Virus record (IMG/VR): IMGVR_UViG_3300042988_000510
Location: 26,101-90,100 of that record
Source of the DNA: a virus
DNA length: 64,000 nucleotides
Reading direction: 5' to 3' (one strand)
The translations under genes were made by a program, and so were the position numbers. Positions 1 through 64,000 of the stretch are shown here, one piece after another. The notes under the pieces are model-generated. The model made no database searches. It saw only the letters and a program-made list of their open reading frames with translations, and was not told where the DNA came from. The stretch's first letter is position 1; each line of letters begins with the position of its first letter.

Positions 1-3
1 TAC

Positions 4-18
4 AATAGCACTGCTAGT
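4..18. promoter_or_regulatory. Palindromic operator copy (AATAGCACTGCTAGT)
   Basis: One mismatch to AATAGCANTGCTATT, which is perfect at 9588, 11516 and 63118; upstream of RBS AGGAG and ATG 40. Confidence 0.7.
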
Positions 19-39
19 TAACTGGAAAGGAGATGAACT

Positions 40-375
40 ATGTGGTTGTGCTTAAAAGAAGGATTTCTGTCGATTGTTGATAAGGATGTTGCCGAGGGTC
101 AGTTGTTGGTTCGGTCGCGGGTCAAGGAGCACATCACCCGCTACTGGCCTGACGCCGATGTAAAGCGGACGCCTGGTACTCATCGGGACTACCTGTACCG
201 GGCCAGTATCAGCCGAGATGATGTTGCCAAAGTGATTGCGGATTACGTCATGAACGACATCTCCGAGGGCAACTTCAAGGCGTCGGTCACGGATCGCAAG
301 CTCCATAGGGTGCTCATGCGGGCTTGGGGCGTGTTTGCTGAACTGCAGGAGATACCTCCGTACTCTGACGGGTAA
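40..375 (+). CDS. Hypothetical phage protein
   Basis: 111-aa ORF with a strong RBS (AGGAG). Confidence 0.8.
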   Translation: MWLCLKEGFLSIVDKDVAEGQLLVRSRVKEHITRYWPDADVKRTPGTHRDYLYRASISRDDVAKVIADYVMNDISEGNFKASVTDRKLHRVLMRAWGVFAELQEIPPYSDG

Positions 376-447
376 GACCTTGTGGCCAGTGCGGTTTCTG
401 TGTTGGCCATCCTGTCTTGTGGTAAAATACCAGCAAAGCTATTCATC

Positions 448-1551
448 ATGATCATTACGGCAACACGCGAAACCCTGCTTGGCCCGCTGACGGCGGCCAT
501 GCCGGCGGTCAAGAAATCGACCCTACCGATCCTCAGCAACATGCTGCTGGACGCGCAGGCCGATGGCTTGCACATAACGGCCACCGATCTGGACACGCAG
601 ATTCGGTGCATGGTGGATGTCACCACTGAGCAACTGGGTGGTGTCACTCTGCCTGCTCGCAAGCTGCTGGACATCGTCAAACTGGCGCCAGCGGGCTCGA
701 CCATCAAACTGGCTACTGCCGATCTGGGCAAGCTCCGGGTGCAGGCGGGACCGTCGCGGTACACGCTGGCCACGTTGCCAGTTGAGAACTTCCCATCGTT
801 CGACCCGGGCGACATCATGCAGACGCTGGAGTTGCCGGCCGATGTCCTGTTGAAGGCGTTCAAGCGGGTGTCCTTCTGCGCGGCGGTCAACGACGTGCGC
901 TACTTCCTCAACGGGGTGGCGATTCGGCTGTTGGCGCATGAACTCGAGACGGCGGCCAGTGACGGTCATCGGCTGGCCGTGATGCAAACCCCATTGGCCG
1001 AACCGCCGGATGTCCCGAGCGACAGGCACCGCATCCTGCCCCGTGATTCGGTGCTGGCCATGATGAAGTTCCTGGCTGATGCCAAGACGGGCGCGGTCAA
1101 GCTCCAGATCGGGGACCGCACTGCGAGTATCACCATCAGTGATCAGCAGTTCTCGACCCGGCTGGTTGAGGGCGCTTATCCCAACATTCAGCGGGTCATA
1201 CCCAAGGACACCACGACGCACTTCATCGTGCCTGTGGCCGATATGCTGGCGTCGATTGCCAGGGCCGGCGTCGTCAGGGAGGGCAAGGACAACCCCATCC
1301 AGGTAGCCATCGAGCAGGACTCCCTGACCATCGAGGCGGCCAATGCTGCAGGCGATGATGCGCGGGAGGTGCTGCCAATCAATCTGGATGGCACTCCACT
1401 GACGTTGGGCTTCAACGGCAGCTATCTGGCCGAGTCGCTGGGTCAAGTCGATGCCGATACCGCCGAGTTCAAACTGCGGGATAACTCCGGGCTGGTGCTG
1501 GACCCCAGTGAGCCGGGGTGGCTGTCGGTTGTCATGCCGATGCGGTTATGA
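448..1551 (+). CDS. dnaN: DNA polymerase III beta sliding clamp
   Basis: Motifs TLPILSN, ATDLD, DVRYFLNG, ASDGHRLA, GAYPNIQRVIP, GFNGSYL and C-terminal VVMPMRL; start moved to ATG 448 (MIITATRETLL). Confidence 0.95.
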   Translation: MIITATRETLLGPLTAAMPAVKKSTLPILSNMLLDAQADGLHITATDLDTQIRCMVDVTTEQLGGVTLPARKLLDIVKLAPAGSTIKLATADLGKLRVQAGPSRYTLATLPVENFPSFDPGDIMQTLELPADVLLKAFKRVSFCAAVNDVRYFLNGVAIRLLAHELETAASDGHRLAVMQTPLAEPPDVPSDRHRILPRDSVLAMMKFLADAKTGAVKLQIGDRTASITISDQQFSTRLVEGAYPNIQRVIPKDTTTHFIVPVADMLASIARAGVVREGKDNPIQVAIEQDSLTIEAANAAGDDAREVLPINLDGTPLTLGFNGSYLAESLGQVDADTAEFKLRDNSGLVLDPSEPGWLSVVMPMRL

Positions 1552-1700
1552 CCATGAAAGTCTGGGAGCAACGGTCGTGGCTGGCCCTGGTGATTTCATC
1601 GATTGCCTATACGGGCCACCATCCTGGTATTGCGTTGTACTGGTCTGTGATGGCATTGCTCTGTTGGGTGTTGAGTATGCGCCTTGAGCGTGACCCATGA
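1548..1700 (+). CDS. Small membrane protein
   Basis: Two hydrophobic stretches; ATGA overlaps with both neighbours. Confidence 0.55.
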   Translation: MTMKVWEQRSWLALVISSIAYTGHHPGIALYWSVMALLCWVLSMRLERDP

Positions 1701-2137
1701 ACCCTCTCAAGTTCATCCCTGTCGCCGAGGCTATGGCGGGTCTGTCCAAGGACCCGCGTACCAAGGTCGGCGCCATCGTGATTGATGACGACGGCAACAT
1801 CCTCTCGACCGGGTGGAACTCATTCCCGCGTGGGGTGGACGACGATCCTGTGCGGTACGCTGATCGAGAGGTTAAGAACCGGTTGGTTTCCCATGCGGAA
1901 TCCAACTGTGTATCGCAGGCTGCCCGCAACGGTGTCCGGCTGAAAGGCTCCAGCATCATCGTGACCGAGTTATTCCCCTGCTCCAACTGCGCCAAGCTGA
2001 TCATTCAAGCCGGCATCCGCCGGGTGTATGCCCCGGTCATGAAGTCACATCACAGTGACCAGTGGTTCGAGGAAAAGGCGATCTCCGATCTGATGTTCGG
2101 TGAGGCTGGGGTTGAGGTGGTGGAGTACGCGCAATGA
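1697..2137 (+). CDS. dCMP deaminase family protein
   Basis: SKDPRTKVGA, HAESN and PCSNC zinc-deaminase motifs. Confidence 0.93.
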   Translation: MNPLKFIPVAEAMAGLSKDPRTKVGAIVIDDDGNILSTGWNSFPRGVDDDPVRYADREVKNRLVSHAESNCVSQAARNGVRLKGSSIIVTELFPCSNCAKLIIQAGIRRVYAPVMKSHHSDQWFEEKAISDLMFGEAGVEVVEYAQ

Positions 2138-2349
2138 CGAGTGCAGTCAAGGCAGGTGAAAAAACACCCGTTAGGGTGATCTGGAGAACTGGTGACCTAG
2201 ACCAGTGGGAATACTTCTGGCTGATTGAGGCCGGCGAACACTGGGTCACGCTCCAGGGGCGCGATACGCCAGATGGCTTTAAGCATGTTGGGGACACCAT
2301 TATCGTTCCTGCGCGGGATATCCGTGACATGGTTGTGTGCAGCCAATGA
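2134..2349 (+). CDS. Hypothetical protein
   Basis: Translationally coupled ORF. Confidence 0.65.
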   Translation: MTSAVKAGEKTPVRVIWRTGDLDQWEYFWLIEAGEHWVTLQGRDTPDGFKHVGDTIIVPARDIRDMVVCSQ

Positions 2350-2960
2350 CCAAGAAAGCCAGTGAGTTGCGAGCCGATGCCGTCAAGGCAGGGAAGAAGA
2401 CTTACACTGGCAGTCCGTGTCGGAGGCATCCTGAGAACCGGGAGCGTCTGGCCAGCAACAACAATTGCATCATCTGCTCGAAGGAGAACTCTCGGGCGCG
2501 TCGGGCCGGTGGTCCAATCAAGGAGGGCGGCCGGCCTTCACTGTTGACCGACGAACTGACCATGCAATTGTGCCAAGCCATCGCGGCTGGCAACTACCTT
2601 GAGACGGCGTGCCAGTTTGCCGGGGTGCGTGTGGGCACGGTTCGGGAGTGGATTTTCATGGGCGTGAGGGCCGAGGACCCAACTGATCCGTATGCCGTGT
2701 TTGCCACCGCCATAAAAAAAGCCGAGGCTCAGGCCGAGATTCAGGGGGTCATGCGAATCCGCAAGGCATCCGAGGAAAGCTGGCAGGCCATGGCCTGGTG
2801 GCTGGAGCGGGCACGCAAGCCGAGGTGGTCACAGCATGTGCAAATTGACGTGAGGCAAATGTCTGATGAGGAACTCGCCGAGCTTATCCTTGGTGGACTT
2901 GGTGGCGGAGGCGCGGAGGCGGGGGATGTCCTTGCCTCCGGCGGTGGAGGCTCAACTTAG
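2337..2960 (+). CDS. Putative terminase small subunit with N-terminal Cys/His motif
   Basis: GGRPSLLT followed by an HTH-like segment, SWQAMAWWLER; directly upstream of the large subunit; start may be 2346. Confidence 0.7.
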   Translation: MQPMTKKASELRADAVKAGKKTYTGSPCRRHPENRERLASNNNCIICSKENSRARRAGGPIKEGGRPSLLTDELTMQLCQAIAAGNYLETACQFAGVRVGTVREWIFMGVRAEDPTDPYAVFATAIKKAEAQAEIQGVMRIRKASEESWQAMAWWLERARKPRWSQHVQIDVRQMSDEELAELILGGLGGGGAEAGDVLASGGGGST

Positions 2961-4929
2961 GCAGGAGGCCAGCCGGCGCAGCATGTCCCTGGGTGGCGAC
3001 CAAGCCATCCTGATTCCGGAGGACATGACTTTTCGGGAGTGGTGCGAGACACTGGGCCAGCAGGGGCTTAAGGTCGATGGTCATGCGTTCACCCTGGCGA
3101 ATCGTCGGTCCCTGTGGGAAATCTACGACCACATCCCGACTCACGCCGAGGACGCTTTCGGCAAGACCCTGGTGCTGCAGAAGGGCGCACAGATGGGCCT
3201 GACGGTGTTCGAGATTCTGGCGAACCTCTACATGGCCATCAAGTTCGCCCCGTGCAAGGTGCTGATGTACCTCCCGGATCGCTCGATGGCGGCTTACAAA
3301 TCCTCGCAGCGGTTCATGCCGATCTTGCGGTCGGCGCCGAGCATCTACCCGCTGATCGCCACGGACGGGCGCAACGAGGGCAACACCCTGACCCGGGTCA
3401 TGCCGGGCCTGGGGTCGAATTTCCTGTTCCTGTGGACCTCTGGGCGCGACGGTGGCGTGACCGAGTCATTCCCGGGTGACGTCCTGTCGCTCGATGAATG
3501 CCAGGGCATGACGCTGGAGCAGATAGACCGGGTGCGGGAGCGATTGTCGGCTTCGCGCATCCGCTTCACGCTCATGCTCTCGACGCCGATGTACCCCGAG
3601 ATGGACGTCAATGCCCATTTTCTCAGGGGTACCCAGCACCGGTTCCACACGCGGTGCGGGTGTGACGATGGCGTAGTGCTCACTGACGTGTTTTTGCGGG
3701 CAGCCATCTCCAGTGCCGGCTCGCTGCCGATCAAGTACAACCGGGACCAGTATGACGGGGCGCCCGAGGATTTCGTCTACTTCTGCCCGACCTGTGATGC
3801 CTGGATACCCGATCCGCAGGCGGGTGAGTGGCGGCCGACGCAGCCCGAGGCGACGGCAATCAGCTACCACATGAGCCAGATTCTCAGCCCGACCGTGACG
3901 CCACGGGAAATGATGGAGGCATGGGGCGGGGCCAGGACCATCCCGCAGAAGGAGTCGTTCTTCCGGCGTAAGCTGGGCACTCCCTACATCGACCCCAGCC
4001 AGGCGCCGATCTCGCTGGATTTGCTGCGACGTTGCGTGCAGGAGGGTTTGCGACTGGGTGTTGGGTGGAAGAAGTCCGGCAAGCGCACGGTTATGGGTGT
4101 CGATCAGATGGGCTCGTTCTCCTGCGTCACCATTGCTGAGCGGCTGGATTGCGGCAAGATCGCGGTGATCCATGTGGAGGCAGTGTACGCGCTGGACCCC
4201 TGGTCGCGGCTGGACGAGTTGATGGTGGCCTATGGTGTGCAGATTTGCGTGGCCGAGCAGCTTCCAAGCATCGATTCGGCGCGGCAGTTCGCCAAGCGAT
4301 GGGAGGGGCGGGTGTTTCTCATCACGTCCTATGGTGACATGGAGGATATGGTGGTCTGGGGCGATACCGCGTGGTCCAAGACCGAGGTCAAGACCGACGA
4401 GGCGTTCCGCGACCGGCACACAGTCAGGGCCGATCAGTACCGGGTTATGTCCTGGGCGTTTGCCAGGTTGGCCGAGCAGTTCATCGTGTTCCCCGATCCG
4501 GCCGGCTTGCAGCAGGAGATACTTGAAGCTGGCATGGGTAAGGTCGGGCCGATCCTGGATATGGCATTCCTGCACTACACCAAGACCGGGTTGGTCATTG
4601 ATCAGGACGACGAGGAGCGCAAGACTCGGCGGCGTGTCATCAAGCTCGGCATGGACCCACACTTCAGTTTCGCGCTGATGGCCCTGTGCATCGGCTGGTT
4701 CCGGGCGCATGGCACCGCCACGTTCATCCTGCCGACCGAACCCACGGCTGCCCGGCTGGATATGCCGGGTCTGCCTGAGCACGTCGTCAGCGCGATTGAG
4801 GACGCTACGCAGCCGGGTACGTGCGGGGCTTGTGTCTCATTCGACGCGGCGCGGGGCTGGTGTACCGAGCGGAATCTTTTGGTCCGCAATATCGATCCGG
4901 CATGCGGGTTATTTGATTCCGGTGTATAA
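2866..4929 (+). CDS. Terminase large subunit (GpA-like)
   Basis: LQKGAQMGLT Walker A-like motif, LSLDE Walker B, MGVDQ nuclease Asp, DPHF; start uncertain (2866 or 2926). Confidence 0.88.
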   Translation: MRNSPSLSLVDLVAEARRRGMSLPPAVEAQLRQEASRRSMSLGGDQAILIPEDMTFREWCETLGQQGLKVDGHAFTLANRRSLWEIYDHIPTHAEDAFGKTLVLQKGAQMGLTVFEILANLYMAIKFAPCKVLMYLPDRSMAAYKSSQRFMPILRSAPSIYPLIATDGRNEGNTLTRVMPGLGSNFLFLWTSGRDGGVTESFPGDVLSLDECQGMTLEQIDRVRERLSASRIRFTLMLSTPMYPEMDVNAHFLRGTQHRFHTRCGCDDGVVLTDVFLRAAISSAGSLPIKYNRDQYDGAPEDFVYFCPTCDAWIPDPQAGEWRPTQPEATAISYHMSQILSPTVTPREMMEAWGGARTIPQKESFFRRKLGTPYIDPSQAPISLDLLRRCVQEGLRLGVGWKKSGKRTVMGVDQMGSFSCVTIAERLDCGKIAVIHVEAVYALDPWSRLDELMVAYGVQICVAEQLPSIDSARQFAKRWEGRVFLITSYGDMEDMVVWGDTAWSKTEVKTDEAFRDRHTVRADQYRVMSWAFARLAEQFIVFPDPAGLQQEILEAGMGKVGPILDMAFLHYTKTGLVIDQDDEERKTRRRVIKLGMDPHFSFALMALCIGWFRAHGTATFILPTEPTAARLDMPGLPEHVVSAIEDATQPGTCGACVSFDAARGWCTERNLLVRNIDPACGLFDSGV

Positions 4930-4942
4930 TAGCAATGCTCGC
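4925..4942 (+). promoter_or_regulatory. TATAAT -10 box overlapped by a degenerate operator (AATAGCAATGCTCGC)
   Basis: Seen at the terminase stop codon, upstream of the H-NS-like gene. Confidence 0.5.
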
Positions 4943-5096
4943 GTTATTCCGATTAGCAACTGTGGCAACTGCCAGCGGTTCGATCCGAAGAAGCTGGGCG
5001 CTTGCTGGGGGTATTGCCGGTTCCCCTTTCCGAAAAGCAAGCACACGGGGTTGACCATGAACACCGACACATGCCGGCACTGGACAAGGAGAGAAC

Positions 5097-5468
5097 GTGA
5101 ACTTCACAGATGACAATGAGATATCGGTGCCTCCGGCCGAATTTTCCCTGCAAGTGATTGAGCATCTGGACCTGGAGGCGCTCCAGGCAGTGGCAGCCAA
5201 GGCGGCCGAGCGGCTGGATAAGGTGCTCGAGGAGACCAGGGTGCACGAACTGGCGATGCTGGACTCGCTGGCCAAGAAGTACGGCGCGACCGTAACTTGG
5301 CCCAAGACCAAGAAGTCCGTGCGTCCGCGTCCGCGCAAGCCGGCGCCGGTACGGTTCATCGATCCGGCCAATCCGGAGAAGACCTGGACCGGCCGTGGTC
5401 GACAGCCGAAGTGGCTGCAGTCGTATGTGGGTCAGGGCCGGGCTCCGAGTGAGTTTCTGGTGTCATGA
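5097..5468 (+). CDS. H-NS family DNA-binding protein
   Basis: C-terminal DPANPEKTWTGRGRQPKWL signature; N-terminal coiled coil. Confidence 0.9.
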   Translation: MNFTDDNEISVPPAEFSLQVIEHLDLEALQAVAAKAAERLDKVLEETRVHELAMLDSLAKKYGATVTWPKTKKSVRPRPRKPAPVRFIDPANPEKTWTGRGRQPKWLQSYVGQGRAPSEFLVS

Positions 5469-5878
5469 TGGGTGAGCGTGCGGCCCAACACCTAATACAG
5501 AATCGCCTGCTTGATTATTTGCGATATCACCATGACGTGACGCCGGCTTCGGCCGCAAAGTCGCTGGGCCTTGATCGGCGTCAGGTGCAGGGCGAACTAT
5601 CGATTCTGGTTGGCCTGGGCCAGGTGTCGTCATCTGTGAACAGTCTCGGTGTGACCAGTTACAGGCTTGTGGAGGCAGTAGTGGAAACCAAACCAGAGCC
5701 CAGGCCGCGCAGTAAGCCGTTCTCGGCGACACGGGTGACTGGGGCTTACGTGAAAAATGGCAACCTGACCATTACGGTCAACCGACGGCTGAACGCCAGG
5801 AGCTTCACGATCAGCAAAAAGGATTTCGACGTGCTGGCGCAAATCTACGGGAAGTCGGGTGTGTTCGGTGATAGCTGA
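5465..5878 (+). CDS. Winged-HTH DNA-binding protein
   Basis: LLDYLR..DVTPASAAKSLGLDRRQVQGELSILVGLG HTH-like pattern. Confidence 0.65.
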   Translation: MMGERAAQHLIQNRLLDYLRYHHDVTPASAAKSLGLDRRQVQGELSILVGLGQVSSSVNSLGVTSYRLVEAVVETKPEPRPRSKPFSATRVTGAYVKNGNLTITVNRRLNARSFTISKKDFDVLAQIYGKSGVFGDS

Positions 5879-6161
5879 AATGACTCTGGCCCTGGCGGTG
5901 ACATCCTGCGGCTGGGGCCAGCAGCCGATGCTGGATGCGTATGGCAATTCGACCTGCGTCCAGGCGCAGACCGGTGAGTCCCGCAAGGTTGATGGCAGCC
6001 TGGCGGATTGCCCTACCGGCATGATCCCGCTGCTTACCCAGTATGGTCCTGCTTGTGTGCAGAAGGACACGGCGCAACCCTACTTCAACCAGACCGGCAG
6101 TTGCCCGAACGGCACGGCGCGGGGGCTGGATCGGTATGGGAATCGGGCGTGTTTGAAGTAA
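5859..6161 (+). CDS. Small Cys-repeat protein, possibly exported
   Basis: Three repeats of the CPxG..D.YGN..C type; hydrophobic N-terminus; start uncertain. Confidence 0.6.
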   Translation: MCSVIAEMTLALAVTSCGWGQQPMLDAYGNSTCVQAQTGESRKVDGSLADCPTGMIPLLTQYGPACVQKDTAQPYFNQTGSCPNGTARGLDRYGNRACLK

Positions 6162-6178
6162 CTGAATGACTCAGGCCG

Positions 6179-6424
6179 ACCGGGAGCCACAGACTCAATC
6201 CCGGTACCAATTACGATGCGGAGTAGGTTGGGGGTTCCTGGCCGTTGCCGGGGGAACCCGGCCCGCATCACTTATTTGGGCTGGCAGTTGAGACCGGTCA
6301 TTGGGCCAATGGACGGAAAGCCACTCGCGGGGGAGCTACCGACAAGCCCTTAATCCCGGGGCGCTGCGCGGGTCGCCACCGCAAGCAGCCCGAATCGACC
6401 GCCGGAGCGTATCTCCGGCAACCA
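6179..6424 (+). ncRNA. Putative structured RNA cluster upstream of the tRNA
   Basis: Hairpins ACCGGGA/TCCCGGT+ACCA, GATGCGG/CCGCATC and GCCGGAG/CTCCGGC+AACCA; no convincing ORF. Confidence 0.4.
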
Positions 6425-6429
6425 ATGCC

Positions 6430-6505
6430 GCCGGGCTCGTTCAAACGGTAGGACGTCGCATCCGTAATGCGAATGTTGGGGGTTCGACTCCCTCGCCTGG
6501 CTCCA
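6430..6505 (+). tRNA. tRNA-Thr(CGT)
   Basis: 76-nt cloverleaf: acceptor stem GCCGGGC/GCCTGGC, anticodon arm TCGCA-TCCGTAA-TGCGA, T-loop TTCGACT, encoded CCA. Confidence 0.92.
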
Positions 6506-6508
6506 ACT

Positions 6509-6530
6509 TCGTGACGACATACTGACCAAA
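6509..6530 (+). promoter_or_regulatory. Late-promoter motif (TCGTGAC-GAC-ATACTG)
   Basis: One of 11 aligned copies; upstream of portal. Confidence 0.7.
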
Positions 6531-6548
6531 ACACCATAGGGTCATCCC

Positions 6549-8255
6549 ATGTCCGACGCACTCCAGACCGCATTCGACTTTCAGGCTCCAGCCGACGAAC
6601 GCCAGCAGGCGCACACCGAGGCGACCCAGGACGCACTGAACAAGGGGCTGTCCAGCCTTATCCCGCCTGCCGACCTGATGCCGGTCATTGACTGGATCAA
6701 TCAGGACCTGGAGGATCAGGCCATGGCCAAGGCGATGAACAACGTCGTGCAGTTCCCTGGTGGCCGCCAGCGTGACAAGAAAGCCGGCATGAAGTCGGTG
6801 CATCTGGATGATCTGCAACTGTTGATCCGGGGCGAGTGGTATGAGAAGCCTGGCTTCCTGTCACCCGAGGCGATGCGGACCATGATCCAGCAGACGCCGA
6901 TCCTGTCGGCGATTGTCGGCACTCGCATCCGCCAGGTGACACGCTTCTGCCGACCGCAGGAGAGCGGGCGCGGGCCGGGGTTCGAGATTCGCCATGTCGA
7001 CCGCGACCGCGAACTGACTGAATCCGAGCGCGAGTCCGTTATCGTCATGCAGAAGTTTTTCTCGAACTGCGGCATGGAGTTTGATGCACGGCGGCGGCGG
7101 GCGCTCAAGCGCGACAACCTCACCGCGTTCATGTCCAAGCTGGTCCGGGACTCATTGACCATGGACATGACCGCCATCGAAACCGAGATGAAGCGGGACC
7201 GATCCAAGGGTATCGACGGGCTGTATGCCATCGACGGCGCCACGATTCGCCTGTGCGACGAAGACGGCTACCATGGGGATGATTCCATCGTGGCCCTGCA
7301 AGTCGTCAACGGCGCGGTCAGGACGGCTTACACGCCGTTCGATATCATCACCGAGGTGCGCAACCCGCGATCCGACATCGTCATCGGTGGTTATGGGCTG
7401 AGCGAGACGGAGTTGCTGATCAAGGTCACCACTGGTCTGCTCAACGTCCTGAACCTCAACGCCGACTATTTCAACAAGAACTCGATCCCTCCTGGCGTGC
7501 TGCATCTGCATGGCAACTATGCCCAGGAGGACCTGAGCGCATTCCGACGCTACTGGCGAGCGATGATTACCGGTGGCGGCGGCCCTGGCTCCAGCCGGTT
7601 CAGCATGCCGGTGCTGGTGTCCAAGGACCAGGAGTCCAAGGCATCATTCGAGAAGTTCGGGGTGGACGTCGACGACATGCTGTTCGGCAAGTTTGTCACC
7701 TTCCTGACCTCGATTGCCTGCTCGATCTATGCGATGGACCCGAGCGAGATTTCCTTCGAGTCGTTCACCGCCGGCCGGGCGCCGCTGTCTGGTAGCGACA
7801 CCACCGAGAAACTGGCGTCCAGTGTCGACAAGGGGCTGCGGCCGTTGCTGACCTATTTCGAGGACGTGTTCTCGGATTACGTCGTGTCGACCTTCGACAG
7901 CAACTACTGCTTCAGGTGGACCGGGTTGGACGAGGACGACCGGCAGGTGACCGAGGAGCGGGCGCGGCTGGTGCTCACTGTCAATGAGCTACGGGCTCAG
8001 GAGGGGTATGAGAAGCTGGAGGGTCCGTTGGGTGACGCCCCGCTGAATCCTTCCCTGGTTGGGCCTTGGATGCAAATGGCCCAGGCCGGGATGGGTGAGG
8101 ATGTTCCCGGCACCACCGAGGGCGAGGATGGGCAGGAAGGGCAAGCATCACCCGAGGCCGAGGCGCAACTGAATGAGATCGACAGCCTGGCCAGTCAGGT
8201 GGGTGAGGACTTCTGGAAGTCCATGACCGGCGCGACGGTGTTTAAGTTGGGTTAG
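6549..8255 (+). CDS. Portal protein
   Basis: GYGLSETE, YFNKNSIPPGVL and LTVNELRAQEGY portal motifs; position after terminase. Confidence 0.92.
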   Translation: MSDALQTAFDFQAPADERQQAHTEATQDALNKGLSSLIPPADLMPVIDWINQDLEDQAMAKAMNNVVQFPGGRQRDKKAGMKSVHLDDLQLLIRGEWYEKPGFLSPEAMRTMIQQTPILSAIVGTRIRQVTRFCRPQESGRGPGFEIRHVDRDRELTESERESVIVMQKFFSNCGMEFDARRRRALKRDNLTAFMSKLVRDSLTMDMTAIETEMKRDRSKGIDGLYAIDGATIRLCDEDGYHGDDSIVALQVVNGAVRTAYTPFDIITEVRNPRSDIVIGGYGLSETELLIKVTTGLLNVLNLNADYFNKNSIPPGVLHLHGNYAQEDLSAFRRYWRAMITGGGGPGSSRFSMPVLVSKDQESKASFEKFGVDVDDMLFGKFVTFLTSIACSIYAMDPSEISFESFTAGRAPLSGSDTTEKLASSVDKGLRPLLTYFEDVFSDYVVSTFDSNYCFRWTGLDEDDRQVTEERARLVLTVNELRAQEGYEKLEGPLGDAPLNPSLVGPWMQMAQAGMGEDVPGTTEGEDGQEGQASPEAEAQLNEIDSLASQVGEDFWKSMTGATVFKLG

Positions 8256-8619
8256 GCTTGTCCAAGAACGGCTGGATTTCTTCCTCGTAGACCTGTTCCC
8301 AGTCGCCGCCGAGCATTTCCTGTGCGGCGGCTTTGAGGAATTCCTCGCGGGACAGGCCGGTATCGTAGAGGGTTTCCTGGTTCAGGAATTGGGGCTCGAG
8401 CCCGCGATTGTCGGCCAAGTTGCGCAGGTAGACCCGAGGGAATACCCGGGAGTCCGGTTCTGAGTCCGGGTAGATGGCTGCGGCCATGGCCGTGAGTTCG
8501 GCTTGCAGTATCAGGATGTCATCACTTTTCTCGGGGGCATCCGGCAGCACGTCATAGAGCAGGGCGGCGGCCTCATGCGGGGCGAAATGGGTCAGGGTTC
8601 GGAAGTAGGTCATATCCAT
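8242..8619 (-). CDS. Hypothetical protein (leftward insert)
   Basis: Last of four tightly spaced minus-strand ORFs. Confidence 0.7.
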   Translation of the reverse strand: MDMTYFRTLTHFAPHEAAALLYDVLPDAPEKSDDILILQAELTAMAAAIYPDSEPDSRVFPRVYLRNLADNRGLEPQFLNQETLYDTGLSREEFLKAAAQEMLGGDWEQVYEEEIQPFLDKPNPT

Positions 8620-8628
8620 GGCTGTTTC

Positions 8629-8979
8629 TCAGGTTTTCTGCCCGGGCAGGGCTTGTGCGGCGTACTGTAGCACCTCGACAAAGTGTCCGAGCGACCCGAC
8701 GTGGCCCCAGGTGACATCGTCTGGGCTGGAGCCGTAGTGGTCGTCGTGGGACTCGTGGATGCGGTTCAGGAGTTCCTCTGCCTCCGCATATAGGACCATG
8801 TACCTGTCGAGGGGTTGGATGGAGTTGGGCGATGGCTGTTGCTTTTCGGTTTGCAGCAGTTCCAGCAGACGGATGAGTTCGTTCTCGCAGCATCCGTCCA
8901 AGCCGGGACCACTGATGAAGCCATCAATGATGTCGAACCCGGCTTGCTCTGCGAGTTGGTGGAGGGTTTGGTGTTTCAT
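8629..8979 (-). CDS. Hypothetical protein
   Basis: RBS GGAG; coupled to the upstream ORF; C-terminal PDDVTWGHVGSL motif common in phage ORFs. Confidence 0.75.
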   Translation of the reverse strand: MKHQTLHQLAEQAGFDIIDGFISGPGLDGCCENELIRLLELLQTEKQQPSPNSIQPLDRYMVLYAEAEELLNRIHESHDDHYGSSPDDVTWGHVGSLGHFVEVLQYAAQALPGQKT

Positions 8980-9284
8980 GGGGTTTCTCCGGTGGCGGCG
9001 GCTATGGCTGCGCGAATCTTGTCGGCGGCAAGGACCTGTCGCGCATATTTGCTTGCACCTCCCTCGTTGGCTGATGTTTGGGGAACAATGCCGCAGTCAA
9101 CTGCCTCAATCAGTGCCTCAAGCATCTCAGGCGCGGCGGCCATTAGCTTGGCGTTTGCCATTTCAGTATGCCGGTCCAGGCGTCGCCACAACTCGGCGAT
9201 TGCCATTTTTCCGGCAAATACCTCAAGCGATGTCGGCGTGCGATCTTCGACTATGTGCCATGGTCCCGGCGTATGCTTACTCAT
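8976..9284 (-). CDS. Phage protein of the HTPGPW...ANAxLxAAAP family
   Basis: Motifs seen; RBS AGGAG. Confidence 0.85.
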   Translation of the reverse strand: MSKHTPGPWHIVEDRTPTSLEVFAGKMAIAELWRRLDRHTEMANAKLMAAAPEMLEALIEAVDCGIVPQTSANEGGASKYARQVLAADKIRAAIAAATGETP

Positions 9285-9558
9285 TGGTTTCTCCTGTGGC
9301 CCTAGCTATGGCTGCACGGGCTTGGTCGTAGCATCCATCTGCGCCTCCGCCAGGGTAGCTTGACAACCAATTAAGCGACCGCTGAAGAACCGCAAGAAGC
9401 TCAGGCGCGGCCGCGAACAATTTCGCATTCGCAGCGCAGGTTTCCTCTGGGCTGTAGTCGACCCGGATCATGAAGTCACCGATGATCTTGTCATTGGCGT
9501 CCAGCACGGTGATCTGGTACGGGCCGACGATCTTGAATGGGGCGGGGCTGTGGGGCAT
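9277..9558 (-). CDS. Paralog of the 8976-9284 protein
   Basis: HSPAPF...ANAKLFAAAPELL; RBS AGGAGG. Confidence 0.85.
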   Translation of the reverse strand: MPHSPAPFKIVGPYQITVLDANDKIIGDFMIRVDYSPEETCAANAKLFAAAPELLAVLQRSLNWLSSYPGGGADGCYDQARAAIARATGETNE

Positions 9559-9585
9559 GGTTTCCTCCTGTGATTTCTTGTGGCC

Positions 9586-9613
9586 AGAATAGCACTGCTA
9601 TTCGGCCTGTCAA
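9586..9613 (-). promoter_or_regulatory. Sigma70-type promoter TTGACA-16-TATTCT with a perfect operator at 9588-9602
   Basis: Read on the minus strand; operator AATAGCACTGCTATT overlaps the spacer and -10. Confidence 0.8.
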
Positions 9614-9632
9614 GCGCAATCACTCGGTTTTG

Positions 9633-9654
9633 TCGTGATGCCATCATGATTCCA
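9633..9654 (+). promoter_or_regulatory. Late-promoter motif (TCGTGAT-GCC-ATCATG), leaderless start
   Basis: ATG 9654 lies exactly 21 nt after the motif start. Confidence 0.7.
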
Positions 9655-10796
9655 TGACCCTTCTACTCGATATCACCGACCTTCCGGCCCAGTACGCTAA
9701 CTCGGGGCTGGACCTCATGCACAAGGCCATGGCCGAGGGCGCTGACGGCTTTGTGCCGCACGAAAACCCGTACCTGACCCAGTTGGTCGAGGTGTTCCAT
9801 CAACGCGGCGTGACGCAGCTTGACGCGATGTGGGGCGAGTTACTGGACATCCTGCACGGCAGGCATCCGTTCGACCCGAACGCGGCGCATGGCCGCCTGA
9901 CGCAGGCGGAACTATCGCTTCTGGAGCAGTTGCTGAAAATGGGCGACCCAGATCAGTACACAGTCAACGACTGGATGTTGCTGGTCGACTACTGGCTGGA
10001 GCGGTATCTGCCTCCGACCTTCGCGGTCACCCAGGCGACCTGGCTGACGACACGGGCTGTTTTTATGGGGCGGCTGCAGGCGGTTATGGCCAAGCCAGCC
10101 GATATTGATCAGGCTCTGTCCCTGGCTCCGGCCCAGCCGATGACGGCGCCGATTGCTAAGGTCATCGAGTTCGGTCAGGCGCACGCTACCGAGAGCATCG
10201 TGTCCCTGGGTGATGCCGCCAAGCACAAGGTCAAGAACGCCATCATCAACCATCTCGAGGAGCAGTCCCTGGCGGGGAAGCAGTTCACGACCGGGCTGGA
10301 AGGTTTGCAGTCCAAGCTGTTCGATCAGTTTGGCGACATGAACAAGGATTGGCGCCGGATCGCCATCACCGAGACCGGCGAGATGGCCAATCAGGCGTTT
10401 GTGGCCGGGCAGCCGCCGGGCGCCAAGCTCAAGCGCATCGAGATGTACCGCGATGCCTGCCCGTTCTGCACCAAGATCAACGGGCTGATTGTCACCGTGG
10501 TTCCGCCGGATCAGCGGTTCAAAAATCCGTGGACGCATGTTTGGGTTGGCAAGACCAACATAGGCCGGTCGTCCAGCCCTATGAAGAAGGTGGGCGACAA
10601 GCTGGTCCCGCGTTCGCCCGATGAAATGTGGTGGCCTGCTGCCGGTTTGCAACACCCGAACTGCAGGGGCTCATGGGTGCCAGAACTGGTGGTTCAGCCT
10701 GGGGATGATCCAGAGTTCCACGACTATCTCAAAAACTTATGGCAATCTGCGGATAGCCAACCCACAACGGAGACCGAAGATGCTGCTGTTCTTTAA
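9654..10796 (+). CDS. Head morphogenesis (MuF/gp7-like) protein
   Basis: DWRRIAITE, ACPFC and HPNCRGSW motifs. Confidence 0.88.
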   Translation: MTLLLDITDLPAQYANSGLDLMHKAMAEGADGFVPHENPYLTQLVEVFHQRGVTQLDAMWGELLDILHGRHPFDPNAAHGRLTQAELSLLEQLLKMGDPDQYTVNDWMLLVDYWLERYLPPTFAVTQATWLTTRAVFMGRLQAVMAKPADIDQALSLAPAQPMTAPIAKVIEFGQAHATESIVSLGDAAKHKVKNAIINHLEEQSLAGKQFTTGLEGLQSKLFDQFGDMNKDWRRIAITETGEMANQAFVAGQPPGAKLKRIEMYRDACPFCTKINGLIVTVVPPDQRFKNPWTHVWVGKTNIGRSSSPMKKVGDKLVPRSPDEMWWPAAGLQHPNCRGSWVPELVVQPGDDPEFHDYLKNLWQSADSQPTTETEDAAVL

Positions 10797-11166
10797 AGCC
10801 CACGTCAAAACCTACACCCGCAAGGACGGGACCGTCGTCAAGGAGCACGATGATAAACGCCATGCTGCCGGAGCGAAGCCTTCGACTTCGCCCAAGGGTG
10901 GCGCCAAGAAGTTACCCGGTCATTGGATGGATGCGCATGACCACGCAGTCGAAGCGTCGTATGCTGCGTGGAATCACGGGGAGCCGCATGAGGATGCGAT
11001 CAAGTCGCTCAAGAACAGCATCAAGCACCACAGGGCTGCGGCCAAGGCCGCAGTGGATGCCGGGGACGATGATGCTGCGCAACTGCATCTAGGCAAGGTC
11101 AAAAATCACCAGCGGTCGATTCAGCAGCATGAGGACCATATGAAAAGATCGAAGGGGGATGGGTGA
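10780..11166 (+). CDS. Putative head-packaged protein (LLFFKA..YTRKDGTVV N-terminus)
   Basis: RBS GGAG before ATG 10780; His-rich. Confidence 0.7.
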   Translation: MLLFFKAHVKTYTRKDGTVVKEHDDKRHAAGAKPSTSPKGGAKKLPGHWMDAHDHAVEASYAAWNHGEPHEDAIKSLKNSIKHHRAAAKAAVDAGDDDAAQLHLGKVKNHQRSIQQHEDHMKRSKGDG

Positions 11167-11501
11167 TGTTGCTGCTGTTCAAATCACGCACACCCGAGAC
11201 CCGTGCCGAACTGGCCAAGGAGCACAAGCGACTGGTGGCCGTGCTCCGCTCCCCCTCGCACAAGGACGACCTGGAGGAGGCTGATAAGCAGGAGGAAGAG
11301 CTTGAGGAGTACGACCTGGCCAAGGCCATCACCCGCAGTCGGGCCGACTCGGCGCTCAACTACCGGCTGCAGATGATCGATGCGCAGTTGGGTCCGTTGG
11401 CGGCGGCGTCCAATGTCGACCCGGCGTCCCGGGCACGCTATGAGTCCCTCGTTCAGGAACGCTATACCATCATGGTCGCATTGGGGGATGCGAGTATTTA
11501 G
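11163..11501 (+). CDS. Putative head-packaged protein (LLLFKS N-terminus)
   Basis: Coupled ORF with LFKS and LAKA motifs. Confidence 0.7.
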   Translation: MMLLLFKSRTPETRAELAKEHKRLVAVLRSPSHKDDLEEADKQEEELEEYDLAKAITRSRADSALNYRLQMIDAQLGPLAAASNVDPASRARYESLVQERYTIMVALGDASI

Positions 11502-11504
11502 TTC

Positions 11505-11532
11505 TTGCTTCTGTGAATAGCATTGCTATTAT
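11505..11532 (+). promoter_or_regulatory. Sigma70-type promoter TTGCTT-16-TATTAT with a perfect operator at 11516-11530
   Basis: Same geometry as the 9586-9613 promoter. Confidence 0.75.
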
Positions 11533-11565
11533 GTGCGCGTGTTCAATTCAACCAAGAGACGCGCC

Positions 11566-11982
11566 ATGACTGACCTTCAATCCCAACTCAACCAGTTCAC
11601 TGGAACCGAGACCTACCACCGTCACTTTATCAGCCGCCGGCTGCAGTGGACCGATGGTGTCGAGTTCTTCGCCAAGCATGCTAAGGCGTACTGGCTGATC
11701 GATGCCATTGCCATATGTGTGAACGGCCGTAATGGGCCGGTGCCCGATGCCGTTCCCTGTAAGGGTCCTTTCGGCATCGTCGTGCTTGATGTTGTCGAAA
11801 ACGACAGTAGTCGCTTTGCCATGCTGCAGGTTCTGTCCGACTACGACGAAAACGACGAAAGCGTCGGCGATCAGCTTTGGTCGGCGATTATCGGGGGTAC
11901 CGACTGCCTGGTCGGTCGGTGGCTTTTCTATCTTGTGGCCAACGACCAGCACGTCGTCATGATGCTGCCAAAGGAGTATTGA
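11566..11982 (+). CDS. DUF6876-like protein
   Basis: QFTGTETYHRH, TDGV, AYWLIDAI and MLPKEY pattern recalled from this family. Confidence 0.7.
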   Translation: MTDLQSQLNQFTGTETYHRHFISRRLQWTDGVEFFAKHAKAYWLIDAIAICVNGRNGPVPDAVPCKGPFGIVVLDVVENDSSRFAMLQVLSDYDENDESVGDQLWSAIIGGTDCLVGRWLFYLVANDQHVVMMLPKEY

Positions 11983-11985
11983 GCC

Positions 11986-12189
11986 ATGAAAACCCTGCAA
12001 ACCGTGAACGGGCACCAAGTGGTGATCCACGATATGAACGGCACTGGGTCATTCCCGATCAAGGGTACGATCATGAAAAAGCCACCGCATGACGGGAATC
12101 CGCTCAGGTATGAGATTTGGCAGGCCAATGGGCGCGTCAGTGTGTTCAACCCGTCTGGGTGGGATTTGGTCATGGAGGCACGGTCATGA
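11986..12189 (+). CDS. Hypothetical protein
   Basis: Fills the gap in the operon; ATGA overlap with the next gene. Confidence 0.65.
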   Translation: MKTLQTVNGHQVVIHDMNGTGSFPIKGTIMKKPPHDGNPLRYEIWQANGRVSVFNPSGWDLVMEARS

Positions 12190-13715
12190 GCGAGTTGGTC
12201 GAGTCTTTCGAGTTTTTCGCGCCCGTGTCCACCGGCATGATCGAGGGCATGGTGGCAGGCTATCAGGCCATGCGCCACAAGATCGAACAGGTGGCTGCCC
12301 TGTTCCAGGGTGACAGGGCCAAGGTGGTCGACTACTTCATTGACGGCAATCGCCGGATGGATAATTCGCGCTATTCCAGCCTATCGGCCGAGCAGATATT
12401 CCGGCTTGACGGCGCTGTGGCATCGCTCAATGCCGAGTATTGGCGCCGGGCCATGGCGGCTACCGACGTCTGGGATTACATGCCACAGGCGCGGCGGGAC
12501 GAGTGGAACAAATCCATCCTGGATATGACCTGCCCCGACTTCGAGGAAGAAACGGTGCGGGCCACGCTCCAAACCCTGATCCACAGCCGCGCCAAGTTCT
12601 TCGCTGAGCGGGTCGACGGCATCTTTCGGGCGCTGTCGCATGAGCATGTCACCAACAACCCGATGGGGTTCGGCAAGCGCATGATCATCAACTACGCCAT
12701 GGATGGCTTTGGCTCGATCAACAGCAGCCGGGCCGGGTATGTGAACGACTTGCGGTGTGTCATCGCCAAATTCATGGGCCGGGATGAACCGGGCTGGGGG
12801 GCGTCCACCCACATGGTCCGCGACCTGAAGTCGTGCTTTGGCGAGTGGCGGCCGGTCGATGGCAATGCCTTCCGCATCCGGCTGTACAAGAAGGGCACGG
12901 TGCATCTGGAGGTGCATCCGGATATGGCTTGGCGCCTGAACGCGGTGCTGGCCAGTCTGTACCCGGCTGCGATCCCTTCGCAGTTCCGCACACCACCGAA
13001 GACCAAGCCCAAGGACTTTGTCCTGATGGACCGGCCGTTACCGTTTGCCGTGATCGAGGCGCTCTATAACTCGCGGGAGTTCCCGGGCAACAAGATTTCC
13101 TGCTACATCAGCGATAAGCATCTGCGGGCTGAGGTCGGGCATGTGCTGGAGGCGATTGGCGGGGTGCATGTGGGGCTGGGCGATTACCAGTTCGACTTCA
13201 ATCCCAAGGAAGTGATTCAGGAGATCGCCCGCACTGGCTGCATTCCGGACTCGCGCAGCTATCAGTTCTACCCGACGCCGGCCGATCTGGCCGAGAAGGC
13301 GGTGGAGTTGGCTGACATTGGTCCCGAGCACGCCTGCCTGGAGCCCAGCGCCGGCAATGGTGGGCTGGCGGATTTCATGCCCAAGGACCGCACGACCTGT
13401 ATCGAACTTAACGACCTGCGCTGCAAGGTGCTGGATGCCAAAGGCCACAGATGGATGCAGGCCGATTTCCTCGCGCTCGATCTGAACGAGCGATATGACC
13501 GCATCGTCATGAACCCGCCATTTGCTGATAACCGCTGGTGGCGGCACACTGAGAAAGCCGTGAGCCTGCTGAAACCCGGCGGCCGGCTGGTGGCCATCTT
13601 GCCGGAGTCTGCCAAAAAGTCCGACCTGCTACCCGGCGTGGTTAAGCACTGGCACGGTCCATGGTCATTCCCGGGCACGTCCATATCGGTGGTGATGCTG
13701 GTGGTTTTCACTTAA
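12186..13715 (+). CDS. DUF4942-like domain fused to an N6-adenine-type DNA methyltransferase
   Basis: QFYPTP, LEPSAGNG (SAM binding), VMNPPF (catalytic); start MSELVESF. Confidence 0.88.
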   Translation: MSELVESFEFFAPVSTGMIEGMVAGYQAMRHKIEQVAALFQGDRAKVVDYFIDGNRRMDNSRYSSLSAEQIFRLDGAVASLNAEYWRRAMAATDVWDYMPQARRDEWNKSILDMTCPDFEEETVRATLQTLIHSRAKFFAERVDGIFRALSHEHVTNNPMGFGKRMIINYAMDGFGSINSSRAGYVNDLRCVIAKFMGRDEPGWGASTHMVRDLKSCFGEWRPVDGNAFRIRLYKKGTVHLEVHPDMAWRLNAVLASLYPAAIPSQFRTPPKTKPKDFVLMDRPLPFAVIEALYNSREFPGNKISCYISDKHLRAEVGHVLEAIGGVHVGLGDYQFDFNPKEVIQEIARTGCIPDSRSYQFYPTPADLAEKAVELADIGPEHACLEPSAGNGGLADFMPKDRTTCIELNDLRCKVLDAKGHRWMQADFLALDLNERYDRIVMNPPFADNRWWRHTEKAVSLLKPGGRLVAILPESAKKSDLLPGVVKHWHGPWSFPGTSISVVMLVVFT

Positions 13716-13739
13716 CGCTTTTCCTGTGAGGCGATCCTT

Positions 13740-13765
13740 GCCCGGCTTCGGTCGGGCTTTTTTTT
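13740..13765 (+). terminator. Intrinsic terminator
   Basis: GCCCGGC-TTCG-GTCGGGC followed by T8. Confidence 0.9.
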
Positions 13766-13778
13766 GCCCGGTGGAAAA

Positions 13779-13800
13779 TCGTGACGCCACCATGGCGGCA
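13779..13800 (+). promoter_or_regulatory. Late-promoter motif (TCGTGAC-GCC-ACCATG), leaderless start
   Basis: ATG 13800 at offset +21. Confidence 0.75.
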
Positions 13801-14699
13801 TGAATGATGAAGCCTTGCTTGCGCACATCCCTGAGCACTTTGCGTTTAACGCACTACTGAAGGCCACGCCTCATGAGGAGAATGGCGGCCGGTTCATTTA
13901 CGTCGAGGCCAGCAAGGAATCCCGCGACCAGCAGGGCGAGATTGTCCTGGCTAAGGCGCTGCAGGAGTCGGTCGACGTATTTATGAAGTTTGGTGTGGTC
14001 GATCTTGACCACAAGTCCATGCCATCCGTGGCCAGGCAGTACGGCATCGAGCATCCGGACGAATGGATCATCGGGCAGCCGAAGCAGGTTAGTTTCGATG
14101 GTGGCACCACCTTCGTCAAGGCGCAGCTACGGCAGGGTGAATCCGTGCTCGCTAACCGCGCCAACCGAGTTTGGGAAGGGCTCACCAAGCTCAACCCGCC
14201 AGACCGCTATTACGCATCCGTTGGTGGATCGGTACTGGCGAAAAGCGTGGAGATTGATCCACTCACGAAAGCCAGGACCCCGGTCATCACCAAGACTCGC
14301 TGGGACAACCTGGCGCTGTCGCTTTCTCCTGTGCATCCGGACCTGAGCCCGGCAACCACCATCCCTGTCGGCACGTTCGCCAAGTCGCTTGGCGGCTTTG
14401 TGCTCTCGAAAACCCTGACGGCTGGTTATGGCACCGACTCGGCTGTATTGGCCGGTGGCGCTGCTCTCCGGCTGCAATCCCTGCACGGATCACCCCTCTC
14501 CTATCTCGACTTTCATCGTGAGCTATCTACCGCGCTGAAAAGTCGTGACAGCAAGCTAGACGGCAACGAGCACCCGCTCAAATCTCGACTTGTCGGTTGG
14601 GCAGAGTCCATCGGCGTGGAGGGTAATCAGGCGGTGTCATGGGTGCATCGGTTTTTGTTCGACGCGGCCAAAGATTTGAAAACTCGGAGATCACGATGA
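13800..14699 (+). CDS. Prohead maturation protease
   Basis: EASKESRDQQGE, DLDH, ASVGG and LALSLSPVH motifs; upstream of scaffold and capsid. Confidence 0.8.
   Translation: MNDEALLAHIPEHFAFNALLKATPHEENGGRFIYVEASKESRDQQGEIVLAKALQESVDVFMKFGVVDLDHKSMPSVARQYGIEHPDEWIIGQPKQVSFDGGTTFVKAQLRQGESVLANRANRVWEGLTKLNPPDRYYASVGGSVLAKSVEIDPLTKARTPVITKTRWDNLALSLSPVHPDLSPATTIPVGTFAKSLGGFVLSKTLTAGYGTDSAVLAGGAALRLQSLHGSPLSYLDFHRELSTALKSRDSKLDGNEHPLKSRLVGWAESIGVEGNQAVSWVHRFLFDAAKDLKTRRSR
14543..14565 (+). promoter_or_regulatory. Late-promoter motif internal to the protease gene (TCGTGAC-AGC-AAGCTA)
   Basis: Fits the consensus; 153 bp upstream of the scaffold start. Confidence 0.55.
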
Positions 14700-15286
14700 G
14701 TGTTTATGACGAACTACTGACCGAACTGGAAACCCTGGCCAAAGCCATGCCCGAGGCCGATGAGAACCTCGAGGAAGAGGGTAAGGCCCATGCTGAGCCG
14801 GACGCCGATGATGAAGGCGGCCCCTCGGATGGTGACGAGGACAACGAGGACAAGCCCATGGCCAAGTCCATGAGTGTCACGCTGCCCGATGGCACCGAGG
14901 CTGAGGCTGTTGATGGTATGGAGTTGATTAAGTCACTCCAAACCCAGTTTCAGTCCCAGATGGACGTGATGACCGAAGGTTCTGGAAAGGTCCTGAAGGT
15001 CATGTCCGTTCACCTCAAGGAACAAGCAGAGCTTATCAAGTCCCTGAAAAGCGACATTGACAGCCTGCGCTCCGAAGGCCGCGGCCGCAAGACCGTGGTC
15101 ACCATGGCCGGCGCCGATCCCGAACCGATGGCCAAGTCCATGGCCGTCACCCCGAGCGAGGTCCTGAGCAAGTGCCTGGACGCACAGAAGGCCGGCAAGT
15201 TGACCGCGCTGGATGTGTCGATGGCCGAGGGCTACCTGAATCGCGGCATGCAGATCCCTGACCGCATCGTCAGTGCCATTTCCTAA
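14696..15286 (+). CDS. Capsid scaffolding protein
   Basis: Acidic, coiled-coil, repeated xAKS/LIKS motifs; RBS GGAG before ATG 14696. Confidence 0.75.
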   Translation: MSVYDELLTELETLAKAMPEADENLEEEGKAHAEPDADDEGGPSDGDEDNEDKPMAKSMSVTLPDGTEAEAVDGMELIKSLQTQFQSQMDVMTEGSGKVLKVMSVHLKEQAELIKSLKSDIDSLRSEGRGRKTVVTMAGADPEPMAKSMAVTPSEVLSKCLDAQKAGKLTALDVSMAEGYLNRGMQIPDRIVSAIS

Positions 15287-15312
15287 CCCCTGAAATCAAG
15301 AGGAAACCCCAA

Positions 15313-16761
15313 ATGTTGAACCCTAACGCACTCCCCGCGATTTCTGGCGGACAGAGCATCACTGGCGAAATGGCCATGAACGATGTCGCCGATCTGCGCA
15401 AAGCTCTCGAGGCCGGTTACGGCACCGACGTTGCTGCCCTGACCGGTGGCGGCGCCCTGCGTATCCAGTCCCTGGAAAAGACGCTGATGTCTACCATCCA
15501 GGAGAACAAGCACTTCGCCCTGTTCAATGCCCTGGCCAAGAGCAACGCGACCGCGACCGTTGACGAATGGACTGAGCAGTCCGGTGTCGGCGGCTTCCTG
15601 GGTGGCTCGACCAACAGCGAAACCGGCAACATTGCCGCAGCTACTGGCGCGTATGCCCGCAGGACCGGTCAGGTCAAGTACCTGATGACCCGTCGTGAGG
15701 TGTCGTTCGTGGCTACCCTGCAGAACGCCATTGTCGAGGCTGAGGCGGTCGAGCAGCAGAACGGCGCTCTCCAGCTTCTGACCGACGCCGAGTTCCTGGC
15801 ATTCGAGGGTGATTCCACCGTCGTGCCGACCGAGTTCGACGGCATCAAGGCGCTGATCACCGGCCTGGGCTCGTCCGACCACGTTCTGGACGCTCAGGCT
15901 TCTACCCTGGCATCCATCAACCTGGTCAACACCGCTGCCAAGACCATCACCGGCTACGGCAACTTCGGCACACCGACCCATCTGTTCATGTCGCAGGCGG
16001 TTCAGGCTGACTTCGACAACGGTCTGGACCCGGCTTTCCGCGTCCCGCTGACCGACGTGCCGAATGGCGGTCTGATGCTGGGTTCTCCGGTGGTCGGTAT
16101 CCGTACCTCCTGGGGCAACATCGCCACCGTACCGGATGTGTTCATCCGCGACGAGCAGCAGCAGAAGGCGTTTGAGATTGACTTCGCCAGCATCGCGGCT
16201 GCCAACACCTTTGCGCCTGCCAGCGTCACCGTTGCCGCTGCCACTGATGACGCATCCAGCCAGTTCACCAGCGCACGCGCCGGCAACTACTACTGGTACG
16301 TCACGGGCGTCAACGCCAAGGGCCAGTCGGTGGGTGTCAAGACCTCGCAGACCGCAGTTGCGGCCGGCAAGAAAGCGGTCCTGACCATCACTGCCTCCGT
16401 CACGGGTGAGGAAACCGGCTACGCGATCTACCGCAGCCGTCAGAATGGCACCAATGCCACCGCTGACTTCCGTCTGATGGCGCGTGTTGCGAAGGCAGGT
16501 GCTACCACGACCTACACCGACCTGAACCGGGAGATTCCAGGCACCAGCACGGCGTACATCCTCAACATGAGCCCGGGCGCTCAGGCCATCAATTGGCGTC
16601 AGTTCCTGCCGATGCTCAAGTTCCCGCTGTACCCGACTGTGTCCGCGACCGTGCCTTGGGCGCAGTTGCTGTTCGGTTATCTCCGGATCGGCAAGCGCAA
16701 GCACCACGTGGTCATCAAGAACGTGCTCCCCAACAGCGCAGTCTGGCGCCCGTTCGCGTAA
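15313..16761 (+). CDS. Major capsid protein
   Basis: LRKALEAGYGTD, GGALRIQSLE, EFDGI and VVIKNV, resembling A511/Twort-type capsid proteins; strong codon bias. Confidence 0.92.
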   Translation: MLNPNALPAISGGQSITGEMAMNDVADLRKALEAGYGTDVAALTGGGALRIQSLEKTLMSTIQENKHFALFNALAKSNATATVDEWTEQSGVGGFLGGSTNSETGNIAAATGAYARRTGQVKYLMTRREVSFVATLQNAIVEAEAVEQQNGALQLLTDAEFLAFEGDSTVVPTEFDGIKALITGLGSSDHVLDAQASTLASINLVNTAAKTITGYGNFGTPTHLFMSQAVQADFDNGLDPAFRVPLTDVPNGGLMLGSPVVGIRTSWGNIATVPDVFIRDEQQQKAFEIDFASIAAANTFAPASVTVAAATDDASSQFTSARAGNYYWYVTGVNAKGQSVGVKTSQTAVAAGKKAVLTITASVTGEETGYAIYRSRQNGTNATADFRLMARVAKAGATTTYTDLNREIPGTSTAYILNMSPGAQAINWRQFLPMLKFPLYPTVSATVPWAQLLFGYLRIGKRKHHVVIKNVLPNSAVWRPFA

Positions 16762-16787
16762 CCGGTTCCTACCTGGGGCTGAAGCCT

Positions 16788-16828
16788 GTGAGGGCGGCGT
16801 GACTTAACCCTGCCGCCTTCACTTTTTT
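16788..16828 (+). terminator. Intrinsic terminator after the capsid gene
   Basis: GTGAGGGCGGC/GCCGCCTTCAC stem followed by T6. Confidence 0.75.
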
Positions 16829-16839
16829 GAGGGTACTTT

Positions 16840-17040
16840 ATGTTCAAGATCAAGTGTTTTCTCCCCAACGCCAGCGACAGCATCAACGGCATTGCCTTCT
16901 CGCCCTGCGAGGATGGTGGTGTTGAGTCTGTCGATGCCGTATCGGAGGAGGACGCCAGGCAGTTTGAGGGCATCCAGGGTTATGCCCTGATCCCGTCCGA
17001 ACCCACCAAGGCCCGCAAGGGCAAAGCCAAAGAGGAATAA
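16840..17040 (+). CDS. Small virion-associated protein
   Basis: RBS GAGGG; follows the capsid gene. Confidence 0.75.
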   Translation: MFKIKCFLPNASDSINGIAFSPCEDGGVESVDAVSEEDARQFEGIQGYALIPSEPTKARKGKAKEE

Positions 17041-17043
17041 ATC

Positions 17044-17550
17044 ATGGCACGCGATGTAGTAGACGAACTCAACCGGGCTATGCCCGCCAATGCCCGGGTC
17101 AAGCTGGGTCAGGTCATGGCCGACATCATTCAGTCCCTGAACGGTGTCAATGAGGCACCGGCCGCGCTGGTGACCTACATCGATGATCTGGCTGGCATGA
17201 TCGATGAAATGGCGACTCGTTTTGACACGCTGTCCACGGCGGTCAATGGTGTTGCTGTTGCGGCCAACACCTTGGCGACTCGACTGGACACCACCAACAC
17301 CGCTGTCAAGGGTCTGGGCACCAAGCTGGACCTGGATGGTGGCGTCACCGACACCAACTATGCCGCCACCGTGACGGGTTCTTTGGTCACCACGATTCAG
17401 GCTGATCTGAACATGGACGTGGTATCGGTCGTCACTGACACGCAGGCTGATCTGAACGCGGATGATGTTGATGCGGCTGGCGATGTCAGTATCGATGCCG
17501 TCACCCCGGTCAAGACGCTTTCTGAGCGTGCTGCCGAGATTGGTGGCTGA
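17044..17550 (+). CDS. Putative head decoration/fibre protein
   Basis: Coiled coil, TKLDLDGGVTDTNY motif, QADLN repeat. Confidence 0.6.
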   Translation: MARDVVDELNRAMPANARVKLGQVMADIIQSLNGVNEAPAALVTYIDDLAGMIDEMATRFDTLSTAVNGVAVAANTLATRLDTTNTAVKGLGTKLDLDGGVTDTNYAATVTGSLVTTIQADLNMDVVSVVTDTQADLNADDVDAAGDVSIDAVTPVKTLSERAAEIGG

Positions 17551-17552
17551 TT

Positions 17553-17849
17553 ATGACTGAGACCGTCATTCTCAATCTGATTTCTGCTTTGGTGCATGTG
17601 CTACTGCCCAGCTATACCTGGGACCGGATGCGGGCTGCAGTGGGGCGCTGGGATGACAAGTTCGACGCCACCGGCAAGAAGTTGCCCGGCACCGAAAAAA
17701 AGCAGGGCGTTCTCGACGAACTTGAGTTTCTCGGCATTCGCGGTGCTCAGTGGCTTGTCGGCGCTTTGATCGATCTCGCGGTCATGAAGCTCCGCATCGA
17801 CCAGGGCAAGCCGCTCGATATCGAAGTCAAGAAGCCCGAGGAATCCTGA
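17553..17849 (+). CDS. Hypothetical protein, possibly holin-like
   Basis: Hydrophobic N-terminus; GTEKKQGV..LIDLAV pattern. Confidence 0.6.
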   Translation: MTETVILNLISALVHVLLPSYTWDRMRAAVGRWDDKFDATGKKLPGTEKKQGVLDELEFLGIRGAQWLVGALIDLAVMKLRIDQGKPLDIEVKKPEES

Positions 17850-17865
17850 CCCGCCATCACCTCGC

Positions 17866-17893
17866 AAAAGCCCGGCACTGACCGGGCTTTTTT
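17866..17893 (+). terminator. Intrinsic (possibly bidirectional) terminator
   Basis: AAAAGCCCGG-CACTGA-CCGGGCTTTTTT. Confidence 0.88.
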
Positions 17894-17895
17894 AA

Positions 17896-17917
17896 TCGTG
17901 ACGGCAAACTGAAGCCA
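17896..17917 (+). promoter_or_regulatory. Late-promoter motif (TCGTGAC-GGC-AAACTG)
   Basis: Immediately after the terminator; CAT at offset +20 to +22. Confidence 0.75.
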
Positions 17918-17937
17918 TCGAAACAGCGGAGTCGCAC

Positions 17938-18237
17938 ATGAGCAAACTGCAGCAAATCAAAGCGAACTACGGGCTGAGTTCCGACAAGGCGGGCGACCTC
18001 AAGTCGAACGTCTACAACTGGGCCATTGTCGCCGTGATCCTGGATAAGGTCGCCGACCACATCATTGGCATGCAGGCCGGCTGGATTCAGACCGCACTGT
18101 TGATCCTGTTCCTGGCTGCGCTGTCCTACATCTCCAAACTGACTGTGGGCAACATCCCGCCGGCCAATGCGGAGATCATCAATCGCAAGATCGAGGAAAT
18201 GGATGCCGAGGAACTGTTGAGGGCAGGGAGGGAGTGA
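17938..18237 (+). CDS. Putative holin
   Basis: Two hydrophobic helices, charged C-terminus, overlaps the endolysin start. Confidence 0.6.
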   Translation: MSKLQQIKANYGLSSDKAGDLKSNVYNWAIVAVILDKVADHIIGMQAGWIQTALLILFLAALSYISKLTVGNIPPANAEIINRKIEEMDAEELLRAGRE

Positions 18238-18944
18238 TGGGAATCTTCGATTGGTTTCGGCGCAAGGGCCATATTGCTGACGGCAGCAAAATGGTTCAAC
18301 CACTACCCGCGCAGCCGCTGATTGAAAAGCCTGCGGCTCCGGTTGCGCCTGTAGTCAAAGTCCCCAACCCCATAAGCCCAAAAGCCCCGACGCTGATCAC
18401 GCTGGATCAACTCCGGCGCGGCATGGGCATCAGCCGGGAGCGGGCCGACTATTGGGATGACTGGCTGAATGAAGCCATGAGCCTCTACGGCATCAACACG
18501 CCGAAGCGCATTGCCGCATTTTTGGCGCAAGTCGGGCATGAGTCGACGCGGCTCAAAGATACCAGCGAAATCTGGGGGCCAACACGCGCACAGCGGCGCT
18601 ACGAGGGCCGGCGCGACCTCGGCAACATCTACAAGGGAGACGGCTCCCGCTTTCGCGGCCATGGCCTTATCCAGACCACTGGCCGTTTTAACCACCGCAG
18701 GGTCACGCAAAGACTCCGGGCGCGATTCCCGAACTTGGGCGTTCCCGACTTCGAGGCCGAACCAAACAAACTGACCCTGCCGCGATGGGCGGCGCTGAGT
18801 GCGGCTGACTACTGGGACATGAAAAACCTCAACCCAAAAGCCGACGCGGGGCAGCTCAAGGCGATCACCAAGGCGATCAATGGCGGATATAACGGGTTGG
18901 CAGACCGGCTGAAGCTATGGGACCAGTTCAAGCAAGTCCTATGA
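18234..18944 (+). CDS. Endolysin, glycoside hydrolase family 19
   Basis: AAFLAQVGHES, FRGHGLIQTTGRFN and ITKAINGGYNGLADR motifs. Confidence 0.93.
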   Translation: MMGIFDWFRRKGHIADGSKMVQPLPAQPLIEKPAAPVAPVVKVPNPISPKAPTLITLDQLRRGMGISRERADYWDDWLNEAMSLYGINTPKRIAAFLAQVGHESTRLKDTSEIWGPTRAQRRYEGRRDLGNIYKGDGSRFRGHGLIQTTGRFNHRRVTQRLRARFPNLGVPDFEAEPNKLTLPRWAALSAADYWDMKNLNPKADAGQLKAITKAINGGYNGLADRLKLWDQFKQVL

Positions 18945-19387
18945 CGCTATCAATCCGCCCATGCACTCTCAAACAGGCCAATGACTTTGTGCGTGAGATG
19001 CACCGGCACCATAAGCCGACCGTTGGACACAAGTTCAGCATTGCGCTGTATGACGATGAACGGATGGTGGGCGTGGTGATTGTCGGTAGGCCAGTTGCGC
19101 GTCGCTTTGACGATGGGCTGACAGCCGAAGTTAATCGATGCTGCACAGACGGCACCGCTAACGCCTGTTCGATGCTGTATGGCGCTGCCCGTCGGGCGGC
19201 AGCCGCCATGGGCTACAAGCGACTGATTACCTACACCCTACCAGATGAAGGCGGTGCGTCATTGCGCGGCGCTGGCTGGCGTCATGTCGGGCTTGCTGGC
19301 GGCGGCAACTGGAACGTGCCATCCAGGCCAAGGCAGGACACGATTGAAACGCTGTCAGTCAAAAAATGGCTGTGGGAAGCAGCATGA
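18941..19387 (+). CDS. XF1762-like (GNAT-fold) protein
   Basis: HRHHKP, GRPVAR, EVNRCCTDG, NACSMLYG and ITYTL..EGGASL motifs. Confidence 0.75.
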   Translation: MTLSIRPCTLKQANDFVREMHRHHKPTVGHKFSIALYDDERMVGVVIVGRPVARRFDDGLTAEVNRCCTDGTANACSMLYGAARRAAAAMGYKRLITYTLPDEGGASLRGAGWRHVGLAGGGNWNVPSRPRQDTIETLSVKKWLWEAA

Positions 19388-19557
19388 CCACGCCACCCCT
19401 AACCGGCTGTCACGGCATCCTCTGGCACCAAGATACGGTTTGGAAGCGATGCCCGAAAGCGGATGAGTGCAAGCGATACCGAGACCGATATGGCAGTAGC
19501 CCGGTGAGCCGCATGTGCCAAACCGTCGAATTTGAGCATTTTGTGAGGGCGAAATGA
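19384..19557 (+). CDS. Small Cys-rich protein
   Basis: C..CPKADECKRY; similar pattern to 58882-59070. Confidence 0.55.
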   Translation: MTTPPLTGCHGILWHQDTVWKRCPKADECKRYRDRYGSSPVSRMCQTVEFEHFVRAK

Positions 19558-19723
19558 ACTGGCGATGGCCAGCTAAGCCGGGAAATGGATTGGTGCCTTG
19601 GTATGTTTTCATGCGTCGCGTGGCATGCCTTCCCGGGTTTCATCTTGCCTGTGCTGTCGCCTGGTTGTTTATTTTTCTGGGGTATGGCTACCGTGACGCT
19701 AAGCGATGGTGGAGAGATTCCGC

Positions 19724-19888
19724 ATGAACCACAAGCGCGGCAAGCCGAAAAACGCGCGGGCGGGCTGCCTGATGTGCAAGCCAAACAAGATGAACGGCTG
19801 GCCGGATAACAGGCTAGGGCATGCCGGGTTTGGCAAATTGCGCCGGGCTGTTCATGCTGCAAGCGACATGAGGGTGTGCCATGACTGA
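19724..19888 (+). CDS. Small basic protein with CxxC
   Basis: MNHKRGKPKNARAGCLMCKP; RBS GGAGAG. Confidence 0.6.
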   Translation: MNHKRGKPKNARAGCLMCKPNKMNGWPDNRLGHAGFGKLRRAVHAASDMRVCHD

Positions 19889-20078
19889 ACGCTGCCTGGC
19901 CTGTGGCTCCAGCCAACTGACCGATCACGTTGAGCAGCGGCCGTCTGTTTGGGAGGGCCGCACGGGCACTGTTCCGCTGCGATTCTCGACATGCAATGCC
20001 TGCGGTTGCCAGCTGGTCAACGCGCAGCAGGCTAGTGCCAACAGAAGTGAGATTCTGAAGTTCAGGGAGGAGAAGTAG
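19881..20078 (+). CDS. Stand-alone MqsA/YgiT-type zinc-finger protein
   Basis: CLACG...CNACG...VNAQQASAN pattern; no HTH. Confidence 0.7.
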   Translation: MTERCLACGSSQLTDHVEQRPSVWEGRTGTVPLRFSTCNACGCQLVNAQQASANRSEILKFREEK

Positions 20079-20083
20079 GTGCT

Positions 20084-20284
20084 GTGATTGCCACGGTTGA
20101 ATACCTGAAGCGCAGAGGCACTACCGCCAGGGGCGTCGTCATCGAGAGAACCGACACGACGGCCTACACCTGGGACCCCTTCAGCACCGCTGACACAGAC
20201 TACCGGCCCGTCTCCCGTTATGTCGACAACGGCAACCGCCATGAGCGGCGGAAGAAGGCAGCCTTGCTGCGGAGGAAATCATGA
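20084..20284 (+). CDS. Hypothetical protein
   Basis: ORF within the operon; GNRHERRK tail. Confidence 0.55.
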   Translation: MIATVEYLKRRGTTARGVVIERTDTTAYTWDPFSTADTDYRPVSRYVDNGNRHERRKKAALLRRKS

Positions 20285-20427
20285 GCGGCTCCATCGACAT
20301 CCTCATCCTGGTCCTGACCGGGATCATCATCTTGGATGAACTGGTGAAGCGCCGGCCTATGTCCCTCATCTATGTGCCGGTGCTGGTGTGGTTGGTGACG
20401 GGGATAATCGCGGAGAGGTGGGTATGA
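20281..20427 (+). CDS. 48-aa two-TM membrane protein (not in ORF track)
   Basis: Manual translation MSGSIDILILVLTGIIIL...; RBS GGAGG; ATGA overlaps. Confidence 0.65.
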   Translation: MSGSIDILILVLTGIIILDELVKRRPMSLIYVPVLVWLVTGIIAERWV

Positions 20428-20567
20428 AGGCTCCAGACGACCTTGAGTTCATCGTCCTGTTGGTCGCGCTGGCTATAGCCGTGACCATCTTGCGCGGCCA
20501 GATGCCTGGCCCACTGGATCGGGACAGGCTGAATCAACTGCAGATCGATGGGAGTTATGCGAGGTGA
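20424..20567 (+). CDS. 47-aa single-TM protein (not in ORF track)
   Basis: Manual translation MKAPDDLEFIVLLVALAIAVTILRG... Confidence 0.6.
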   Translation: MKAPDDLEFIVLLVALAIAVTILRGQMPGPLDRDRLNQLQIDGSYAR

Positions 20568-20568
20568 C

Positions 20569-20835
20569 ATGAAGTACGGATTCGTTCTTCTTCTGTTGGC
20601 TGGCTGCACTCCGGCCGTTCAGGTCAATCACGAAGTTCCGCAGTTGGACGCGCTCAGTCAGGGTGTCAAGAGGCTGGTGGTCGAGAACTGCAAGCCAAAA
20701 CCTCGGCCGACGCTGGCCATGCCCGCCATTCCGCAAGATGTCGTCATCGACATTCACGGCGACAAGATCGTCGTCAATGAGGGCGGGAGGATCGTGTTGG
20801 AGAATTTCGTCAAGGCGCGTGAGCTTTTGAAATGA
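20569..20835 (+). CDS. Lipoprotein, candidate o-spanin
   Basis: MKYGFVLLLLAGC lipobox; Pro-rich; RBS GAGGT. Confidence 0.65.
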   Translation: MKYGFVLLLLAGCTPAVQVNHEVPQLDALSQGVKRLVVENCKPKPRPTLAMPAIPQDVVIDIHGDKIVVNEGGRIVLENFVKARELLK

Positions 20836-20844
20836 GTTTGAACC

Positions 20845-21072
20845 ATGTTCTCAGTTAGGCAGAAGAGGGAAATAGCGGATGCCGTTCAGAGGGTTCTGCG
20901 CGAGACAGGCCATCCAGAACTACCCGAAGGCGAGATTCAATTCAGCCTTCACGTAGACGGCGCGGAATCTTGGAGTTGGGCCGACATCCGAAACAACGGG
21001 GCCATCGCCGCGCCAGGAGTCAATCCCTGGAGTGAACCGCAGGATCAGGCAAGGGAGTTGCTCAAGCCATGA
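20845..21072 (+). CDS. Hypothetical protein
   Basis: 75-aa ORF. Confidence 0.7.
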   Translation: MFSVRQKREIADAVQRVLRETGHPELPEGEIQFSLHVDGAESWSWADIRNNGAIAAPGVNPWSEPQDQARELLKP

Positions 21073-21164
21073 TTGCCGTCAGTCTGGCCGCATCGATGCT
21101 TTACGGGGTGTTCATGCTTGTCATGATCGTGGCCATCCTTTCGCGTGGGAGGGAGGACGATTGA
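21069..21164 (+). CDS. 31-aa single-TM peptide (not in ORF track)
   Basis: MIAVSLAASMLYGVFMLVMIVAILSRGREDD; ATGA overlap. Confidence 0.45.
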   Translation: MIAVSLAASMLYGVFMLVMIVAILSRGREDD

Positions 21165-21342
21165 ACGTGTTCTGGTTGTTGTTTTGGTTGTTGCCATGAC
21201 CGGTTGTCAACCGATTCGCTCATGGTCCCGTCAGTGCGAGCTTAGGCCGCGCATGGAGGGCGAGGTCATGCTCAACAACACCGAGAGCACTGAAGAGGCT
21301 GGAATGCAGAAGTTCCGAATGTACCTGACGTGCCCGATTTAA
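21145..21342 (+). CDS. Putative lipoprotein
   Basis: RVLVVVLVVAMTGC lipobox-like; start uncertain. Confidence 0.55.
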   Translation: MGGRTIERVLVVVLVVAMTGCQPIRSWSRQCELRPRMEGEVMLNNTESTEEAGMQKFRMYLTCPI

Positions 21343-21356
21343 CCACTGACTGTGCA

Positions 21357-21632
21357 ATGGCTGACATGAGTGACTGGGACGGAAAAGAGCGCCGAGAACT
21401 ACCTCACAGGTATGAGGTGCTGGAGGTCTTACGTGATGAGATGGACGCTCGGGATGCTCGGCTAATTTCCCGGCTAGACAAGATCGCCGATAACCAATTT
21501 GAAATGAAAAGCAAAATCCAATCATGGGAAACAGGTGCCGCGATTGTCCGCTGGCTGGCCATCTCAACCGTCGCTGCTGTCTCTGGCGGTATGGCCCTGT
21601 ACGAAAAATTCCGGACCCACTGGCAGCCATGA
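21357..21632 (+). CDS. Coiled-coil protein with C-terminal TM (holin-like)
   Basis: WDGKERR N-terminus, C-terminal hydrophobic helix. Confidence 0.65.
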   Translation: MADMSDWDGKERRELPHRYEVLEVLRDEMDARDARLISRLDKIADNQFEMKSKIQSWETGAAIVRWLAISTVAAVSGGMALYEKFRTHWQP

Positions 21633-21784
21633 GCTTCAGCGTCAAGTTTTCTCTGGGTGTCCTTGGCATCATGATGGGTGTCATGACTGTTTTTGCGGCT
21701 GACATGCTGATGAATAACGGGCGGATGATTGCTCATTCCCTCCATGCCCGAACGCCGGAGTGCTCTGGATCATGTCATGGCTGA
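21629..21784 (+). CDS. Small membrane protein
   Basis: MSFSVKFSLGVLGIMMGVMTVFAA; ATGA overlap. Confidence 0.5.
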   Translation: MSFSVKFSLGVLGIMMGVMTVFAADMLMNNGRMIAHSLHARTPECSGSCHG

Positions 21785-21789
21785 GAAAC

Positions 21790-21936
21790 ATGACGCTGCG
21801 CGAGCCTCTCCCGGGCTGGCATTGTCGCGTCTGTAAGCAACCAATCGACTCCGCGCAACTGCGGGTTGATCCTGGTGCCCAGCTTTGCTGGCATTGCCAG
21901 TGGCAGCTAAAGGACGCAGTCGAAGGCCGGCGCTGA
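21790..21936 (+). CDS. 48-aa TraR/DksA-type C4 zinc-finger protein (not in ORF track)
   Basis: Manual translation MTLREPLPGWHCRVCKQPIDSAQLRVDPGAQLCWHCQWQLKDAVEGRR. Confidence 0.7.
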   Translation: MTLREPLPGWHCRVCKQPIDSAQLRVDPGAQLCWHCQWQLKDAVEGRR

Positions 21937-21938
21937 TG

Positions 21939-21960
21939 TCGTGACGGCAGACTGATGGCG
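21939..21960 (+). promoter_or_regulatory. Late-promoter motif (TCGTGAC-GGC-AGACTG)
   Basis: Upstream of the fibre/spike gene block. Confidence 0.7.
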
Positions 21961-21982
21961 TCACCTCTCTGGAGCATGCCTG

Positions 21983-23308
21983 ATGTCCCGCACCGATAAC
22001 GAAGGCCGCGCCTATGTCGCCACCGATCCTGATGTACCGCTCAATGTCGAACTAGAGAACGAGGTCGGCGGCCCGCTGGATGTCAGTGTTGTTGGCGGGA
22101 TGAATCTGGGGTCCGTGTCGATTGACTCGCTGCCTCACGCTAACATGGGAGCGTTTGGTGATCTGGAAACGATGGCGCTGACTCCGGTCCTGCAGTTGTC
22201 GTTCGCTACCGGACTCCGCGACCAGCTGATCACGTCAGCGACTGCCAATAGCGGCACTGTGGACAGCGACACGGGCCGGCTGCGGCTGCAGACGGGTACT
22301 AACGCGGCGGGCTCCGCGATTGCCTCCAGCGTCCGTCCTGTGGCCTATCGGCCAGGGCAGGGTGTCACCGCCCGATTCACCCCCATCTGGACCACGGCGG
22401 CTGCAAGTTCCCGGCAAATCGCCGGCATGGGTACGCCGACTGACGGCTATTTTGTCGGCTACAACGGCGTCGATTTCGGCATCTGCCACCGCCTAGCTGG
22501 CGTCGATGCTTGGGTGACTCAGGCCAACTGGAACGGCGACAAGTGCAACGGCTCTGGCGCATCTGGCCTGACCTTGGACCATACCAAGGGCAACGTCTGG
22601 CAAATCAAATATCCGTATCTGGGTCACGGGAACATCCGCGTTTACGTGCTCGACCCGACCACGTCGTTGTGGATTCTGGCTCACACCATCCGCTACGCCA
22701 ATGCCAGTGCTCTGCCGCAGTTGACCAACCCGATGCTGAGTTTCCGGGCTGAGGCGGTCAACACGGGGAACACCTCGAACCTCATTAGTTATGTCACTTG
22801 CGCTGCCGCTTTCATCGATGGCGTGCGCGAGTACCTGGGGCCGGCGTTTGGCTGGGATTCGGGTAAGTCATCGATCACAGCCGAAACCAACCTGCTGTCG
22901 ATTCGCAACGCGACCACAGTCAATGGCGTGCCGAATCGCGGCTTGATCCGGCTACGGCAGATCAGCTACTCGTCGGACGCCAACTCTGGCTATGCCACGA
23001 TCCGCATCCGGCGCGGCGCGACTGTAGGTGGAACCCCATCATTTGCTGCGGTGTCCGGCACGATTGCGGGCGGCGGCGCCACCCTGACCAACGCCCAATC
23101 CACCGCCAGTGTCGACACGGCTGGCACTACAGCCACAGGGGGAACAGTCCAATGGAACGCGGTCTGCTTCAATGACTCGGCTGGCGTCATCGACCTGACG
23201 CCGTTCAACATCTTTATCAGCCCCGGCGAGACGATCACCATCTCCGGTGCGGCCACGAATTCCAGCACGCAGGCTGTTGCGGTCAACTGGAACGAGGACG
23301 TGCAGTGA
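21983..23308 (+). CDS. Virion structural protein (beta-rich)
   Basis: AFGDL, YRPGQG and YLGHGNIR motifs; G/T/S/N-rich. Confidence 0.7.
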   Translation: MSRTDNEGRAYVATDPDVPLNVELENEVGGPLDVSVVGGMNLGSVSIDSLPHANMGAFGDLETMALTPVLQLSFATGLRDQLITSATANSGTVDSDTGRLRLQTGTNAAGSAIASSVRPVAYRPGQGVTARFTPIWTTAAASSRQIAGMGTPTDGYFVGYNGVDFGICHRLAGVDAWVTQANWNGDKCNGSGASGLTLDHTKGNVWQIKYPYLGHGNIRVYVLDPTTSLWILAHTIRYANASALPQLTNPMLSFRAEAVNTGNTSNLISYVTCAAAFIDGVREYLGPAFGWDSGKSSITAETNLLSIRNATTVNGVPNRGLIRLRQISYSSDANSGYATIRIRRGATVGGTPSFAAVSGTIAGGGATLTNAQSTASVDTAGTTATGGTVQWNAVCFNDSAGVIDLTPFNIFISPGETITISGAATNSSTQAVAVNWNEDVQ

Positions 23309-24300
23309 CAAACTGCACAGCAACAGTTGGCGTCTACGCCAAGGGGCCAAAGGGAGACGTAGGCCCTATCGGTGATGTCACGCCGGAAGCCGAGGCGGCG
23401 CGTGACGCGGCCATCTTCGCGCAAACCGCTGCGGCCACATCGCTCATCGAGGCGCAAAAAGCCGCTATTGTGGCGCTCAATTACGAAGAGATCGTACTTG
23501 ACTCGGCCTCGGTAGCGTCGGCGAGCGCCGCAAGCGCCACTACTGCCGCAAGTACGGTTCTGGGCCAGATATCACTCGCCACCACCAGTGCGCAAGAGGC
23601 GGCCGCATCAGAATCGGTGGCCACGGCTGCGGCATCCACCGCGCTATCTCATCGCAATACCGCAGGTGCCAGCGCCGATTCTGCCGGTGCCTCTGCCTTG
23701 GCGGCTCAGACTAGTGCCTCCAGCGCCCAGTCAAGCGCCTCCAGTGCCCAGTCAAGCTCACAAACTGCGTCCACCAAGGCCGGTGAGGCGGCTGAATCCG
23801 CCACCACAGCCCTGACGGGCACAACCACCGCGCTGCTTGAAGCCCAGTCGTCTGCACTGCTGGCAAGCAACGCCAAGGACACCTCGGTATCGGCCAAGGA
23901 CGTGTCCGTGTCTCAGTCAGAGCTTGCCGTCGCAGCTGCGGCTACGGCAGTCGCCAAGGCTGACGAGGCATCACAGAGTGCCGCCTTAGCTGCCCAGGCC
24001 GACGCTGTTTGGCAAAACATTGAAGCCCAGGTAACCACACCGTTGGTGCAAGTGGCGACCAACCTAATTACCACGCAAGCCATCGTGGCCCAGGCGATTG
24101 CCGAACCGGTCGACACCGTTTTTGACCTTCGCCATGATTTTGACGCGCCGTACTCCTACTGCGGCAAAGCGGCAGACGGTTCGCTTGACTCTGCCGAGGT
24201 CTGGACTATCACCCGTATCGAACTCGCCACCGATGGCACGACTACCGTTACCCATGCCTACGGGGCGTGGACCGACCGATTAACCGCCACCTACACATAG
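23305..24300 (+). CDS. Ala/Ser-rich fibre-like protein
   Basis: GPKGDVGPIGD collagen-like start, long SAA heptads, C-terminal WTITRI..AWTDR domain. Confidence 0.75.
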   Translation: MTNCTATVGVYAKGPKGDVGPIGDVTPEAEAARDAAIFAQTAAATSLIEAQKAAIVALNYEEIVLDSASVASASAASATTAASTVLGQISLATTSAQEAAASESVATAAASTALSHRNTAGASADSAGASALAAQTSASSAQSSASSAQSSSQTASTKAGEAAESATTALTGTTTALLEAQSSALLASNAKDTSVSAKDVSVSQSELAVAAAATAVAKADEASQSAALAAQADAVWQNIEAQVTTPLVQVATNLITTQAIVAQAIAEPVDTVFDLRHDFDAPYSYCGKAADGSLDSAEVWTITRIELATDGTTTVTHAYGAWTDRLTATYT

Positions 24301-24302
24301 CC

Positions 24303-24788
24303 ATGCCTGTACTCACTCAAGCCCCACAATCCGTTCTTGACCCAGCCACCGCCTATGAGCGGCTCGCCTTTCGTTTTTCGCTGACTGCCACCCTTACCGA
24401 TGGTGAAGTCACTGATGGCAATCTGAGCATTCACGCCACTAAATACCGAAAGGTCGATGGCCAAGTCGATGTGCATGGTGTTCAGCAGCAGGCCGAGAAA
24501 GGGGCTAGCCTGAACTGGGGGCAGAATTCTGACGATGATGCCTTGATGCGGGAGATGGCCGAGACTGTGGCGGTATTTGCCAACAAGACCCAAGGAAATC
24601 TGACGCTGAATGTCGCATGGCGCGAACAGGCCGGCGATATTGTTGGCATGGTGCATGCTGCGATAGGCGATTGGACGTATGCCACCGGCAACAGCAACGA
24701 CGCCGAAGCATCTGACCCAGCCTTTGCCGAGGCATTTCAGGGTGTGCTGACATCGCTCGCCATCTGGTGCGCTAACCGGGGCTGGTAA
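24303..24788 (+). CDS. Hypothetical protein
   Basis: ATG 3 nt after the upstream stop; TAATG coupling downstream. Confidence 0.7.
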   Translation: MPVLTQAPQSVLDPATAYERLAFRFSLTATLTDGEVTDGNLSIHATKYRKVDGQVDVHGVQQQAEKGASLNWGQNSDDDALMREMAETVAVFANKTQGNLTLNVAWREQAGDIVGMVHAAIGDWTYATGNSNDAEASDPAFAEAFQGVLTSLAIWCANRGW

Positions 24789-26071
24789 TGGCTGTTTATT
24801 ACGCACAGAACGGCAGCGTCAATATCAATTCCGCGAACCAGTGGAACACTGCGGCCAATGGCTCAGGATCATTCCTGACGTGGCCACCGGCGTCGAATGA
24901 TGTGCTGATGGCGAATGGCAAAACGTCTATAACGATCAACGTCAACACGACTGTTTCTCAGATCCGCAATGATGCGGCGAACGGGGCAGCGGCAGGTGGA
25001 ACATTTCTGCTCGCAGACGGCATCACTACAACGGCAAACGGCCACGCTGGTACCGCCAATTTATTTACATTTTCGGGCGCTGGCGGGACCAATACCTACA
25101 TTATAGGTACAGTATATGGTGGATCATCTTCTGGCATAAACGGTCTTCGCCATACCGGAGTTGGCACTATCCATGTCACTGGCGGTGTAACGGGTGGCAC
25201 CGCCTCTGATACCTATGGATACTATTCGACTGTCGCTGGAACGCTCAACGTCACGGGTCCGGTAAGTTGTGGAACAGCCTCAACCGCTGTCGGTATTCTT
25301 GCCGCTGGTGGAGGGGTTTTATCCGTTACGGGCAATGTTGCTGCTGGACCATATACGGCTGGAAACGGCATAAACATACTGACCGCAACTATTCAAGCAA
25401 CCATCACTGGCGATTGCACAGCATCAACAACGGTTCCGGCTATCAGTTGTGCGGCGCTATCATCTACAGTCAAAATAAACGGATCGCTGATAAGTGCCTC
25501 AAACGGCATCTTCCCAGTAGCCGGGCCATTTTTGTTGAATAGCGGATCGACGAATACCGTACGCGTTCGTGATTATGCGTCTGCTGAACAAACATATCTT
25601 CCAGTTGCTTACGCCACGACTTACGGCATGCCAGCAACTACGGATGTCAGGTACAACACCACCTATAACCTCGGCACTCTGACCGGCACACTGCGAGTCC
25701 CGTCTGCGTCTAGCGTCGTATCCGGCGTTCTTGTGGATAACACCACCGGCACCGCTAATTTACTGACAGCGGCGGATGTCCGCGCTGCGCTCGGCCTTGC
25801 ATCCGCGAATCTCGACACGCAACTGGACGCAATACCGACAGCGGCGGAAATCTGGGGCTATACCACTCGCGAACTAACAACTAGCGCGGGCGGGGCCACG
25901 GCTCAGGACGTGTGGGAGTACGCGACTCGCTCACTCACAGAAGCGCCTGACGTGCCAACCGTGGAAGAAATAGCGGCAGAAGTGCGAACCGAACTGACAC
26001 CAGAACTCTCCCGTGTGGCGAATTGCGCCACCGTCGAATCAACGGGCGACCAACTGGCGGGGCTGTTGTAA
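24788..26071 (+). CDS. Putative beta-helical receptor-binding/structural protein
   Basis: Repeats of xxTGxVxGG; C-terminal A.E[IV]W.Y.TR.LT duplicated motif; lower GC. Confidence 0.7.
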   Translation: MAVYYAQNGSVNINSANQWNTAANGSGSFLTWPPASNDVLMANGKTSITINVNTTVSQIRNDAANGAAAGGTFLLADGITTTANGHAGTANLFTFSGAGGTNTYIIGTVYGGSSSGINGLRHTGVGTIHVTGGVTGGTASDTYGYYSTVAGTLNVTGPVSCGTASTAVGILAAGGGVLSVTGNVAAGPYTAGNGINILTATIQATITGDCTASTTVPAISCAALSSTVKINGSLISASNGIFPVAGPFLLNSGSTNTVRVRDYASAEQTYLPVAYATTYGMPATTDVRYNTTYNLGTLTGTLRVPSASSVVSGVLVDNTTGTANLLTAADVRAALGLASANLDTQLDAIPTAAEIWGYTTRELTTSAGGATAQDVWEYATRSLTEAPDVPTVEEIAAEVRTELTPELSRVANCATVESTGDQLAGLL

Positions 26072-26132
26072 GCATGACGCATCACCGCATCGTTAGCCCT
26101 TATTGCCAATCACTTTTCTCCGTGAGGAATCC

Positions 26133-29084
26133 ATGAGCCTCGAAACCGAAGTCGCGTCTTTAACCACAGCCACCACCAATCTGCTGAATGCAGTCACCAC
26201 CAGCAAAGACACGCTGGATCAGGCTGTGGCGACTGCCCAAGCCAAAGCGATTCTGGCGCAGGATGCCGCTGATACCGCCACGGGTCAGGCCAATAGCACG
26301 TTCTCGTCGGCGCTTACTGCTCAGACCGCAGCAGCCAATGCCGTGGCCGTGACCACGGGCGGCACTGCGTCACTGACGTCATCCGCAGGGAGAATCCCGA
26401 TTGCCGATGCCGCTGGCAAGATCGATCCTGGGTATGTAGACCTGCTGGCGGGCGGGGTGCTGCCGCTGCATCGATCCCCCAATGCCATTACGGCGATGTT
26501 CATCTATGACACCAGCAAGGACTCGGATGGGGGCGCCTGGACTGAGCGGTGCCAACATCTGTCCTGGTATCAGGAAAGCATCAATGGCAAATGGCTTGGG
26601 GCTCACCCCAGCGAGTTGTCGGCCCGGTGCCACAATGCGGTACTCGGCACCGAGAAGGTTTCCAACGGTGACTTCACCACCGATTTGACGGGATGGACCG
26701 CCTCGGCTGGTGCATCAGTGGTATCCAGCGCGCTCAATCTGGTCACCAGCAGTGCCACAGATGAGACATGCAAGCAGACGCTCACCACGGTTGCTTCGAC
26801 TAATTATGTTCTGACGTTCACCAAGGTTAGTGCCCCGGGAAACGCGACCGATCTCAGTATCACTGTCGGCACCAGTGACGGCGGCAGCCAGTTGTTGAAT
26901 CTGGCCAGCATCGGTGCGCTTGGTGCTGGGACTTACTCTTATGCGTTCACCGCCACGACGGCCACCAGCTTCCTGCGGTTCACCAATGCCACCGATACGG
27001 CGGCGACGGTCATCATCGATAGTGTGACTGTCAAGCCGGTAACGACTCAAGTATCCACGACCGGTGACTACTTTCAACTCACGACAGATGGCAAGTTTTA
27101 CTCGTTGAATGCCGGTTCTGGCACGACTCAGGTTTACCGGGGCAACAAGCGGGCGTTCCCTAAGTTGGCGGCGATTGTCGCTGAGGCAACCAATCTCACG
27201 ATCTACGACCTGACGGAAGCGGGCAGGCCGATGTGGATGCGGTTTTTTGGGCAGAGTGGTATATCCATGGTGATATACAGTGCTGCCTCTTGTGTGTCGG
27301 CGCTAAACGGCATCATGCTGGTCGGTGACTCTACGTTCGACTTGAACAGGATAGATTTCTTGCGGGATAACGGAAACAGGTTTGGCAATACGAATGTAAG
27401 TGCCCCGTACAAGGGCAACATCGCATCACGGAATGCCTTATTGGGTTGGTCTGCGGTTGATTCTAGTCTGGGCTGGATTGCATCCCGAGCTATCAACGCG
27501 GTCGCCATGACGGTCCTACCCGATGCTCCAACCCATCCGGCGACTGGACTGAAAATCCCTACCATTGCCGTAGCCACGGGGGGCGGGATCAGTATCATTC
27601 AGAATTCTGGAGTAGTCAGGAGTTCATCCAGCACGTCCGCCTTTACCCAGGTCACCCTCACGCCTCAGTTTCTATCTGCGGGTCGCGCTGATGCGGTTTG
27701 GTATTACGCGGCATCCCCTGGTGCCTTGGGTGCCTCGTTTGCCTTATCCACCAAAAACGCGAGTACCGCCACCGATTTCAACGTCGGTAACACGACGCTG
27801 CTGAGGGCCAGAGACCGTTCGACTCTGACTCGCACATCAAGTGCCATTGTGCAGATGCTGCGCAACAATGAAGGCGCTATCGGCAAAGGCATCGCGGCGA
27901 CAGTCTCCGATACTTACAACACCGGTTGGATGGTTGGCGATATTCGGCGGGCGTATCTAGCTAACTCAAAAACCGCTGATCGCAGTTACAAGGGGGCGAC
28001 GGCAACTGAGACCGGTACGGTAACCAGCGCGGTCGCCAACACCTCCACCGACCTTCTGGCCTACTCTGGGTTTAGTGGGTCGAACTATATCCGGGAAGCG
28101 TACTCGGCTGACTTGGACTTCGGCACTGGCGAGTGGACGTGCAGCGCGTGGGTGAATATCCCCACCGGAAATGCGGCTGCGGGGACGATTGTTTGCCGAG
28201 AGCACAGTTCGGGGGCTTACATTCGGCTGGGCATCAACGCCACGAATAAGCTGGTTGCCACGGTTTACGATGGCACTACTACCCGCACTGCCACCACATC
28301 GATGAGCTACAACTCGGCCACATGGGTTAAGGCCCGCGCCAACTACACCACTGACGGCAGGGTTGCCATCGCGGTGAACGGGGTTGAGGTCGTGGCTACT
28401 ACGGGCGCGGCGCTCCTCACCCTGAACAATGGCAGTGCGGTGCTGACTATGGGCAACTCCTACGCCCTCGATGCACCGTTCCCTGGCTCCATCACTCTGT
28501 TGAAGTTTTCGGCATCGGTACCCAGTGCAGAGCAGGCCCTGTTCATGTACGAGCAGGAGAAGCATCTGTTCAGCGCGTCGGCTAAGTGTGTGCTCCCGGC
28601 AAGCACAAACGTCCTGGACATGGCTTACGACGATGAAACCGATACGTGGGCTACGTTGCAGGCTACGCATGAGTCCACATGGTCTGGTCTGGTTCGTGCC
28701 TCAACGCAAACCCCGAGCGCAGGGTCATTCGCAAAAACCGCAGCGGGCGCTGGCAACAAGTTGCTGTCACGCACAACGGTCAGTCCGGGTGTTGACGTGC
28801 AAATGCCTTCTCGCGTGCTGAGACGAGAGCTTCGCCGCCGGCGAGAGGCCGCGAGCCAGGACCTTGTGGCGTTCGATTTTGATGCCGTGACTTCGCAGAC
28901 CGATTTCGTGTTGCCCGTAGGGTATGTCGCACGGGTGGTGTACTCGGCTGGGGCGCAGAAACGCATCGGTAGCACCAAGGATTATGTGCTCGTCAGTGAT
29001 GGGTTCCGTGAAACCGTCCGCTTTGCCGTCGCTCCGGGGAACACTGTCTGGGTCCAAATTCACGCAGTCCGCGAGGTGGCGTAA
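26133..29084 (+). CDS. Large tail spike/fibre with carbohydrate-binding and LamG-like domains
   Basis: RBS GAGGA before ATG 26133; VSNGDFTTDLTGW CBM-like start; LDFGTGEWTCSAWV LamG-like segment. Confidence 0.8.
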   Translation: MSLETEVASLTTATTNLLNAVTTSKDTLDQAVATAQAKAILAQDAADTATGQANSTFSSALTAQTAAANAVAVTTGGTASLTSSAGRIPIADAAGKIDPGYVDLLAGGVLPLHRSPNAITAMFIYDTSKDSDGGAWTERCQHLSWYQESINGKWLGAHPSELSARCHNAVLGTEKVSNGDFTTDLTGWTASAGASVVSSALNLVTSSATDETCKQTLTTVASTNYVLTFTKVSAPGNATDLSITVGTSDGGSQLLNLASIGALGAGTYSYAFTATTATSFLRFTNATDTAATVIIDSVTVKPVTTQVSTTGDYFQLTTDGKFYSLNAGSGTTQVYRGNKRAFPKLAAIVAEATNLTIYDLTEAGRPMWMRFFGQSGISMVIYSAASCVSALNGIMLVGDSTFDLNRIDFLRDNGNRFGNTNVSAPYKGNIASRNALLGWSAVDSSLGWIASRAINAVAMTVLPDAPTHPATGLKIPTIAVATGGGISIIQNSGVVRSSSSTSAFTQVTLTPQFLSAGRADAVWYYAASPGALGASFALSTKNASTATDFNVGNTTLLRARDRSTLTRTSSAIVQMLRNNEGAIGKGIAATVSDTYNTGWMVGDIRRAYLANSKTADRSYKGATATETGTVTSAVANTSTDLLAYSGFSGSNYIREAYSADLDFGTGEWTCSAWVNIPTGNAAAGTIVCREHSSGAYIRLGINATNKLVATVYDGTTTRTATTSMSYNSATWVKARANYTTDGRVAIAVNGVEVVATTGAALLTLNNGSAVLTMGNSYALDAPFPGSITLLKFSASVPSAEQALFMYEQEKHLFSASAKCVLPASTNVLDMAYDDETDTWATLQATHESTWSGLVRASTQTPSAGSFAKTAAGAGNKLLSRTTVSPGVDVQMPSRVLRRELRRRREAASQDLVAFDFDAVTSQTDFVLPVGYVARVVYSAGAQKRIGSTKDYVLVSDGFRETVRFAVAPGNTVWVQIHAVREVA

Positions 29085-29530
29085 TGAGTTCCTTCATCAA
29101 TATGTTGGCAAACGATATTTGGTCCGAGCAGGACATCACTAACCGCACCGAAGCCATGGTCCGCGCTGTCATGCCCCTGCAAGATGAGTTGGTCCTGAAC
29201 CGCAAGGTCCAAGGCGCGGCGCTGGGCCAGTACGAACTGACCGCACAGGATCAGACCGACATGGGGCGACTGGCGCAAGCCGGGTTTAGCGCCCAGCAGG
29301 AAGGGATCGCCGCTCGGGCTGACATGACCCTGTTGCTTCATGTCTTTGAGGTGGAGGCTGCGATAACGCGGCTGGACCGGCCGGAGGTTGCTCCCGAGGA
29401 CGAGACCTATGAGGCCGATCAGGCTGAAAGGACCGAGGCGATGGGGGTAGTCAGTGGGGCATCGGAAGAAGTGTTGATCTGGGTCGAAGCCAGAAGACCA
29501 CCCGTTGAGTCCATTCAAGACGCGGAGTAA
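29084..29530 (+). CDS. Putative fibre assembly chaperone
   Basis: Acidic helical ORF coupled directly after the spike gene. Confidence 0.6.
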   Translation: MSSFINMLANDIWSEQDITNRTEAMVRAVMPLQDELVLNRKVQGAALGQYELTAQDQTDMGRLAQAGFSAQQEGIAARADMTLLLHVFEVEAAITRLDRPEVAPEDETYEADQAERTEAMGVVSGASEEVLIWVEARRPPVESIQDAE

Positions 29531-29533
29531 TTC

Positions 29534-32500
29534 ATGTCCCTCGACAGCGAAGTCCAAGCCCTGACGAGTGCCGCAATCGATCTGTTTGATGCGGTCACCG
29601 ACACGAAGGCTATAGCAGAAGAGGCAGTCTCCCAGGCGACATCCCAGGCGGTATTGGCAGACCAAAGCGCGGAAGCCGCCCTTGCAGTCAAGCAAGACCT
29701 GGAGGCAAACTGGTCTGACAAGCTGCTACAGGCAGCAAGTGAGGCGGCCCTGGCGACGCAAAAGGCTTCTGAAGCTCAAGGCTTTGCTGCTACCGCAGAG
29801 GCCAGTGCCGCGCTTGCGATGACCGTGGCGACTCCCACGGCGGATACCGTCAGTGCTCTCAGGGAGTTAGCTGACCCGCTTGCTGTTCGGGTCATAACGG
29901 TTTTTGGGTTCGGCGCTTCGGGTGATGGTGGCGGTGGCTTCTGGCGCTACGATCCGGCGTCCAGTGACGCGGACAATGGCGGCACGGTAGTCAAGCCGAC
30001 AGCGATAGCCAGTAACGATCCTGGCCGATGGCTCAGGGTTTTCAGCGGCAATGTCGATTTGGCGTGGTTCGGTGCCGTTCGTGACGGGGTGACGGACGAT
30101 TACGCGGCATGGGTAGCGGCCAACTCAGCCGCGTCTGATCTTGGGGTTGGTATTGCGCTGACTTCGGGTGACAGTGCCATAAAGCAGGCGATCACCCTGA
30201 CCGTGCCCGTACATTTCACTGAGGGCGCCAAGATCGTGCCTTACCCGACGTGGGATGTGTCTGGGGCAACCACGTGGTCGGATACTGTAACCTATGCCAA
30301 GGACGACATTGTTCTTTACCGGGGCGAATACTACAAATCGGTAATCAATAACAATTTATCCACCATCACGGATTTGATCCCGCGCAGGTCAAATATAAGC
30401 CCGGAAGGTGGTAATACGGCATACTGGACTCGCCATGTGACGCTGACCCTATCTGCTGGGTACTATGCCGGCGACTATCAGCACGTATTCAATACCACCA
30501 CCGGTGGCGGGATAGTTATAACCACAGGCAGGTTTTCTGATAGTAGCGTACTATCCCCTGCTCACTGGGGTGCGAAGGTTGGTGGGCTTGTCGATTGCAC
30601 ACTGGCCTTGCAGTCGTGTTTTAACTCGGTCAAATATGCTTCAGAGCAGGCGTTCAATCCGGTCACGGTAGCCGGCATGTCGAACATGGGGGGTAATGTA
30701 TTTATTCCCCAGGGCGTGTGGCGGATGACCGCAGGCGCCGTGATGTGGTCTGGCACTGTGGTGAATGGCGTCGGGAAGGGGTCCGTATTAAGGCTGGATG
30801 ATAACGTCGATGACGTTATTATGCTGCAGATGGGGTGTGGCACTTTCGTTGGGGGAAACACCTCCGCTAACTACAGTGTCTTTACTAGCGTAAATCGCCT
30901 TGCATTTGTGGGGCTGGGCGCCAGGACTCAAGCGGTTGGCCTGCATCCGCAGACCGGACTGTTTGGTGGCGTGTATAAGGACCTGTATTTCTGCACGCGG
31001 TACGGGTTCAGAATGGTGAATGTCCAGTACACGCAATCTTCTGTTTTCGATAACATCCAGACGTTCGGTAACTTAACCAACCAAAATATAGGTTATGTCG
31101 ACCAGATTTTACGGCTGCAAGGCAATACCAACGTAATCAAAAATCTTGCCAAGGAAATTGGCACCGGCAATTCGTTCGATCCGTATGTGTTGGTGACCGG
31201 TCCTTCGGTGGGCGTGGTGCATACCACGTCTGACGGCACGCTTGGGACGTGGAAGCAGAACGACGAACTGAGCCACATGCACATGTTCGGCGGGGCTTAC
31301 GGGAACGGCAAACGGGTGTTGGTGGGTGATGCCGGGATGTGCCGGGTCAGTGAGGATTCGGAGGTCACCGAGTATCTCAAGGACGCTCACACGTCGGCGC
31401 TCTGGTCTGTTGCGTACAACGGGACCGATACATGGGTCGCCGTGGGTGAACAAGGGGCCATGGCGTATTGCCGTGACTCTGCGCTGGCGCCCGATGTATA
31501 CCGGTCAGGCGGATTCATGGGGTATATCGCCGGTACGACATTGACAGTGACGCGAGCGGGTGTCGCTTTAATCGTGGCGGGTCATAGTTTGTTCCCTGAT
31601 CACGGAATTCTTCCTGGCACTTACATCGTGAGCCAGCTAGGCGGCACCGCCGGCGGGGTCGGCACTTATGAGGTCAGCCGGTCGCAGACGGTCGGTGCGT
31701 CTGGCAGTGTGTACTATATGACGGCCGATTCTTGGGTGCCCCTGCCGTATCTCACAAAATCGAAACTCAAAAGCGTTTGTTATGGCGGTGGGTTGTGGGT
31801 CGCAGTCGGGTTCCGCTACTCCCCGACCGGGAATTACACGGAAATCCTCACAAGTCCTGACGGCGCGACGTGGACGGACGTTGCCAACACCCTGACGTTC
31901 AATGCTCGGGGCGCCTGTTATGGCAACGGATTGTTCGTCATCGTGGGTGATAGCGGGAAAATCGCCACTTCTACGGACGGTGCAACCTGGACACTGCAAA
32001 CGTCAGGGGTATCAACCAAACTCAACGGCGTGGCCTATCACGACAATACCTATATGGCGGTTGGCGCCTCGGGTGCGGTGCTGGCATCCACGGACGGAAT
32101 AACATGGACGGCTCGCACATCCAACACTACGGCGGAACTGTACGACGCCACCTACTCCGGTTCGCTCTGGCTGGTTTGCGGGTATCCAAACAAAATCACC
32201 ATCAGCCCGGACGGGGTAACATGGACAGCTTATGACGGTGGCGCTGGTTACGTGCCCTTGGGTCCCAGCGTGTTCTACACGGTCGTGTGGGACGGCGCAC
32301 AATTTGTGCTTGGCTCATCCGCAAACGGTGATCCAGTACCAAACGATGTTATTAACACGACTATATCGGGAGCAGGCGGCAATCAGTTTGAGCATATTTT
32401 GTTTGAGCAGGTTTGCAGTCGCAATAAAAGCCTATTGACCCTGGAATATGCTCGCAAGACTCGCATCAAGGGTATTTGGTTTGAAGCGGCGGGTGTATCC

Positions 32501-33496
32501 AGGTATTTTGAGTTGCTAAGCACCACTAGCGTGGACGTGGACCAGTTCAATACTGTGATCGGCACGGCTTCCAGGACTCTCAAGATCAGCGGCCTCAGCA
32601 GTCTGTACGTGAATGGTTCGGTTGATCTGATTTTTGATAAGGTCAATAAAGACCCCTCGGCAGAAATGGGGGCGCTGGAGACCACATCCGGTGACCTTTT
32701 TGCCGATACATATCCCAACGGGCGCAGTGGTGAGAGCATCACTACCTTGCGGTCGCCCACACTTCAGGGAAGTACGCAGTACCGGGCCTTGACGAGGCAG
32801 GAGAACCAGCGGAACGGCGGGCAGATCATGGTCAACACCAATTTCGCCCATAATGGCTGGGGTTGGAATATAACCGGGACACAACCGACTCCGGTTTATT
32901 CTGCTTCATCGCAAGGCGCTGGTAAGGTGATGTCGCTTGTGTGGGAAACTGGCGGGGGCGTTACCTGGCGTCAGCGCATTACCGTAGGCGCAGAGATGGT
33001 GGGTACGCCGGTCACTGTGCAGGTTTCCGGCAACATTCTCGACTACCAGTTGGCCAGCACTGCGGCGGCAATAATCCCTTACATCAATGGGGCCGGCATA
33101 TCGTCCACAAACAACGTCAGCCAAATCACAGGCAAGCGGGGCTGGTGTACCAACAGCCTGACCGCATATATCGGAGCAGCGGGGACGTTGGACGTTGGCT
33201 TTGTCATCTTCGGAAGTGCCGGAGTGACCACCCTGATATCAGATTGCACCGCGTCTTTTGGCAATGCCGCTGCCACAGCTTCACCGATAGTGGGGTGCCT
33301 GGAACTCTCCAGCGTAAATCCAGCCACCGGAATACTCACGCTCAACTCCGCCTCGATTCTGGCTGGGTCGGGATCGCCCGAGGGTGTGGTGACGGCGCCT
33401 GCGGGGTCCTTGTACCTTTGCACGGACGGGGGTGTGGGTGGCTCGATTTTCGTGAAGGAGTCTGGGACCGGCAACACGGGCTGGACAGCGAAGTAG
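29534..33496 (+). CDS. Large tailspike (pectate-lyase-like beta-helix plus beta-propeller repeats)
   Basis: GDGGGGFW, WFGAVRDGVTDD, VFIPQGVW, repeated SPDGxTWT Asp-boxes, C-terminal GSGSPEGVVTAPAGSLY..KESGTGNTGW. Confidence 0.85.
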   Translation: MSLDSEVQALTSAAIDLFDAVTDTKAIAEEAVSQATSQAVLADQSAEAALAVKQDLEANWSDKLLQAASEAALATQKASEAQGFAATAEASAALAMTVATPTADTVSALRELADPLAVRVITVFGFGASGDGGGGFWRYDPASSDADNGGTVVKPTAIASNDPGRWLRVFSGNVDLAWFGAVRDGVTDDYAAWVAANSAASDLGVGIALTSGDSAIKQAITLTVPVHFTEGAKIVPYPTWDVSGATTWSDTVTYAKDDIVLYRGEYYKSVINNNLSTITDLIPRRSNISPEGGNTAYWTRHVTLTLSAGYYAGDYQHVFNTTTGGGIVITTGRFSDSSVLSPAHWGAKVGGLVDCTLALQSCFNSVKYASEQAFNPVTVAGMSNMGGNVFIPQGVWRMTAGAVMWSGTVVNGVGKGSVLRLDDNVDDVIMLQMGCGTFVGGNTSANYSVFTSVNRLAFVGLGARTQAVGLHPQTGLFGGVYKDLYFCTRYGFRMVNVQYTQSSVFDNIQTFGNLTNQNIGYVDQILRLQGNTNVIKNLAKEIGTGNSFDPYVLVTGPSVGVVHTTSDGTLGTWKQNDELSHMHMFGGAYGNGKRVLVGDAGMCRVSEDSEVTEYLKDAHTSALWSVAYNGTDTWVAVGEQGAMAYCRDSALAPDVYRSGGFMGYIAGTTLTVTRAGVALIVAGHSLFPDHGILPGTYIVSQLGGTAGGVGTYEVSRSQTVGASGSVYYMTADSWVPLPYLTKSKLKSVCYGGGLWVAVGFRYSPTGNYTEILTSPDGATWTDVANTLTFNARGACYGNGLFVIVGDSGKIATSTDGATWTLQTSGVSTKLNGVAYHDNTYMAVGASGAVLASTDGITWTARTSNTTAELYDATYSGSLWLVCGYPNKITISPDGVTWTAYDGGAGYVPLGPSVFYTVVWDGAQFVLGSSANGDPVPNDVINTTISGAGGNQFEHILFEQVCSRNKSLLTLEYARKTRIKGIWFEAAGVSRYFELLSTTSVDVDQFNTVIGTASRTLKISGLSSLYVNGSVDLIFDKVNKDPSAEMGALETTSGDLFADTYPNGRSGESITTLRSPTLQGSTQYRALTRQENQRNGGQIMVNTNFAHNGWGWNITGTQPTPVYSASSQGAGKVMSLVWETGGGVTWRQRITVGAEMVGTPVTVQVSGNILDYQLASTAAAIIPYINGAGISSTNNVSQITGKRGWCTNSLTAYIGAAGTLDVGFVIFGSAGVTTLISDCTASFGNAAATASPIVGCLELSSVNPATGILTLNSASILAGSGSPEGVVTAPAGSLYLCTDGGVGGSIFVKESGTGNTGWTAK

Positions 33497-33514
33497 GGGC
33501 GCGATTGATCTAAG

Positions 33515-33536
33515 TCGTGACCTCACAATGGGGTCA
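33515..33536 (+). promoter_or_regulatory. Late-promoter motif (TCGTGAC-CTC-ACAATG)
   Basis: CAT at offset +20 to +22. Confidence 0.75.
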
Positions 33537-33555
33537 TTCCATCTGAGGATGACCC

Positions 33556-34623
33556 ATGTCTTTTCTTTACCCCGCCACCGATAACCTCATTACCGTCACG
33601 CTGGAGCGTGATGGCGCGGCCTATCCGATTCCATCTGGCGCTGCCGTGACCGCAGCGTTTTACAGTTTGGATGGTGTGCAGTTGCTGACCGACCTGGTTG
33701 CTGGCACGTCAACGACCAACCAGGCCGACTGGCCTCATGGCGTGGCTGCATTCGAGTTCGGCGCCGACCAGACATCCGGCATAACTGCAACCAACGTCCA
33801 GCTTCGTGTGTTCGTGCTCGTCAACGGACAAGAAGAGGAATGGACGGTCCTGTTTGAGTTGGCGCAGCCCGGGACCGAGAGCGCCCTGTTCCCTGAGCGA
33901 CTGACGGCGGTAGCCAGCCTGCAGGCGCAGCTTGCTGGCATGGGGTACACGGTGTCGGAGTCGGATGTCTGGTCGGCCATCAAGGCGGCCGAGGCTGATG
34001 CTCAACACAGGCTCCGCGTGTTTCTGCGACCGACATACGTCCTGCCGTTCCCGGTGCCATCTACCGATCTGGCGGCGGTCCCGGATGGTACGCCATGGGT
34101 TGAGGAGCCTGGCTACGATTACGAGCCCGACCTGTTTCAGGGTGAGGGCTGGGGGTATTTGGTCACCCGGCACAAGCCGATCCTGTCGGTCGACTACATC
34201 CAGTTCGCCTATCCGCAGCCGTTAAGCACTGTCTGGAACCTGCCCATGGAGTGGGTGCGGCTGGACAAGAAGTACGGCCACATCCGTATCGTGCCTGCGG
34301 GAACGTCCTACAGCGCCCCGTTCAGTGCTTGGATGATGCAGGTTCTCGGCGGTGGGCGGAACATTCCGCAGATGATTCGGGTGCGTTACCGGGCCGGGCT
34401 GGAAAATGCCGCTATGCAATATCCCGATCTGGTGGATGCCGTCAAGAAAATGGCGATCCTGCGCATGGTTGAGACGCAGATGCCGGGCACGTCCGAGTCC
34501 ATCTCAGCAGATGGCTTGAGCCAGTCGAAGTCTTTGGACCTCAATCAGTACCGGGATGCTATCAAGTCCAAGCTCGACGCGGTGTCCGAGTCCATCCATG
34601 GCATCAAACTGATGGTGATGTGA
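33556..34623 (+). CDS. Head-tail adaptor/neck protein
   Basis: PQMIRVRYRAG and SISADGLSQS motifs; synteny. Confidence 0.75.
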   Translation: MSFLYPATDNLITVTLERDGAAYPIPSGAAVTAAFYSLDGVQLLTDLVAGTSTTNQADWPHGVAAFEFGADQTSGITATNVQLRVFVLVNGQEEEWTVLFELAQPGTESALFPERLTAVASLQAQLAGMGYTVSESDVWSAIKAAEADAQHRLRVFLRPTYVLPFPVPSTDLAAVPDGTPWVEEPGYDYEPDLFQGEGWGYLVTRHKPILSVDYIQFAYPQPLSTVWNLPMEWVRLDKKYGHIRIVPAGTSYSAPFSAWMMQVLGGGRNIPQMIRVRYRAGLENAAMQYPDLVDAVKKMAILRMVETQMPGTSESISADGLSQSKSLDLNQYRDAIKSKLDAVSESIHGIKLMVM

Positions 34624-35273
34624 TGCAGTTGGAGCCGGCCAAGTTCAACAGGTTGTTGAATGACCTGGGGCAGTCGTTCTCGCTGCGTCGGGCATCCGCG
34701 TGTCCGTGCATTGAGCTTGAGACCAATGCGCCGAAACCCAACTGCCCGCACTGTAAGGGTATCGGTTGGCTTTGGGGTGTGGCGGTCACTGGCACGTCCG
34801 GGATTGCCGCGCAGAAGATCCAGCGCGAGTGGGCCAACTTCGGGCTATGGCAGTCGGGTGATGTCGTGCTGACCATCCCCTCTGATTCACCCCTGTACGC
34901 CATGGGTCCGTATGACCGGGTGGTCATGCTTGACTCGACCGAGGCTTTCAGCTTCGTGCGGCGCCGGGGCATCGATGACACGCAACCGGTGGCCTGGGCC
35001 AGTCTGGAGCGCGTCTACTGGCTCGATGAAGACGAGGAGCAGGTGACCAGTACCTTGCCGGGCATTTCCGGTTCGACGCTGACCTGGGGCGATCCGGAGG
35101 TCGATGACGCGATTCCGGCCGCCGGCCAGCAATACTCTATCACCGGCCGCAAGCATCCCGAGTTCTACATGCTGCAGGAACTGACTCAGGACCGATCTCA
35201 TCATCACGGCCGGGACCTGCCTCGCCGAGTGGTGCTGCGCAAGCTCGATTTGTTGGGGCGGCGCGATGGCTGA
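34620..35273 (+). CDS. Head closure/neck protein
   Basis: ACPC...CPHCKGIGW zinc motif typical of this position. Confidence 0.7.
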   Translation: MMQLEPAKFNRLLNDLGQSFSLRRASACPCIELETNAPKPNCPHCKGIGWLWGVAVTGTSGIAAQKIQREWANFGLWQSGDVVLTIPSDSPLYAMGPYDRVVMLDSTEAFSFVRRRGIDDTQPVAWASLERVYWLDEDEEQVTSTLPGISGSTLTWGDPEVDDAIPAAGQQYSITGRKHPEFYMLQELTQDRSHHHGRDLPRRVVLRKLDLLGRRDG

Positions 35274-36105
35274 TTATCTGATCAAGGTCGATATGGGTGA
35301 CCTGGCTGCTGCGGGTCCCATCGATAAGACTGTGTTCCCGCATCTAAACCAGGCGGTGCAGTTCTACGTCAACCAGGCGCACGCCAGTTGGGTCGAGTCG
35401 ATCCGCACGGCACAGGGCGTCTGGAAAGGTGACAAGGAGCGCTACGAGGACAGCCTGCAATCGGTGATGCTCTCCGACTTTGCCGGGGAAGTCTGGACCG
35501 ATCTCAATCTGGCCGAGGACATTGACACCGGGCGGCCCGAGCGCGATCTCAAGAAGATGCTCGACACCTCGCTCAAGGTGCGGGTCAGTCAGAAAGGGTA
35601 TCGGTACCTGATCATTCCGTTCCGGCACAACATCCCGGGGAATGCCGCATGGAATCAGGCCATGCCCGGCAAGATTTACCTCATGGCCAAGAAGATGTCA
35701 CAGTCCAAGGTGACGGGTCAGATCATGCGGCCGACCGGGCAGGGCTCCAAGGGTCCGTTCCTGTCTGATCCCAAGACCAAGGGGCCGATGATGGTGCCCG
35801 GTCATTCCTACCAATGGGGCGACCGGCTGCCGGCTGGGTTGGCTCCGAAGCTGAAGGCATTTCATGCCACCGATCCGTTTGCCGGTATGGTGCGGATGGC
35901 GGCCAATTCCCCCAAGGCAAAGTCATCATCCTACATGACCTTCCGCGTCATGTCGGAAGCCCCGCAACAAGCCCGCAAGTGGCTGGTCGCACCTAAGCCC
36001 GGGCTGTTCCTGGCCAAGCAAATCGCGGCCAAGATCGAGAAACTGGCCGAGCAATCGTTTCAGTACGCAATCGAACAGGATTTCAAGCAGGCCGGGCTCG
36101 AGTAG
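35266..36105 (+). CDS. Tail completion/neck protein
   Basis: DLKKML, YLIIPFRH and YMTFRVMS motifs. Confidence 0.7.
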   Translation: MADYLIKVDMGDLAAAGPIDKTVFPHLNQAVQFYVNQAHASWVESIRTAQGVWKGDKERYEDSLQSVMLSDFAGEVWTDLNLAEDIDTGRPERDLKKMLDTSLKVRVSQKGYRYLIIPFRHNIPGNAAWNQAMPGKIYLMAKKMSQSKVTGQIMRPTGQGSKGPFLSDPKTKGPMMVPGHSYQWGDRLPAGLAPKLKAFHATDPFAGMVRMAANSPKAKSSSYMTFRVMSEAPQQARKWLVAPKPGLFLAKQIAAKIEKLAEQSFQYAIEQDFKQAGLE

Positions 36106-36117
36106 CCATCCAAATCG

Positions 36118-36139
36118 TCGTGACATCACCATGATGTCA
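36118..36139 (+). promoter_or_regulatory. Late-promoter motif (TCGTGAC-ATC-ACCATG), leaderless start
   Basis: ATG 36139 at offset +21. Confidence 0.75.
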
Positions 36140-36999
36140 TGATTCAGTTCCTTCATGCTCTGCCCTGCGGCAATGCCGTCAGTATCACCCTGGACCCGCA
36201 CGGCGTCCCGTGGGTGCTGCTGCGTCGTACCGATGACGAGTTTGTCGGCTATCCAGATGGCGAGGCGGTTCTGGTGCGGGCCGGCGACGGCACTGAGACC
36301 AGTCACACGGTCATCGACTACTCCGGCTTGGTCAATGGCGAGACCGTCTGGTACCAGATGTTCTTCCAGTCCGACGATGGCTGGTACACCGTCGAGGACC
36401 CGGAAAGCGTCACCCCGACTTACGAGACTCAGCCCGGTTTCCAGATACCCGATCCCGTCACGCTGGTCCGCAGTCGTCTTGACCTGGGTGTCCAGTCGGA
36501 AGTCGCGGCCGGCAACTTGACGCATCCTCGCGGCAAGATCGACATCCTCCGCTCCCCTCCGATCATCGACAACGTGGTGTTCCCCTGCATCACGGTGCTG
36601 CTCGAGAGTACGACACCGGAAGAGCGGGGCATCGGCGACATCGTTCAGCCCGATTGGTTTGATCCCGATGCGGATCGCTGGGAGTCCTACACCGGCTGGC
36701 TGGACCGCACACGCATCCAGATTGGCGTCTGGAGTCTCAATGCCGAGGAGCGCGACGACGTGCGGAGGGCGGTGCAGAAAATCCTGACCACGAACCTGCC
36801 CATCTTCGACGATGCCGGCCTGCTGCTGATCGAGTTCCCACCGTCTGAATCCTTTGATCCGGCCAGCTTTGGCGTGCCGGTCTACCAGTCCGTCTTTGCC
36901 TTCTCCTGTCTGCATCCCAGTCTGGTGCGCGACCGGTATCTCCCCATCCATTCCATCGAGGTTAACACCAATGGCGAAAGAACCAATCCCAATGAATGA
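36139..36999 (+). CDS. Putative tail terminator protein
   Basis: FPCITV and WSLNAEERD motifs; position before the sheath. Confidence 0.65.
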   Translation: MIQFLHALPCGNAVSITLDPHGVPWVLLRRTDDEFVGYPDGEAVLVRAGDGTETSHTVIDYSGLVNGETVWYQMFFQSDDGWYTVEDPESVTPTYETQPGFQIPDPVTLVRSRLDLGVQSEVAAGNLTHPRGKIDILRSPPIIDNVVFPCITVLLESTTPEERGIGDIVQPDWFDPDADRWESYTGWLDRTRIQIGVWSLNAEERDDVRRAVQKILTTNLPIFDDAGLLLIEFPPSESFDPASFGVPVYQSVFAFSCLHPSLVRDRYLPIHSIEVNTNGERTNPNE

Positions 37000-37204
37000 G
37001 CTTGAGCCCATTGCCGATTCTGCCCCTATCGAGAACCAGGACATCGCACTGGATGACTGGGCATCGGCCAAGTCTCGGTCGCTGGGTAAACGCGTCGAAG
37101 CCCTGGCGGCCTTCTACAAGCTGTGCCAGCAGAAGGGTGTGGGCCGGGCCACCCCGGAAAAGTTCGAGGCTGACTTCCAGGTCTTTCTGAAATCCCCTGC
37201 ATAA
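36971..37204 (+). CDS. Small pre-sheath protein
   Basis: Synteny; start 36971 or 36992. Confidence 0.65.
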   Translation: MAKEPIPMNELEPIADSAPIENQDIALDDWASAKSRSLGKRVEALAAFYKLCQQKGVGRATPEKFEADFQVFLKSPA

Positions 37205-37216
37205 CGGAGAACTATC

Positions 37217-38947
37217 ATGTCGGTATTTTTCAATGGGCGCTTGCTGGTCACCCCGACCGTCGAGAGCGCCATCTACGATCAGGGGATGGCGACCGCGTTC
37301 CCGGGCCGGGCTGGTAATGTCCTGGCGATTCTCGGCACGTCCGAGGGCGGCGCTCCCAAGACCCCGCTGTTTTTCGATTCTCCGGTTACCGCTCGCCGCA
37401 CACTGATTGGCGGCGATCTGATCCGTGCCGTCGAGTACGCATTCAACCCCTCTGCCGAGACAGGTTCGCCGTCACGGGTGGCGGTGGTGCGGGTTGAGGC
37501 GGCGGTTCAATCCTCGCTGATGCTCAAGGATGGCTCGAGCAACAACGTCATCGAGTTGAAGTCCGCCAACTACGGCGCCTTCACAAATGGCATCAAGGCC
37601 ACCATCGAGTCTGGCACCAGTTCTGGCAAGAAGGCGACGGTGCAATGGGAGTCGATGTACTTCTCGAAAGACAACATCGCTCGCACGCCCTTCACTGTTC
37701 GCTACTCCGGCGCCAATGCCACCGCGACGGTCACCGTCACCGCGACCACGCTGGTCCTGACTGCCGCAGCCACAGTCACGCTGACCCTTGCTAACTACCG
37801 ATCCGTTCGGGAACTGTGTGACGCCATCAATGCCCAGTCTGGCTACTCGGCGATTGCCTCCATGCCCAGCATTGCCGTGATTGGCACGCTGGACGGCATG
37901 GCTGCGACGTCGTGCAAGTCTACCGACCTGGCGATCAAGGCCGATCTGCAAGCCGTTGTTGACTGGTTCAACAGTGCGGCACGGGAACTGGTGACCGCCA
38001 CCCGGCAGACGGGCGCTCTCGCGGTTCCGGCCAACCTGACCGGCACATATCTGTCCGGCGGTTCCAACGGTTCCGCACCGACCAATGACGACTGGCAGGA
38101 CGCCTTCGATGCGCTCCAAGGCGCTGATGTGCAGTGGCTTGTTCCTCTGAGTGCCTCGGCCAGCATCTGGACCATGGCTGATGCCCACGCCCAGTTCATG
38201 TCGGGTCCTGGCAAGTCCGAACGCCGGGCCTTTGTCGGTGGCGACGTGGTGTCTGGCTCCCTGGATACCGCCATCAGCGACCACAAGGACAAGGCCATCG
38301 CGCTCAACTCTGACCGCACTGCCCTGGTGTTCCCACCGAAGCTGGATTACGTCGATGACGTGTTGACCACGTTGCCGGCTTACTTCACTGCGGCGCAGGT
38401 CGCTGGTGGGTTCTCGGCCATGAATGTCGGCAACACCATGACCAACAAGGTCATGACTCTGCAAGGCATCGATCCGGTGGTGACCAACCCCTACGATACC
38501 GACACGCTGATCAATTCCGGCGTGCTGACCGTCAAGAAAAGCCGGCGCGGCTACGTCGTGGCCAAGGCGGTTTCGACTTGGCTCAGCAATGCCAATTACA
38601 ACCGCGTCGAAATCTCGACCGGCTGGGCGCTGGACTATGTCGCTCGCACGGTGCGTGAGGCGCTGGAGACGTTCGTGGGCCGCAAGGCATCGCCGATCAC
38701 CCTGCACGAAGCCATCACCACCACCGACTCGGTGTTGCGTGAACTGGCGCGTCCTGAGCCGGTTGGTATCGGTGTCATCGTCGGCGACGAAGCCAGCCCG
38801 GCGTATCGCGGCATCACTGCCGAGATTCAGGGTGACATCCTCCGTGTCTGGTTTGAGTGCAGCCCGGTTATTCCGATCAACTTCGTTCTGGTCGGCATCT
38901 ACGCCAAAGCCTACAGCGGGCAGGCGACGGCTGTTTCCAACGGTTAA
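37217..38947 (+). CDS. Tail sheath protein
   Basis: ILGTSEGGAP, YLSGGSNG, WQDAFDAL, HAQFMS and PVIPINFV motifs. Confidence 0.92.
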   Translation: MSVFFNGRLLVTPTVESAIYDQGMATAFPGRAGNVLAILGTSEGGAPKTPLFFDSPVTARRTLIGGDLIRAVEYAFNPSAETGSPSRVAVVRVEAAVQSSLMLKDGSSNNVIELKSANYGAFTNGIKATIESGTSSGKKATVQWESMYFSKDNIARTPFTVRYSGANATATVTVTATTLVLTAAATVTLTLANYRSVRELCDAINAQSGYSAIASMPSIAVIGTLDGMAATSCKSTDLAIKADLQAVVDWFNSAARELVTATRQTGALAVPANLTGTYLSGGSNGSAPTNDDWQDAFDALQGADVQWLVPLSASASIWTMADAHAQFMSGPGKSERRAFVGGDVVSGSLDTAISDHKDKAIALNSDRTALVFPPKLDYVDDVLTTLPAYFTAAQVAGGFSAMNVGNTMTNKVMTLQGIDPVVTNPYDTDTLINSGVLTVKKSRRGYVVAKAVSTWLSNANYNRVEISTGWALDYVARTVREALETFVGRKASPITLHEAITTTDSVLRELARPEPVGIGVIVGDEASPAYRGITAEIQGDILRVWFECSPVIPINFVLVGIYAKAYSGQATAVSNG

Positions 38948-38960
38948 TAGCATTGCTCAG
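38946..38960. promoter_or_regulatory. Degenerate operator copy (AATAGCATTGCTCAG)
   Basis: Matches the first 12 positions of the palindrome; between sheath and tube. Confidence 0.4.
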
Positions 38961-38971
38961 GAGTAAACCAA

Positions 38972-39403
38972 GTGGCAACTGAACACAGAATAGTCAACTC
39001 GGGCAACCGAATTGAAATCCAGTTCGACGGCAAAATCGTCGGGCTGCTGCAAAACCTGCGCATGAGCGATGATTTCGGGCATGAGCCGGCCAGCGGTATC
39101 GGGGACATTCACGTCCAGGAATACGTTCCCGCCCTGGCGCGACATTCCTTGAGCGCGTCGACCATGGTCCTGTTTACCAAGAACCTCCGCGACTCGAATG
39201 TTTCGATGGAGAACGCTGACGCGGTGCTCAAGGGCATGGTCTATGACATCGTCGTCTACGGCCGTGATCCGAAAAACTCTGGGGTGCTGCGCAAGTACAT
39301 CAACTGCTCCTATACAGGCGGAGACGTCGAGGTCGCCAAGCATCAAATCGTGGTGGCCAATGCGCAGTTCGTGGCTCTTGACGTGAGCGGGACCAAAATC
39401 TGA
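38972..39403 (+). CDS. Tail tube protein
   Basis: Follows the sheath; GIGDIHVQEYVP; RBS AGGAG with GTG start. Confidence 0.88.
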   Translation: MATEHRIVNSGNRIEIQFDGKIVGLLQNLRMSDDFGHEPASGIGDIHVQEYVPALARHSLSASTMVLFTKNLRDSNVSMENADAVLKGMVYDIVVYGRDPKNSGVLRKYINCSYTGGDVEVAKHQIVVANAQFVALDVSGTKI

Positions 39404-39756
39404 TGCGTCCTGATACTCACGTTGTTGAAGTCGAGGGCGTCGGCTCGTTCGAGGTCCGGCGCCCGATCATGCGGACGGCTATCCGGATCGAGGTCGAGTA
39501 TTCCCGGCTCACTGAGGGCCTGGAGACCGTCCCGGACGAACTGTCCTTCCTGTGCCGCATCATGGCCTATCTCAAGGTCATGATTGTCTCGGGTCCGGAC
39601 GACTGGGATGTCGACAACTGCGACCCGTACACTGAGACGGAAGTCACCCGGCTCCGGGAGGTTTACGACGCGCTGAACGCGGCCGAAGCTCGATTTCGCA
39701 GCAAGTCAGACCCAAAGCCTCAAGCAGAGGGCGAGGGACCTCAGTCAGGCGATTGA
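39403..39756 (+). CDS. Tail assembly chaperone (G)
   Basis: Between tube and tape measure. Confidence 0.8.
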   Translation: MRPDTHVVEVEGVGSFEVRRPIMRTAIRIEVEYSRLTEGLETVPDELSFLCRIMAYLKVMIVSGPDDWDVDNCDPYTETEVTRLREVYDALNAAEARFRSKSDPKPQAEGEGPQSGD

Positions 39757-40012
39757 TTGGTGGTATCGGGATCGCTACCGGCTGACGGTCACTGATGGGC
39801 GGTATCTCGATGCCAGCTATGACGACATGCTGCTCGACTTCTGGGCCAACTACTATGCCCAGATGAAAGCCAGCGGCAAGGAGCAACTGTTCGAGAACGA
39901 TGATTTTGACCTGGACGTCAAGCGCATCATGGACGAACTGGAAGCTCAGGATGATGGTTGGGAGCCTGTCGAGGACTGGAGCCTGGACAAGCAAGGTCTG
40001 CTGGATGATTGA
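39695..40012 (+). CDS. Tail assembly chaperone extension (GT), probably reached by +1 frameshift
   Basis: The +1 frame is open 39677-40012 with no ATG before 39827; TTT-CGC at 39694. Confidence 0.65.
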   Translation, partial: FAASQTQSLKQRARDLSQAIDWWYRDRYRLTVTDGRYLDASYDDMLLDFWANYYAQMKASGKEQLFENDDFDLDVKRIMDELEAQDDGWEPVEDWSLDKQGLLDD

Positions 40013-40017
40013 GAAAG

Positions 40018-40042
40018 AGCCCCGCGAGTCGGGGCTTTTTTT
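40018..40042 (+). terminator. Intrinsic terminator
   Basis: AGCCCCG-CGAGT-CGGGGCT followed by a T run. Confidence 0.88.
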
Positions 40043-40043
40043 A

Positions 40044-40065
40044 TCGTGACGCGAAACTGTACCCA
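40044..40065 (+). promoter_or_regulatory. Late-promoter motif (TCGTGAC-GCG-AAACTG)
   Basis: Directly after the terminator; CAT at offset +20 to +22. Confidence 0.75.
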
Positions 40066-40085
40066 TCTCACTCCGGGACCATGAC

Positions 40086-43000
40086 ATGACGCTGAAAGTT
40101 GGCATACAGGCAGACGTTGATGGCGCGATCAGCAGCCTCAATAAGCTCAAGCGGGCGCTGGGCGAAGTTGGCGCGGCCGGCAAGAGTCTGAATGAGGTCG
40201 GCAAGCAGTTCAGCGGCGATGCCTACAAGAAACTGGGAGGGGTGGCCGACCATTTTGATCAGGTAAGCGACAACTTCCACGCTATGCGCCGTGATGCCGA
40301 AATGCGGCGCGTCACGTCCATGGCAGCCAGGCACGGGTTTAAGCAGGATGACCCACTGTCCTACGTCGAACACATCGCCGGCTTTTATGCCAACAAGCAA
40401 AAGGGTCAGGCGCTACAGTCCAAGTTTGCCCTGAACCTGGCCAATGGCCCGGGCGCCGGTTCCGTCATTGATGGCGCGAACATGGCGGCGCAGATGGGCG
40501 GCGGTGGTTCCGGTGGTGACAGCGGCGGGTCAGGTAGCAACGGAGCCTTCATTGCTCGCAACCTGAAATGGGCGGCCGGCGGCATGCTGGGTCTGGCTGG
40601 CATCAATTCGGTGCGGCAGATCATCGGTTCCGGCATGAATGACACCGAGGCACTGCGTAACAGTTCCGAGAGCATCTTCAAACGGGTTGGTACCGTTGAC
40701 TCATTTCAGCAGTTAGAGGTAGAGCTAAAACAGCTTTCCGAGGCGCTGCAACTCAGTTCGGTCGAAACAGCCAAGCTGGCCGACGACTTCATTAAGGCGT
40801 CTGGCGCCACCGGAAACTACCGCGAGCAAATGGCGCGGTCGGTGACATTCGGTCGCGGGCTTGGCATGGACCCAGGCATATCCTCCCGGCTGTTTGCGCA
40901 AGCCTCATTGAGCGGCTATGGCACTGACAAGTCGTCCCAACGTGAGTTTGCCGCGCTGCTGGCGCACACGATTGCATCCAGTCATCTGTTCGCTCGATCT
41001 GAGCAGATCATGGAGGATATGGTCGGCCATATTGGCGAAGTTGCGTCGCGGGAAGGTAGGACCGCATCGACCTCCGAGATGGGCGCGTATGGCTCCATTC
41101 TGGGTGCGCTCTACAAGAACCCGGCCATGGCGGGCGGCGGCGGGCAATCCTTCATGCAGGGGCTCAAGGGGTTAGGCACCGGCGGCGGCATCGACAAGGA
41201 GATGTTCGCATGGCAAGCCTTCGGCGGCTGGGCGAACAACGACTTCGTCAACATGCAGGCGATCCAGGATGCCAGCCTGTTCGCCACCCGCAAGGATATT
41301 TTTGGCTCCGGTGACGACGAGACCACCAAACTCGAGCAGATGTGGCCCGAGGTGCTGCGTCAGGCAAATTTCATCCCGGGCAAGTCTGGTCAGGACAAGA
41401 AGATCGCGTTCGTCCTCAAGCAGTTGACGGGCATGAATATGGGCCTGGGAGAGTCAGGGGTTCGTTTGCTCAATGGCGGCATGGGGCACTTCAAGGAATT
41501 CAAGGGTTGGTCCGAGGCGGCCACCCGCATGAAGCTCGACGACATCAACCCTGAGTCGTTTGGCGAACTGGCCAGGCTGTATGAGAACCGGGACATGGCA
41601 AGCTGGCGCTCGATTGCCGGCCAATATACCGCTGGCGGCAAGGTCAGTGGCAAGGACCTGGAATCACTCCAGAAGGCCATCGACAGCAAGGATGACAATG
41701 CCTTGCGCGAGATTTTGCCGGCCATCGTCGCCCGCACGGGGGCTCCGGAAACGCCGGCTGAGGCCGACCGTGAGGCCAAGGTCAGTTTGGAGAGGGCCAT
41801 TCAGAACCTGGTCGAGCCGATGACCGATCTGAAGACGACCATCCAGACGTTCCTCAACCGGCTACTGCCCGGCAATGCGGATGCCACATCGCCAATCCTG
41901 AACGACTTGGCTGATTGGGTTTTTGGTGAGGGCAGATCGCCCAGTGATGCCTGGAGTGACATCAAGAAGAACCTATTTGGCGGTGGGATTCCAGGGATAA
42001 GCGATGCAGGGGCATCCGCAGACATTACCCGATATCACAATGGTGGCATAGCTGGCCTGCGACCCGGGGAAGTGCCGGCCATTTTGGAGCAGGGAGAGAT
42101 AATCCTTCCAACTTACCTCACTGACGCTCAAAAAAAGATTCGCGGCCTCCGGAACAACAACCCGGGCAATATGGACCGCATCAAGGGGAGGCCATGGGAG
42201 GGTGAGGTACCTGGCGCTGACAGCCGGTTTGCGTCATTTGCGACGGCGGAACATGGCTTGAGGGCTGGAGCGAAAAACATTATTGCCAAAAAAAGGAGAG
42301 GCGTTAAAACATTAAAGGATTTGCTGTACATCTATGCGCCTCCGCATGAGAACGATACAGAGGCGTATATCAAGAAGGTTTCTGAAGCAACTGGAATTGA
42401 CCCAGCGACCGAAATAGACCTGGCAAACCGTGATGTGCTCTTAAAGCTATTGCCAGCCATCATTCAGCATGAAAACGGCATGCAGCCCTATCCGCAAGAT
42501 GCCATCACGGCCGGCGTGGATGCTGCGCTTGGCTTGAAAGATTTGCCTCTACCATCCGCAAGCAGCCCGCTGCGCACAGTAACAAGAGGGCGGGCGGGTC
42601 GACCAGACTACCAGCGACCTGGCATAGCGGGAAAGTCGGATGGATATGCACTGCCAAGCAATGTCAGGTTGACTGATCGGGCGGCGCAACGTGGTCTTTC
42701 TGGTGTCGACCCATTGGTTGTTCAATCCATTTTGGCTGCGGCGGGCAAATACCCGGGGCGGGTTGATATCTTTTCGTCAACCAGACCAAAGATATTAGCC
42801 AATGGCAAGCGCGACAAGGGCAATCACTCTGCTGGCTATGCCATCGATTATCGACTCTATGACGCGAACGGTAATGTGCTGCCGGAGCATAACGACCCAT
42901 TGCCAAAATGGCACGGTGGCGGTTCCAAATACGCACACATCTACGAGCGGTTTGCTCAGGACGCGGCAGCATGGGGCGAGCATGTAAGCCCAGGTTTTGC

Positions 43001-43421
43001 TGATGAAGTGCGCTGGGGCGGCAACTTCGGCGAGGGCGATTGGCAGCACTTTGACCGAATGCGGAAGTTTGGCCGAGGCGCGGCGCTTGGCGACTTAAAG
43101 CACGGGCGAAAACTCGCGCTTGGCGGTCAATCAAGCCCGCTTATCGGTGGTGATTGGGAATCACATTATGCTGCGGTTTATGGCGACCAAGCGCCTAAGA
43201 CCCCGACGGAGGCTGATAGGGCAGTGCGTGATGCGACGACACAGGCCCAGGCCAATGCCCGGGTTGACGGGCAGCACACTCTGGATATCGTCCTACGCAA
43301 TTCCGAGGGCAAGATGTTCTATACGCGGAAAGGCATGGCACTGTCCGAGCCAAAGGTGTTTGGGTCTGATGGTGAGCGCAAGGTCTGGAACGACACGGCG
43401 ATCATGCCGTCTGGCATCTAA
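40086..43421 (+). CDS. Tape measure protein with C-terminal cell-wall hydrolase-like modules
   Basis: Long helical Ala/Gly protein; YHNGG..GEVPAIL, RGLRNNNPGN and H..GYAID...RWGG..DWQHF motifs. Confidence 0.85.
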   Translation: MTLKVGIQADVDGAISSLNKLKRALGEVGAAGKSLNEVGKQFSGDAYKKLGGVADHFDQVSDNFHAMRRDAEMRRVTSMAARHGFKQDDPLSYVEHIAGFYANKQKGQALQSKFALNLANGPGAGSVIDGANMAAQMGGGGSGGDSGGSGSNGAFIARNLKWAAGGMLGLAGINSVRQIIGSGMNDTEALRNSSESIFKRVGTVDSFQQLEVELKQLSEALQLSSVETAKLADDFIKASGATGNYREQMARSVTFGRGLGMDPGISSRLFAQASLSGYGTDKSSQREFAALLAHTIASSHLFARSEQIMEDMVGHIGEVASREGRTASTSEMGAYGSILGALYKNPAMAGGGGQSFMQGLKGLGTGGGIDKEMFAWQAFGGWANNDFVNMQAIQDASLFATRKDIFGSGDDETTKLEQMWPEVLRQANFIPGKSGQDKKIAFVLKQLTGMNMGLGESGVRLLNGGMGHFKEFKGWSEAATRMKLDDINPESFGELARLYENRDMASWRSIAGQYTAGGKVSGKDLESLQKAIDSKDDNALREILPAIVARTGAPETPAEADREAKVSLERAIQNLVEPMTDLKTTIQTFLNRLLPGNADATSPILNDLADWVFGEGRSPSDAWSDIKKNLFGGGIPGISDAGASADITRYHNGGIAGLRPGEVPAILEQGEIILPTYLTDAQKKIRGLRNNNPGNMDRIKGRPWEGEVPGADSRFASFATAEHGLRAGAKNIIAKKRRGVKTLKDLLYIYAPPHENDTEAYIKKVSEATGIDPATEIDLANRDVLLKLLPAIIQHENGMQPYPQDAITAGVDAALGLKDLPLPSASSPLRTVTRGRAGRPDYQRPGIAGKSDGYALPSNVRLTDRAAQRGLSGVDPLVVQSILAAAGKYPGRVDIFSSTRPKILANGKRDKGNHSAGYAIDYRLYDANGNVLPEHNDPLPKWHGGGSKYAHIYERFAQDAAAWGEHVSPGFADEVRWGGNFGEGDWQHFDRMRKFGRGAALGDLKHGRKLALGGQSSPLIGGDWESHYAAVYGDQAPKTPTEADRAVRDATTQAQANARVDGQHTLDIVLRNSEGKMFYTRKGMALSEPKVFGSDGERKVWNDTAIMPSGI

Positions 43422-44809
43422 TGGCAGCCAAGATTCGGCATTACCGGCCCGACATCCGGATTATCGTCCGGCACTCGGTGCATATCGAGCAGCAGTTGGG
43501 TGACATCGGTTCGGTCACGATCAGCAAGAGCATCGAAGCGCCCTGCGGCGAGTTCAGTATCACGTTCCCGGATCACCCGTTCCATAACGGCACGGTGCCG
43601 ATCATTGGCGGGCCACTGATTGTCTCGCGGCGGTCGCTTTACGACATCCTCGACATCCTCGACCCCATCGAGATTCAGATGAAACGCTGGCAGGAGGAGG
43701 ACCCGACCGATCAGGACTGGGTCACTGTGCTGCGCGGTTTCGTCCGAGCGATTGGCCGGAATGAGGAAGTCGGCGGTGACGGCCGGGTGCAACGGTCGGT
43801 GGTGATTGCCGGCCAAGATTGCGGCGCGGCGTTCCTCATGGAGCAGTTGGGGCAGTACATCTCGATTGCCGAGAACCCCGGGAATACCTCGCCGACATGG
43901 ATGAAGTACCTCCAGGAGTTCGACCTCAGCCCAACCCCTATGGCGCTTGCGCCGTTTGTCTGGGATGTGGCTGAAAGCACCACCAAGGACATCATGGCTA
44001 CGGCCGGCTGGGCGTTCACACCCCTGCTTTATGTGGAAAAAGGCTATGCGCTGCCTTGGGTGGCGTTCAGTTCCGAGGGCTCGGTGTGGGAACTGATGAA
44101 ACGCTACTCGGCCGCGCCTTGGAACGAACTTTTCGTGCGCGAGGGCAAGAAGTCTCCCGAATTGGTGTTCCGCCCCACTCCGTGGGCGGATGCCACCGGC
44201 AGATGGCTGCCAGACACCAACCTGGACAGCGTGAGTTTCTGGGAAATACCCATGCGCAATATCATCGCCCTGTCCGCACACCGGGATGATGTGGATCAGG
44301 TCCAGCATGTCTTTGTGCAGAACGCCAACGACCATTTGAGCGCCGGCTATTACGTCTTGCTGGAAGGTCACGGTAATTTCAACGAGGAACTGCGACCAAA
44401 GTTCGGCGACCGCATTCAGACCGTACAGGAGTTTGTCGGCCCAGCCACATCGCCCATGAGCCTCCCGGAGCAGGAGCAGGAGCAGGCTTATATCGACTAC
44501 CACGCCTGGCTCATCGAGCGCACCGAGTGGCTGGTCAAAGCCGGTCAGGACGTCTACAAGCTCGAAAAGGGCTCCATCACGATTAAGGGTGATCCGCACA
44601 TCCGTGTGGGCGATTACATCTCCGTGCAGCGTGGCGCCATCCACTGGACCGGCTATGTTGTCGGGGTTTCGCACAAGTTCGCTCCCTACAAGAACTACTT
44701 GACGACCATCGATTACATCCGCTCCGACCAGTGGATTCAGCGGCAGAAGGTCCAGGAGCAGATCGGCGGCGCTGGCGTTTGGGATTTGGAACGGAAGCAA
44801 GAGGCATGA
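43421..44809 (+). CDS. Baseplate hub protein
   Basis: PWNELF, LVFRPTP, KGDPHIRVG and YVVGVSHKF motifs. Confidence 0.8.
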   Translation: MAAKIRHYRPDIRIIVRHSVHIEQQLGDIGSVTISKSIEAPCGEFSITFPDHPFHNGTVPIIGGPLIVSRRSLYDILDILDPIEIQMKRWQEEDPTDQDWVTVLRGFVRAIGRNEEVGGDGRVQRSVVIAGQDCGAAFLMEQLGQYISIAENPGNTSPTWMKYLQEFDLSPTPMALAPFVWDVAESTTKDIMATAGWAFTPLLYVEKGYALPWVAFSSEGSVWELMKRYSAAPWNELFVREGKKSPELVFRPTPWADATGRWLPDTNLDSVSFWEIPMRNIIALSAHRDDVDQVQHVFVQNANDHLSAGYYVLLEGHGNFNEELRPKFGDRIQTVQEFVGPATSPMSLPEQEQEQAYIDYHAWLIERTEWLVKAGQDVYKLEKGSITIKGDPHIRVGDYISVQRGAIHWTGYVVGVSHKFAPYKNYLTTIDYIRSDQWIQRQKVQEQIGGAGVWDLERKQEA

Positions 44810-45894
44810 TCAGCAATACCCAATCCACTAACACCCTGCGGCTGGCCAAGGTCACGCATGTGCATCCCGAGGGTCAGAAGCTCGAAGTCCTGTTCCTCGA
44901 TAACGGCGACTACGGTCGTGACGTGCAGGTCATGTCGCCCTATGCCGGTACGGACTTCGGTTTTACCGGTGGCATCCCGGCGCCCGAGGAAGAGGGCCAC
45001 GAACCAAATCGTCGAACCGATCCCAACAAGCGCGACATCATCGCGGTGATTGCCAACCTGCAGGGCCGGCACTTGTGCCTGGGTTACTTGTACCCACAAG
45101 TGACGCACATGGCCTTCACTAAAGACTCAGACAAAAACCGCATGATCGAGCGGCACACGTCGGATTGGTATCGGACGGTGGATGACGAAGGCAACATGGA
45201 TATGGTGCATCCGGCCCTGGCAGTAGCTTTTCCCACGACCTTTATTCGCATGGGTGTCGGGCCAATTCCGGCGGTTCTGACAGGGCGAGACTATGACGGC
45301 CGGTGGGCACTCAAGCGTAATTTGTTCATGCCGGCGATGATCACGATTGCCGCCCCGGCTGGAGTGTTGATTGCCGGCGGCGATGAAACTATTGAGCTGG
45401 GTGGCGCGGCCAGTTTTGCTGCGTCTGGTGCGGCATCTTCAGCGCCGGCTGGCGGCGCCATGCTCATGTCAGCCGAGGAGCCCGTTGATTGGATCGCGGC
45501 GGCGGCCCTAGCGGATGCCCCGGCCGAGTGCGTCGACGAGAACGAGAATAACATCTGTGACGATTTGGAGCGCCTCCGTGAGAGATATACGGTCGTGCTA
45601 CGCATGGGTTCAGGTGGCTGCTTTGTGCGCAGCAAACGACACAGCATAGACATAGCTGTGGACGAGTTAAAGCCAGCGTTCGTGTTCCGCACGAAAACCG
45701 GAACATTTTCGATCTCTGATGACCGCATCAGCGCCTATATCGGAGGGTCCTCCGGCATAAACATCGAGAAAGACCGCATCACGTTGCAGGTTGGCAACAC
45801 CAAATTGGAACTGACGGCGGACGGCATCACTACGACCGGCAACATGACCACCGAGGGCGTCCACACCGATGCCAACGGCGTTCATGCGTCGTGA
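44806..45894 (+). CDS. Baseplate spike (gpV-like)
   Basis: N-terminal OB-fold-like LAKVTHVHP, C-terminal beta repeats and HTDANGVH tip; RBS GAGG. Confidence 0.75.
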   Translation: MISNTQSTNTLRLAKVTHVHPEGQKLEVLFLDNGDYGRDVQVMSPYAGTDFGFTGGIPAPEEEGHEPNRRTDPNKRDIIAVIANLQGRHLCLGYLYPQVTHMAFTKDSDKNRMIERHTSDWYRTVDDEGNMDMVHPALAVAFPTTFIRMGVGPIPAVLTGRDYDGRWALKRNLFMPAMITIAAPAGVLIAGGDETIELGGAASFAASGAASSAPAGGAMLMSAEEPVDWIAAAALADAPAECVDENENNICDDLERLRERYTVVLRMGSGGCFVRSKRHSIDIAVDELKPAFVFRTKTGTFSISDDRISAYIGGSSGINIEKDRITLQVGNTKLELTADGITTTGNMTTEGVHTDANGVHAS

Positions 45895-45910
45895 CTGGAT
45901 ACTTAGGTCA
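45889..45910 (+). promoter_or_regulatory. Late-promoter motif (TCGTGAC-TGG-ATACTT), leaderless start
   Basis: ATG 45910 at offset +21. Confidence 0.75.
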
Positions 45911-46446
45911 TGGCAGCACTCATTCCAGCACCGTCACAGAAAGACCGCCCGGTCGGCTTGGTCGTGCTCGACACGGGGTTTGTCGGCATCCCGATCCCCT
46001 GGTTGTATCTGTTCTACCCGAGACCGGAGGATTTGCAGTACACGCATCCCAGCCGAGGAACCGTCATCCAGACCATGGACGGCGGCTTTGTCGATGACTT
46101 CGGTGAGGGCCTGACTGACATCATTGTCACCGGCAACACCGGCTGGAATGGCGGCTTGTTGCCTGGCGAGATCAAGTTTTACGCGCTCCGCGACATGGTG
46201 GTTATCCGCTATCACCAGATGCGCAAGGCCAAGGCCGATGCGGGCCTGCCGATTGACTCGGTCAAGATGTACTGGGCGGACACACTGAATCTTCTGGTCT
46301 ACGAGGTCTACCCGGTCAGTTTCACTGCCCGCAAGAATCGACAGAGACCGCTGCTCTACCAGTTCACGTTGCGATTGACCGGCCTGAACCGGGTCTTTGG
46401 CCTGGCCGATCTGATCCCGGGCGGGCTTGGCGGGATACCTACATGA
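45910..46446 (+). CDS. Baseplate/tube-initiator-like protein
   Basis: RPEDL..QTMDGGFVDDFG..GNTGW..RPLLYQF motifs. Confidence 0.75.
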   Translation: MAALIPAPSQKDRPVGLVVLDTGFVGIPIPWLYLFYPRPEDLQYTHPSRGTVIQTMDGGFVDDFGEGLTDIIVTGNTGWNGGLLPGEIKFYALRDMVVIRYHQMRKAKADAGLPIDSVKMYWADTLNLLVYEVYPVSFTARKNRQRPLLYQFTLRLTGLNRVFGLADLIPGGLGGIPT

Positions 46447-47084
46447 CGCCGGCTTACGCCACACTGTTCAACCCTTCGGCTGCGGCTGGCCTGGCTATTG
46501 CGCGGCTCCGGGAAACGGCGAACCTGCTCACTGCTGAGGGTATACGCGGCAAGGACCCCAGTTTTGAGGAGTGGGTGACCATTGTCGACATTGACCGGGT
46601 GTTGCCAGAGACGCCATCGCCAGGGCGCTTGGCGCCGCTGCTGCGGGCGGCTGGACGAGTGGCGACCTGTGCGGCTGTTTTGATTGACGCATCAAGTGAC
46701 TCCCTGAAAACGGGCAACCAGCAGTCATTGGAAACGGCGGCGGCTTTTGCTCGGGCTTCCTGTGTGCTGACGCAGACGCTGGCATCCCGCCAGTTAAATC
46801 TGCCATCCGACTTTGCCAACCTGTTTTCCGGGCTGGACGCTCAGCGATGGAGTCGGTGGTTGAGATCCGTGCACGCCGATATCAGCCTGTCTCTGCGGGA
46901 GCATTTGGCGGAACTGATGGTGGCCGACTGGACCGAGGACAGTCAGATGCGCAGCATCCGGGCCGACTCTGACGGATCGGCTGTTATAGCCATGCTATCC
47001 AATGACCCGATGCTGCATTCGTCATCCTGGGACGTCGAGTCATTGGCTGAACGGCTGGCGGCCGGTATCGAGGTGTCCCTGTGA
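46443..47084 (+). CDS. Hypothetical baseplate-region protein
   Basis: Coupled ORF. Confidence 0.7.
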   Translation: MTPAYATLFNPSAAAGLAIARLRETANLLTAEGIRGKDPSFEEWVTIVDIDRVLPETPSPGRLAPLLRAAGRVATCAAVLIDASSDSLKTGNQQSLETAAAFARASCVLTQTLASRQLNLPSDFANLFSGLDAQRWSRWLRSVHADISLSLREHLAELMVADWTEDSQMRSIRADSDGSAVIAMLSNDPMLHSSSWDVESLAERLAAGIEVSL

Positions 47085-47683
47085 GCCAACTCCGGGATTA
47101 CCGTATCCAGCAGGGAGATAGCCTGCGTTCGATTGCCTATCGGCAGTACCACGACGCCAGTCGCTGGCGCGAAATCGCCGACCTGAACGGTCTGCGTTAC
47201 CCGCACGTTATCGACTCACTGAGCCCGTCAGATCGCCTACCGGGTACCGTCATCCTGGGTGACACCATCCGGCTGCGGACACCGGCTTATGCGCTGTCCG
47301 ATCCTCCGGCAAATGTCCTGTTCGGTCAAGACCTCAATCTGGATCGCGGATCGCTGCAGGCGGTTGATGGCGATCTGGCATTGACGGCTGGCATTGATAA
47401 TTTCCGGCAGTCCCTGCAGCACCGGGTCAAGACCTTAACGGGTGAACTGCTGTACTACCCGGCCTATGGCTGCAATGTGCAACTGGCCCTCGGCCTAAAG
47501 CTGGAGCCATTGATCACGCTGATGGGTGCGGCCTGGGTTCAGGAATCCCTGCGGCAGGAGACTCGACTATCATCCGTCGACCGCGTCATTGCCCAAGCGT
47601 CCGGGGATAGTCTTGAAGTGAGTGCCCACGTGACCGCTATCGGACAAAACACACCCGTTGATCTGAATTTAGTGGTGCCCTGA
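47081..47683 (+). CDS. LysM plus gp25-like baseplate wedge protein
   Basis: QQGDSLRSIA..WREIADLNGL (LysM-like) and GELLYYPAYG (gp25-like). Confidence 0.82.
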   Translation: MSQLRDYRIQQGDSLRSIAYRQYHDASRWREIADLNGLRYPHVIDSLSPSDRLPGTVILGDTIRLRTPAYALSDPPANVLFGQDLNLDRGSLQAVDGDLALTAGIDNFRQSLQHRVKTLTGELLYYPAYGCNVQLALGLKLEPLITLMGAAWVQESLRQETRLSSVDRVIAQASGDSLEVSAHVTAIGQNTPVDLNLVVP

Positions 47684-48780
47684 TGTATCAGCCCAAGGCG
47701 TTTTTTGACATCGCATCCGACATGGTGGAAGCCTGTCGGACATCCTCCGATGACCTGACCGATTTCAATATCGGCTCGGTTGTTCGGACCTTGCTGGAGG
47801 CGCACGCGACCGGCATCGAAGACCTCTATATCGCGTTCAGCCAGGGTGTGCAGGATGCCATTCCGGCCGCGCTTTATGCCGCCTTCGATTTTGAGCGGCT
47901 ACCGGCGGCGAATGCCCGGGGCAAGATTCGGGTGACTATTACCGGGTCGGTCGCGGATTTTGTACTGCCTGCTGGCTCGCGGTTATCCACGGCCGGCGGC
48001 GAGGCCAATTTCGAGACGGATGCCGAACTTACCATTCTGGCTGGCGAGACGGTCGGCGAAGTCTCTGCGGTGTGCATGACCAGTGGCGTGGTCGGCAATG
48101 TTCCGGCCAACACCATCACACTGTTGACTGGTGCAAGTCTGTCAGTGCTCGCAGTCACCAACCCGATTGCTTTCAGCCAGGGTTCGGACGTCGAAAGCGA
48201 TGCGCAGATGAAGGCGCGATTCCAGGCGTTTATTTCCTCGATTGCCCGCGCCACTCCGGCCAGTCTGGAGTATGCCGCCCGCGTCCAGAAAATATACAAC
48301 GACGACGGCACGATCCTTGAGCAAGTGGCCCGGGTAGCGATCCAGGAGTATGCAGGCTATGTCAGGTTGTTCATCTATAACGGGTCCGGGTCGACTTCAA
48401 ATGCGCTGGTGGATCAGGTGCAGAAGGCCATTGATGGCTACTACGACCCCACTACCGAAAGCACGGTCCCTGGTTATCGGGCTGCGGGTGTGTTTGTCTG
48501 GGTTGGCGCCATGGCTGAGAAGTCGGTATCTCTGACTGCGAGCGTCAATCTGTTGCCCGGCTACGGGCCGACTGCGACCATGGAAACGGCGGTCAGGACC
48601 GCTCTGGAGTATGCCATCCGCACCAGTCCGTCTGGTGAGCCACTGACCGTGGCCAAATTGCAAAATGCGGTCTTGGCTACCCCGGGTGTGCGTGACGTGC
48701 TGATTACCCCTGCGCAATCGATTGCCTGCGCGGCCAATGAGGCACTCATCCCTGGAACACTGACTATCCAATGGACCTGA
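47683..48780 (+). CDS. Baseplate J-like protein
   Basis: DFNIGSVVRTLLEA, GVVGNVPANTI and GSDVESD motifs. Confidence 0.9.
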   Translation: MYQPKAFFDIASDMVEACRTSSDDLTDFNIGSVVRTLLEAHATGIEDLYIAFSQGVQDAIPAALYAAFDFERLPAANARGKIRVTITGSVADFVLPAGSRLSTAGGEANFETDAELTILAGETVGEVSAVCMTSGVVGNVPANTITLLTGASLSVLAVTNPIAFSQGSDVESDAQMKARFQAFISSIARATPASLEYAARVQKIYNDDGTILEQVARVAIQEYAGYVRLFIYNGSGSTSNALVDQVQKAIDGYYDPTTESTVPGYRAAGVFVWVGAMAEKSVSLTASVNLLPGYGPTATMETAVRTALEYAIRTSPSGEPLTVAKLQNAVLATPGVRDVLITPAQSIACAANEALIPGTLTIQWT

Positions 48781-49787
48781 GAAAATCCACGCTCAGATAC
48801 CTGCACTCGGTTTTCGATGATGACCCGGGCGCGACCCTTGGGCTGACGGTCGAGAACGAGAGCGCATTTTCCTGGGCGGTGTCGGGCGAAACGCTGACGG
48901 TTGACGGGCAGGCCATCGTCCTTCGTGGCCATAGCCTGGCGGACACGGCACAGCATCTGCGTTCACTGGGTCTATCCGCATCCGTGCCTGCCGCACTGGA
49001 GTCCCGCAGCGCGGTGTCGCTGATCGACGGGGCGGGGCAGGGCACGACGGTTCAGCTGCAAGTACAGAACTCGATCCTGTGGGCGCTGAGTCTACCGGGC
49101 GCCTTGGCGCAGCTTGAAGGTCAGCGATTTATTACCGATGCACTGGCGCAACTCAATTTCATGACGGCCGGCGGCGGCTGGCTCGATCTGTGGGGCCGAT
49201 ATTTCGACGTGCCCCGGCTGGATGACCAGACGGACGCCGAGTATGCCGAGTTCATCAAGCGGGAAGTCTTGCGGCCGAGGTCCAGTGTGTTCGCCATCCA
49301 GACCGCCGTTCGGGACTGGACCGGGCGCAGCATTGTGATTCGGGAGCCTCATAAGGAGCTTTTCATCTGGGACAAGTCTCGCTGGGACGGTACCGATTCG
49401 CGTTGGCAGGACGGGCGTTTCTACACGTTCGGCACCTTCGAGCCCCGAGCGCCGATTGATGACTGGTCGTCCATCGTGCCCGTGATCCAGCGCAATCGCG
49501 CACTGGGAAGCGTCATGCTTCCTCCGGTTTGGGGCCTGGATGCAGTCGTGCTGACGATCAATCCAGGACCGATCCCGGTTGGGTTCTCTGGTCTGTCTGA
49601 AGTCAGGACGAGCACGGTTGACGGCGAACTGGCGGGCAATGCAGGTGCTGGCATGGCTATCACGCAATCCGTACCCGTGTTTCCTCCGGCCGCCCGCTGG
49701 ACTGATGTCGGCGCATGGGATACCCGAACCTGGCAGCAGGGCGCGAACCCCTATGGCGTGGGCGTAGCCATCAGCAGTTCGTCGTGA
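48771..49787 (+). CDS. Baseplate wedge (gpI-like) protein
   Basis: TAGGGWLDLWGRYFDVPR..QTDAEY. Confidence 0.8.
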   Translation: MDLRKSTLRYLHSVFDDDPGATLGLTVENESAFSWAVSGETLTVDGQAIVLRGHSLADTAQHLRSLGLSASVPAALESRSAVSLIDGAGQGTTVQLQVQNSILWALSLPGALAQLEGQRFITDALAQLNFMTAGGGWLDLWGRYFDVPRLDDQTDAEYAEFIKREVLRPRSSVFAIQTAVRDWTGRSIVIREPHKELFIWDKSRWDGTDSRWQDGRFYTFGTFEPRAPIDDWSSIVPVIQRNRALGSVMLPPVWGLDAVVLTINPGPIPVGFSGLSEVRTSTVDGELAGNAGAGMAITQSVPVFPPAARWTDVGAWDTRTWQQGANPYGVGVAISSSS

Positions 49788-49803
49788 CGGCATCCTGAGC
49801 ACA
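49782..49803 (+). promoter_or_regulatory. Late-promoter motif (TCGTGAC-GGC-ATCCTG)
   Basis: CAT at offset +20 to +22. Confidence 0.75.
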
Positions 49804-49822
49804 TCACCACTCAGGACGTATC

Positions 49823-50311
49823 ATGGCATCAGTATTTCCCGACGTAGGCCGGGCCTTTCTAGCTCAGGCAGCAAAACTACAGGCCAGCAACATCTATGTA
49901 GCGATGGGCAGCGGTTCGGCCGGATGGGACACGACCATGGTCGACCCCACAACCGGGCTGACTGCATTGCAGGCCGAGATTGGTCGGCGGCCTGTGTATC
50001 GAGTCGCGTATGCCGCAACCACGGGCAGCGGTTCACCGATTGTCACTGACCTGGGTACTTTCTACGAGACGGCGACCCCAACCAACTACCTTTACGTCCT
50101 GGGTCAGTTCGAGTATGCCGATGGCGCCGACGAAACCATGCGTGAGATTGGGATTTTCGGCGGCGTGACTGTGCAGGCCGGGCAAGAGGGCAATTTCGTG
50201 TCAGGGGCGCAAGTCACCAATGCCGGCCGACTGATGGCCGTGACCCGGTTCGAGGGCATCGTCAAATCGCCGACGCTGAAATACAGCTTCGAGTTCGTGA
50301 TTGAGCTATGA
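49823..50311 (+). CDS. Baseplate/tail-collar protein
   Basis: AMGSG..LQAEIGRR..MREIGIF motifs. Confidence 0.75.
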   Translation: MASVFPDVGRAFLAQAAKLQASNIYVAMGSGSAGWDTTMVDPTTGLTALQAEIGRRPVYRVAYAATTGSGSPIVTDLGTFYETATPTNYLYVLGQFEYADGADETMREIGIFGGVTVQAGQEGNFVSGAQVTNAGRLMAVTRFEGIVKSPTLKYSFEFVIEL

Positions 50312-52368
50312 GCACTATCCCCGGCACCGACCTGACCGTCCCGGCCGATTACTACAATCGGCATGATGACGCTGCGCATTACGATGAGCATCTGCTAATT
50401 GCTGGGCGCATCGGCCAGTCTGCCGAAATCAACGAGATTCAGTCTCGGGTTAAAGCACGGATTAAGGGCCTGGGCGACCATTTGCTCAAGGATGGTGACA
50501 TCAAGTCCGGCGGCGACATTATTGTCACGTCGACAACAGGCGGCATTGCTCAGATCGCGGCCGAAGCGGCGGAAATCTGGCTAGACGGCGCTGAGCGCAG
50601 CATCCCGGCGCGAAGTTTCGGTGTCCCGGCGACAGGCACGATTGAGATTGGCGTCTGGCTGCTGCGATCCATCGTCGATTACGATGTCGACCCAAGCCTG
50701 CGTGATCCCGCCATTGGGCTGCGACTATCCGGCGAACCCGGGGCGGCGCGATTGAAAGTGCAGCCAACCTGGGGCCATGCCGGCGACGGGCAGGCTGGCG
50801 AGTTTTATGCCGTGCATCGACTGGTCGAAGGTGTCTTGCTGGCCCGATCGCAGACGCCTGAATCGAATGCCGTAGCCACGGCCATTGCCCGCTATGACCG
50901 GCAGTCCACCGGTGGATCGTATGTCGTGTCCGGTTTTCGGCTGACGGCAACCCCAGACGGCACGGAACTGGCGCAGACCTATGCACTCTCGGCCGGCACT
51001 GCGCGGGTAGCCGGGATTGAAATCATCGCCTCCGGCGGGCAGTACATCCAGTTTGAGGGCTTGCCGGATGTCGAGACTATCGATGAGGAGCGATACGATT
51101 CGGACGGCACATCCGGCCAGACCATCAAGGTGCGACATGGGCCGATTGCCGCACTCAACCGGGTCAGTGTCACCAAGTCGGTGGTGGAAGAGTCTGTCAC
51201 TCGCTCGGTCAATGCCAATGATCCATTATCAAAGACCAGCGTGATCGCGGTATCCGAGGTCAAGCAAGGCGGGACCACCTACGTTGCTGGTGTCAACTAT
51301 TCGCTGTCGAATGACGGAATCACATGGCTGTCCGGTGGGCCGACCACGGGCACCACGTACACCGTCAGTTTCACCTACGCCAAGAACGTCACCAGCACAG
51401 CGACAATCTCTGCCGACAACCTGGGTGTCGTCATCCCTGAGACAAATGTCTCCGGCGCCAACCTGATCGAAATTGGCTACGACTACTCGCTACCTCGGAT
51501 TGACCGCATCTGCATCGACACAGACGGCCAGTGGCGACTGTTGCGCGGTATTTCTGCGCGGTTTGGCTCGACGCCGGCCGTAACTGAGGTTCCCAGCACT
51601 ATGCTGGGGATTGCCAGCATCTACCAGACCTGGATTCCTGGCGCGAGGCGTGTCATCAATGACGCCGAGAAAGTGGTGTCCATGGCGAGACTGGAAGCGC
51701 ATGACCGCGACATCCAGACGCTCTACCAACTCATTTCGGCCAACAACCTGAGCAACGACCTGGCGGCCTTTTCGGCGCGGGAGCCCTTGGGGCGGCGCGG
51801 CATTTTTGTCGATCCGCTGCTGAACGATCTGAGTCGGGATATTGGTGTGACGCAGACCGCACAAATCACGGGCGGCACGCTGACGCTTGGCGTGTCTGTG
51901 ACCGTGACTGATGTCAGTCTGCCCGGCCTAATCACGCTGGCGCCATCCGGGTTTGTGCATCGTGTTGAGCAGCCGCTGTCGTCCAGCAATATGCAGATCA
52001 ACCCGTATCTAGTGTATCTGCCGGTGGCATCGTATGCCGACCTGAGCCCGTCCTTCGATTATTACGCCGAGGACAGGGAGTCCATCTTGGACCCTGCCTA
52101 CGTTGATGTCTACCGGTATCGGTACGGCAACCCGCACGGCTGGACGCCGGAACTCAAAGCGGAATACAAGGAAGTGGGGTACATCCGGGAAAAACTGATC
52201 GGCGAGGAAAGCACTGGCGAGACAATCACGACAACGCGCACCGAGGATGCGCGGTACATGCGCGGCCTGAGCGTGAATTTCACTCTGCGCCGATGGTCGC
52301 CGTCCGAGAATCTGGTCACCGTCAAGATTGATGGGCGCGAAGTTGATTTTGCAGAGCGAGACGCATGA
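50308..52368 (+). CDS. DUF4815-like baseplate protein, N-terminal part
   Basis: YYNR, QSAEINEIQS, LPRIDRI and GIFVDPL motifs. Confidence 0.75.
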   Translation: MSTIPGTDLTVPADYYNRHDDAAHYDEHLLIAGRIGQSAEINEIQSRVKARIKGLGDHLLKDGDIKSGGDIIVTSTTGGIAQIAAEAAEIWLDGAERSIPARSFGVPATGTIEIGVWLLRSIVDYDVDPSLRDPAIGLRLSGEPGAARLKVQPTWGHAGDGQAGEFYAVHRLVEGVLLARSQTPESNAVATAIARYDRQSTGGSYVVSGFRLTATPDGTELAQTYALSAGTARVAGIEIIASGGQYIQFEGLPDVETIDEERYDSDGTSGQTIKVRHGPIAALNRVSVTKSVVEESVTRSVNANDPLSKTSVIAVSEVKQGGTTYVAGVNYSLSNDGITWLSGGPTTGTTYTVSFTYAKNVTSTATISADNLGVVIPETNVSGANLIEIGYDYSLPRIDRICIDTDGQWRLLRGISARFGSTPAVTEVPSTMLGIASIYQTWIPGARRVINDAEKVVSMARLEAHDRDIQTLYQLISANNLSNDLAAFSAREPLGRRGIFVDPLLNDLSRDIGVTQTAQITGGTLTLGVSVTVTDVSLPGLITLAPSGFVHRVEQPLSSSNMQINPYLVYLPVASYADLSPSFDYYAEDRESILDPAYVDVYRYRYGNPHGWTPELKAEYKEVGYIREKLIGEESTGETITTTRTEDARYMRGLSVNFTLRRWSPSENLVTVKIDGREVDFAERDA

Positions 52369-54170
52369 GCACACCTATCCAGGCCGATAGCGACGGCATC
52401 ATCAATGGCACGCTGACCATTCCCGGCGGCATCATTCCCGTCGGGTCCAAGAAAGTCGAGTTTTTTGGCGGCGCTGACCCGGACCCCAGTTACGCGGCGG
52501 CGCAGTTTGTGTCGGCCGGGGTCATCACTGTCACACAACGGCAGCAGGTTATTCGGCGCGTATGGGAACGGCTCAGGGCCAAGACTGGCGCAATTTTTGT
52601 GCAGCAGGGGGCCTACATTGACCCACTAGCGCAATCTTTCGCGGTACCGGCCGCCTGCCAACTCAGTTACGCTGACCTCTGGTTCGATGTCGCCAAAGGT
52701 GGCAGCGATGTTGTGATCCAAATCCGCGACATGATCAATGGCTACCCTGGCCCGCAAGTCATGGCCGAGTCTATTCTGTCTCCGGATCAGATCATCCTGG
52801 CCAGGGACGCATCCGGCAATGACCTGTCGGGCGTGCGTGACTTGATCCTGACCAATCGTGGGTCCGGCGGCACTGACGGCACATACAATCTGTCTTTCAC
52901 GGGCGGCGGCGGCAGTGGCGCGGCCGGCACCTACCGCGTCGTCGACGGGCGCGTGGTCGACATGACTATCACCGCTCACGGGCTGGGCTACACCAGCGCA
53001 CCGACTGTCGGCTTCCCGTCAGTTGGCCTGGTCGGCGCGGCTGGCACGGCCACCATTGGCAATTTCACCCGGTTCAGATTCCCGCCCATTACCGCCGTGC
53101 CTGACATGCAGTATTGCATCGTTGCCATGTGCAATGACGCGGTGTGGCGCTTGCGTGTGGCTGGCTTGGGCGAAGTAGACGGCCCAACACAGCAACGCAT
53201 CAGTGCGCAGCCGTATATCGTCGGCGTGCTGTTTTCCAGTTCAAACAACCAGACGTGGACTGCGCATCAGGACAAGGACCTGCAGTTCCGACTAGGCGGT
53301 CCCTCGCATACCGTCACCACGCGCACGGTGCGACTCTCTCCGCAAGGCAAGCTGACTTCGGCGACGATTGCCGCAGCGGGGGCGAATGGCACCAATGGCA
53401 CGTTCCCGCTAGAAATCACCGGAACCGGTCTAGGCGCCAAGGGCACGTTCACTGTGTCCGGACAATCTGTCACGGCCATTGATATCACCGAACCGGGTAG
53501 CGGCTACACTGCCGGGACCACGCTGGGGCTTGACGCATCGGCGGGTCTGACCGGGGCAGCGGCAACGGCCGTGTTGACCGACTATCCTGTCACCAACTGC
53601 GATTACATCGGCCTGATGGGCGCCATGGACCTGCCCAGCAACGACACGTCGATCCAGTTCAGGGCCACCCTACCGACCGCCGAGACCGTCAATCTGACAC
53701 TCAACGATTTCACATTGCTGCCCTCGCGCATCACCGGCAACATCGTGATCGAGGCTATCCTGACCGGCACCGAGTCACTGACGCCGGTCCTGTACCCGGA
53801 CCTGCAGATTCTGGCCGGCACCACTAATCTTTCCTCGGTCTACGAAAGCCGGACAGTCAATATCACCAAGCGATCAGGTAGCACCGCACCGACCAAGGTG
53901 GTCCTGCTTTACGACTGGCGGGCTCCCGGCGGCGCCACAGTGACGGCGGAAGTGCGGGATGATGAAAATGACGCATGGGTCCCTCTGGTATTAGATGATA
54001 CAGCCGGGCTGTTGCCGATGGCAGACGACTGGAGTGAGCGACTGTTGACGATTGACGACCTGGATACCGCCAACACCAGTACCAAGCTCCGCATCACCCT
54101 GACCGGGACCGCATGGGCTAGGCCGGAGATTCGTAGGCTCAGACTGATTTGTCAGGAGAACACACCCTGA
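52365..54170 (+). CDS. Baseplate/virion protein, C-terminal partner of the DUF4815-like protein
   Basis: DPLAQSF, NGYPG, LFSSSNNQTWTAHQDKDLQF and GxGYTSAPTV modules. Confidence 0.75.
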   Translation: MSTPIQADSDGIINGTLTIPGGIIPVGSKKVEFFGGADPDPSYAAAQFVSAGVITVTQRQQVIRRVWERLRAKTGAIFVQQGAYIDPLAQSFAVPAACQLSYADLWFDVAKGGSDVVIQIRDMINGYPGPQVMAESILSPDQIILARDASGNDLSGVRDLILTNRGSGGTDGTYNLSFTGGGGSGAAGTYRVVDGRVVDMTITAHGLGYTSAPTVGFPSVGLVGAAGTATIGNFTRFRFPPITAVPDMQYCIVAMCNDAVWRLRVAGLGEVDGPTQQRISAQPYIVGVLFSSSNNQTWTAHQDKDLQFRLGGPSHTVTTRTVRLSPQGKLTSATIAAAGANGTNGTFPLEITGTGLGAKGTFTVSGQSVTAIDITEPGSGYTAGTTLGLDASAGLTGAAATAVLTDYPVTNCDYIGLMGAMDLPSNDTSIQFRATLPTAETVNLTLNDFTLLPSRITGNIVIEAILTGTESLTPVLYPDLQILAGTTNLSSVYESRTVNITKRSGSTAPTKVVLLYDWRAPGGATVTAEVRDDENDAWVPLVLDDTAGLLPMADDWSERLLTIDDLDTANTSTKLRITLTGTAWARPEIRRLRLICQENTP

Positions 54171-55294
54171 TGGCTGACACCACCACCAACCTTTCGGCGC
54201 CCAAGCCGATAGCATCGAATCAGCTTTCGACCGATGTTGACCGGCTCAGAACGGCGCTAGACACCCTGGACACGGCGATTGCCACCAAGGCGGCCACGAG
54301 CGCCCTGACTGCGCATATCGCGCTGAAAAACCCGCACGGGGCGGCGGCGGCCGACGTGGGCGCGGTCCCGGCGCTCTCGAATGCCGTCACCGATGACTAT
54401 CTGGGCAATCGCACTGCGAACCCCGATCTTGCGCCCTCGGGTAGCGTCGGTAATTTGACGCAGTGGGTGAGTTGGTTCGCCAATCGCATCAAGACCGTCA
54501 CCGGCAAGGCGTCATGGCTGGATGCCCCGGCCACCACGCTCGAAGCGGCGGCCAGTCATGCGGCATCCCAGTCCAACCCGCACGGCACGACTGCAGCACA
54601 GATCGGGGCGCTGGCCAACGTAGCGAATGTCGTCAATGACACGCTCATCGGCAGCCGAACCGTCAACCAGGCACTGGCGAGCCCGGCCAACACCGGTACG
54701 CTGACGCAGATTGTGTCCTGGTTCGCCGGGCGCATTGTCGCCATCACCGGCCGCACCAACTGGTTTGAGGCTCCCGCTATCACGCTGGCATCGACATCAA
54801 ATCACGTTTCCAACACGTCCAACCCGCACGCGACCACGGCGGCGCAAGTCGGGGCTCCCACGACTGCAGGTGTCGGCGCCACCGGAACCTGGGGTATAAG
54901 TATCAGCGGATCGGCCGCATCAGCGGCTGCCTGCTCTGGCAATGCCGCCACTGCGACCAGTCTCGCTACGGCCCGGACCATCAACGGGGTGTCTTTTGAT
55001 GGGTCGCAAAACATCACCATCACAATGATCAAGTCAATCCAGCGCGGACAAAGCCCCGGCACAGCCAATCGCACGGTCACAATTACGGCGGTTGATCCGG
55101 AGAAGTCGGTAGTGATTGCGAACTGCGCAACCGGGGGATACACGGACAGTGGGAGTTACCAGGCGACCGATGCACAGGTTCTCGATGGCTGCTACTTATT
55201 GAACAGCACGACACTGCAAATTATCGCTGGCAACAGGTTGGGGGCAAATTTGGCTTCAGCAACCGTATGCTGGCAGGTCGTTGAGTACATGTGA
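54170..55294 (+). CDS. Tail fibre protein
   Basis: NPHxxTAAQVGA repeats, TARTINGVSFDGSQNI, C-terminal IKSIQRG..WQVVEY. Confidence 0.85.
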   Translation: MADTTTNLSAPKPIASNQLSTDVDRLRTALDTLDTAIATKAATSALTAHIALKNPHGAAAADVGAVPALSNAVTDDYLGNRTANPDLAPSGSVGNLTQWVSWFANRIKTVTGKASWLDAPATTLEAAASHAASQSNPHGTTAAQIGALANVANVVNDTLIGSRTVNQALASPANTGTLTQIVSWFAGRIVAITGRTNWFEAPAITLASTSNHVSNTSNPHATTAAQVGAPTTAGVGATGTWGISISGSAASAAACSGNAATATSLATARTINGVSFDGSQNITITMIKSIQRGQSPGTANRTVTITAVDPEKSVVIANCATGGYTDSGSYQATDAQVLDGCYLLNSTTLQIIAGNRLGANLASATVCWQVVEYM

Positions 55295-55337
55295 TCGTGT
55301 TCGGGTAAAGTAGCGCGAAACTCAGCGACAGTTTTTG

Positions 55338-55576
55338 TGGACCATATACTGGACCATATTGCAGACCAAGATAAAGTATTTTGTTTGAAATCAGAGACTT
55401 ATGACAGAAAGACTGCTTGTGATCGATAAATAGGATACGGATTTTCCGGTTTATTCTGACGGAAACCGGGACCACGAAAGCCGCGCCGCGCAAGGGTTGC
55501 GGCTTTTTTGTTGGTCAAAATCCGTCAGAACGACATAGAATTAGTCATGGTGGATGCGTACCACAGCACGTACCAC
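55338..55576. other. Putative intact attP region
   Basis: Paired direct repeats with 12-bp period on both sides (TGGACCATAT at 55338 and 55350; CGTACCAC at 55557 and 55569); IHF-like AATCAGAGACTTA at 55389; AT-rich; adjacent to the integrase start. Confidence 0.7.
55477..55509 (+). terminator. Terminator-like hairpin
   Basis: AAAGCCGC...GCGGCTTTTTT. Confidence 0.6.
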
Positions 55577-55601
55577 GCCGCTGCCTGACTCAAAATGTCC
55601 C

Positions 55602-56768
55602 ATGCCGCTGACCGACACGCAAATCCGCAACGCCAGGCCCCAAGACAAGCCTATCCAGCTAGTCGACGGGTTTGGGTTGTATCTCGAAGTCCGGCCCACG
55701 GGCGCCCGGCACTGGCGGATGCGCTACCGGCTGGATGGCAAGGAGTCTCGCATCTCCATCGGGCAGTACCCGCTCATGAGCCTCAAGGATGCGCGTGCTG
55801 AGCGTGAGCGCATACGAGCACTGCTGGCCGAGGGTATCAGCCCTATCGAGGAAAAACGGGCCGAGAAAGCCATCAGGCGCAAGCAGGCGCGGGACACGTT
55901 CGAGCAAATCGCCCGGGAGTGGCTGGACCGCCGGGCTGGCAAGTGGACGCCGTACTATCAGAAGGGTGTGCTGTCGTGCCTGGAGCAGAATGCGTTTCCG
56001 GCTATCGGCTCGCTCCCGATCCGGCGGGTGACTTCGGCGCACATCCTGTCAATCTTGCAGGCCATGGAGGAACGTGGGGTCCACACGTATGCGATCCAGC
56101 TTCGGCAGTGGATCAGCGCCATTTTCCGGCATGCGATTGTCACGCTCCGGGCCGACGTTGACCCGGCGGCGCCATTGAAGGGTGCCATTGACCGGCCGGT
56201 GATCCAGCATGCCAGATGCCTATCGCGGGAAGAGATCGATGCTTTTCGGGAGGCTGTGGATGCTTACAAGGGCAACCGCACCACGGTCTTGGCTCTCAAG
56301 TTATTGCTCTACACCTTCGTCAGAACTATCGAGGCCAGGACGGCGCGGTGGGAGGATATTCAGGGCGGCTTGTGGGTTATCCCTGCGGGCCGGATGAAGA
56401 TGCGGCGCACGCACTCTGTCCCACTATCAAAGCAGGCACGGGCGGTTATCGATGAGTTGCGGACCATCACTGGCAGCAATCAATGGCTGTTCCCAGGGAC
56501 CCGCGATCCCACGACCCACATGAGCGGGACCACGGTCAACCGGGCGCTGGAGTATATGGGTGTGGCTGCGACTGGGCATGACTTCCGGGCCACGGCGTCC
56601 ACATGGCTGAACGAGATGGGCTTTCGGCTGGATGTGATCGAGCGGCAGTTAGCCCACGTCGAGGCCAATCAGACCCGTCGCGCATATAACCACGCTTTGT
56701 ACCTGGATGAGCGGCGCGACATGATGCAGAAGTGGGCTGACTGGGTGGACTCAAGCTGCGCGGTTTAG
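55602..56768 (+). CDS. P4-type tyrosine integrase
   Basis: MPLTDTQIRNA..DGFGLYL arm-binding domain; catalytic residues in FVRTIE, HDFR, QLAH and RAYNH. Confidence 0.95.
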   Translation: MPLTDTQIRNARPQDKPIQLVDGFGLYLEVRPTGARHWRMRYRLDGKESRISIGQYPLMSLKDARAERERIRALLAEGISPIEEKRAEKAIRRKQARDTFEQIAREWLDRRAGKWTPYYQKGVLSCLEQNAFPAIGSLPIRRVTSAHILSILQAMEERGVHTYAIQLRQWISAIFRHAIVTLRADVDPAAPLKGAIDRPVIQHARCLSREEIDAFREAVDAYKGNRTTVLALKLLLYTFVRTIEARTARWEDIQGGLWVIPAGRMKMRRTHSVPLSKQARAVIDELRTITGSNQWLFPGTRDPTTHMSGTTVNRALEYMGVAATGHDFRATASTWLNEMGFRLDVIERQLAHVEANQTRRAYNHALYLDERRDMMQKWADWVDSSCAV

Positions 56769-56942
56769 CCGGACCTGCTCGGCAATCCACTCCTGTACTT
56801 CGGAGAGTAGCCAGCGCGGATGACCTGTGCCATGCGGCCGAATCGGTTGGGGGAATTTCTTCTGGGCAACCCATTCGTCGATTTTGGTGTTGCCGTACCC
56901 GATCATGTCGGACACGTCAGAGATTTTAAGCAGTCGCTCCAT
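56751..56942 (-). CDS. AlpA-family excisionase
   Basis: RLLKISDV..FPQPI..RWLLSEVQEWI; convergent with the integrase. Confidence 0.9.
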   Translation of the reverse strand: MERLLKISDVSDMIGYGNTKIDEWVAQKKFPQPIRPHGTGHPRWLLSEVQEWIAEQVRLNRAA

Positions 56943-57204
56943 TCTGCCTCCTCACCGCGAGCAGTCGGTATTTCCCGGTCGGCAGCTTTTTTGCTGCGTC
57001 AAGCAGGCCGATAATTGCCTTGCCTGATATCTCAAAATCGCCTCCTTCAATGGCATCTTGCTTATCGGCCTCTGCTTCCAACCGATCAATCAATCCCTGG
57101 CTGGCCTGCCTAACAGCACCATCCCATTCGTCCGGGAATCCAGAATTGAGAAAGTTTTGTAAAGCGCAGGCAGCTTCTTGCAATAACTCACGATTGCTCA
57201 TCAT
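56926..57204 (-). CDS. Hypothetical protein (NRELL family)
   Basis: Coupled leftward ORF. Confidence 0.65.
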   Translation of the reverse strand: MMSNRELLQEAACALQNFLNSGFPDEWDGAVRQASQGLIDRLEAEADKQDAIEGGDFEISGKAIIGLLDAAKKLPTGKYRLLAVRRQNGATA

Positions 57205-57430
57205 CCAACCTCACGGCGTAAAGATTGTATCTTCCACTTTCAAGGCCATCCGTCATCCATCGGTTAGTTAGGATTCCGTTTTTAAGCTCAATCCAGCCAC
57301 GCACCACCGGCTCCGGCTTGGCCAGTTCGGCGCGTATCTCATCCAGCAAATCCCAGTCTGCCACGTCAACCATCCGGCAATCTTCCATCGCATTTAGCGC
57401 CCAATGCAACAACTCACGTTCACGATTCAT
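57188..57430 (-). CDS. Hypothetical protein (RELL..AL..IRAEL family)
   Basis: Coupled leftward ORF. Confidence 0.7.
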   Translation of the reverse strand: MNRERELLHWALNAMEDCRMVDVADWDLLDEIRAELAKPEPVVRGWIELKNGILTNRWMTDGLESGRYNLYAVRLDDEQS

Positions 57431-57620
57431 TTATCTTCTCCAGCAATTCAACCGCTTCAGTTCCGCCCATTGTCTGCACCAATTCTGATATGCGCTCTCG
57501 CTCTATATCCACGCAAATCCACGCAAATAACAGGGCGCTGGTAGTGAGTACCGTCCTTTTGTCTCCACTTGGCCATTCAAAAAACTTCTCGGCCTCGGCT
57601 TTGATTTGCTCACGGTTCAT
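57420..57620 (-). CDS. Hypothetical protein
   Basis: Coupled leftward ORF; RBS GGAG. Confidence 0.65.
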   Translation of the reverse strand: MNREQIKAEAEKFFEWPSGDKRTVLTTSALLFAWICVDIERERISELVQTMGGTEAVELLEKINES

Positions 57621-58125
57621 TGATTTGCTCCCCGTATTTGGCGATAGCGGCGCGGGCTATTTCCCCATGCCATATCAGCATGTCATACGTGCTTTTGTGG
57701 CGGCCCATCGACACATCTGCAATTGACTCAAGCGCATCAAGCAACACCTTCGTCCGATCATCTACACCGAATACATATGTCTTGATGCCGCTTTCGTAGC
57801 CTTTGGCGTAGGTGATCACAAGGTCCGCGTCCCGTTCCTGCCGTTTTTCGAGTTCGTTGGTCAATATCTCGTTTGCTTTACGCTCAGATTCAAGTGTGGC
57901 TATCGCTGACATATAGTCTGACTCGAGCTGCCGGTGACGCCGTATCTGCGACTCAAGCGATTTGACCAAAACCTTATAGGAGCTGCATCTTTTGCACGGT
58001 TCATCCTGCTCCTCCTGTTTTTCAAGCTCGGCGCGGATGTCTATGTAAGTCTGCTCCGCTGCATAACCCCTGATTCCGCTTATTTCCAACGCCGCAATCG
58101 CCCTCTGCAACAATTCTCTACTCAT
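57610..58125 (-). CDS. Hypothetical coiled-coil protein
   Basis: SRELLQRA..IRAEL N-terminus; RBS GAGG. Confidence 0.7.
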   Translation of the reverse strand: MSRELLQRAIAALEISGIRGYAAEQTYIDIRAELEKQEEQDEPCKRCSSYKVLVKSLESQIRRHRQLESDYMSAIATLESERKANEILTNELEKRQERDADLVITYAKGYESGIKTYVFGVDDRTKVLLDALESIADVSMGRHKSTYDMLIWHGEIARAAIAKYGEQINEP

Positions 58126-58436
58126 ATCCCCTCCTCGTATTTAGCGATGGCGAACTTAACGCAGCTAGTGATTACACTCATATCCCTGGTGTGTCGCCTC
58201 TCGGATACTGCCAGCACCGCTCTTAACGTCGATAGCAACACTCTCGACCGCTCACGCTCTACAACCAGAGCATCTACTGTAGCCGCATATCTATCATCAA
58301 ACCCAGCCGCAAGGGCTTTCCCTCTTTCGCGTACACGCTCTTCTGCTTGCGCGGCGTCCCATGCTTCTTGCACCATTTTCTTTTTTGAGAAAAAGGCACC
58401 GTCTCGATTTTCGGACCACCATTTTTCAAATGTCAT
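58122..58436 (-). CDS. Hypothetical protein (MTFExWW family)
   Basis: Paralog of 58433-58675. Confidence 0.7.
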   Translation of the reverse strand: MTFEKWWSENRDGAFFSKKKMVQEAWDAAQAEERVRERGKALAAGFDDRYAATVDALVVERERSRVLLSTLRAVLAVSERRHTRDMSVITSCVKFAIAKYEEGI

Positions 58437-58675
58437 CTTGATTCCTCATATTTGGTGATGGCGGCACGGGCTCGATTTTTTGCCCACCACTCAAAATGAT
58501 CTTTTAGTCCTTCGCCCCATTCCCGTGGTCTAGCATTCATGATGTTTTTCAACTCATCAACCAACTCCTTCGCCCGCTCCCGATCTACCTCTTGCGCGGC
58601 TTTCCATGCAGCATGTGCCGTGTCTTTATGGTAATGCCACGCGTTTTGATTCTCCCACCATTCTTCAAAAGTCAT
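58433..58675 (-). CDS. Hypothetical protein (MTFExWW family)
   Basis: Paralog of 58122-58436. Confidence 0.7.
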   Translation of the reverse strand: MTFEEWWENQNAWHYHKDTAHAAWKAAQEVDRERAKELVDELKNIMNARPREWGEGLKDHFEWWAKNRARAAITKYEESR

Positions 58676-58830
58676 TTCAGCCTCTTTAGGTTTTTCAGTT
58701 TACATTCACCAACCGATCGTTTTGCCGGCCTGACTGTTCTGGTGCACATATCGTTGTACCGCATATATGGGCTACCTTTTGGATGGCCCGCATTCCAGTG
58801 GTTCAGACAGCCCTTGCAATGCGGTGTCAT
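58672..58830 (-). CDS. 52-aa Cys-rich protein (not in ORF track)
   Basis: Manual translation MTPHCKGCLNHWNAGHPKGSPYMRYNDMC...; ATGA overlap. Confidence 0.55.
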   Translation of the reverse strand: MTPHCKGCLNHWNAGHPKGSPYMRYNDMCTRTVRPAKRSVGECKLKNLKRLK

Positions 58831-58881
58831 CTCAAACTCCACAATGCCGCTACTAGCAGAACGGATATTAGGATAATGTTC

Positions 58882-59070
58882 TCAATCATTGGCGTCACTC
58901 GGTATCCTGTAATCATAGCTGTCATCTACGCATAGATGGCTATAATATTGAGTGTTCGGCCCTCCATTGTTCCTGTTAAGGAATCTCTCACACATTGATC
59001 GCACTGGGCAAATTGCGCGGGTATCCCAGTGTTCACCAACGCACCGCGCCACGTCATTTAATAGTTTCAC
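58882..59070 (-). CDS. Small Cys-rich protein
   Basis: DVARC..CPVRSMCERF. Confidence 0.65.
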   Translation of the reverse strand: MKLLNDVARCVGEHWDTRAICPVRSMCERFLNRNNGGPNTQYYSHLCVDDSYDYRIPSDAND

Positions 59071-59509
59071 ACATCACCCCATCAACCAATTGCAAAACCT
59101 TATCAGGACTAAATGAGCGGTCCCTGTAAAACCAGTTTGATTCAACCACACCGGCCTCTGCGCCGAAGTACGTTGATGATCCTGACCGGCGATCCGGTGC
59201 AAGCTGGATTAGGTAGCCTTCATGTGATTCGTCATTAAAAGCAAAGTAGGTTTGCCTGCTGAGCTTGTATATCTGCCCTGTCCAGCCTACCGCGTCATAA
59301 CTCAGGCAATTATCACTCGGCTTGCGGGCTATCGTGCGTCCTGTATAGCGCCCCTGCTTGTCAATTTGAAACCATGAAAAGCCCTGCATGGTTTGCCCTG
59401 AGTACGAATTGATTACAGGGCCGACGAAGGTGCTTCCGAGTACGTTATCACCCGATGGAGGCGGCGAGAGGGCGTGCAAGGCGGCGGCTAATGTGAGTGA
59501 CTTAATCAT
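59054..59509 (-). CDS. Putative exported protein
   Basis: Signal-like N-terminus; RBS GGAG. Confidence 0.65.
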   Translation of the reverse strand: MIKSLTLAAALHALSPPPSGDNVLGSTFVGPVINSYSGQTMQGFSWFQIDKQGRYTGRTIARKPSDNCLSYDAVGWTGQIYKLSRQTYFAFNDESHEGYLIQLAPDRRSGSSTYFGAEAGVVESNWFYRDRSFSPDKVLQLVDGVMCETIK

Positions 59510-59545
59510 GTATATGCTCCGCGATTGTCTTTATGTAAACCTTGA

Positions 59546-60253
59546 CTACCATGGGTAAATGCTATGTCGTGAATTGTGCATTTCAATGCGCTCGACAAGA
59601 ACCTGTGTTCTCGCCTCCTTTGTTGCAGGCAGATATGTCCCTTTCCATTTCTTGTCTATCCCGATATTGCGGGCGACATTCGTAGAGTCGGCACTCGAGA
59701 AGGGCCACTCCGTATAAATCCTCGGATTCAACATTCGCAATCCGTGTAGCTTGCAGTTTGGCCTCCCATCTTCGTCGCAAATATGCGGCAGGACATCCAT
59801 AAGACGCGCATTCAATTTGGCTACATTGGATGCGTCATATTCACCGCTACTGCCAAGCGCGACTAGGGGCCATTCGCGTGAAAGCCTAACCAACCTATCA
59901 ATGGATTCATTTGTATGCCAAACGGCAGCGCCTTCATGCCGGTGGAATGGCCACTCACGCAAAAGCGCATCGTTATCTTCTTCTGAGCCTTCTATCACGT
60001 CTGGAATGACGGCAAAATCGAACCCTGGGTGACGCACCCACTTACCAACGTAAGCGTAATAATCCAGCCATTTAACGGGCTTTCCAGCTTTCCATAGCGA
60101 GAATGCACCGTTATCCAGCGCAAAGGATTGCGTACAGCCGGCCGCAACTTCCGTCTGGTCAGGGTGAGCAAAGCTGATGAAAGCATGCCGTCCAGTCCAT
60201 GCGCGAACCGCGCATGTCTCTGGAGTGATCGGCCCGCCATGGTAGTGAATCAC
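59546..60253 (-). CDS. TGT/DpdA-like fold protein (MIHYHG family)
   Basis: ALDNGAFS, VIPDVI, VWH, LHGLRM and SADST motifs parallel those of tRNA-guanine transglycosylase-like proteins; coupled to queD. Confidence 0.65.
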   Translation of the reverse strand: MIHYHGGPITPETCAVRAWTGRHAFISFAHPDQTEVAAGCTQSFALDNGAFSLWKAGKPVKWLDYYAYVGKWVRHPGFDFAVIPDVIEGSEEDNDALLREWPFHRHEGAAVWHTNESIDRLVRLSREWPLVALGSSGEYDASNVAKLNARLMDVLPHICDEDGRPNCKLHGLRMLNPRIYTEWPFSSADSTNVARNIGIDKKWKGTYLPATKEARTQVLVERIEMHNSRHSIYPW

Positions 60254-60654
60254 TCCTTGTGTACTCCGTGATAAAGCCCTTCACCATTCACCGCCATAGC
60301 CCAACAACGATCTGTTTCCCAAACTTTCACCGAGTGCAGGTATTGCAATTCTGGCGCTTTCAAAATCCACTCTGCGATATTCTCGGCTGTCGGATTATCA
60401 ATAATGTCGTTTAGGTATTGATGGTCAAGCTGTTTGATGATTGGATTCATCAACTTGTCTACCTTGGCGAAGTCCAATCCAGCACAAAAGCCATTCGGCT
60501 CAAATGTGTCTCCGCGAACTTCGACCTCGACTCGATAGTTATGCCCATGAAGTCTGTAACACTGGTGGTCTTCTGGCATGCGCAAAAGCCTGTGAGCAGC
60601 GGAAAATGTGTAAATCCTGCCGATGCGTGAATACTGCCAAGTACGCTTCATCAC
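60250..60654 (-). CDS. queD: 6-carboxytetrahydropterin synthase
   Basis: FSAAHRL, CYRLHGHNY, LDHQYLN, NPTAENIA and VWET motifs. Confidence 0.95.
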   Translation of the reverse strand: MMKRTWQYSRIGRIYTFSAAHRLLRMPEDHQCYRLHGHNYRVEVEVRGDTFEPNGFCAGLDFAKVDKLMNPIIKQLDHQYLNDIIDNPTAENIAEWILKAPELQYLHSVKVWETDRCWAMAVNGEGLYHGVHKE

Positions 60655-60728
60655 AATGACCTCTAGTTATAAATTATCGCTACAGAATCGCCTTGCGGCG
60701 GCGGCTAGTGTGAGTGCGGCTATCATGG

Positions 60729-61082
60729 TTAATCTCCATCCCAAATTCCATCAGGGCGCATTTTTGCCAGCGCAAGCAGATGGAATAGCGCGCGTTTTGC
60801 ATTGCCTTCTGTTGGTTTCCAATAGTCATCATCAACGTCGTCACCAAGAACGACTACGGCCATAGTAAGGTGCGGGATACTTTCGGCGCCAGTCATGCCG
60901 TAAATACTGCGGATACCAGCGCCGCCAAGACAATCAAAATGCTTTCCGTAGTTATAGGTTACGTTTAAACTCGCTTCCCGCGTGCCCCCGATGGCATAGG
61001 TTCCGCCCTTCATGTGGTGCGGTTCGTCAAGCTCCAGGGTCTTGCGGGTTACTGGGTCCACTAGTCGTATGTCATAGCTCAT
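60729..61082 (-). CDS. Conserved phage hypothetical protein
   Basis: MSYDI..NVTYNY..PDGIW. Confidence 0.8.
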   Translation of the reverse strand: MSYDIRLVDPVTRKTLELDEPHHMKGGTYAIGGTREASLNVTYNYGKHFDCLGGAGIRSIYGMTGAESIPHLTMAVVVLGDDVDDDYWKPTEGNAKRALFHLLALAKMRPDGIWDGD

Positions 61083-61339
61083 TGAGCCACCTTCAGTCGC
61101 TCAGCCAGCGCCATCAGTGCTTCCCGGGTTTCACCGGAGTAGGTCATGGCCATGCCTTCGGTGGTTTGCACGATTGCGGCACGTTCATTTGCTGCCGCGT
61201 GGCGTGCTTGATACTCAAGCTGTTCGTGGGCATTTGAGGCAGATATCCAGGCGAACTCCATATCCGCCTGGTTCATTTTCATGCGGGTTTCGACGGGTAG
61301 TTGTTCCCACCATTGTCTGAATTTCGACAGTACGCTCAT
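61079..61339 (-). CDS. Hypothetical protein
   Basis: RBS GAGGG; coupled to the next gene. Confidence 0.7.
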   Translation of the reverse strand: MSVLSKFRQWWEQLPVETRMKMNQADMEFAWISASNAHEQLEYQARHAAANERAAIVQTTEGMAMTYSGETREALMALAERLKVAQ

Positions 61340-61503
61340 GTTTGGCCCTCGGTTGAGTTAGTTGGCCCGTATCGTGGGCGATCCGGCATCCTCACTCACT
61401 GGAGCAAGACACGAGATATGTGAGCGGATGCTGCCGGGGTTTGCCATGGCCTTGCGGCGTGGACGCATCCGCACTCCCGGCTGACCGGATGCGTCCCAGT
61501 GTT

Positions 61504-63042
61504 TCATGCGGCTTTTTTGCCTTTCTTGCTTTCTGGCTTTTTCTCAATCAGCAGGTCGGACTGGATGAACCGCAGTTCCCGTTTGGCCCGGGTGATGCCG
61601 ACGTAGCGCAGGTTGGTTTCCTGCTCGAGTTGCCATGCTTGTTTTGCACACTTCAGCGGGATCAGATCGGCGTCGAGGAACCAGACCCGGTCGGACTCAA
61701 GTCCCTTGGATTTGTGGATTGAGCAGAGCGTGATGGCCTGCCGGTTCTTGTCGTCATCCGAGAACATGGCTTCGATGCTGCGGATCAGGTCCGGGACTGT
61801 CTTGACGGTGGTGCGCTCGACGATGGCATGGATGCAGTTCACTTTGTCGTTGACCGCCTCGACCATGTCGTCACGCTCATCCTTGGCCCACCGCTTGACC
61901 TCGGTCTGCTGCCACTCGCCCAGCTTTTCGAGCAAGCCGTGAGCGCCCTTGATGCCTTTCGGCTGGAGCTTCTCGATCAGCTTGACCAGACCGCCACCGA
62001 TGTCTCGGCCGAGGATGCGGGCCGGGATGCCTTGCGAGATCAGCTTCCAAGCCAGGGAGATAACCGGGGCGTTCCGGCGGCAGATCACCATGTCGCCGCC
62101 CTGGAGTTCGGTCAATTCCCAGGCCGCTACCTGCTGGACCTCGCCGTCTGGCGCTGTCTCGGATGCCTCGATGCTCGGCATGACCTGCTGGGCTGCTGCT
62201 ACCACGGCTTTGGCGCATCGGTAGCTGATGGAAAGGGGCAGTTCGTCCGCATCGAACTTGTGGCGCAAGGTGTTCATCGCCTCGGCGTCCGATCCGCTGA
62301 AGCCGTAGACCGCCTGGCTTTTATCGCCGACCGCGATCAGTCGGCCGCCTTCTTTCAGGACCAAGCTGACCAGCTTGGTCCGCACCGGGCTGACGTCCTG
62401 GGCTTCGTTGACGAAGACCCAGTCGTAGCGGTCGTTCGAGAACTCGCGGATCGCCGGTATGTAGATCTGGTCGTCGAAGTCGATGACCCGCTTGTCGGCG
62501 GCCAGGTTGATGCTGGCCTGCACGCAGACCCGGGTGTAGTCGATCACCGTCTGCCTGACGTACTTGTCGACCGGAACCCCGAAGTGCTCGATCAGGTACT
62601 GCCAGGACTCGGCGTTATCCTCCATCAGCGGCACACCCTTGCAGCCCTGCGGCACCAGTCCCATGCGGCGCACGTAGCCACACAGGGCCATGACCGGCTC
62701 GGCAAATTCCCGGTAGTCGAACTTGTCGACGATCTGTTCGCGGACCAGCTTGCGGAGCTTGCCGCTATCGAGGATCGGGCGATTGATGCGGCTGGCCAGG
62801 ATGCTGTGGCCAAGACCGTTGAATGTCTTGACGTCGACGTGCTTGGGGGCACGCTGCTGGAGTTCGTCGGCGATTGATCGGTTGAATGCCAGCATCAGGA
62901 CCGACCGGCCTTCCGGGATCAGTTCCAGGGCCTTAATGATCGTCGTGGTTTTTCCACTCCCGGCGCAGGCTTGTATAACAGCACTGCCTGTACCGTCGGT
63001 GATGAAATCGAATACCGCTTGCTGGTACTTGCTTGGTTTCAT
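61504..63042 (-). CDS. UvrD/Rep-like SF1 helicase with variant Walker B
   Basis: ACAGSGKTTT, NEAQD, VGDKSQAVYGF, SYRC, SIHKSKGLE and YVGITRAK motifs; start MKPSKYQ at 63042. Confidence 0.9.
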   Translation of the reverse strand: MKPSKYQQAVFDFITDGTGSAVIQACAGSGKTTTIIKALELIPEGRSVLMLAFNRSIADELQQRAPKHVDVKTFNGLGHSILASRINRPILDSGKLRKLVREQIVDKFDYREFAEPVMALCGYVRRMGLVPQGCKGVPLMEDNAESWQYLIEHFGVPVDKYVRQTVIDYTRVCVQASINLAADKRVIDFDDQIYIPAIREFSNDRYDWVFVNEAQDVSPVRTKLVSLVLKEGGRLIAVGDKSQAVYGFSGSDAEAMNTLRHKFDADELPLSISYRCAKAVVAAAQQVMPSIEASETAPDGEVQQVAAWELTELQGGDMVICRRNAPVISLAWKLISQGIPARILGRDIGGGLVKLIEKLQPKGIKGAHGLLEKLGEWQQTEVKRWAKDERDDMVEAVNDKVNCIHAIVERTTVKTVPDLIRSIEAMFSDDDKNRQAITLCSIHKSKGLESDRVWFLDADLIPLKCAKQAWQLEQETNLRYVGITRAKRELRFIQSDLLIEKKPESKKGKKAA

Positions 63043-63090
63043 GGCTTGTCTCGGTGGTTGCCCCGGGCGGAATGCTTGGGGCTTGGGGGA

Positions 63091-63132
63091 ATGATGCGCT
63101 TGATGGGGCGTCAAGTCAATAGCATTGCTATT
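63091..63132 (-). promoter_or_regulatory. Putative promoter TTGACT-17-CATCAT with a perfect operator at 63118-63132
   Basis: AATAGCATTGCTATT overlaps the -35 of the leftward helicase operon. Confidence 0.65.
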
Positions 63133-63664
63133 CAGTTTGGTGCGCTTCTATGCCTTGCTATGCCTTCCGATTCATCCCGAATCATTGCCTTGGTGAAAAC
63201 CCACCGGTACGCGGATCGATACAATCCGCGCCCGCTGTGCTTTCCACTGTTTTTCAATCTAACCCAGCGCATTGCGCGTCACATCGATCTCTTGCTGCGC
63301 GATTGGTGGAAAACCCACCGGTATCCGGCACTGTCACCAATGCCGGACCCGCTTTGCTTTCCAGTGCCTGGCCTTGCTCATCCGTGCCTATCGTCGCGCT
63401 CCACTGCATATCAGTGCCCTGGTGAAAACCCACCGGGAGAGCGGCTGTCTCCAACCGCTAACCCGCTTTGCTTTCCAACTCAGTGCATATCCCTACACTG
63501 CAGCACTACGCCCATCGCGGCCGATCTATTCGCTCCGTTTGGCAGGAAAACCCACCGAAAGCGACTCTCGAAAGAGCCGCTGACGCTTTGCTTTCCCTTT
63601 CGGTTCTGAGCACATCGGCTTGGCGCTATGCGCTGCACATACGAGCAGTGCCTGTATTCGCTTA
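63132..63664 (-). ncRNA. Array of five pentamer-periodic tracts separated by four conserved hairpins (candidate guide-RNA array)
   Basis: Hairpin units at 63195-63245, 63309-63362, 63424-63476 and 63546-63596; in-phase C on the plus strand in 56 of 63 pentamers. Confidence 0.8.
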
Positions 63665-64000
63665 CACGCCTGTCCGCACACCGGCCGGCATGCGCTGAGA
63701 GACGGCTGGCGGCTGATTGGCGGGGTTCACCCGGATGGGTGACTTGTCCTTAATGCTCTCCCGCTTGACGATGATTCTGGCCTGGACCTGATCGGCATCC
63801 CGCATGGTTTTGGTATCTGCCGGGGTGTTCTTGCTCAGGATCAAGGCCCGTTTCAACTTCTTGTCGGCGGATGACATATAGCTCTCGACCTGGGCCGCAT
63901 TTTCACTCGGCAGGAGGATGCGGTAGTTGCCCTTGGTCTGCGCCAGATACTTGCCCTCGCGGAGCAAGATTTTCCTGACGTAATCCACAGCCGACAATTC
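63662..64000 (-). CDS. Hypothetical basic protein, 5'-truncated by the window edge
   Basis: Frame is open to the window end; its stop codon abuts the first pentamer tract. Confidence 0.75.
   Translation of the reverse strand, partial: ELSAVDYVRKILLREGKYLAQTKGNYRILLPSENAAQVESYMSSADKKLKRALILSKNTPADTKTMRDADQVQARIIVKRESIKDKSPIRVNPANQPPAVSQRMPAGVRTGV

What the first reader, a model, noticed from the sequence alone, without database searches (positions are those of the whole stretch)
63132..63664. Non-CRISPR array of pentamer-coded tracts: candidate programmable guide-RNA system
Seen: five 60-70 nt tracts (63132-63191, 63244-63303, 63361-63420, 63475-63539, 63595-63664) share no contiguous sequence but have strict 5-nt phasing. 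The in-phase base is C on the plus strand (G on the minus strand) in 11/12, 9/12, 12/12, 13/13 and 11/14 pentamers. Minus-strand example: AG-GGC AC-TGA TA-TGC AG-TGG AG-CGC GA-CGA TA-GGC AC-GGA TG-AGC AA-GGC CA-GGC AC-TGG, i.e. a variable NN alternating with an NGN triplet, most often NGC or NGA. The tracts are separated by conserved hairpins, and the array starts at the stop codon of the upstream gene. Inference: each tract is one RNA coated by a repeating protein subunit (one per pentamer), with the NN pairs spelling a gapped target. From memory, and not verifiable here, this resembles recently reported phage VIPR-type arrays (GGY/NN alternation with a Cas7/RAMP-like protein), but the triplet here is more degenerate. 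No RAMP-like gene is visible in the window; it would have to lie beyond 64000.
Basis: partly seen in the sequence, partly recalled or inferred. Interest (0 to 1): 0.95.

Follow-up and report, generated by a model that had tools for sequence, protein, structure and literature searches.

The report
Phage VIPR guide-RNA array, downstream set
This stretch is an array of guide RNAs for VIPR, a CRISPR-related phage DNA-silencing system first described in 2026, and one guide spells a replication-module gene carried by other phages and prophages.

Summary
All five tracts have the stated 5-nt phase (C in 11/12, 9/12, 12/12, 13/13, 11/14; at most 55 of 5000 shuffles reach this). Four conserved structured elements of about 55 nt separate them.

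The contig is circular. The missing RAMP gene lies just past the window's end: a 199-aa protein matching the solved SUSP1 Vipr protein (E 2.7e-23, nearly full length). A conserved vap gene follows it and ends exactly where the array starts.

The unit on the minus strand is NN-G-[C/A]-[A/..], a relaxed form of the NN-GCA unit found beside vipr in 22 of 23 loci of this clade that were tabulated.

With the corrected register and the published skip-one-base rule, guide D1 gave 9 exact matches in 9 IMG/VR contigs. All lie in one gene (phrog_2300), between a Sak4-like gene and a helicase gene, and the skipped bases fall on codon third positions. Guides D2 to D5 gave none.

This is a new member of a known kind. 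Earlier notes of this scan had already called the same locus's upstream array "VIPR, GCA type". Expression, processing and protein folds could not be tested.

The parts
63662..64000 (-). C-terminal 112 codons of the vap (vipr-accessory) gene. Its N-terminal part lies at contig bases 1-303, across the circular junction.
   Evidence: ORF, junction. Homologues lie directly downstream of vipr in the related loci (tblastn; 24-row alignment A3). hhalign to the gene after vipr in Felixounavirus wV8 gives probability 86.9%, E 4.2e-6. No Pfam or PHROG family.
63654..63663 (-). Two leading pentamers (AA-GCG, AA-TAC) that overlap the vap stop codon. Probably not part of guide D1.
   Evidence: Units listed. 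They match 0-1 of 4 positions in the D1 target sites.
63594..63653 (-). Guide D1: 12 pentamers NN-Gxy (NN = AG CT CG GT GC TA CC CC GT CA CC AG).
   Evidence: Under the 1-nt skip rule it matches 23 of 24 NN positions in 9 of 9 IMG/VR hits.
63539..63593 (-). Tail B, copy 1: constant units AA-GCA AA-GCG, a variable hairpin, then CGGTGGGTTTTCC.
   Evidence: minus-strand MFE -28.5, z -4.0; plus strand -15.0.
63474..63538 (-). Guide D2: 13 pentamers, G in phase 13/13.
   Evidence: The 10-unit skip-1 pattern had 0 hits in viral contigs and metagenome contigs.
63420..63473 (-). Tail B, copy 2.
   Evidence: minus -31.6, z -4.2; plus -19.9.
63360..63419 (-). Guide D3: 12 pentamers, G in phase 12/12.
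   Evidence: 0 hits.
63303..63359 (-). Tail B, copy 3.
   Evidence: minus -37.0, z -5.9; plus -23.2.
63243..63302 (-). Guide D4: 12 pentamers, G in phase 9/12 (the most degenerate).
   Evidence: 0 hits.
63191..63242 (-). Tail B, copy 4.
   Evidence: minus -32.5, z -6.6; plus -19.1.
63121..63190 (-). Tract D5: up to 14 pentamers (G 13/14) with no tail B. Its last units run into an operator/promoter. It may be a tail-less or decaying guide.
   Evidence: 0 hits.
63091..63133 (-). Palindrome AATAGCAATGCTATT fused to a promoter-like site TTGACT-17-CATCAT, facing the helicase gene. It marks the end of the array.
   Evidence: A near-identical copy (2 mismatches) precedes the upstream array at contig 1357-1377, with the promoter-like site TTGACT-17-GAGAAT.

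Best explanation
The stretch is the downstream guide-RNA (vrRNA) array of a VIPR system carried by a roughly 90-kb temperate phage from a freshwater metagenome. Read on the minus strand across the circular junction, the locus is: operator and promoter, three vrRNAs with a double-hairpin tail (tail A), vipr, vap, then this array, which holds four complete vrRNAs (D1-D4) and one tail-less tract (D5). Each complete vrRNA is about 112-119 nt: 12-13 pentamers followed by a 52-57-nt structured tail B. Inferred steps follow. The array is read through from the promoter upstream of vipr, because no promoter-like site lies between vap and D1, and the transcript is cut into single vrRNAs. One Vipr protomer binds each pentamer through the invariant G. 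That G corresponds to G1 of the published GGY motif, and the other two constant positions are relaxed to C/A and A/T/G. The two variable bases 5' of each G are presented for pairing, and the filament binds double-stranded DNA that reads NN-x-NN-x. Shown in silico: guide D1 matches a conserved coding site, about codons 40-51, of a phrog_2300 gene lying between a Sak4-like annealing-protein gene and a DEAD/ResIII helicase gene in other phages and proviruses. The likely job is therefore to silence the replication/recombination operon of a competing resident prophage or co-infecting phage.
For: Vipr: phmmer against PDB 36pp_D 'SUSP1 Vipr protein' gives E 2.7e-23 over 193 of 199 residues, including the G-loop GGFGDFRPTFGR. 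phrog_4652 gives E 6.4e-59. Identity to the wV8 homologue is 29%, E 8e-32. vap: conserved directly after vipr and distantly like the gene after vipr in wV8. Periodicity. Strand: G is in phase on the same strand as vipr and vap, and the tails fold 11.7-13.8 kcal/mol better on the minus strand, with 2-3 G-U pairs each. Comparative: 22 of 23 clade loci tabulated (L003 gave no tract within the windows used) have G-phased pentamer tracts beside vipr with near-uniform NN. GCA is the commonest triplet in 21 of the 22, and GAA in L006 (lists). Residue logic: the SUSP1 contacts are taken from the cryo-EM preprint and mapped with the alignment. D177 is kept in 14 of 14 clade sequences. R138 and W178, which hold G2, are replaced: there is no R or K at the R138 position in 14 of 14, and F replaces W in 12 of 14. 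This fits loss of the second G. Target: the corrected-register 10-unit pattern of D1 hit 9 contigs. Units 3-13 match 22/22 and unit 14 matches 1/2. The skipped bases are codon third positions and vary among the 9 hits at 5 of those 11 units (ORF). The gene is phrog_2300 (E 6e-48), flanked by AAA_24/Sak4-like and ResIII/DEAD genes. Three of the five target records looked up are classed as proviruses, and their GC is 0.577-0.606 against 0.581 for this phage. No self-target exceeds permuted controls, as the discovery preprint reports for its systems.
Against: There is no RNA evidence: no listed run is on record as RNA, so transcription, processing and RNP formation are inferred. Guides D2, D3, D4 and D5 gave 0 exact 10-unit hits. 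None of the other seven guides matches the nine target records above permuted controls, so there is no convergence of several guides on one element. The D1 hits are nine homologous copies of one site, which is effectively one event. By my own rough estimate, not a tool result, a 20-base pattern has on the order of 0.1-0.3 chance sites in a collection of about 1e11 bases. The triplets are degenerate: GCA in 18 of 65 D units, G in phase in 58 of 65. D5 lacks a tail. The canonical GGY motif is not met.
Confidence: 0.85

Rival explanations
1. The array is a captured array from another VIPR lineage, and its RNAs are meant for a rival's Vipr protein. They would act as decoy or hijacking vrRNAs, like the satellite and 'solo' vrRNAs described in the October 2026 preprint, rather than as guides for this phage's own Vipr.
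For: Tail B differs from the tail A of the three vrRNAs upstream of vipr in the same locus. In IMG/VR the tail-B motif occurs only in two other contigs. There, two tail-B vrRNAs sit in front of a vipr remnant: 41 residues at 66% identity, fused to a DUF1382 domain. That is a vipr-null phage with solo vrRNAs. The preprint describes solo vrRNAs that redirect another element's VIPR (abstract, section 8).
Against: The pentamer unit, the terminal xx-GCG unit and the hairpin-plus-hairpin layout are shared by both tail classes, so one Vipr could load both. The array is placed like the downstream array of the type II locus. D1 has a sensible phage target rather than a host repeat.
Confidence: 0.08
2. 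The array is a decaying, largely non-functional remnant: old guides drifting away from the GCA unit, with only the periodic G left.
For: GCA makes up only 18 of 65 units, against 18 of 48 in the upstream array and usually more than 60% in relatives. D4 has 3 of 12 units without G. D5 has no tail. Four of five guides had no hit.
Against: The four tails keep stable folds with wholly different inner-stem sequences, that is, compensated stems. D2 and D3 have G in 13/13 and 12/12 units. D1 matches its target at 23 of 24 positions. The two closest Vipr relatives (62% and 61% identity) also have relaxed triplets (L004, L006), which points to a relaxed specificity of the subclade rather than decay. 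A contig from another freshwater sample covers 63594-63880 with 8 differences in 287 aligned bases.
Confidence: 0.06
3. The stretch is not an RNA-guide array at all. It would be a protein-coding or protein-binding DNA repeat (iterons, REP-like elements), or a chance periodicity.
For: A 212-aa + strand ORF (62971-63609) and several short ORFs overlap the region. Rfam has no match.
Against: A period of 5 is incompatible with codons. The period is absent from shuffles and is conserved next to vipr in unrelated phages whose tract sequences differ. No Pfam or PHROG family covers the overlapping ORFs' region, and the neighbouring genes read on the minus strand.
Confidence: 0.01

Closest known systems
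Type II VIPR system of Escherichia phage SUSP1 and related Felixounaviruses (bioRxiv 10.64898/2026.04.26.720920 and 10.64898/2026.04.26.720927; Results and some Methods sections read)
   Same: Both have a roughly 200-aa Vipr (E 2.7e-23 to the solved SUSP1 protein) followed by a small vap gene. Both have vrRNAs upstream and downstream of the two genes. Both have 12-14 pentamer repeats capped by a structured 3' tail, are phage-encoded, show no self-target, and have a target that fits the 1-nt skip rule with skips on codon wobble positions.
   Different: Protein identity is only 29%. The constant triplet is G-[C/A]-[A/T/G] rather than GGY. The residues that hold G2 in SUSP1 (R138, W178) are replaced. 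There are two different tail classes in one locus. The published pseudoknot tail was not shown here. The type could not be assigned because the type tables and logos are in supplements and figures that I could not see.
GCA-type Vipr clade: Vibrio phage 1.266.O, Listonella phage phiHSIC, 20 IMG/VR loci, and prophage-like loci in Azonexus, Rhodoferax and other MAGs
   Same: Vipr identity is 41-62%. vap lies directly downstream. The pentamer unit is NN-GCA with uniform NN. Many tracts end in xx-GCG.
   Different: In most relatives the arrays lie only upstream of vipr and GCA is strict (60-98% C and A). Here the triplet is relaxed and a second array with a rare tail follows vap. Whether the discovery preprint's 'YNNNG' class is this clade is my reading of its notation, not something it states. 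'GCA' does not occur in its main text.
VIPR-null phages with solo vrRNAs (bioRxiv 10.64898/2026.10.15.759431; abstract and section 8 read)
   Same: The only other carriers of tail B, an 85-kb IMG/VR phage and a 20-kb fragment, have two vrRNAs in front of a deleted vipr. The published SUSP1-like vipr-null phages have the same layout.
   Different: They belong to a different Vipr clade and phage family (no match to this phage's capsid protein). The window's own locus is complete, not vipr-null.
Class 1 CRISPR Cas7-crRNA backbone
   Same: A RAMP protein polymerises along a guide RNA at a fixed period and flips out bases at regular intervals (as stated in the preprints).
   Different: There are no CRISPR repeats, spacers of contiguous sequence, cas genes or adaptation module. 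The period is 5 with only 2 pairing bases. The guide is hard-coded.

Membership tests
VIPR system | A Vipr protein (stand-alone RAMP homologue) encoded at the locus | tested here: met
   A 199-aa ORF at contig 296-895 (-), 2 genes upstream of the array across the circular junction. PDB 36pp_D 'SUSP1 Vipr protein' E 2.7e-23, phrog_4652 E 6.4e-59, and a BLASTP match to the wV8 homologue at E 8e-32.
VIPR system | RAMP fold with RRM core, glycine-rich loop and thumb | not testable with these tools
Only sequence-level evidence is available: the G-loop GGFGDFRPTFGR aligns to the SUSP1 G-loop and D177 is conserved.
VIPR system | vrRNA genes made of 9-16 tandem pentamers, with a constant triplet alternating with a hypervariable NN | tested here: met
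   Each guide has 12-14 units. G is in phase in 58 of 65 units, and N1 and N2 are near-uniform.
VIPR system | Constant triplet GGY | tested here: not met
   The triplet is G-[C 0.46 / A 0.34 / G 0.17]-[A 0.57 / T 0.20 / G 0.17]. The discovery preprint allows 'a related consensus' and lists NNNGG, YNNNG and NNNNG repeats, so this does not exclude membership.
VIPR system | Conserved structured 3' tail after the repeat tract | tested here: met
   Four tails of 52-57 nt, with z -4.0 to -6.6 against shuffles and inner stems of different sequence. A pseudoknot as in SUSP1 was neither shown nor excluded.
VIPR system | vipr-accessory (vap) gene next to vipr | tested here: met
   Conserved directly after vipr in the relatives. 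hhalign probability to the wV8 gene in the vap1 position is 86.9%. Its function is unknown.
VIPR system | Targets follow the 1-nt skip (NNx) rule | tested here: met
   Met for D1 only: 23 of 24 NN positions in 9 of 9 hits, with skips on wobble positions. D2-D5 had 0 exact hits.
VIPR system | vrRNAs are expressed, processed to about 100 nt and co-purify with Vipr | not testable with these tools
   No RNA holder is listed, and the laid runs are contigs.
VIPR type II (SUSP1 / P. fulva) | Vipr phylogenetic placement, vap1 and GGY vrRNAs with a pseudoknot tail | tested here: inconclusive
   The locus architecture matches and vap is distantly alike. But identity is 29%, the triplet is not GGY, and the type-defining tree and logos are in figures and supplements that I could not read.
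Ribozyme-interspersed VIPR arrays (hammerhead between vrRNAs) | Hammerhead ribozyme between adjacent vrRNAs | tested here: not met
   Rfam cmscan of 62500-64000, both strands, E up to 1: 0 matches.

The most novel reading that the evidence does not exclude
One Vipr protein in this phage loads two structurally different vrRNA classes. In this subclade the protein needs only a single phased G per pentamer: G1 is kept, and the G2 and Y3 pockets are relaxed. The tail-B array would be a cassette exchanged between VIPR lineages, whose other surviving copies are solo vrRNAs in a vipr-null phage. If so, guide cassettes move horizontally and the 'code' tolerates far more than GGY, which widens both the natural search space for vrRNAs and the design rules.
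Probability: 0.3. Interest if true: 0.6.

Novelty: new member of a known kind. Interest (0 to 1): 0.42.

Why it matters
VIPR was described only in 2026, and the experiments I read use the GGY-type systems of SUSP1 and P. fulva. This locus adds three things. It is a complete, well-delimited system of the G-C-A clade with a relaxed triplet. It gives an in-silico indication that the skip-one-base, wobble-aligned targeting rule also holds there. And it yields a concrete predicted target, the Sak4 / phrog_2300 / helicase replication module of other phages and proviruses. It also shows that the register of NN relative to the phased G must be fixed before target searches: the wrong register gives nothing. 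The residue substitutions at the SUSP1 G2 contacts offer a testable explanation for the changed motif. None of this changes the picture of what VIPR is.

Tried and rejected
Rfam search of 62500-64000: no family, so no hammerhead or other known ribozyme or RNA.

Tandem Repeats Finder sees only trivial short repeats, because the copies differ too much.

Megablast of 24 kb and blastn of the array against 50,697 phage records: no match. tblastn of the vap C-terminal part against the same records: no match.

Pfam and PHROGs on both vap parts: nothing. Pfam on 24 vap rows: only sub-threshold noise. PDB profile search: nothing credible. The ESM Atlas gives only unnamed, mostly viral clusters.

Self-targets: none above permuted controls in the phage's own genome.

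Targets among 28 held loci with vipr neighbourhoods, in the 85-kb tail-B phage and the reverse direction, and in nine D1-target records for the other seven guides: none above controls.

Exact 10-unit skip-1 patterns gave 0 hits for D3 and D2 in viral contigs and metagenome contigs, and for D4 and D5 in viral contigs. These searches need exact matches and are much less sensitive than the profile searches of the preprint.

D1 11-unit pattern: 0 of 5 vipr-bearing genomes at up to 2 mismatches, and 0 of 401 genomes sampled from the order of an Azonexus genome at up to 1 mismatch. The host remains unknown.

Helicase as an accessory of the system: rejected. There is no helicase homologue in the related loci held when the BLAST database was built (L002-L039). 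The gene has its own promoter-like site. A contig from another sample joins 61496 to 63147 without it (low depth).

Expression: no RNA holder is listed. The one run labelled RNA-Seq is probably DNA and does not cover the array, so nothing can be said.

The comparison of registers and skips on the target loci is circular, because those loci were chosen by the match, and is not used as a control.

Supplements of the three preprints were not opened. The lists of 667 systems, the type logos (fig. S17) and the target tables may already contain this clade or even this contig.
Full report
**What is there.** In 5000 dinucleotide-preserving shuffles per tract, best of five phases, 0, 55, 0, 0 and 0 reach these values. 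The C autocorrelation over 63132-63664 peaks at lags 5, 10 and 15 (z 3.8, 3.0, 3.9). Between the tracts lie four copies of a conserved element with start-to-start spacings of 114-122 nt. Rfam has no match on either strand.

**Finding the missing protein.** The window is bases 26101-90100 of a single 90,100-base virus record. The record's two ends overlap by 136 nt with one mismatch, so the genome is circular or terminally redundant. Reading on across the junction on the minus strand, the ORF that runs off the window (63662-64000) continues into the contig start. It is preceded by a 199-aa ORF at contig 296-895.
- That protein matches PDB 36pp chain D, 'SUSP1 Vipr protein', at E 2.7e-23 over residues 5-197 of 199.
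- It also matches phrog_4652 at E 6.4e-59 and the Felixounavirus wV8 homologue at 29% identity, E 8e-32.
- Pfam has nothing for it.

**What the preprints say.** VIPR systems were described in three bioRxiv preprints of 2026, found. I read the Results and parts of the Methods of 10.64898/2026.04.26.720920. I read two Results sections of 10.64898/2026.04.26.720927. I read the abstract and section 8 of 10.64898/2026.10.15.759431. They report the following:
- a stand-alone RAMP protein (Vipr), usually with one accessory gene (vap);
- vrRNAs of 9-16 YNNGG pentamers capped by a structured 3' tail;
- one Vipr protomer per pentamer;
- recognition of double-stranded DNA in which NN pairs and every third target base is skipped;
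- targets mostly in competing phages, satellites and prophages.

**The accessory gene.** The ORF between vipr and the array is a vap. tblastn of its two halves finds a homologue starting within a few bases of the vipr stop in the related loci: 24 loci at E 1e-15 or better, and the Vibrio and Listonella phages more weakly (ORFs; alignment A3). A profile of these proteins aligns to the gene that follows vipr in wV8 with hhalign probability 86.9%, E 4.2e-6. It has no Pfam, PHROG or PDB relative. The Atlas places it only with unnamed, mostly viral clusters.

**Strand and unit.** The phased base is G on the minus strand, the strand of vipr and vap. The tails fold to -28.5, -31.6, -37.0 and -32.5 kcal/mol as minus-strand RNA (z -4.0 to -6.6), against -15.0 to -23.2 for the plus strand, with 2-3 G-U pairs each.

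Written on the minus strand with the G third, the units read NN-Gxy. Over 65 units of this array:
- positions 1 and 2 are near-uniform;
- position 3 is G in 0.89;
- position 4 is C 0.46, A 0.34, G 0.17;
- position 5 is A 0.57, T 0.20, G 0.17.

**Comparison with relatives.** Relatives of this Vipr were found as follows:
- Vibrio phage 1.266.O, 54%;
- Listonella phage phiHSIC, 49.5%;
- 20 IMG/VR loci, 42-62%;
- six loci in prokaryote assemblies, including an Azonexus chromosome and a Rhodoferax MAG, 45-57%.

Of 23 clade loci tabulated, 22 have G-phased pentamer tracts beside vipr on its strand (L003 fell outside my position filter, but its tracts appear). GCA is the commonest triplet in 21 of them, and N1 and N2 are near-uniform. 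The two closest relatives (L004, L006) share the relaxed triplet.

**Why the motif may differ.** The cryo-EM preprint says that G1 is read by H17 and D177, G2 by R138 and W178, and Y3 by a pocket of the next protomer. In the alignment D177 is kept, H17 is N, R138 is A and W178 is F. In 14 clade sequences D is invariant, no sequence has R or K at the R138 position, and 12 have F at the W178 position. I infer that the phased G is G1 and that the G2 and Y3 positions have changed to C and A, and are further relaxed here. This is inference from an alignment, not a structure.

**Anatomy of the array** (minus strand):
- The vap stop is TAA at 63664-63662, followed by two pentamers that overlap it.
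- D1 is 63653-63594, 12 units, with its tail at 63593-63539.
- D2 is 63538-63474, 13 units, with its tail at 63473-63420.
- D3 is 63419-63360, 12 units, with its tail at 63359-63303.
- D4 is 63302-63243, 12 units, with its tail at 63242-63191.
- D5 is 63190-63121, up to 14 units, with no tail.

Each tail starts with the constant units AA-GCA and AA-GCG (CA-GCG in D4). A hairpin follows whose stem differs completely between copies, and the tail ends in CGGTGGGTTTTC(C)ACC. The predicted fold is either one long interrupted helix, with GGAAAG pairing with UUUUCC, or two hairpins. The two forms could combine as a pseudoknot, which I could not test with six sequences.

**The end of the array and its promoters.** D5 runs into the palindrome AATAGCAATGCTATT, which is fused to a promoter-like site facing the helicase gene. 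A copy with 2 mismatches and a promoter-like TTGACT-17-GAGAAT site precede a second, upstream array of three vrRNAs at contig 990-1330, which have a different double-hairpin tail. No promoter-like site lies between vap and D1. I therefore infer one transcript running from the promoter through U1-U3, vipr and vap to D1-D5.

**Tail B elsewhere.** A motif scan of IMG/VR found tail B in only two other contigs, an 85-kb phage and a 20-kb fragment. There, two tail-B vrRNAs precede a 98-aa ORF. Its first 41 residues are Vipr (66% identity) and the rest is a DUF1382 domain. No other vipr is present in the 98%-complete record. That phage shows no match to this phage's capsid protein. It resembles the vipr-null, solo-vrRNA phages of the October preprint.

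**Targets.** No guide matches the phage's own genome above permuted controls. I turned ten central units of each guide into NN-x patterns and scanned the public collections, which accept exact matches only.
- D3 and D2: 0 hits in viral contigs and metagenome contigs.
- D4 and D5: 0 hits in viral contigs.
- D1: 9 hits in 9 contigs.

In all nine D1 hits, units 3-13 match 22/22, unit 14 matches 1/2, and the two pentamers over the vap stop do not match. The site lies on the opposite strand, in a 198-aa ORF at about codons 40-51 in L041. The skipped bases are the codons' third positions, and these differ among the nine contigs at 5 of the 11 units. The protein is phrog_2300 (E 6.2e-48, function unknown, no Pfam). 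It lies between a Sak4-like AAA_24 gene and a ResIII/DEAD helicase gene. Its relatives include Acidithiobacillus phage AcaML1 (56.6%) and Wolbachia WO phages.

Of five target records looked up, three are classed as proviruses and none carries vipr. Their GC is 0.577-0.606, against 0.581 for this phage. The other seven guides do not match these records.

**Weight of the target evidence.** The nine hits are homologous, so they count as one site. Five other patterns of equal information gave nothing in the same collection, and two of those also gave nothing in the metagenome collection. The 11-unit D1 pattern with one mismatch allowed found nothing in 401 sampled genomes. My own rough estimate is 0.1-0.3 chance sites per 20-base pattern. 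The extra matched unit and the wobble register lower this by more than tenfold. I rate the target as probable (about 0.7), not proven.

**Context.** The phage is about 90 kb with GC 0.581.
- It has an integrase, RecE/RecT-like genes and a capsid protein 48-51% identical to those of Bordetella phage PHB04, Aeromonas phage ST4 and Pseudomonas phage Touem01.
- It is nearly identical to contigs of one freshwater metagenome sample, probably its source.
- A contig from another freshwater study covers 63594-63880 with 8 differences.
- Low-depth contigs there join tail to tail across D4 (63244 to 63304) and across D3 through D2 (63362 to 63540), and join 61496 to 63147 without the helicase gene. This hints that relatives differ in guide content and lack the helicase, but it rests on single contigs at depth 3-5.
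- The helicase (UvrD-like) has no counterpart near vipr in the related loci held when the BLAST database was built (L002-L039), and I do not count it as part of the system.

**Earlier notes of this scan** had already called the upstream array of this same genome a VIPR array of 'GCA type' and its separators vrRNA tails. My results agree and extend that reading to the downstream array.

**Verdict.** This is a genuine VIPR locus and a new member of a known kind. Three features stand out: a relaxed G-[C/A]-[A/..] unit, two tail classes in one locus, and one predicted natural target in the replication module of other phages and proviruses. Expression, processing, loading and silencing are inferred by homology.

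Noticed in passing
contig C1:990-1377 (L001), outside the window across the circular junction: There is a second vrRNA array of three guides (14, 20 and 14 units) upstream of vipr. It has a different double-hairpin tail, and an operator plus promoter-like site (TTGACT-17-GAGAAT) precede it. Earlier notes of this scan already followed it up.
   Followed up: partly
window 63113-63133, window 11511-11531, contig C1:1357-1377 and C1:4741-4761, all minus strand: Four copies of the palindrome AATAGCA-N-TGCTATT, three of them fused to TTGAC. This is probably the operator of one phage regulator controlling minus-strand early promoters, including the one that feeds the VIPR locus.
   Followed up: partly
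L022 2780-3300 (IMG/VR 85-kb record G001) and its 20-kb twin L023: A vipr-null phage: two tail-B vrRNAs in front of a 98-aa ORF made of 41 Vipr residues fused to DUF1382, with no other vipr in a 98%-complete record. Its two guides match neither this phage nor itself above controls.
   Followed up: partly
window 61504-63042 (-): A UvrD-like helicase with its own promoter-like site lies directly after the array. A low-depth contig from another freshwater run joins 61496 to 63147 with 24 other letters in between, that is, a relative without this gene.
   Followed up: partly
window 63244-63304 and 63362-63540: Contigs of another freshwater sample join tail to tail across D4 and across D3-tail-D2 (depth 3.4, one contig each). 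This is a possible difference in guide content between related phages.
   Followed up: no
L008 1705-2035: In a related VIPR locus, about 22 tandem copies of a 15-nt unit (three pentamers CT-GGC CG-GCG CC-TAT) lie some 500 nt upstream of its vrRNA array. The purpose is unknown.
   Followed up: no
window 60250-60654 (-) and 59546-60253 (-): A QueD-like 6-pyruvoyl-tetrahydropterin synthase (PF01242, E 4.4e-29) sits next to a 235-aa protein without a Pfam family. This may be a 7-deazaguanine DNA-modification module. That reading is from recall and was not tested.
   Followed up: no
contig ends (window 63865-64000 and contig C1:1-136): The record's ends overlap by 136 nt with one mismatch, although IMG/VR classes the record as linear. 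The vap gene is split by this junction.
   Followed up: yes

What the first reader, a model, noticed from the sequence alone, without database searches (positions are those of the whole stretch)
63195..63596. Four-copy hairpin with invariant base and covarying inner stem (likely processing/handle element)
Seen on the minus strand: GGAAAGCA[A/C]AGCG-[variable stem-loop]-CGGTGGGTTTTC. The outer arms can pair (GAAAGC/GTTTTC) around a conserved purine-rich internal loop (AAAG/GUGG). The inner stems differ completely in sequence yet still pair: plus-strand CGCGGAT/ATCCGCG, TCCGGCA/TGCCGGA, AGCGG/CCGCT, and AGCG-ACTCT/AGAG-C-CGCT. Unit spacing is 114, 115 and 122 nt. Compensatory variation points to selection on RNA structure. 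Inference: a protein-binding or nuclease site that delimits each pentamer tract.
Basis: partly seen in the sequence, partly recalled or inferred. Interest (0 to 1): 0.8.

Follow-up and report, generated by a model that had tools for sequence, protein, structure and literature searches.

The report
Hairpin tails of phage VIPR guides
The four hairpins are most likely the structured 3' ends of four guide RNAs of a phage VIPR system, a CRISPR-related RNA-guided DNA silencer described in 2026 preprints, so this is a real element of a known kind.

Summary
Four about 52-nt hairpins lie on the minus strand, with invariant arms and different inner stems that still pair. They fold far better on the minus than on the plus strand and occur nowhere else in the 90-kb phage genome.

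Sixteen more copies turned up in three other contigs. Pairing and compensatory changes across all 20 exceed the controls.

Each hairpin closes a tract of 12-16 pentamers (NN + G-C-A-like triplet). The pentamer register runs straight into the hairpin's 5' arm.

The array is linked in 4 of 4 loci to a 199-aa gene. That gene is homologous to Vipr of Escherichia phage SUSP1 (E 1.2e-25) and models as a Cas7/Csm3-like RAMP. A small winged-helix-like partner gene (vap) comes with it.

This matches the published VIPR system: Vipr, vap, and vrRNAs made of a pentamer tract plus a structured 3' tail.

Differences from the studied SUSP1 type:
- the constant triplet is GCA-like, not GGY;
- the tail is a plain extended hairpin, not a pseudoknot;
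- the locus carries two tail classes.

The scan has noted VIPR loci on at least 64 other genomes, GCA-type ones included. No RNA data and no target were obtained.

The parts
63546..63596 (-). Inner stem of 8-9 pairs with a UUCG loop.
   Evidence: (60.2 bits, E 5.9e-14)
63424..63476 (-). Tail hairpin of the second downstream vrRNA (unit 3).
   Evidence: (65.7 bits, E 1.7e-15)
63309..63362 (-). Tail hairpin of the third downstream vrRNA (unit 2).
   Evidence: (61.8 bits, E 2.1e-14)
63195..63245 (-). Tail hairpin of the fourth downstream vrRNA (unit 1). Its 5' arm carries the single A-to-C change.
   Evidence: (50.6 bits, E 2.8e-11)
63597..63663 (-). Pentamer tract (guide part) of the first vrRNA. 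It begins at the stop codon of vap (63662-63664) and stays in one 5-nt register up to the tail.
63477..63545 (-). Pentamer tract of the second vrRNA: 14 variable pentamers, then AAGCA AAGCG inside the tail arm.
63363..63423 (-). Pentamer tract of the third vrRNA: 12 variable pentamers, all with G at position 3.
63246..63308 (-). Pentamer tract of the fourth vrRNA: 13 variable pentamers.
63121..63194 (-). Fifth pentamer tract: 14 pentamers, 13 with G at position 3. It has no class-A tail and may be a decayed or differently ended guide.
   Evidence: also the period-5 signal at 63108-63165
63662..64000 (-). C-terminal part of the accessory gene (vap-like). The gene continues across the contig junction. 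It is translationally downstream of vipr, which lies outside the window at genome 296-895 on the minus strand.

Best explanation
The four hairpins are the conserved 3' tails of four guide RNAs (vrRNAs) of a VIPR system carried by an about 90-kb freshwater phage.

**Locus, on the minus strand.**
- a promoter;
- three vrRNAs with another tail class (outside the window);
- vipr, a 199-aa RAMP protein (outside the window);
- vap;
- the four vrRNAs studied here;
- a tail-less fifth tract.

**Each vrRNA.** It has 12-16 pentamers of the form NN + G-C-A-like triplet. The last three pentamers (xxGGA AAGCA AAGCG) are constant and pair back with CGGUGGGUUUUCC. This gives an extended hairpin with these parts:
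- an outer helix;
- a purine-rich internal loop (AA over GG, plus one A-U pair);
- a short G-C helix, CG plus two covarying pairs;
- a second internal loop;
- a variable apical stem-loop.

**Inferred by homology with SUSP1.** One Vipr protomer binds each pentamer. It holds the constant triplet and exposes the NN pairs, which read double-stranded DNA with one base skipped per pentamer. [quoted passage not shown]

**My own inference.** The array abuts the vap stop codon and has no promoter-like site inside it. The four guides are therefore probably cut from one vipr-vap-array transcript at or near the tails.

**Shown versus inferred.** Shown: the anatomy, the fold conservation, the linkage to vipr and vap, and the Vipr homology and fold. 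Inferred: transcription, Vipr binding, capping, processing and DNA targeting.
For: **Structure.**
- All 20 copies from four loci give the same minimum-energy architecture.
- On a MAFFT alignment not fitted to the structure, 86.3% of cells pair, against 34.7-62.0% when partners are slid by 1-3 columns.
- There are 35 cells with changes on both sides, against 20.1 +/- 2.8 in shuffles (0 of 500 reach it).
- The covariation score is 0.267 against 0.148 (0 of 500).
- Covarying pairs lie in the short G-C helix (GC, CG, UA and AU types) and in the apical stem.
- G-U pairs (17 of 20 at one outer pair, 15 of 20 at one apical pair) and the energy gap between strands fix the strand.

**Tract.** With the register anchored on the tail arm:
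- pentamer positions 1-2 carry 0.01-0.08 bit;
- position 3 is G in 78% of 55 pentamers in the window and 75% of 262 in four loci;
- positions 4 and 5 prefer C and A.

**Linkage.** The array lies next to the same two genes in 4 of 4 loci, in two different orders. Period-5 tracts flank the gene in 18 of 20 further IMG/VR loci and in 0 of 2 control loci.

**Vipr.**
- It has one homologue in SUSP1 (28492-29058, E 1.2e-25, 30% identity over residues 4-197). That is CDS YP_009199429.1.
- The third preprint names that CDS Vipr.
- It is flanked by one upstream and three downstream GGTNN tracts, as published.
- The AlphaFold model has pLDDT 97.6.
- Best structural matches are Csm3, Cmr4 and chains of type VII complexes: Foldseek E 6.5e-6; VIA Z 11.1-10.3 with rmsd 2.6-3.6 over 124-151 residues.

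**Pockets.** The published contacts to G1 (D177), and R179, are invariant in the alignment. The published contacts to G2 and Y3 (R138, W178, E71, M72) are replaced in the GCA-type proteins. This fits a kept G and changed second and third bases.

**vap.** It shows weak similarity to the SUSP1 gene after vipr (E 2e-6 pairwise) and has a winged-helix-like N-terminal half (Z 5.5-6.7).
Against: **RNA.** There is no evidence that the stretch is transcribed or that RNA ends fall at the hairpins; no listed run is RNA.

**Constant triplet.** It is not the published GGY, and in this window it is loose: position 4 is C in 42% and position 5 is A in 44%.

**Targets.** None was found, and no skip rule stood out in the small local search.

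**Covariation limits.**
- The outer helix and the first two pairs of the G-C helix never vary, or vary on one side only. For them covariation says nothing, and 3 of 20 copies break one outer A-U pair.
- Two measures were not above shuffles: pairs with a change on both sides, 7, reached by 304 of 500; further pair types, 20, reached by 430 of 500.
- Two pairs I had put in the model (19:41 and 20:40) are unpaired in 19 and 15 of 20 copies.
- The copies are related to each other, so cell counts are not independent events.

**Tail role.** The passages I read do not show that Vipr contacts the tail even in SUSP1. There the tail is a pseudoknot, which this one is not.
Confidence: 0.87

Rival explanations
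1. The hairpins are mainly processing signals. A nuclease (Vipr itself acting like Cas6, or a host RNase such as RNase III or E) cuts a long precursor at each hairpin. Capping of the filament is secondary. This overlaps with the best explanation rather than excluding it.
For: - The array starts at the vap stop codon.
- No sigma-70-like site lies inside it: only one such site is on the minus strand of 62900-64000, at 63119..63091, after the array. One transcript would therefore have to give four guides.
- A conserved short word follows most tails.
- Vipr is a RAMP, the fold of Cas6 (Cas6 chains at Z 6.2-6.4, well below the Csm3/Cmr4 rows).
- Other VIPR types use hammerhead ribozymes between guides, so cutting between guides is part of the system.
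Against: - No RNA ends are known.
- The promoter scan covers sigma-70 consensus only.
- The Vipr model resembles backbone subunits (Csm3, Cmr4) more than Cas6.
- The sections and searched passages I read of the papers name no cleavage by Vipr.
Confidence: 0.3
2. The hairpins are ordinary intrinsic terminators or RNA-stabilising stem-loops, with no specific role in a Vipr complex.
For: - Each stem is followed by GGGUUUUC.
- The simple scan calls one of the four terminator-like.
- The next gene, the helicase, has its own promoter-like site.
Against: - Only four U, and they are paired with the conserved GGAAA of the 5' arm in every fold.
- The arms are conserved letter for letter in contigs whose Vipr is only about 66-70% identical, while the stems drift. 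A generic terminator does not need that.
- Four terminators in a row inside 400 nt would be odd.
- The 5' arm continues the pentamer register.
Confidence: 0.07
3. The element works at the DNA level: iterons or cruciforms of a replication origin, a partition site or a recombination site.
For: - It is a repeated array in a long non-coding gap among replication and recombination genes (helicase, RecT-like and exonuclease genes nearby).
- There is a 10-nt periodicity just downstream.
Against: - The pairing depends on G-U pairs and is much weaker on the other strand.
- The inner stems change sequence while keeping pairing.
- The array travels with vipr and vap, not with replication genes, in 4 of 4 loci.
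Confidence: 0.03
4. The copies are a selfish dispersed repeat (REP or MITE type), or a CRISPR array with odd repeats.
For: Palindromic units with conserved ends, and alternation of conserved and variable segments with a period of 114-122 nt.
Against: - All copies are in one orientation and at one locus only.
- Rfam gave no match.
- The segments between hairpins are 5-nt periodic rather than free sequence.
- The hairpin stems differ between copies, unlike CRISPR repeats.
- I noticed no cas-like gene other than the lone RAMP among the ORFs I listed near the locus.
Confidence: 0.02

Closest known systems
vrRNA 3' tail of type II VIPR systems (Escherichia phage SUSP1, Pseudomonas fulva prophage). 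Sources: bioRxiv 10.64898/2026.04.26.720920, 10.64898/2026.04.26.720927, 10.64898/2026.10.15.759431.
   Same: - It sits directly 3' of a tract of pentamers with a fixed triplet and free NN, on the vipr-sense strand.
- It is conserved between guides of one locus.
- Guides lie in arrays upstream and downstream of vipr-vap.
- Vipr is homologous (E 1.2e-25) with the same G-loop core (GDxRP..GR).
- More than one tail variant occurs in one locus, in SUSP1 too.
   Different: - The constant triplet is GCA-like instead of GGY.
- The tail is a single extended hairpin with two internal loops, not a pseudoknot. There is no loop-to-flank pairing above control (2.5 against 2.30 +/- 0.12).
- The apical stem differs between guides, whereas the SUSP1 tail is called invariable.
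- The tail's 5' arm is made of the last three pentamers.
- Units are 114-122 nt against about 100 nt.
Non-canonical VIPR repeat units (bioRxiv 10.64898/2026.10.21.760802; 21 clusters with motifs such as GAC/NN, CAC/NN, WGT/NN and TGH/NN).
   Same: A five-base period, a fixed triplet other than GGY, and a Vipr-like fold next to the array.
   Different: GCA/NN is not named in the text I could search. Its figure S10 may list it; I could not see figures. That paper does not describe tails in the passages I read.
CRISPR repeat and crRNA handle of Class 1 systems (Cas6-type hairpin repeats).
   Same: - A conserved structured element alternates with a variable guide segment.
- It is bound into a RAMP (Cas7-like) filament.
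- It delimits guides in a multi-guide transcript.
   Different: - The guide segment is a 5-nt periodic code, not free sequence.
- The hairpin stems are not identical between copies.
- There is one RAMP gene only, with no cas1/cas2 and no Cas6.
- The system is phage-borne.
Intrinsic (Rho-independent) terminators.
   Same: A G+C-rich stem followed by a short U run.
   Different: The U run is only four long and is paired with a conserved A run. The flanks are conserved in sequence across loci. Four copies stand in tandem.

Membership tests
VIPR system (Vipr + vap + vrRNA) | A small (about 20 kDa) Vipr protein homologous to the published Vipr (SUSP1 YP_009199429.1), next to the RNA genes. | tested here: met
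   - The 199-aa gene lies at genome 296-895 (minus strand), two genes upstream of the array.
- It has a single SUSP1 match, E 1.2e-25, 30% identity over residues 4-197, on CDS YP_009199429.1.
- The third preprint names that CDS Vipr.
VIPR system (Vipr + vap + vrRNA) | Vipr has the RAMP fold (RRM core, G-loop, thumb). | tested here: met
   - The model has pLDDT 97.6.
- Foldseek gives 75 matches at E <= 0.001. The top rows are chains of type VII and III-A complexes and Csm3.
- VIA gives Z 11.1 (rmsd 3.1 over 136 residues), then Cmr4 at Z 10.9 and Csm3 at Z 10.3; 27 chains reach Z >= 8.
- The G-loop GFGDFRPTFGR aligns with the SUSP1 G-loop, with D177 and R179 invariant.
- The thumb was not inspected separately.
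VIPR system (Vipr + vap + vrRNA) | vrRNA body: 9-16 tandem pentamers with a fixed trinucleotide and hypervariable NN. | tested here: met
   - Four tracts of 14-16 or so pentamers each keep one register.
- Positions 1-2 carry 0.04-0.05 bit in the window.
- Position 3 is G in 78% of 55 pentamers.
VIPR system, canonical (type II as studied) | The fixed trinucleotide is GGY. | tested here: not met
   - The triplet is G, then C (42-46%), then A (44-69%). Relatives show clean NNGCA.
- The discovery paper allows 'a related consensus' and names NNNGG, YNNNG and NNNNG.
- Another preprint reports other triplets.
VIPR system (Vipr + vap + vrRNA) | A conserved, structured tail directly 3' of each tract. 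| tested here: met
   In the window, 4 of 4 tracts before the tail-less fifth end in the hairpin.
VIPR, SUSP1 clade | The tail contains a pseudoknot. | tested here: inconclusive
   - The hairpin uses nearly all tail bases.
- Loop-to-3'-flank helices are no longer than with permuted flanks.
- Only this one kind of pseudoknot was tested, and the folding program does not predict pseudoknots.
VIPR system (Vipr + vap + vrRNA) | An accessory vap gene after vipr; in type II it is a predicted DNA-binding protein. | tested here: met
   - A gene follows vipr in 4 of 4 loci.
- Pairwise BLASTP to the SUSP1 gene after vipr gives E 2e-6, 31% over 95 residues.
- The model of the L003 homologue has pLDDT 87. 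Residues 1-79 resemble winged-helix domains at Z 5.5-6.7, which is middling.
- Foldseek gave nothing at E <= 0.001.
VIPR system (Vipr + vap + vrRNA) | About 100-nt RNAs are expressed and co-purify with Vipr. | not testable with these tools
   No RNA run is listed among 14 runs that hold the stretch or a part of it.
VIPR system (Vipr + vap + vrRNA) | The NN code matches natural DNA targets with one base skipped per pentamer. | tested here: inconclusive
   - Only local data could be searched.
- The own genome gave no match above shuffled order at skip 0-2.
- 100 guides against 469 kb showed no skip rule standing out: best fraction 0.71-0.72 for all, and nothing at 0.9 or more.
CRISPR array | Identical direct repeats separated by free-sequence spacers, with cas1/cas2 and effector genes. 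| tested here: not met
   - The hairpin stems differ between copies.
- The 'spacers' are 5-nt periodic.
- The only RAMP is the lone vipr.

The most novel reading that the evidence does not exclude
The hairpin is the working equivalent of a CRISPR repeat. A single vipr-vap-array transcript would be cut into guides at or beside each hairpin, by Vipr itself or by a host RNase that reads the conserved arms and the AA/GG internal loop. The apical stem would be kept different between neighbouring units so that adjacent tails cannot mispair or recombine. Tail plus tract arrays of this GCA-type clade would then be a living intermediate between single vrRNA genes and CRISPR repeat-spacer arrays.
Probability: 0.2. 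Interest if true: 0.6.

Novelty: new member of a known kind. Interest (0 to 1): 0.35.

Why it matters
VIPR was described only in 2026 preprints, as an RNA-guided DNA silencer older than CRISPR.

This locus adds a well-defined tail family: 20 copies in four loci, a covariance model, and clear compensatory changes. It belongs to a clade that uses a GCA-like rather than GGY constant triplet.

It also shows which published base-contact residues of Vipr stay and which change with the triplet. That gives a direct handle on how the constant part of the code is read.

Three questions about the tail can be asked with ordinary experiments in a laboratory strain:
- what the tail is for;
- whether its sequence or only its shape matters;
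- how multi-guide transcripts are cut.

As a finding of the scan it is not new in kind. The scan has met VIPR loci many times, GCA-type ones included.

Tried and rejected
**Ideas considered before the relatives were found, and dropped**
- N4-type hairpin promoters: the stems and loops are too long, and four in tandem is unlike them.
- Integron attC sites: no GTTRRRY core, and no cassettes between the copies.
- REP elements: one orientation and one locus only.
- Type III antitoxin RNA repeats: the units are not identical tandem copies.
- RNA anti-CRISPR or CRISPR repeats: the stems differ between copies.
- A TRAP-like ring protein reading a triplet every 5 nt. This was right in spirit, but the protein is a RAMP filament.

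These comparisons rest on my own knowledge of those families, not on a call.

**Searches that gave nothing**
- Rfam at the gathering threshold on the whole window, and at E up to 10 on 62900-64000.
- blastn and megablast against 50,697 phage records.
- The strict two-arm pattern in viral contigs.
- Relatives found through the helicase: only 2 loci at 31-34% identity, with no gap or repeats upstream.
- No RNA holder listed among 14 sequencing runs, so I did not use read laying.

**Targets**
- No self-target in the own genome. The best skip-1 scores were 16-18 of 24-28 letters, within the shuffled-order range. Skip 3 only finds the guide's own gene.
- 100 guides against 469 kb of held sequence showed no rule standing out.
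- The tract detector gives some false tracts, for example one inside a vipr gene, so its counts are not used as evidence.

**Pseudoknot.** A loop-to-flank test was negative.

**In print?** I could not establish whether GCA/NN is in print. 'GCA' has 0 occurrences in the main texts of three of the four preprints. I did not search the fourth for it. Figures S17 and S10, and all supplements, were not visible to me.
Full report
**1. The observation**

The region 63044-63661 is a 620-nt non-coding gap on a minus-strand operon. It lies between a small ORF that ends at 63662 and a UvrD-like helicase gene at 61504-63042.

On the minus strand there are four units of the form GGAAAGCA[A/C]AGCG - variable stem-loop - CGGTGGGTTTTC. 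They sit at 63546-63596, 63424-63476, 63309-63362 and 63195-63245, spaced 114, 115 and 122 nt apart.

The arms are more frequent than chance (6 matches against 1.78 +/- 1.24, 0 of 100 shuffles). They occur as a pair only here in the whole 90,100-base record.

Each unit folds into one long hairpin on the minus strand:
- energies of -28.5 to -38.1 kcal/mol;
- z-scores of -3.6 to -5.7;
- 0 of 200 shuffles as good.

The plus strand folds much less well (-15.0 to -23.6 kcal/mol; z -0.6 to -2.5).

Rfam has no match.

**2. The genome**

The window is the last 64 kb of a single 90.1-kb contig. Its ends overlap by 138 nt, with 137 identical. The record is a virus record rated 98% complete, and the best DNA holders are freshwater metagenomes.

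The small ORF therefore continues across the junction. Upstream of it lies a 199-aa gene at genome 296-895 on the minus strand.

**3. Relatives of the hairpin**

A two-arm pattern found one contig of a Fluviibacter MAG (L003) and two metagenome contigs (L004, L005).

A looser match gives 4, 7 and 5 copies there. With the window's four, that makes 20 (one overlapping duplicate in L004 was dropped).

In all three contigs the array is followed by homologues of the 199-aa gene and of the small ORF. In the window's genome the array follows the two genes instead. The array is therefore tied to this gene pair, not to the helicase.

**4. Structure conservation**

On a MAFFT alignment of the 20 copies (A3), which was not fitted to any structure, my 20-pair structure gives:
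- 86.3% paired cells, against 34.7-62.0% for partners slid by 1-3 columns;
- 35 cells changed on both sides, against 20.1 +/- 2.8 in shuffles (0 of 500);
- a covariation score of 0.267 against 0.148 (0 of 500).

Results against the reading:
- Two measures are not above shuffles: 7 pairs with a change on both sides (reached by 304 of 500) and 20 further pair types (reached by 430 of 500).
- Six pairs never vary.
- Two pairs I had included are mostly unpaired.
- Three L005 copies break one outer A-U pair.

The compensatory changes sit in the short G-C helix (GG/CC, CA/UG, UG/CA) and in the apical stem.

A covariance model (R1) finds the 20 copies. It also finds five more at E <= 3e-6 in IMG/VR loci L019, L022, L027 and L028. 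The model-fitted alignment gives 87.8% paired cells and 82 double changes, but it leans towards the model.

All 20 copies give the same minimum-energy architecture.

**5. The segments between the hairpins**

With the register fixed by the tail arm (xxGGA AAGCA AAGCG), it holds back to the previous hairpin in every unit.

| Pentamer position | Content |
|---|---|
| 1-2 | nearly random: 0.04-0.05 bit in the window, 0.01-0.08 bit over four loci |
| 3 | G in 78% of 55 pentamers (window) and 75% of 262 (four loci) |
| 4 | C preferred |
| 5 | A preferred |

Relatives show very clean NNGCA runs of 11-13 units followed by a hairpin.

**6. The gene pair**

The 199-aa protein:
- matches phrog_4652, of unknown function, at E 8.5e-63;
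- has 886 homologues among 957 candidates;
- has 1631 cluster representatives at E <= 0.001.

It occurs in 130 phage records, among them Felixounavirus phages and Listonella phage phiHSIC.

Period-5 tracts lie beside the gene in 18 of 20 IMG/VR loci. They are absent from 2 of 2 control loci. In the 64-kb window they occur only in this gap.

Phage wV8 has GGTNN tracts and hairpins on both sides of the pair; there they are annotated only as direct repeats.

**7. What it is**

A full-text search led to bioRxiv 10.64898/2026.04.26.720920. I read its abstract, Results, Discussion and Methods sections 18, 20, 26 and 27. I saw no figures and no supplements.

It describes VIPR systems as follows:
- Vipr, a lone RAMP protein;
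- an accessory gene, vap;
- vrRNAs of about 100 nt, made of 9-16 pentamers with a fixed GGY and free NN, followed by a conserved structured 3' tail;
- the NN letters read double-stranded DNA with one base skipped per pentamer.

The window's 199-aa protein has one homologue in SUSP1 (E 1.2e-25). This is CDS YP_009199429.1, which the third preprint names Vipr (passages). It is flanked by one upstream and three downstream GGTNN tracts, as published.

The AlphaFold model (pLDDT 97.6) matches Csm3, Cmr4 and type VII complex chains:
- Foldseek E 6.5e-6;
- VIA Z 11.1 to 10.3.

The small ORF resembles the SUSP1 gene after vipr weakly (E 2e-6). Its homologue models with a winged-helix-like first half, at a middling Z of 5.5-6.7.

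The four hairpins are therefore vrRNA tails, and the tracts before them are the guide parts.

**8. How it probably works**

From the cryo-EM preprint 10.64898/2026.04.26.720927 (abstract, section 5 and passages):
- One Vipr protomer binds one pentamer.
- Two neighbouring protomers hold the GGY.
- The NN letters are presented for pairing.
- The 3' pseudoknot caps the RNA end.
- Subunits near that end are the best ordered, and R-loop formation proceeds from there towards the 5' end.

By homology I infer the same for this locus, with the hairpin as the cap and boundary.

In my alignment:
- The published G1 contact D177, and R179, are invariant.
- H17 is N in the GCA-type proteins.
- The G2 contacts R138 and W178 are A, V or F at 138 and F or L at 178.
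- The Y3 pocket residues E71 and M72 are W and L, V or I.

This fits a kept first G and changed second and third bases. It is an inference from an alignment, not a test.

The array starts at the vap stop codon, and the simple scan finds no promoter-like site inside it. I therefore infer one precursor that is cut into four guides. The sections and searched passages I read of the papers do not say how such arrays are matured.

**9. Differences from the studied type**

- The constant triplet is GCA-like.
- The tail is an extended hairpin, not a pseudoknot.
- Its apical stem differs between guides.
- Its 5' arm is formed by the last three pentamers.
- The same locus has three more guides upstream of vipr, with a second tail class that folds to a similar architecture.

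Non-GGY triplets are already reported in general terms. I could not tell whether GCA/NN is among them.

**10. What was not obtained**

- No RNA data.
- No target: local searches only.
- The public target search was left out, because it needs derived patterns to be typed.

**11. Earlier notes of the scan**

- The scan holds 67 notes on VIPR in at least 64 genomes.
- Two of them describe GCA-type arrays.
- There are notes on this same genome's vipr gene and pentamer tracts.
- I reached the preprint by my own search before reading those notes. They agree with my reading.

**12. Verdict**

This is a real, well-supported structured RNA element. It is a new member of a known kind, with variant features worth a specialist's look. 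Interest 0.35.

Noticed in passing
L006 (genome) about 950-1330, minus strand; outside the window: Three more pentamer tracts lie upstream of vipr. Each ends in a second tail class: ...CGCGG - variable hairpin - CCG(A/G)GG.., then a short second stem. These fold to a similar outer-helix / G-C helix / apical-stem architecture (-21.4 to -30.4 kcal/mol; z -3.2 to -6.0). The locus thus has seven tailed guides with two tail classes and one Vipr.
   Followed up: partly
window 63114-63132 (minus strand) and L006 about 1354-1380 (minus strand): The same near-palindrome (AATAGCA[A/T]TGCTATT) overlaps a TTGACT -35-like hexamer in two places. One is after the downstream array, before the helicase gene. 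The other is before the upstream guide set. It looks like a shared operator and promoter, so the guides and the helicase operon may answer to one repressor.
   Followed up: no
window 63121-63194, minus strand: A fifth pentamer tract (14 pentamers, 13 with G at position 3) follows the last hairpin but has no class-A tail and runs into the promoter-like site. It may be a decayed guide or one with another kind of end.
   Followed up: partly
L007 4614-4895 (Listonella phage phiHSIC, AY772740.1): The annotated ORF21 on the opposite strand is covered by three 100-104-nt units of clean NNGCA pentamers, directly after the vipr homologue (ORF22). The ORF is probably a mis-call over a vrRNA array.
   Followed up: partly
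L008 3762-3819 and 5155-5212 (Escherichia phage wV8, NC_012749.1): The record's 'DR_4' repeat regions lie in the GGTNN tract and hairpin regions on both sides of the vipr and vap homologues (genes 95 and 94). A VIPR locus was thus annotated only as direct repeats.
   Followed up: partly
window, directly 3' of each tail (for example 63189-63194 and 63303-63308), and the same place in L003-L005: A short conserved word (ACCAA, ATCGA or ACCGA) follows most tails and opens the next unit. It could be a cutting site or a 5' handle of the next guide.
   Followed up: no
window 59546-60654, minus strand: A queD-type gene (Pfam PTPS, E 4.4e-29) is followed by a 235-aa ORF without a Pfam match.
   Followed up: no
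contig ends (window 63863-64000 and genome 1-138): The contig's first 138 bases repeat its last 138, with one difference. The genome is therefore circular, circularly permuted or terminally redundant, although the collection classes it as linear.
   Followed up: partly
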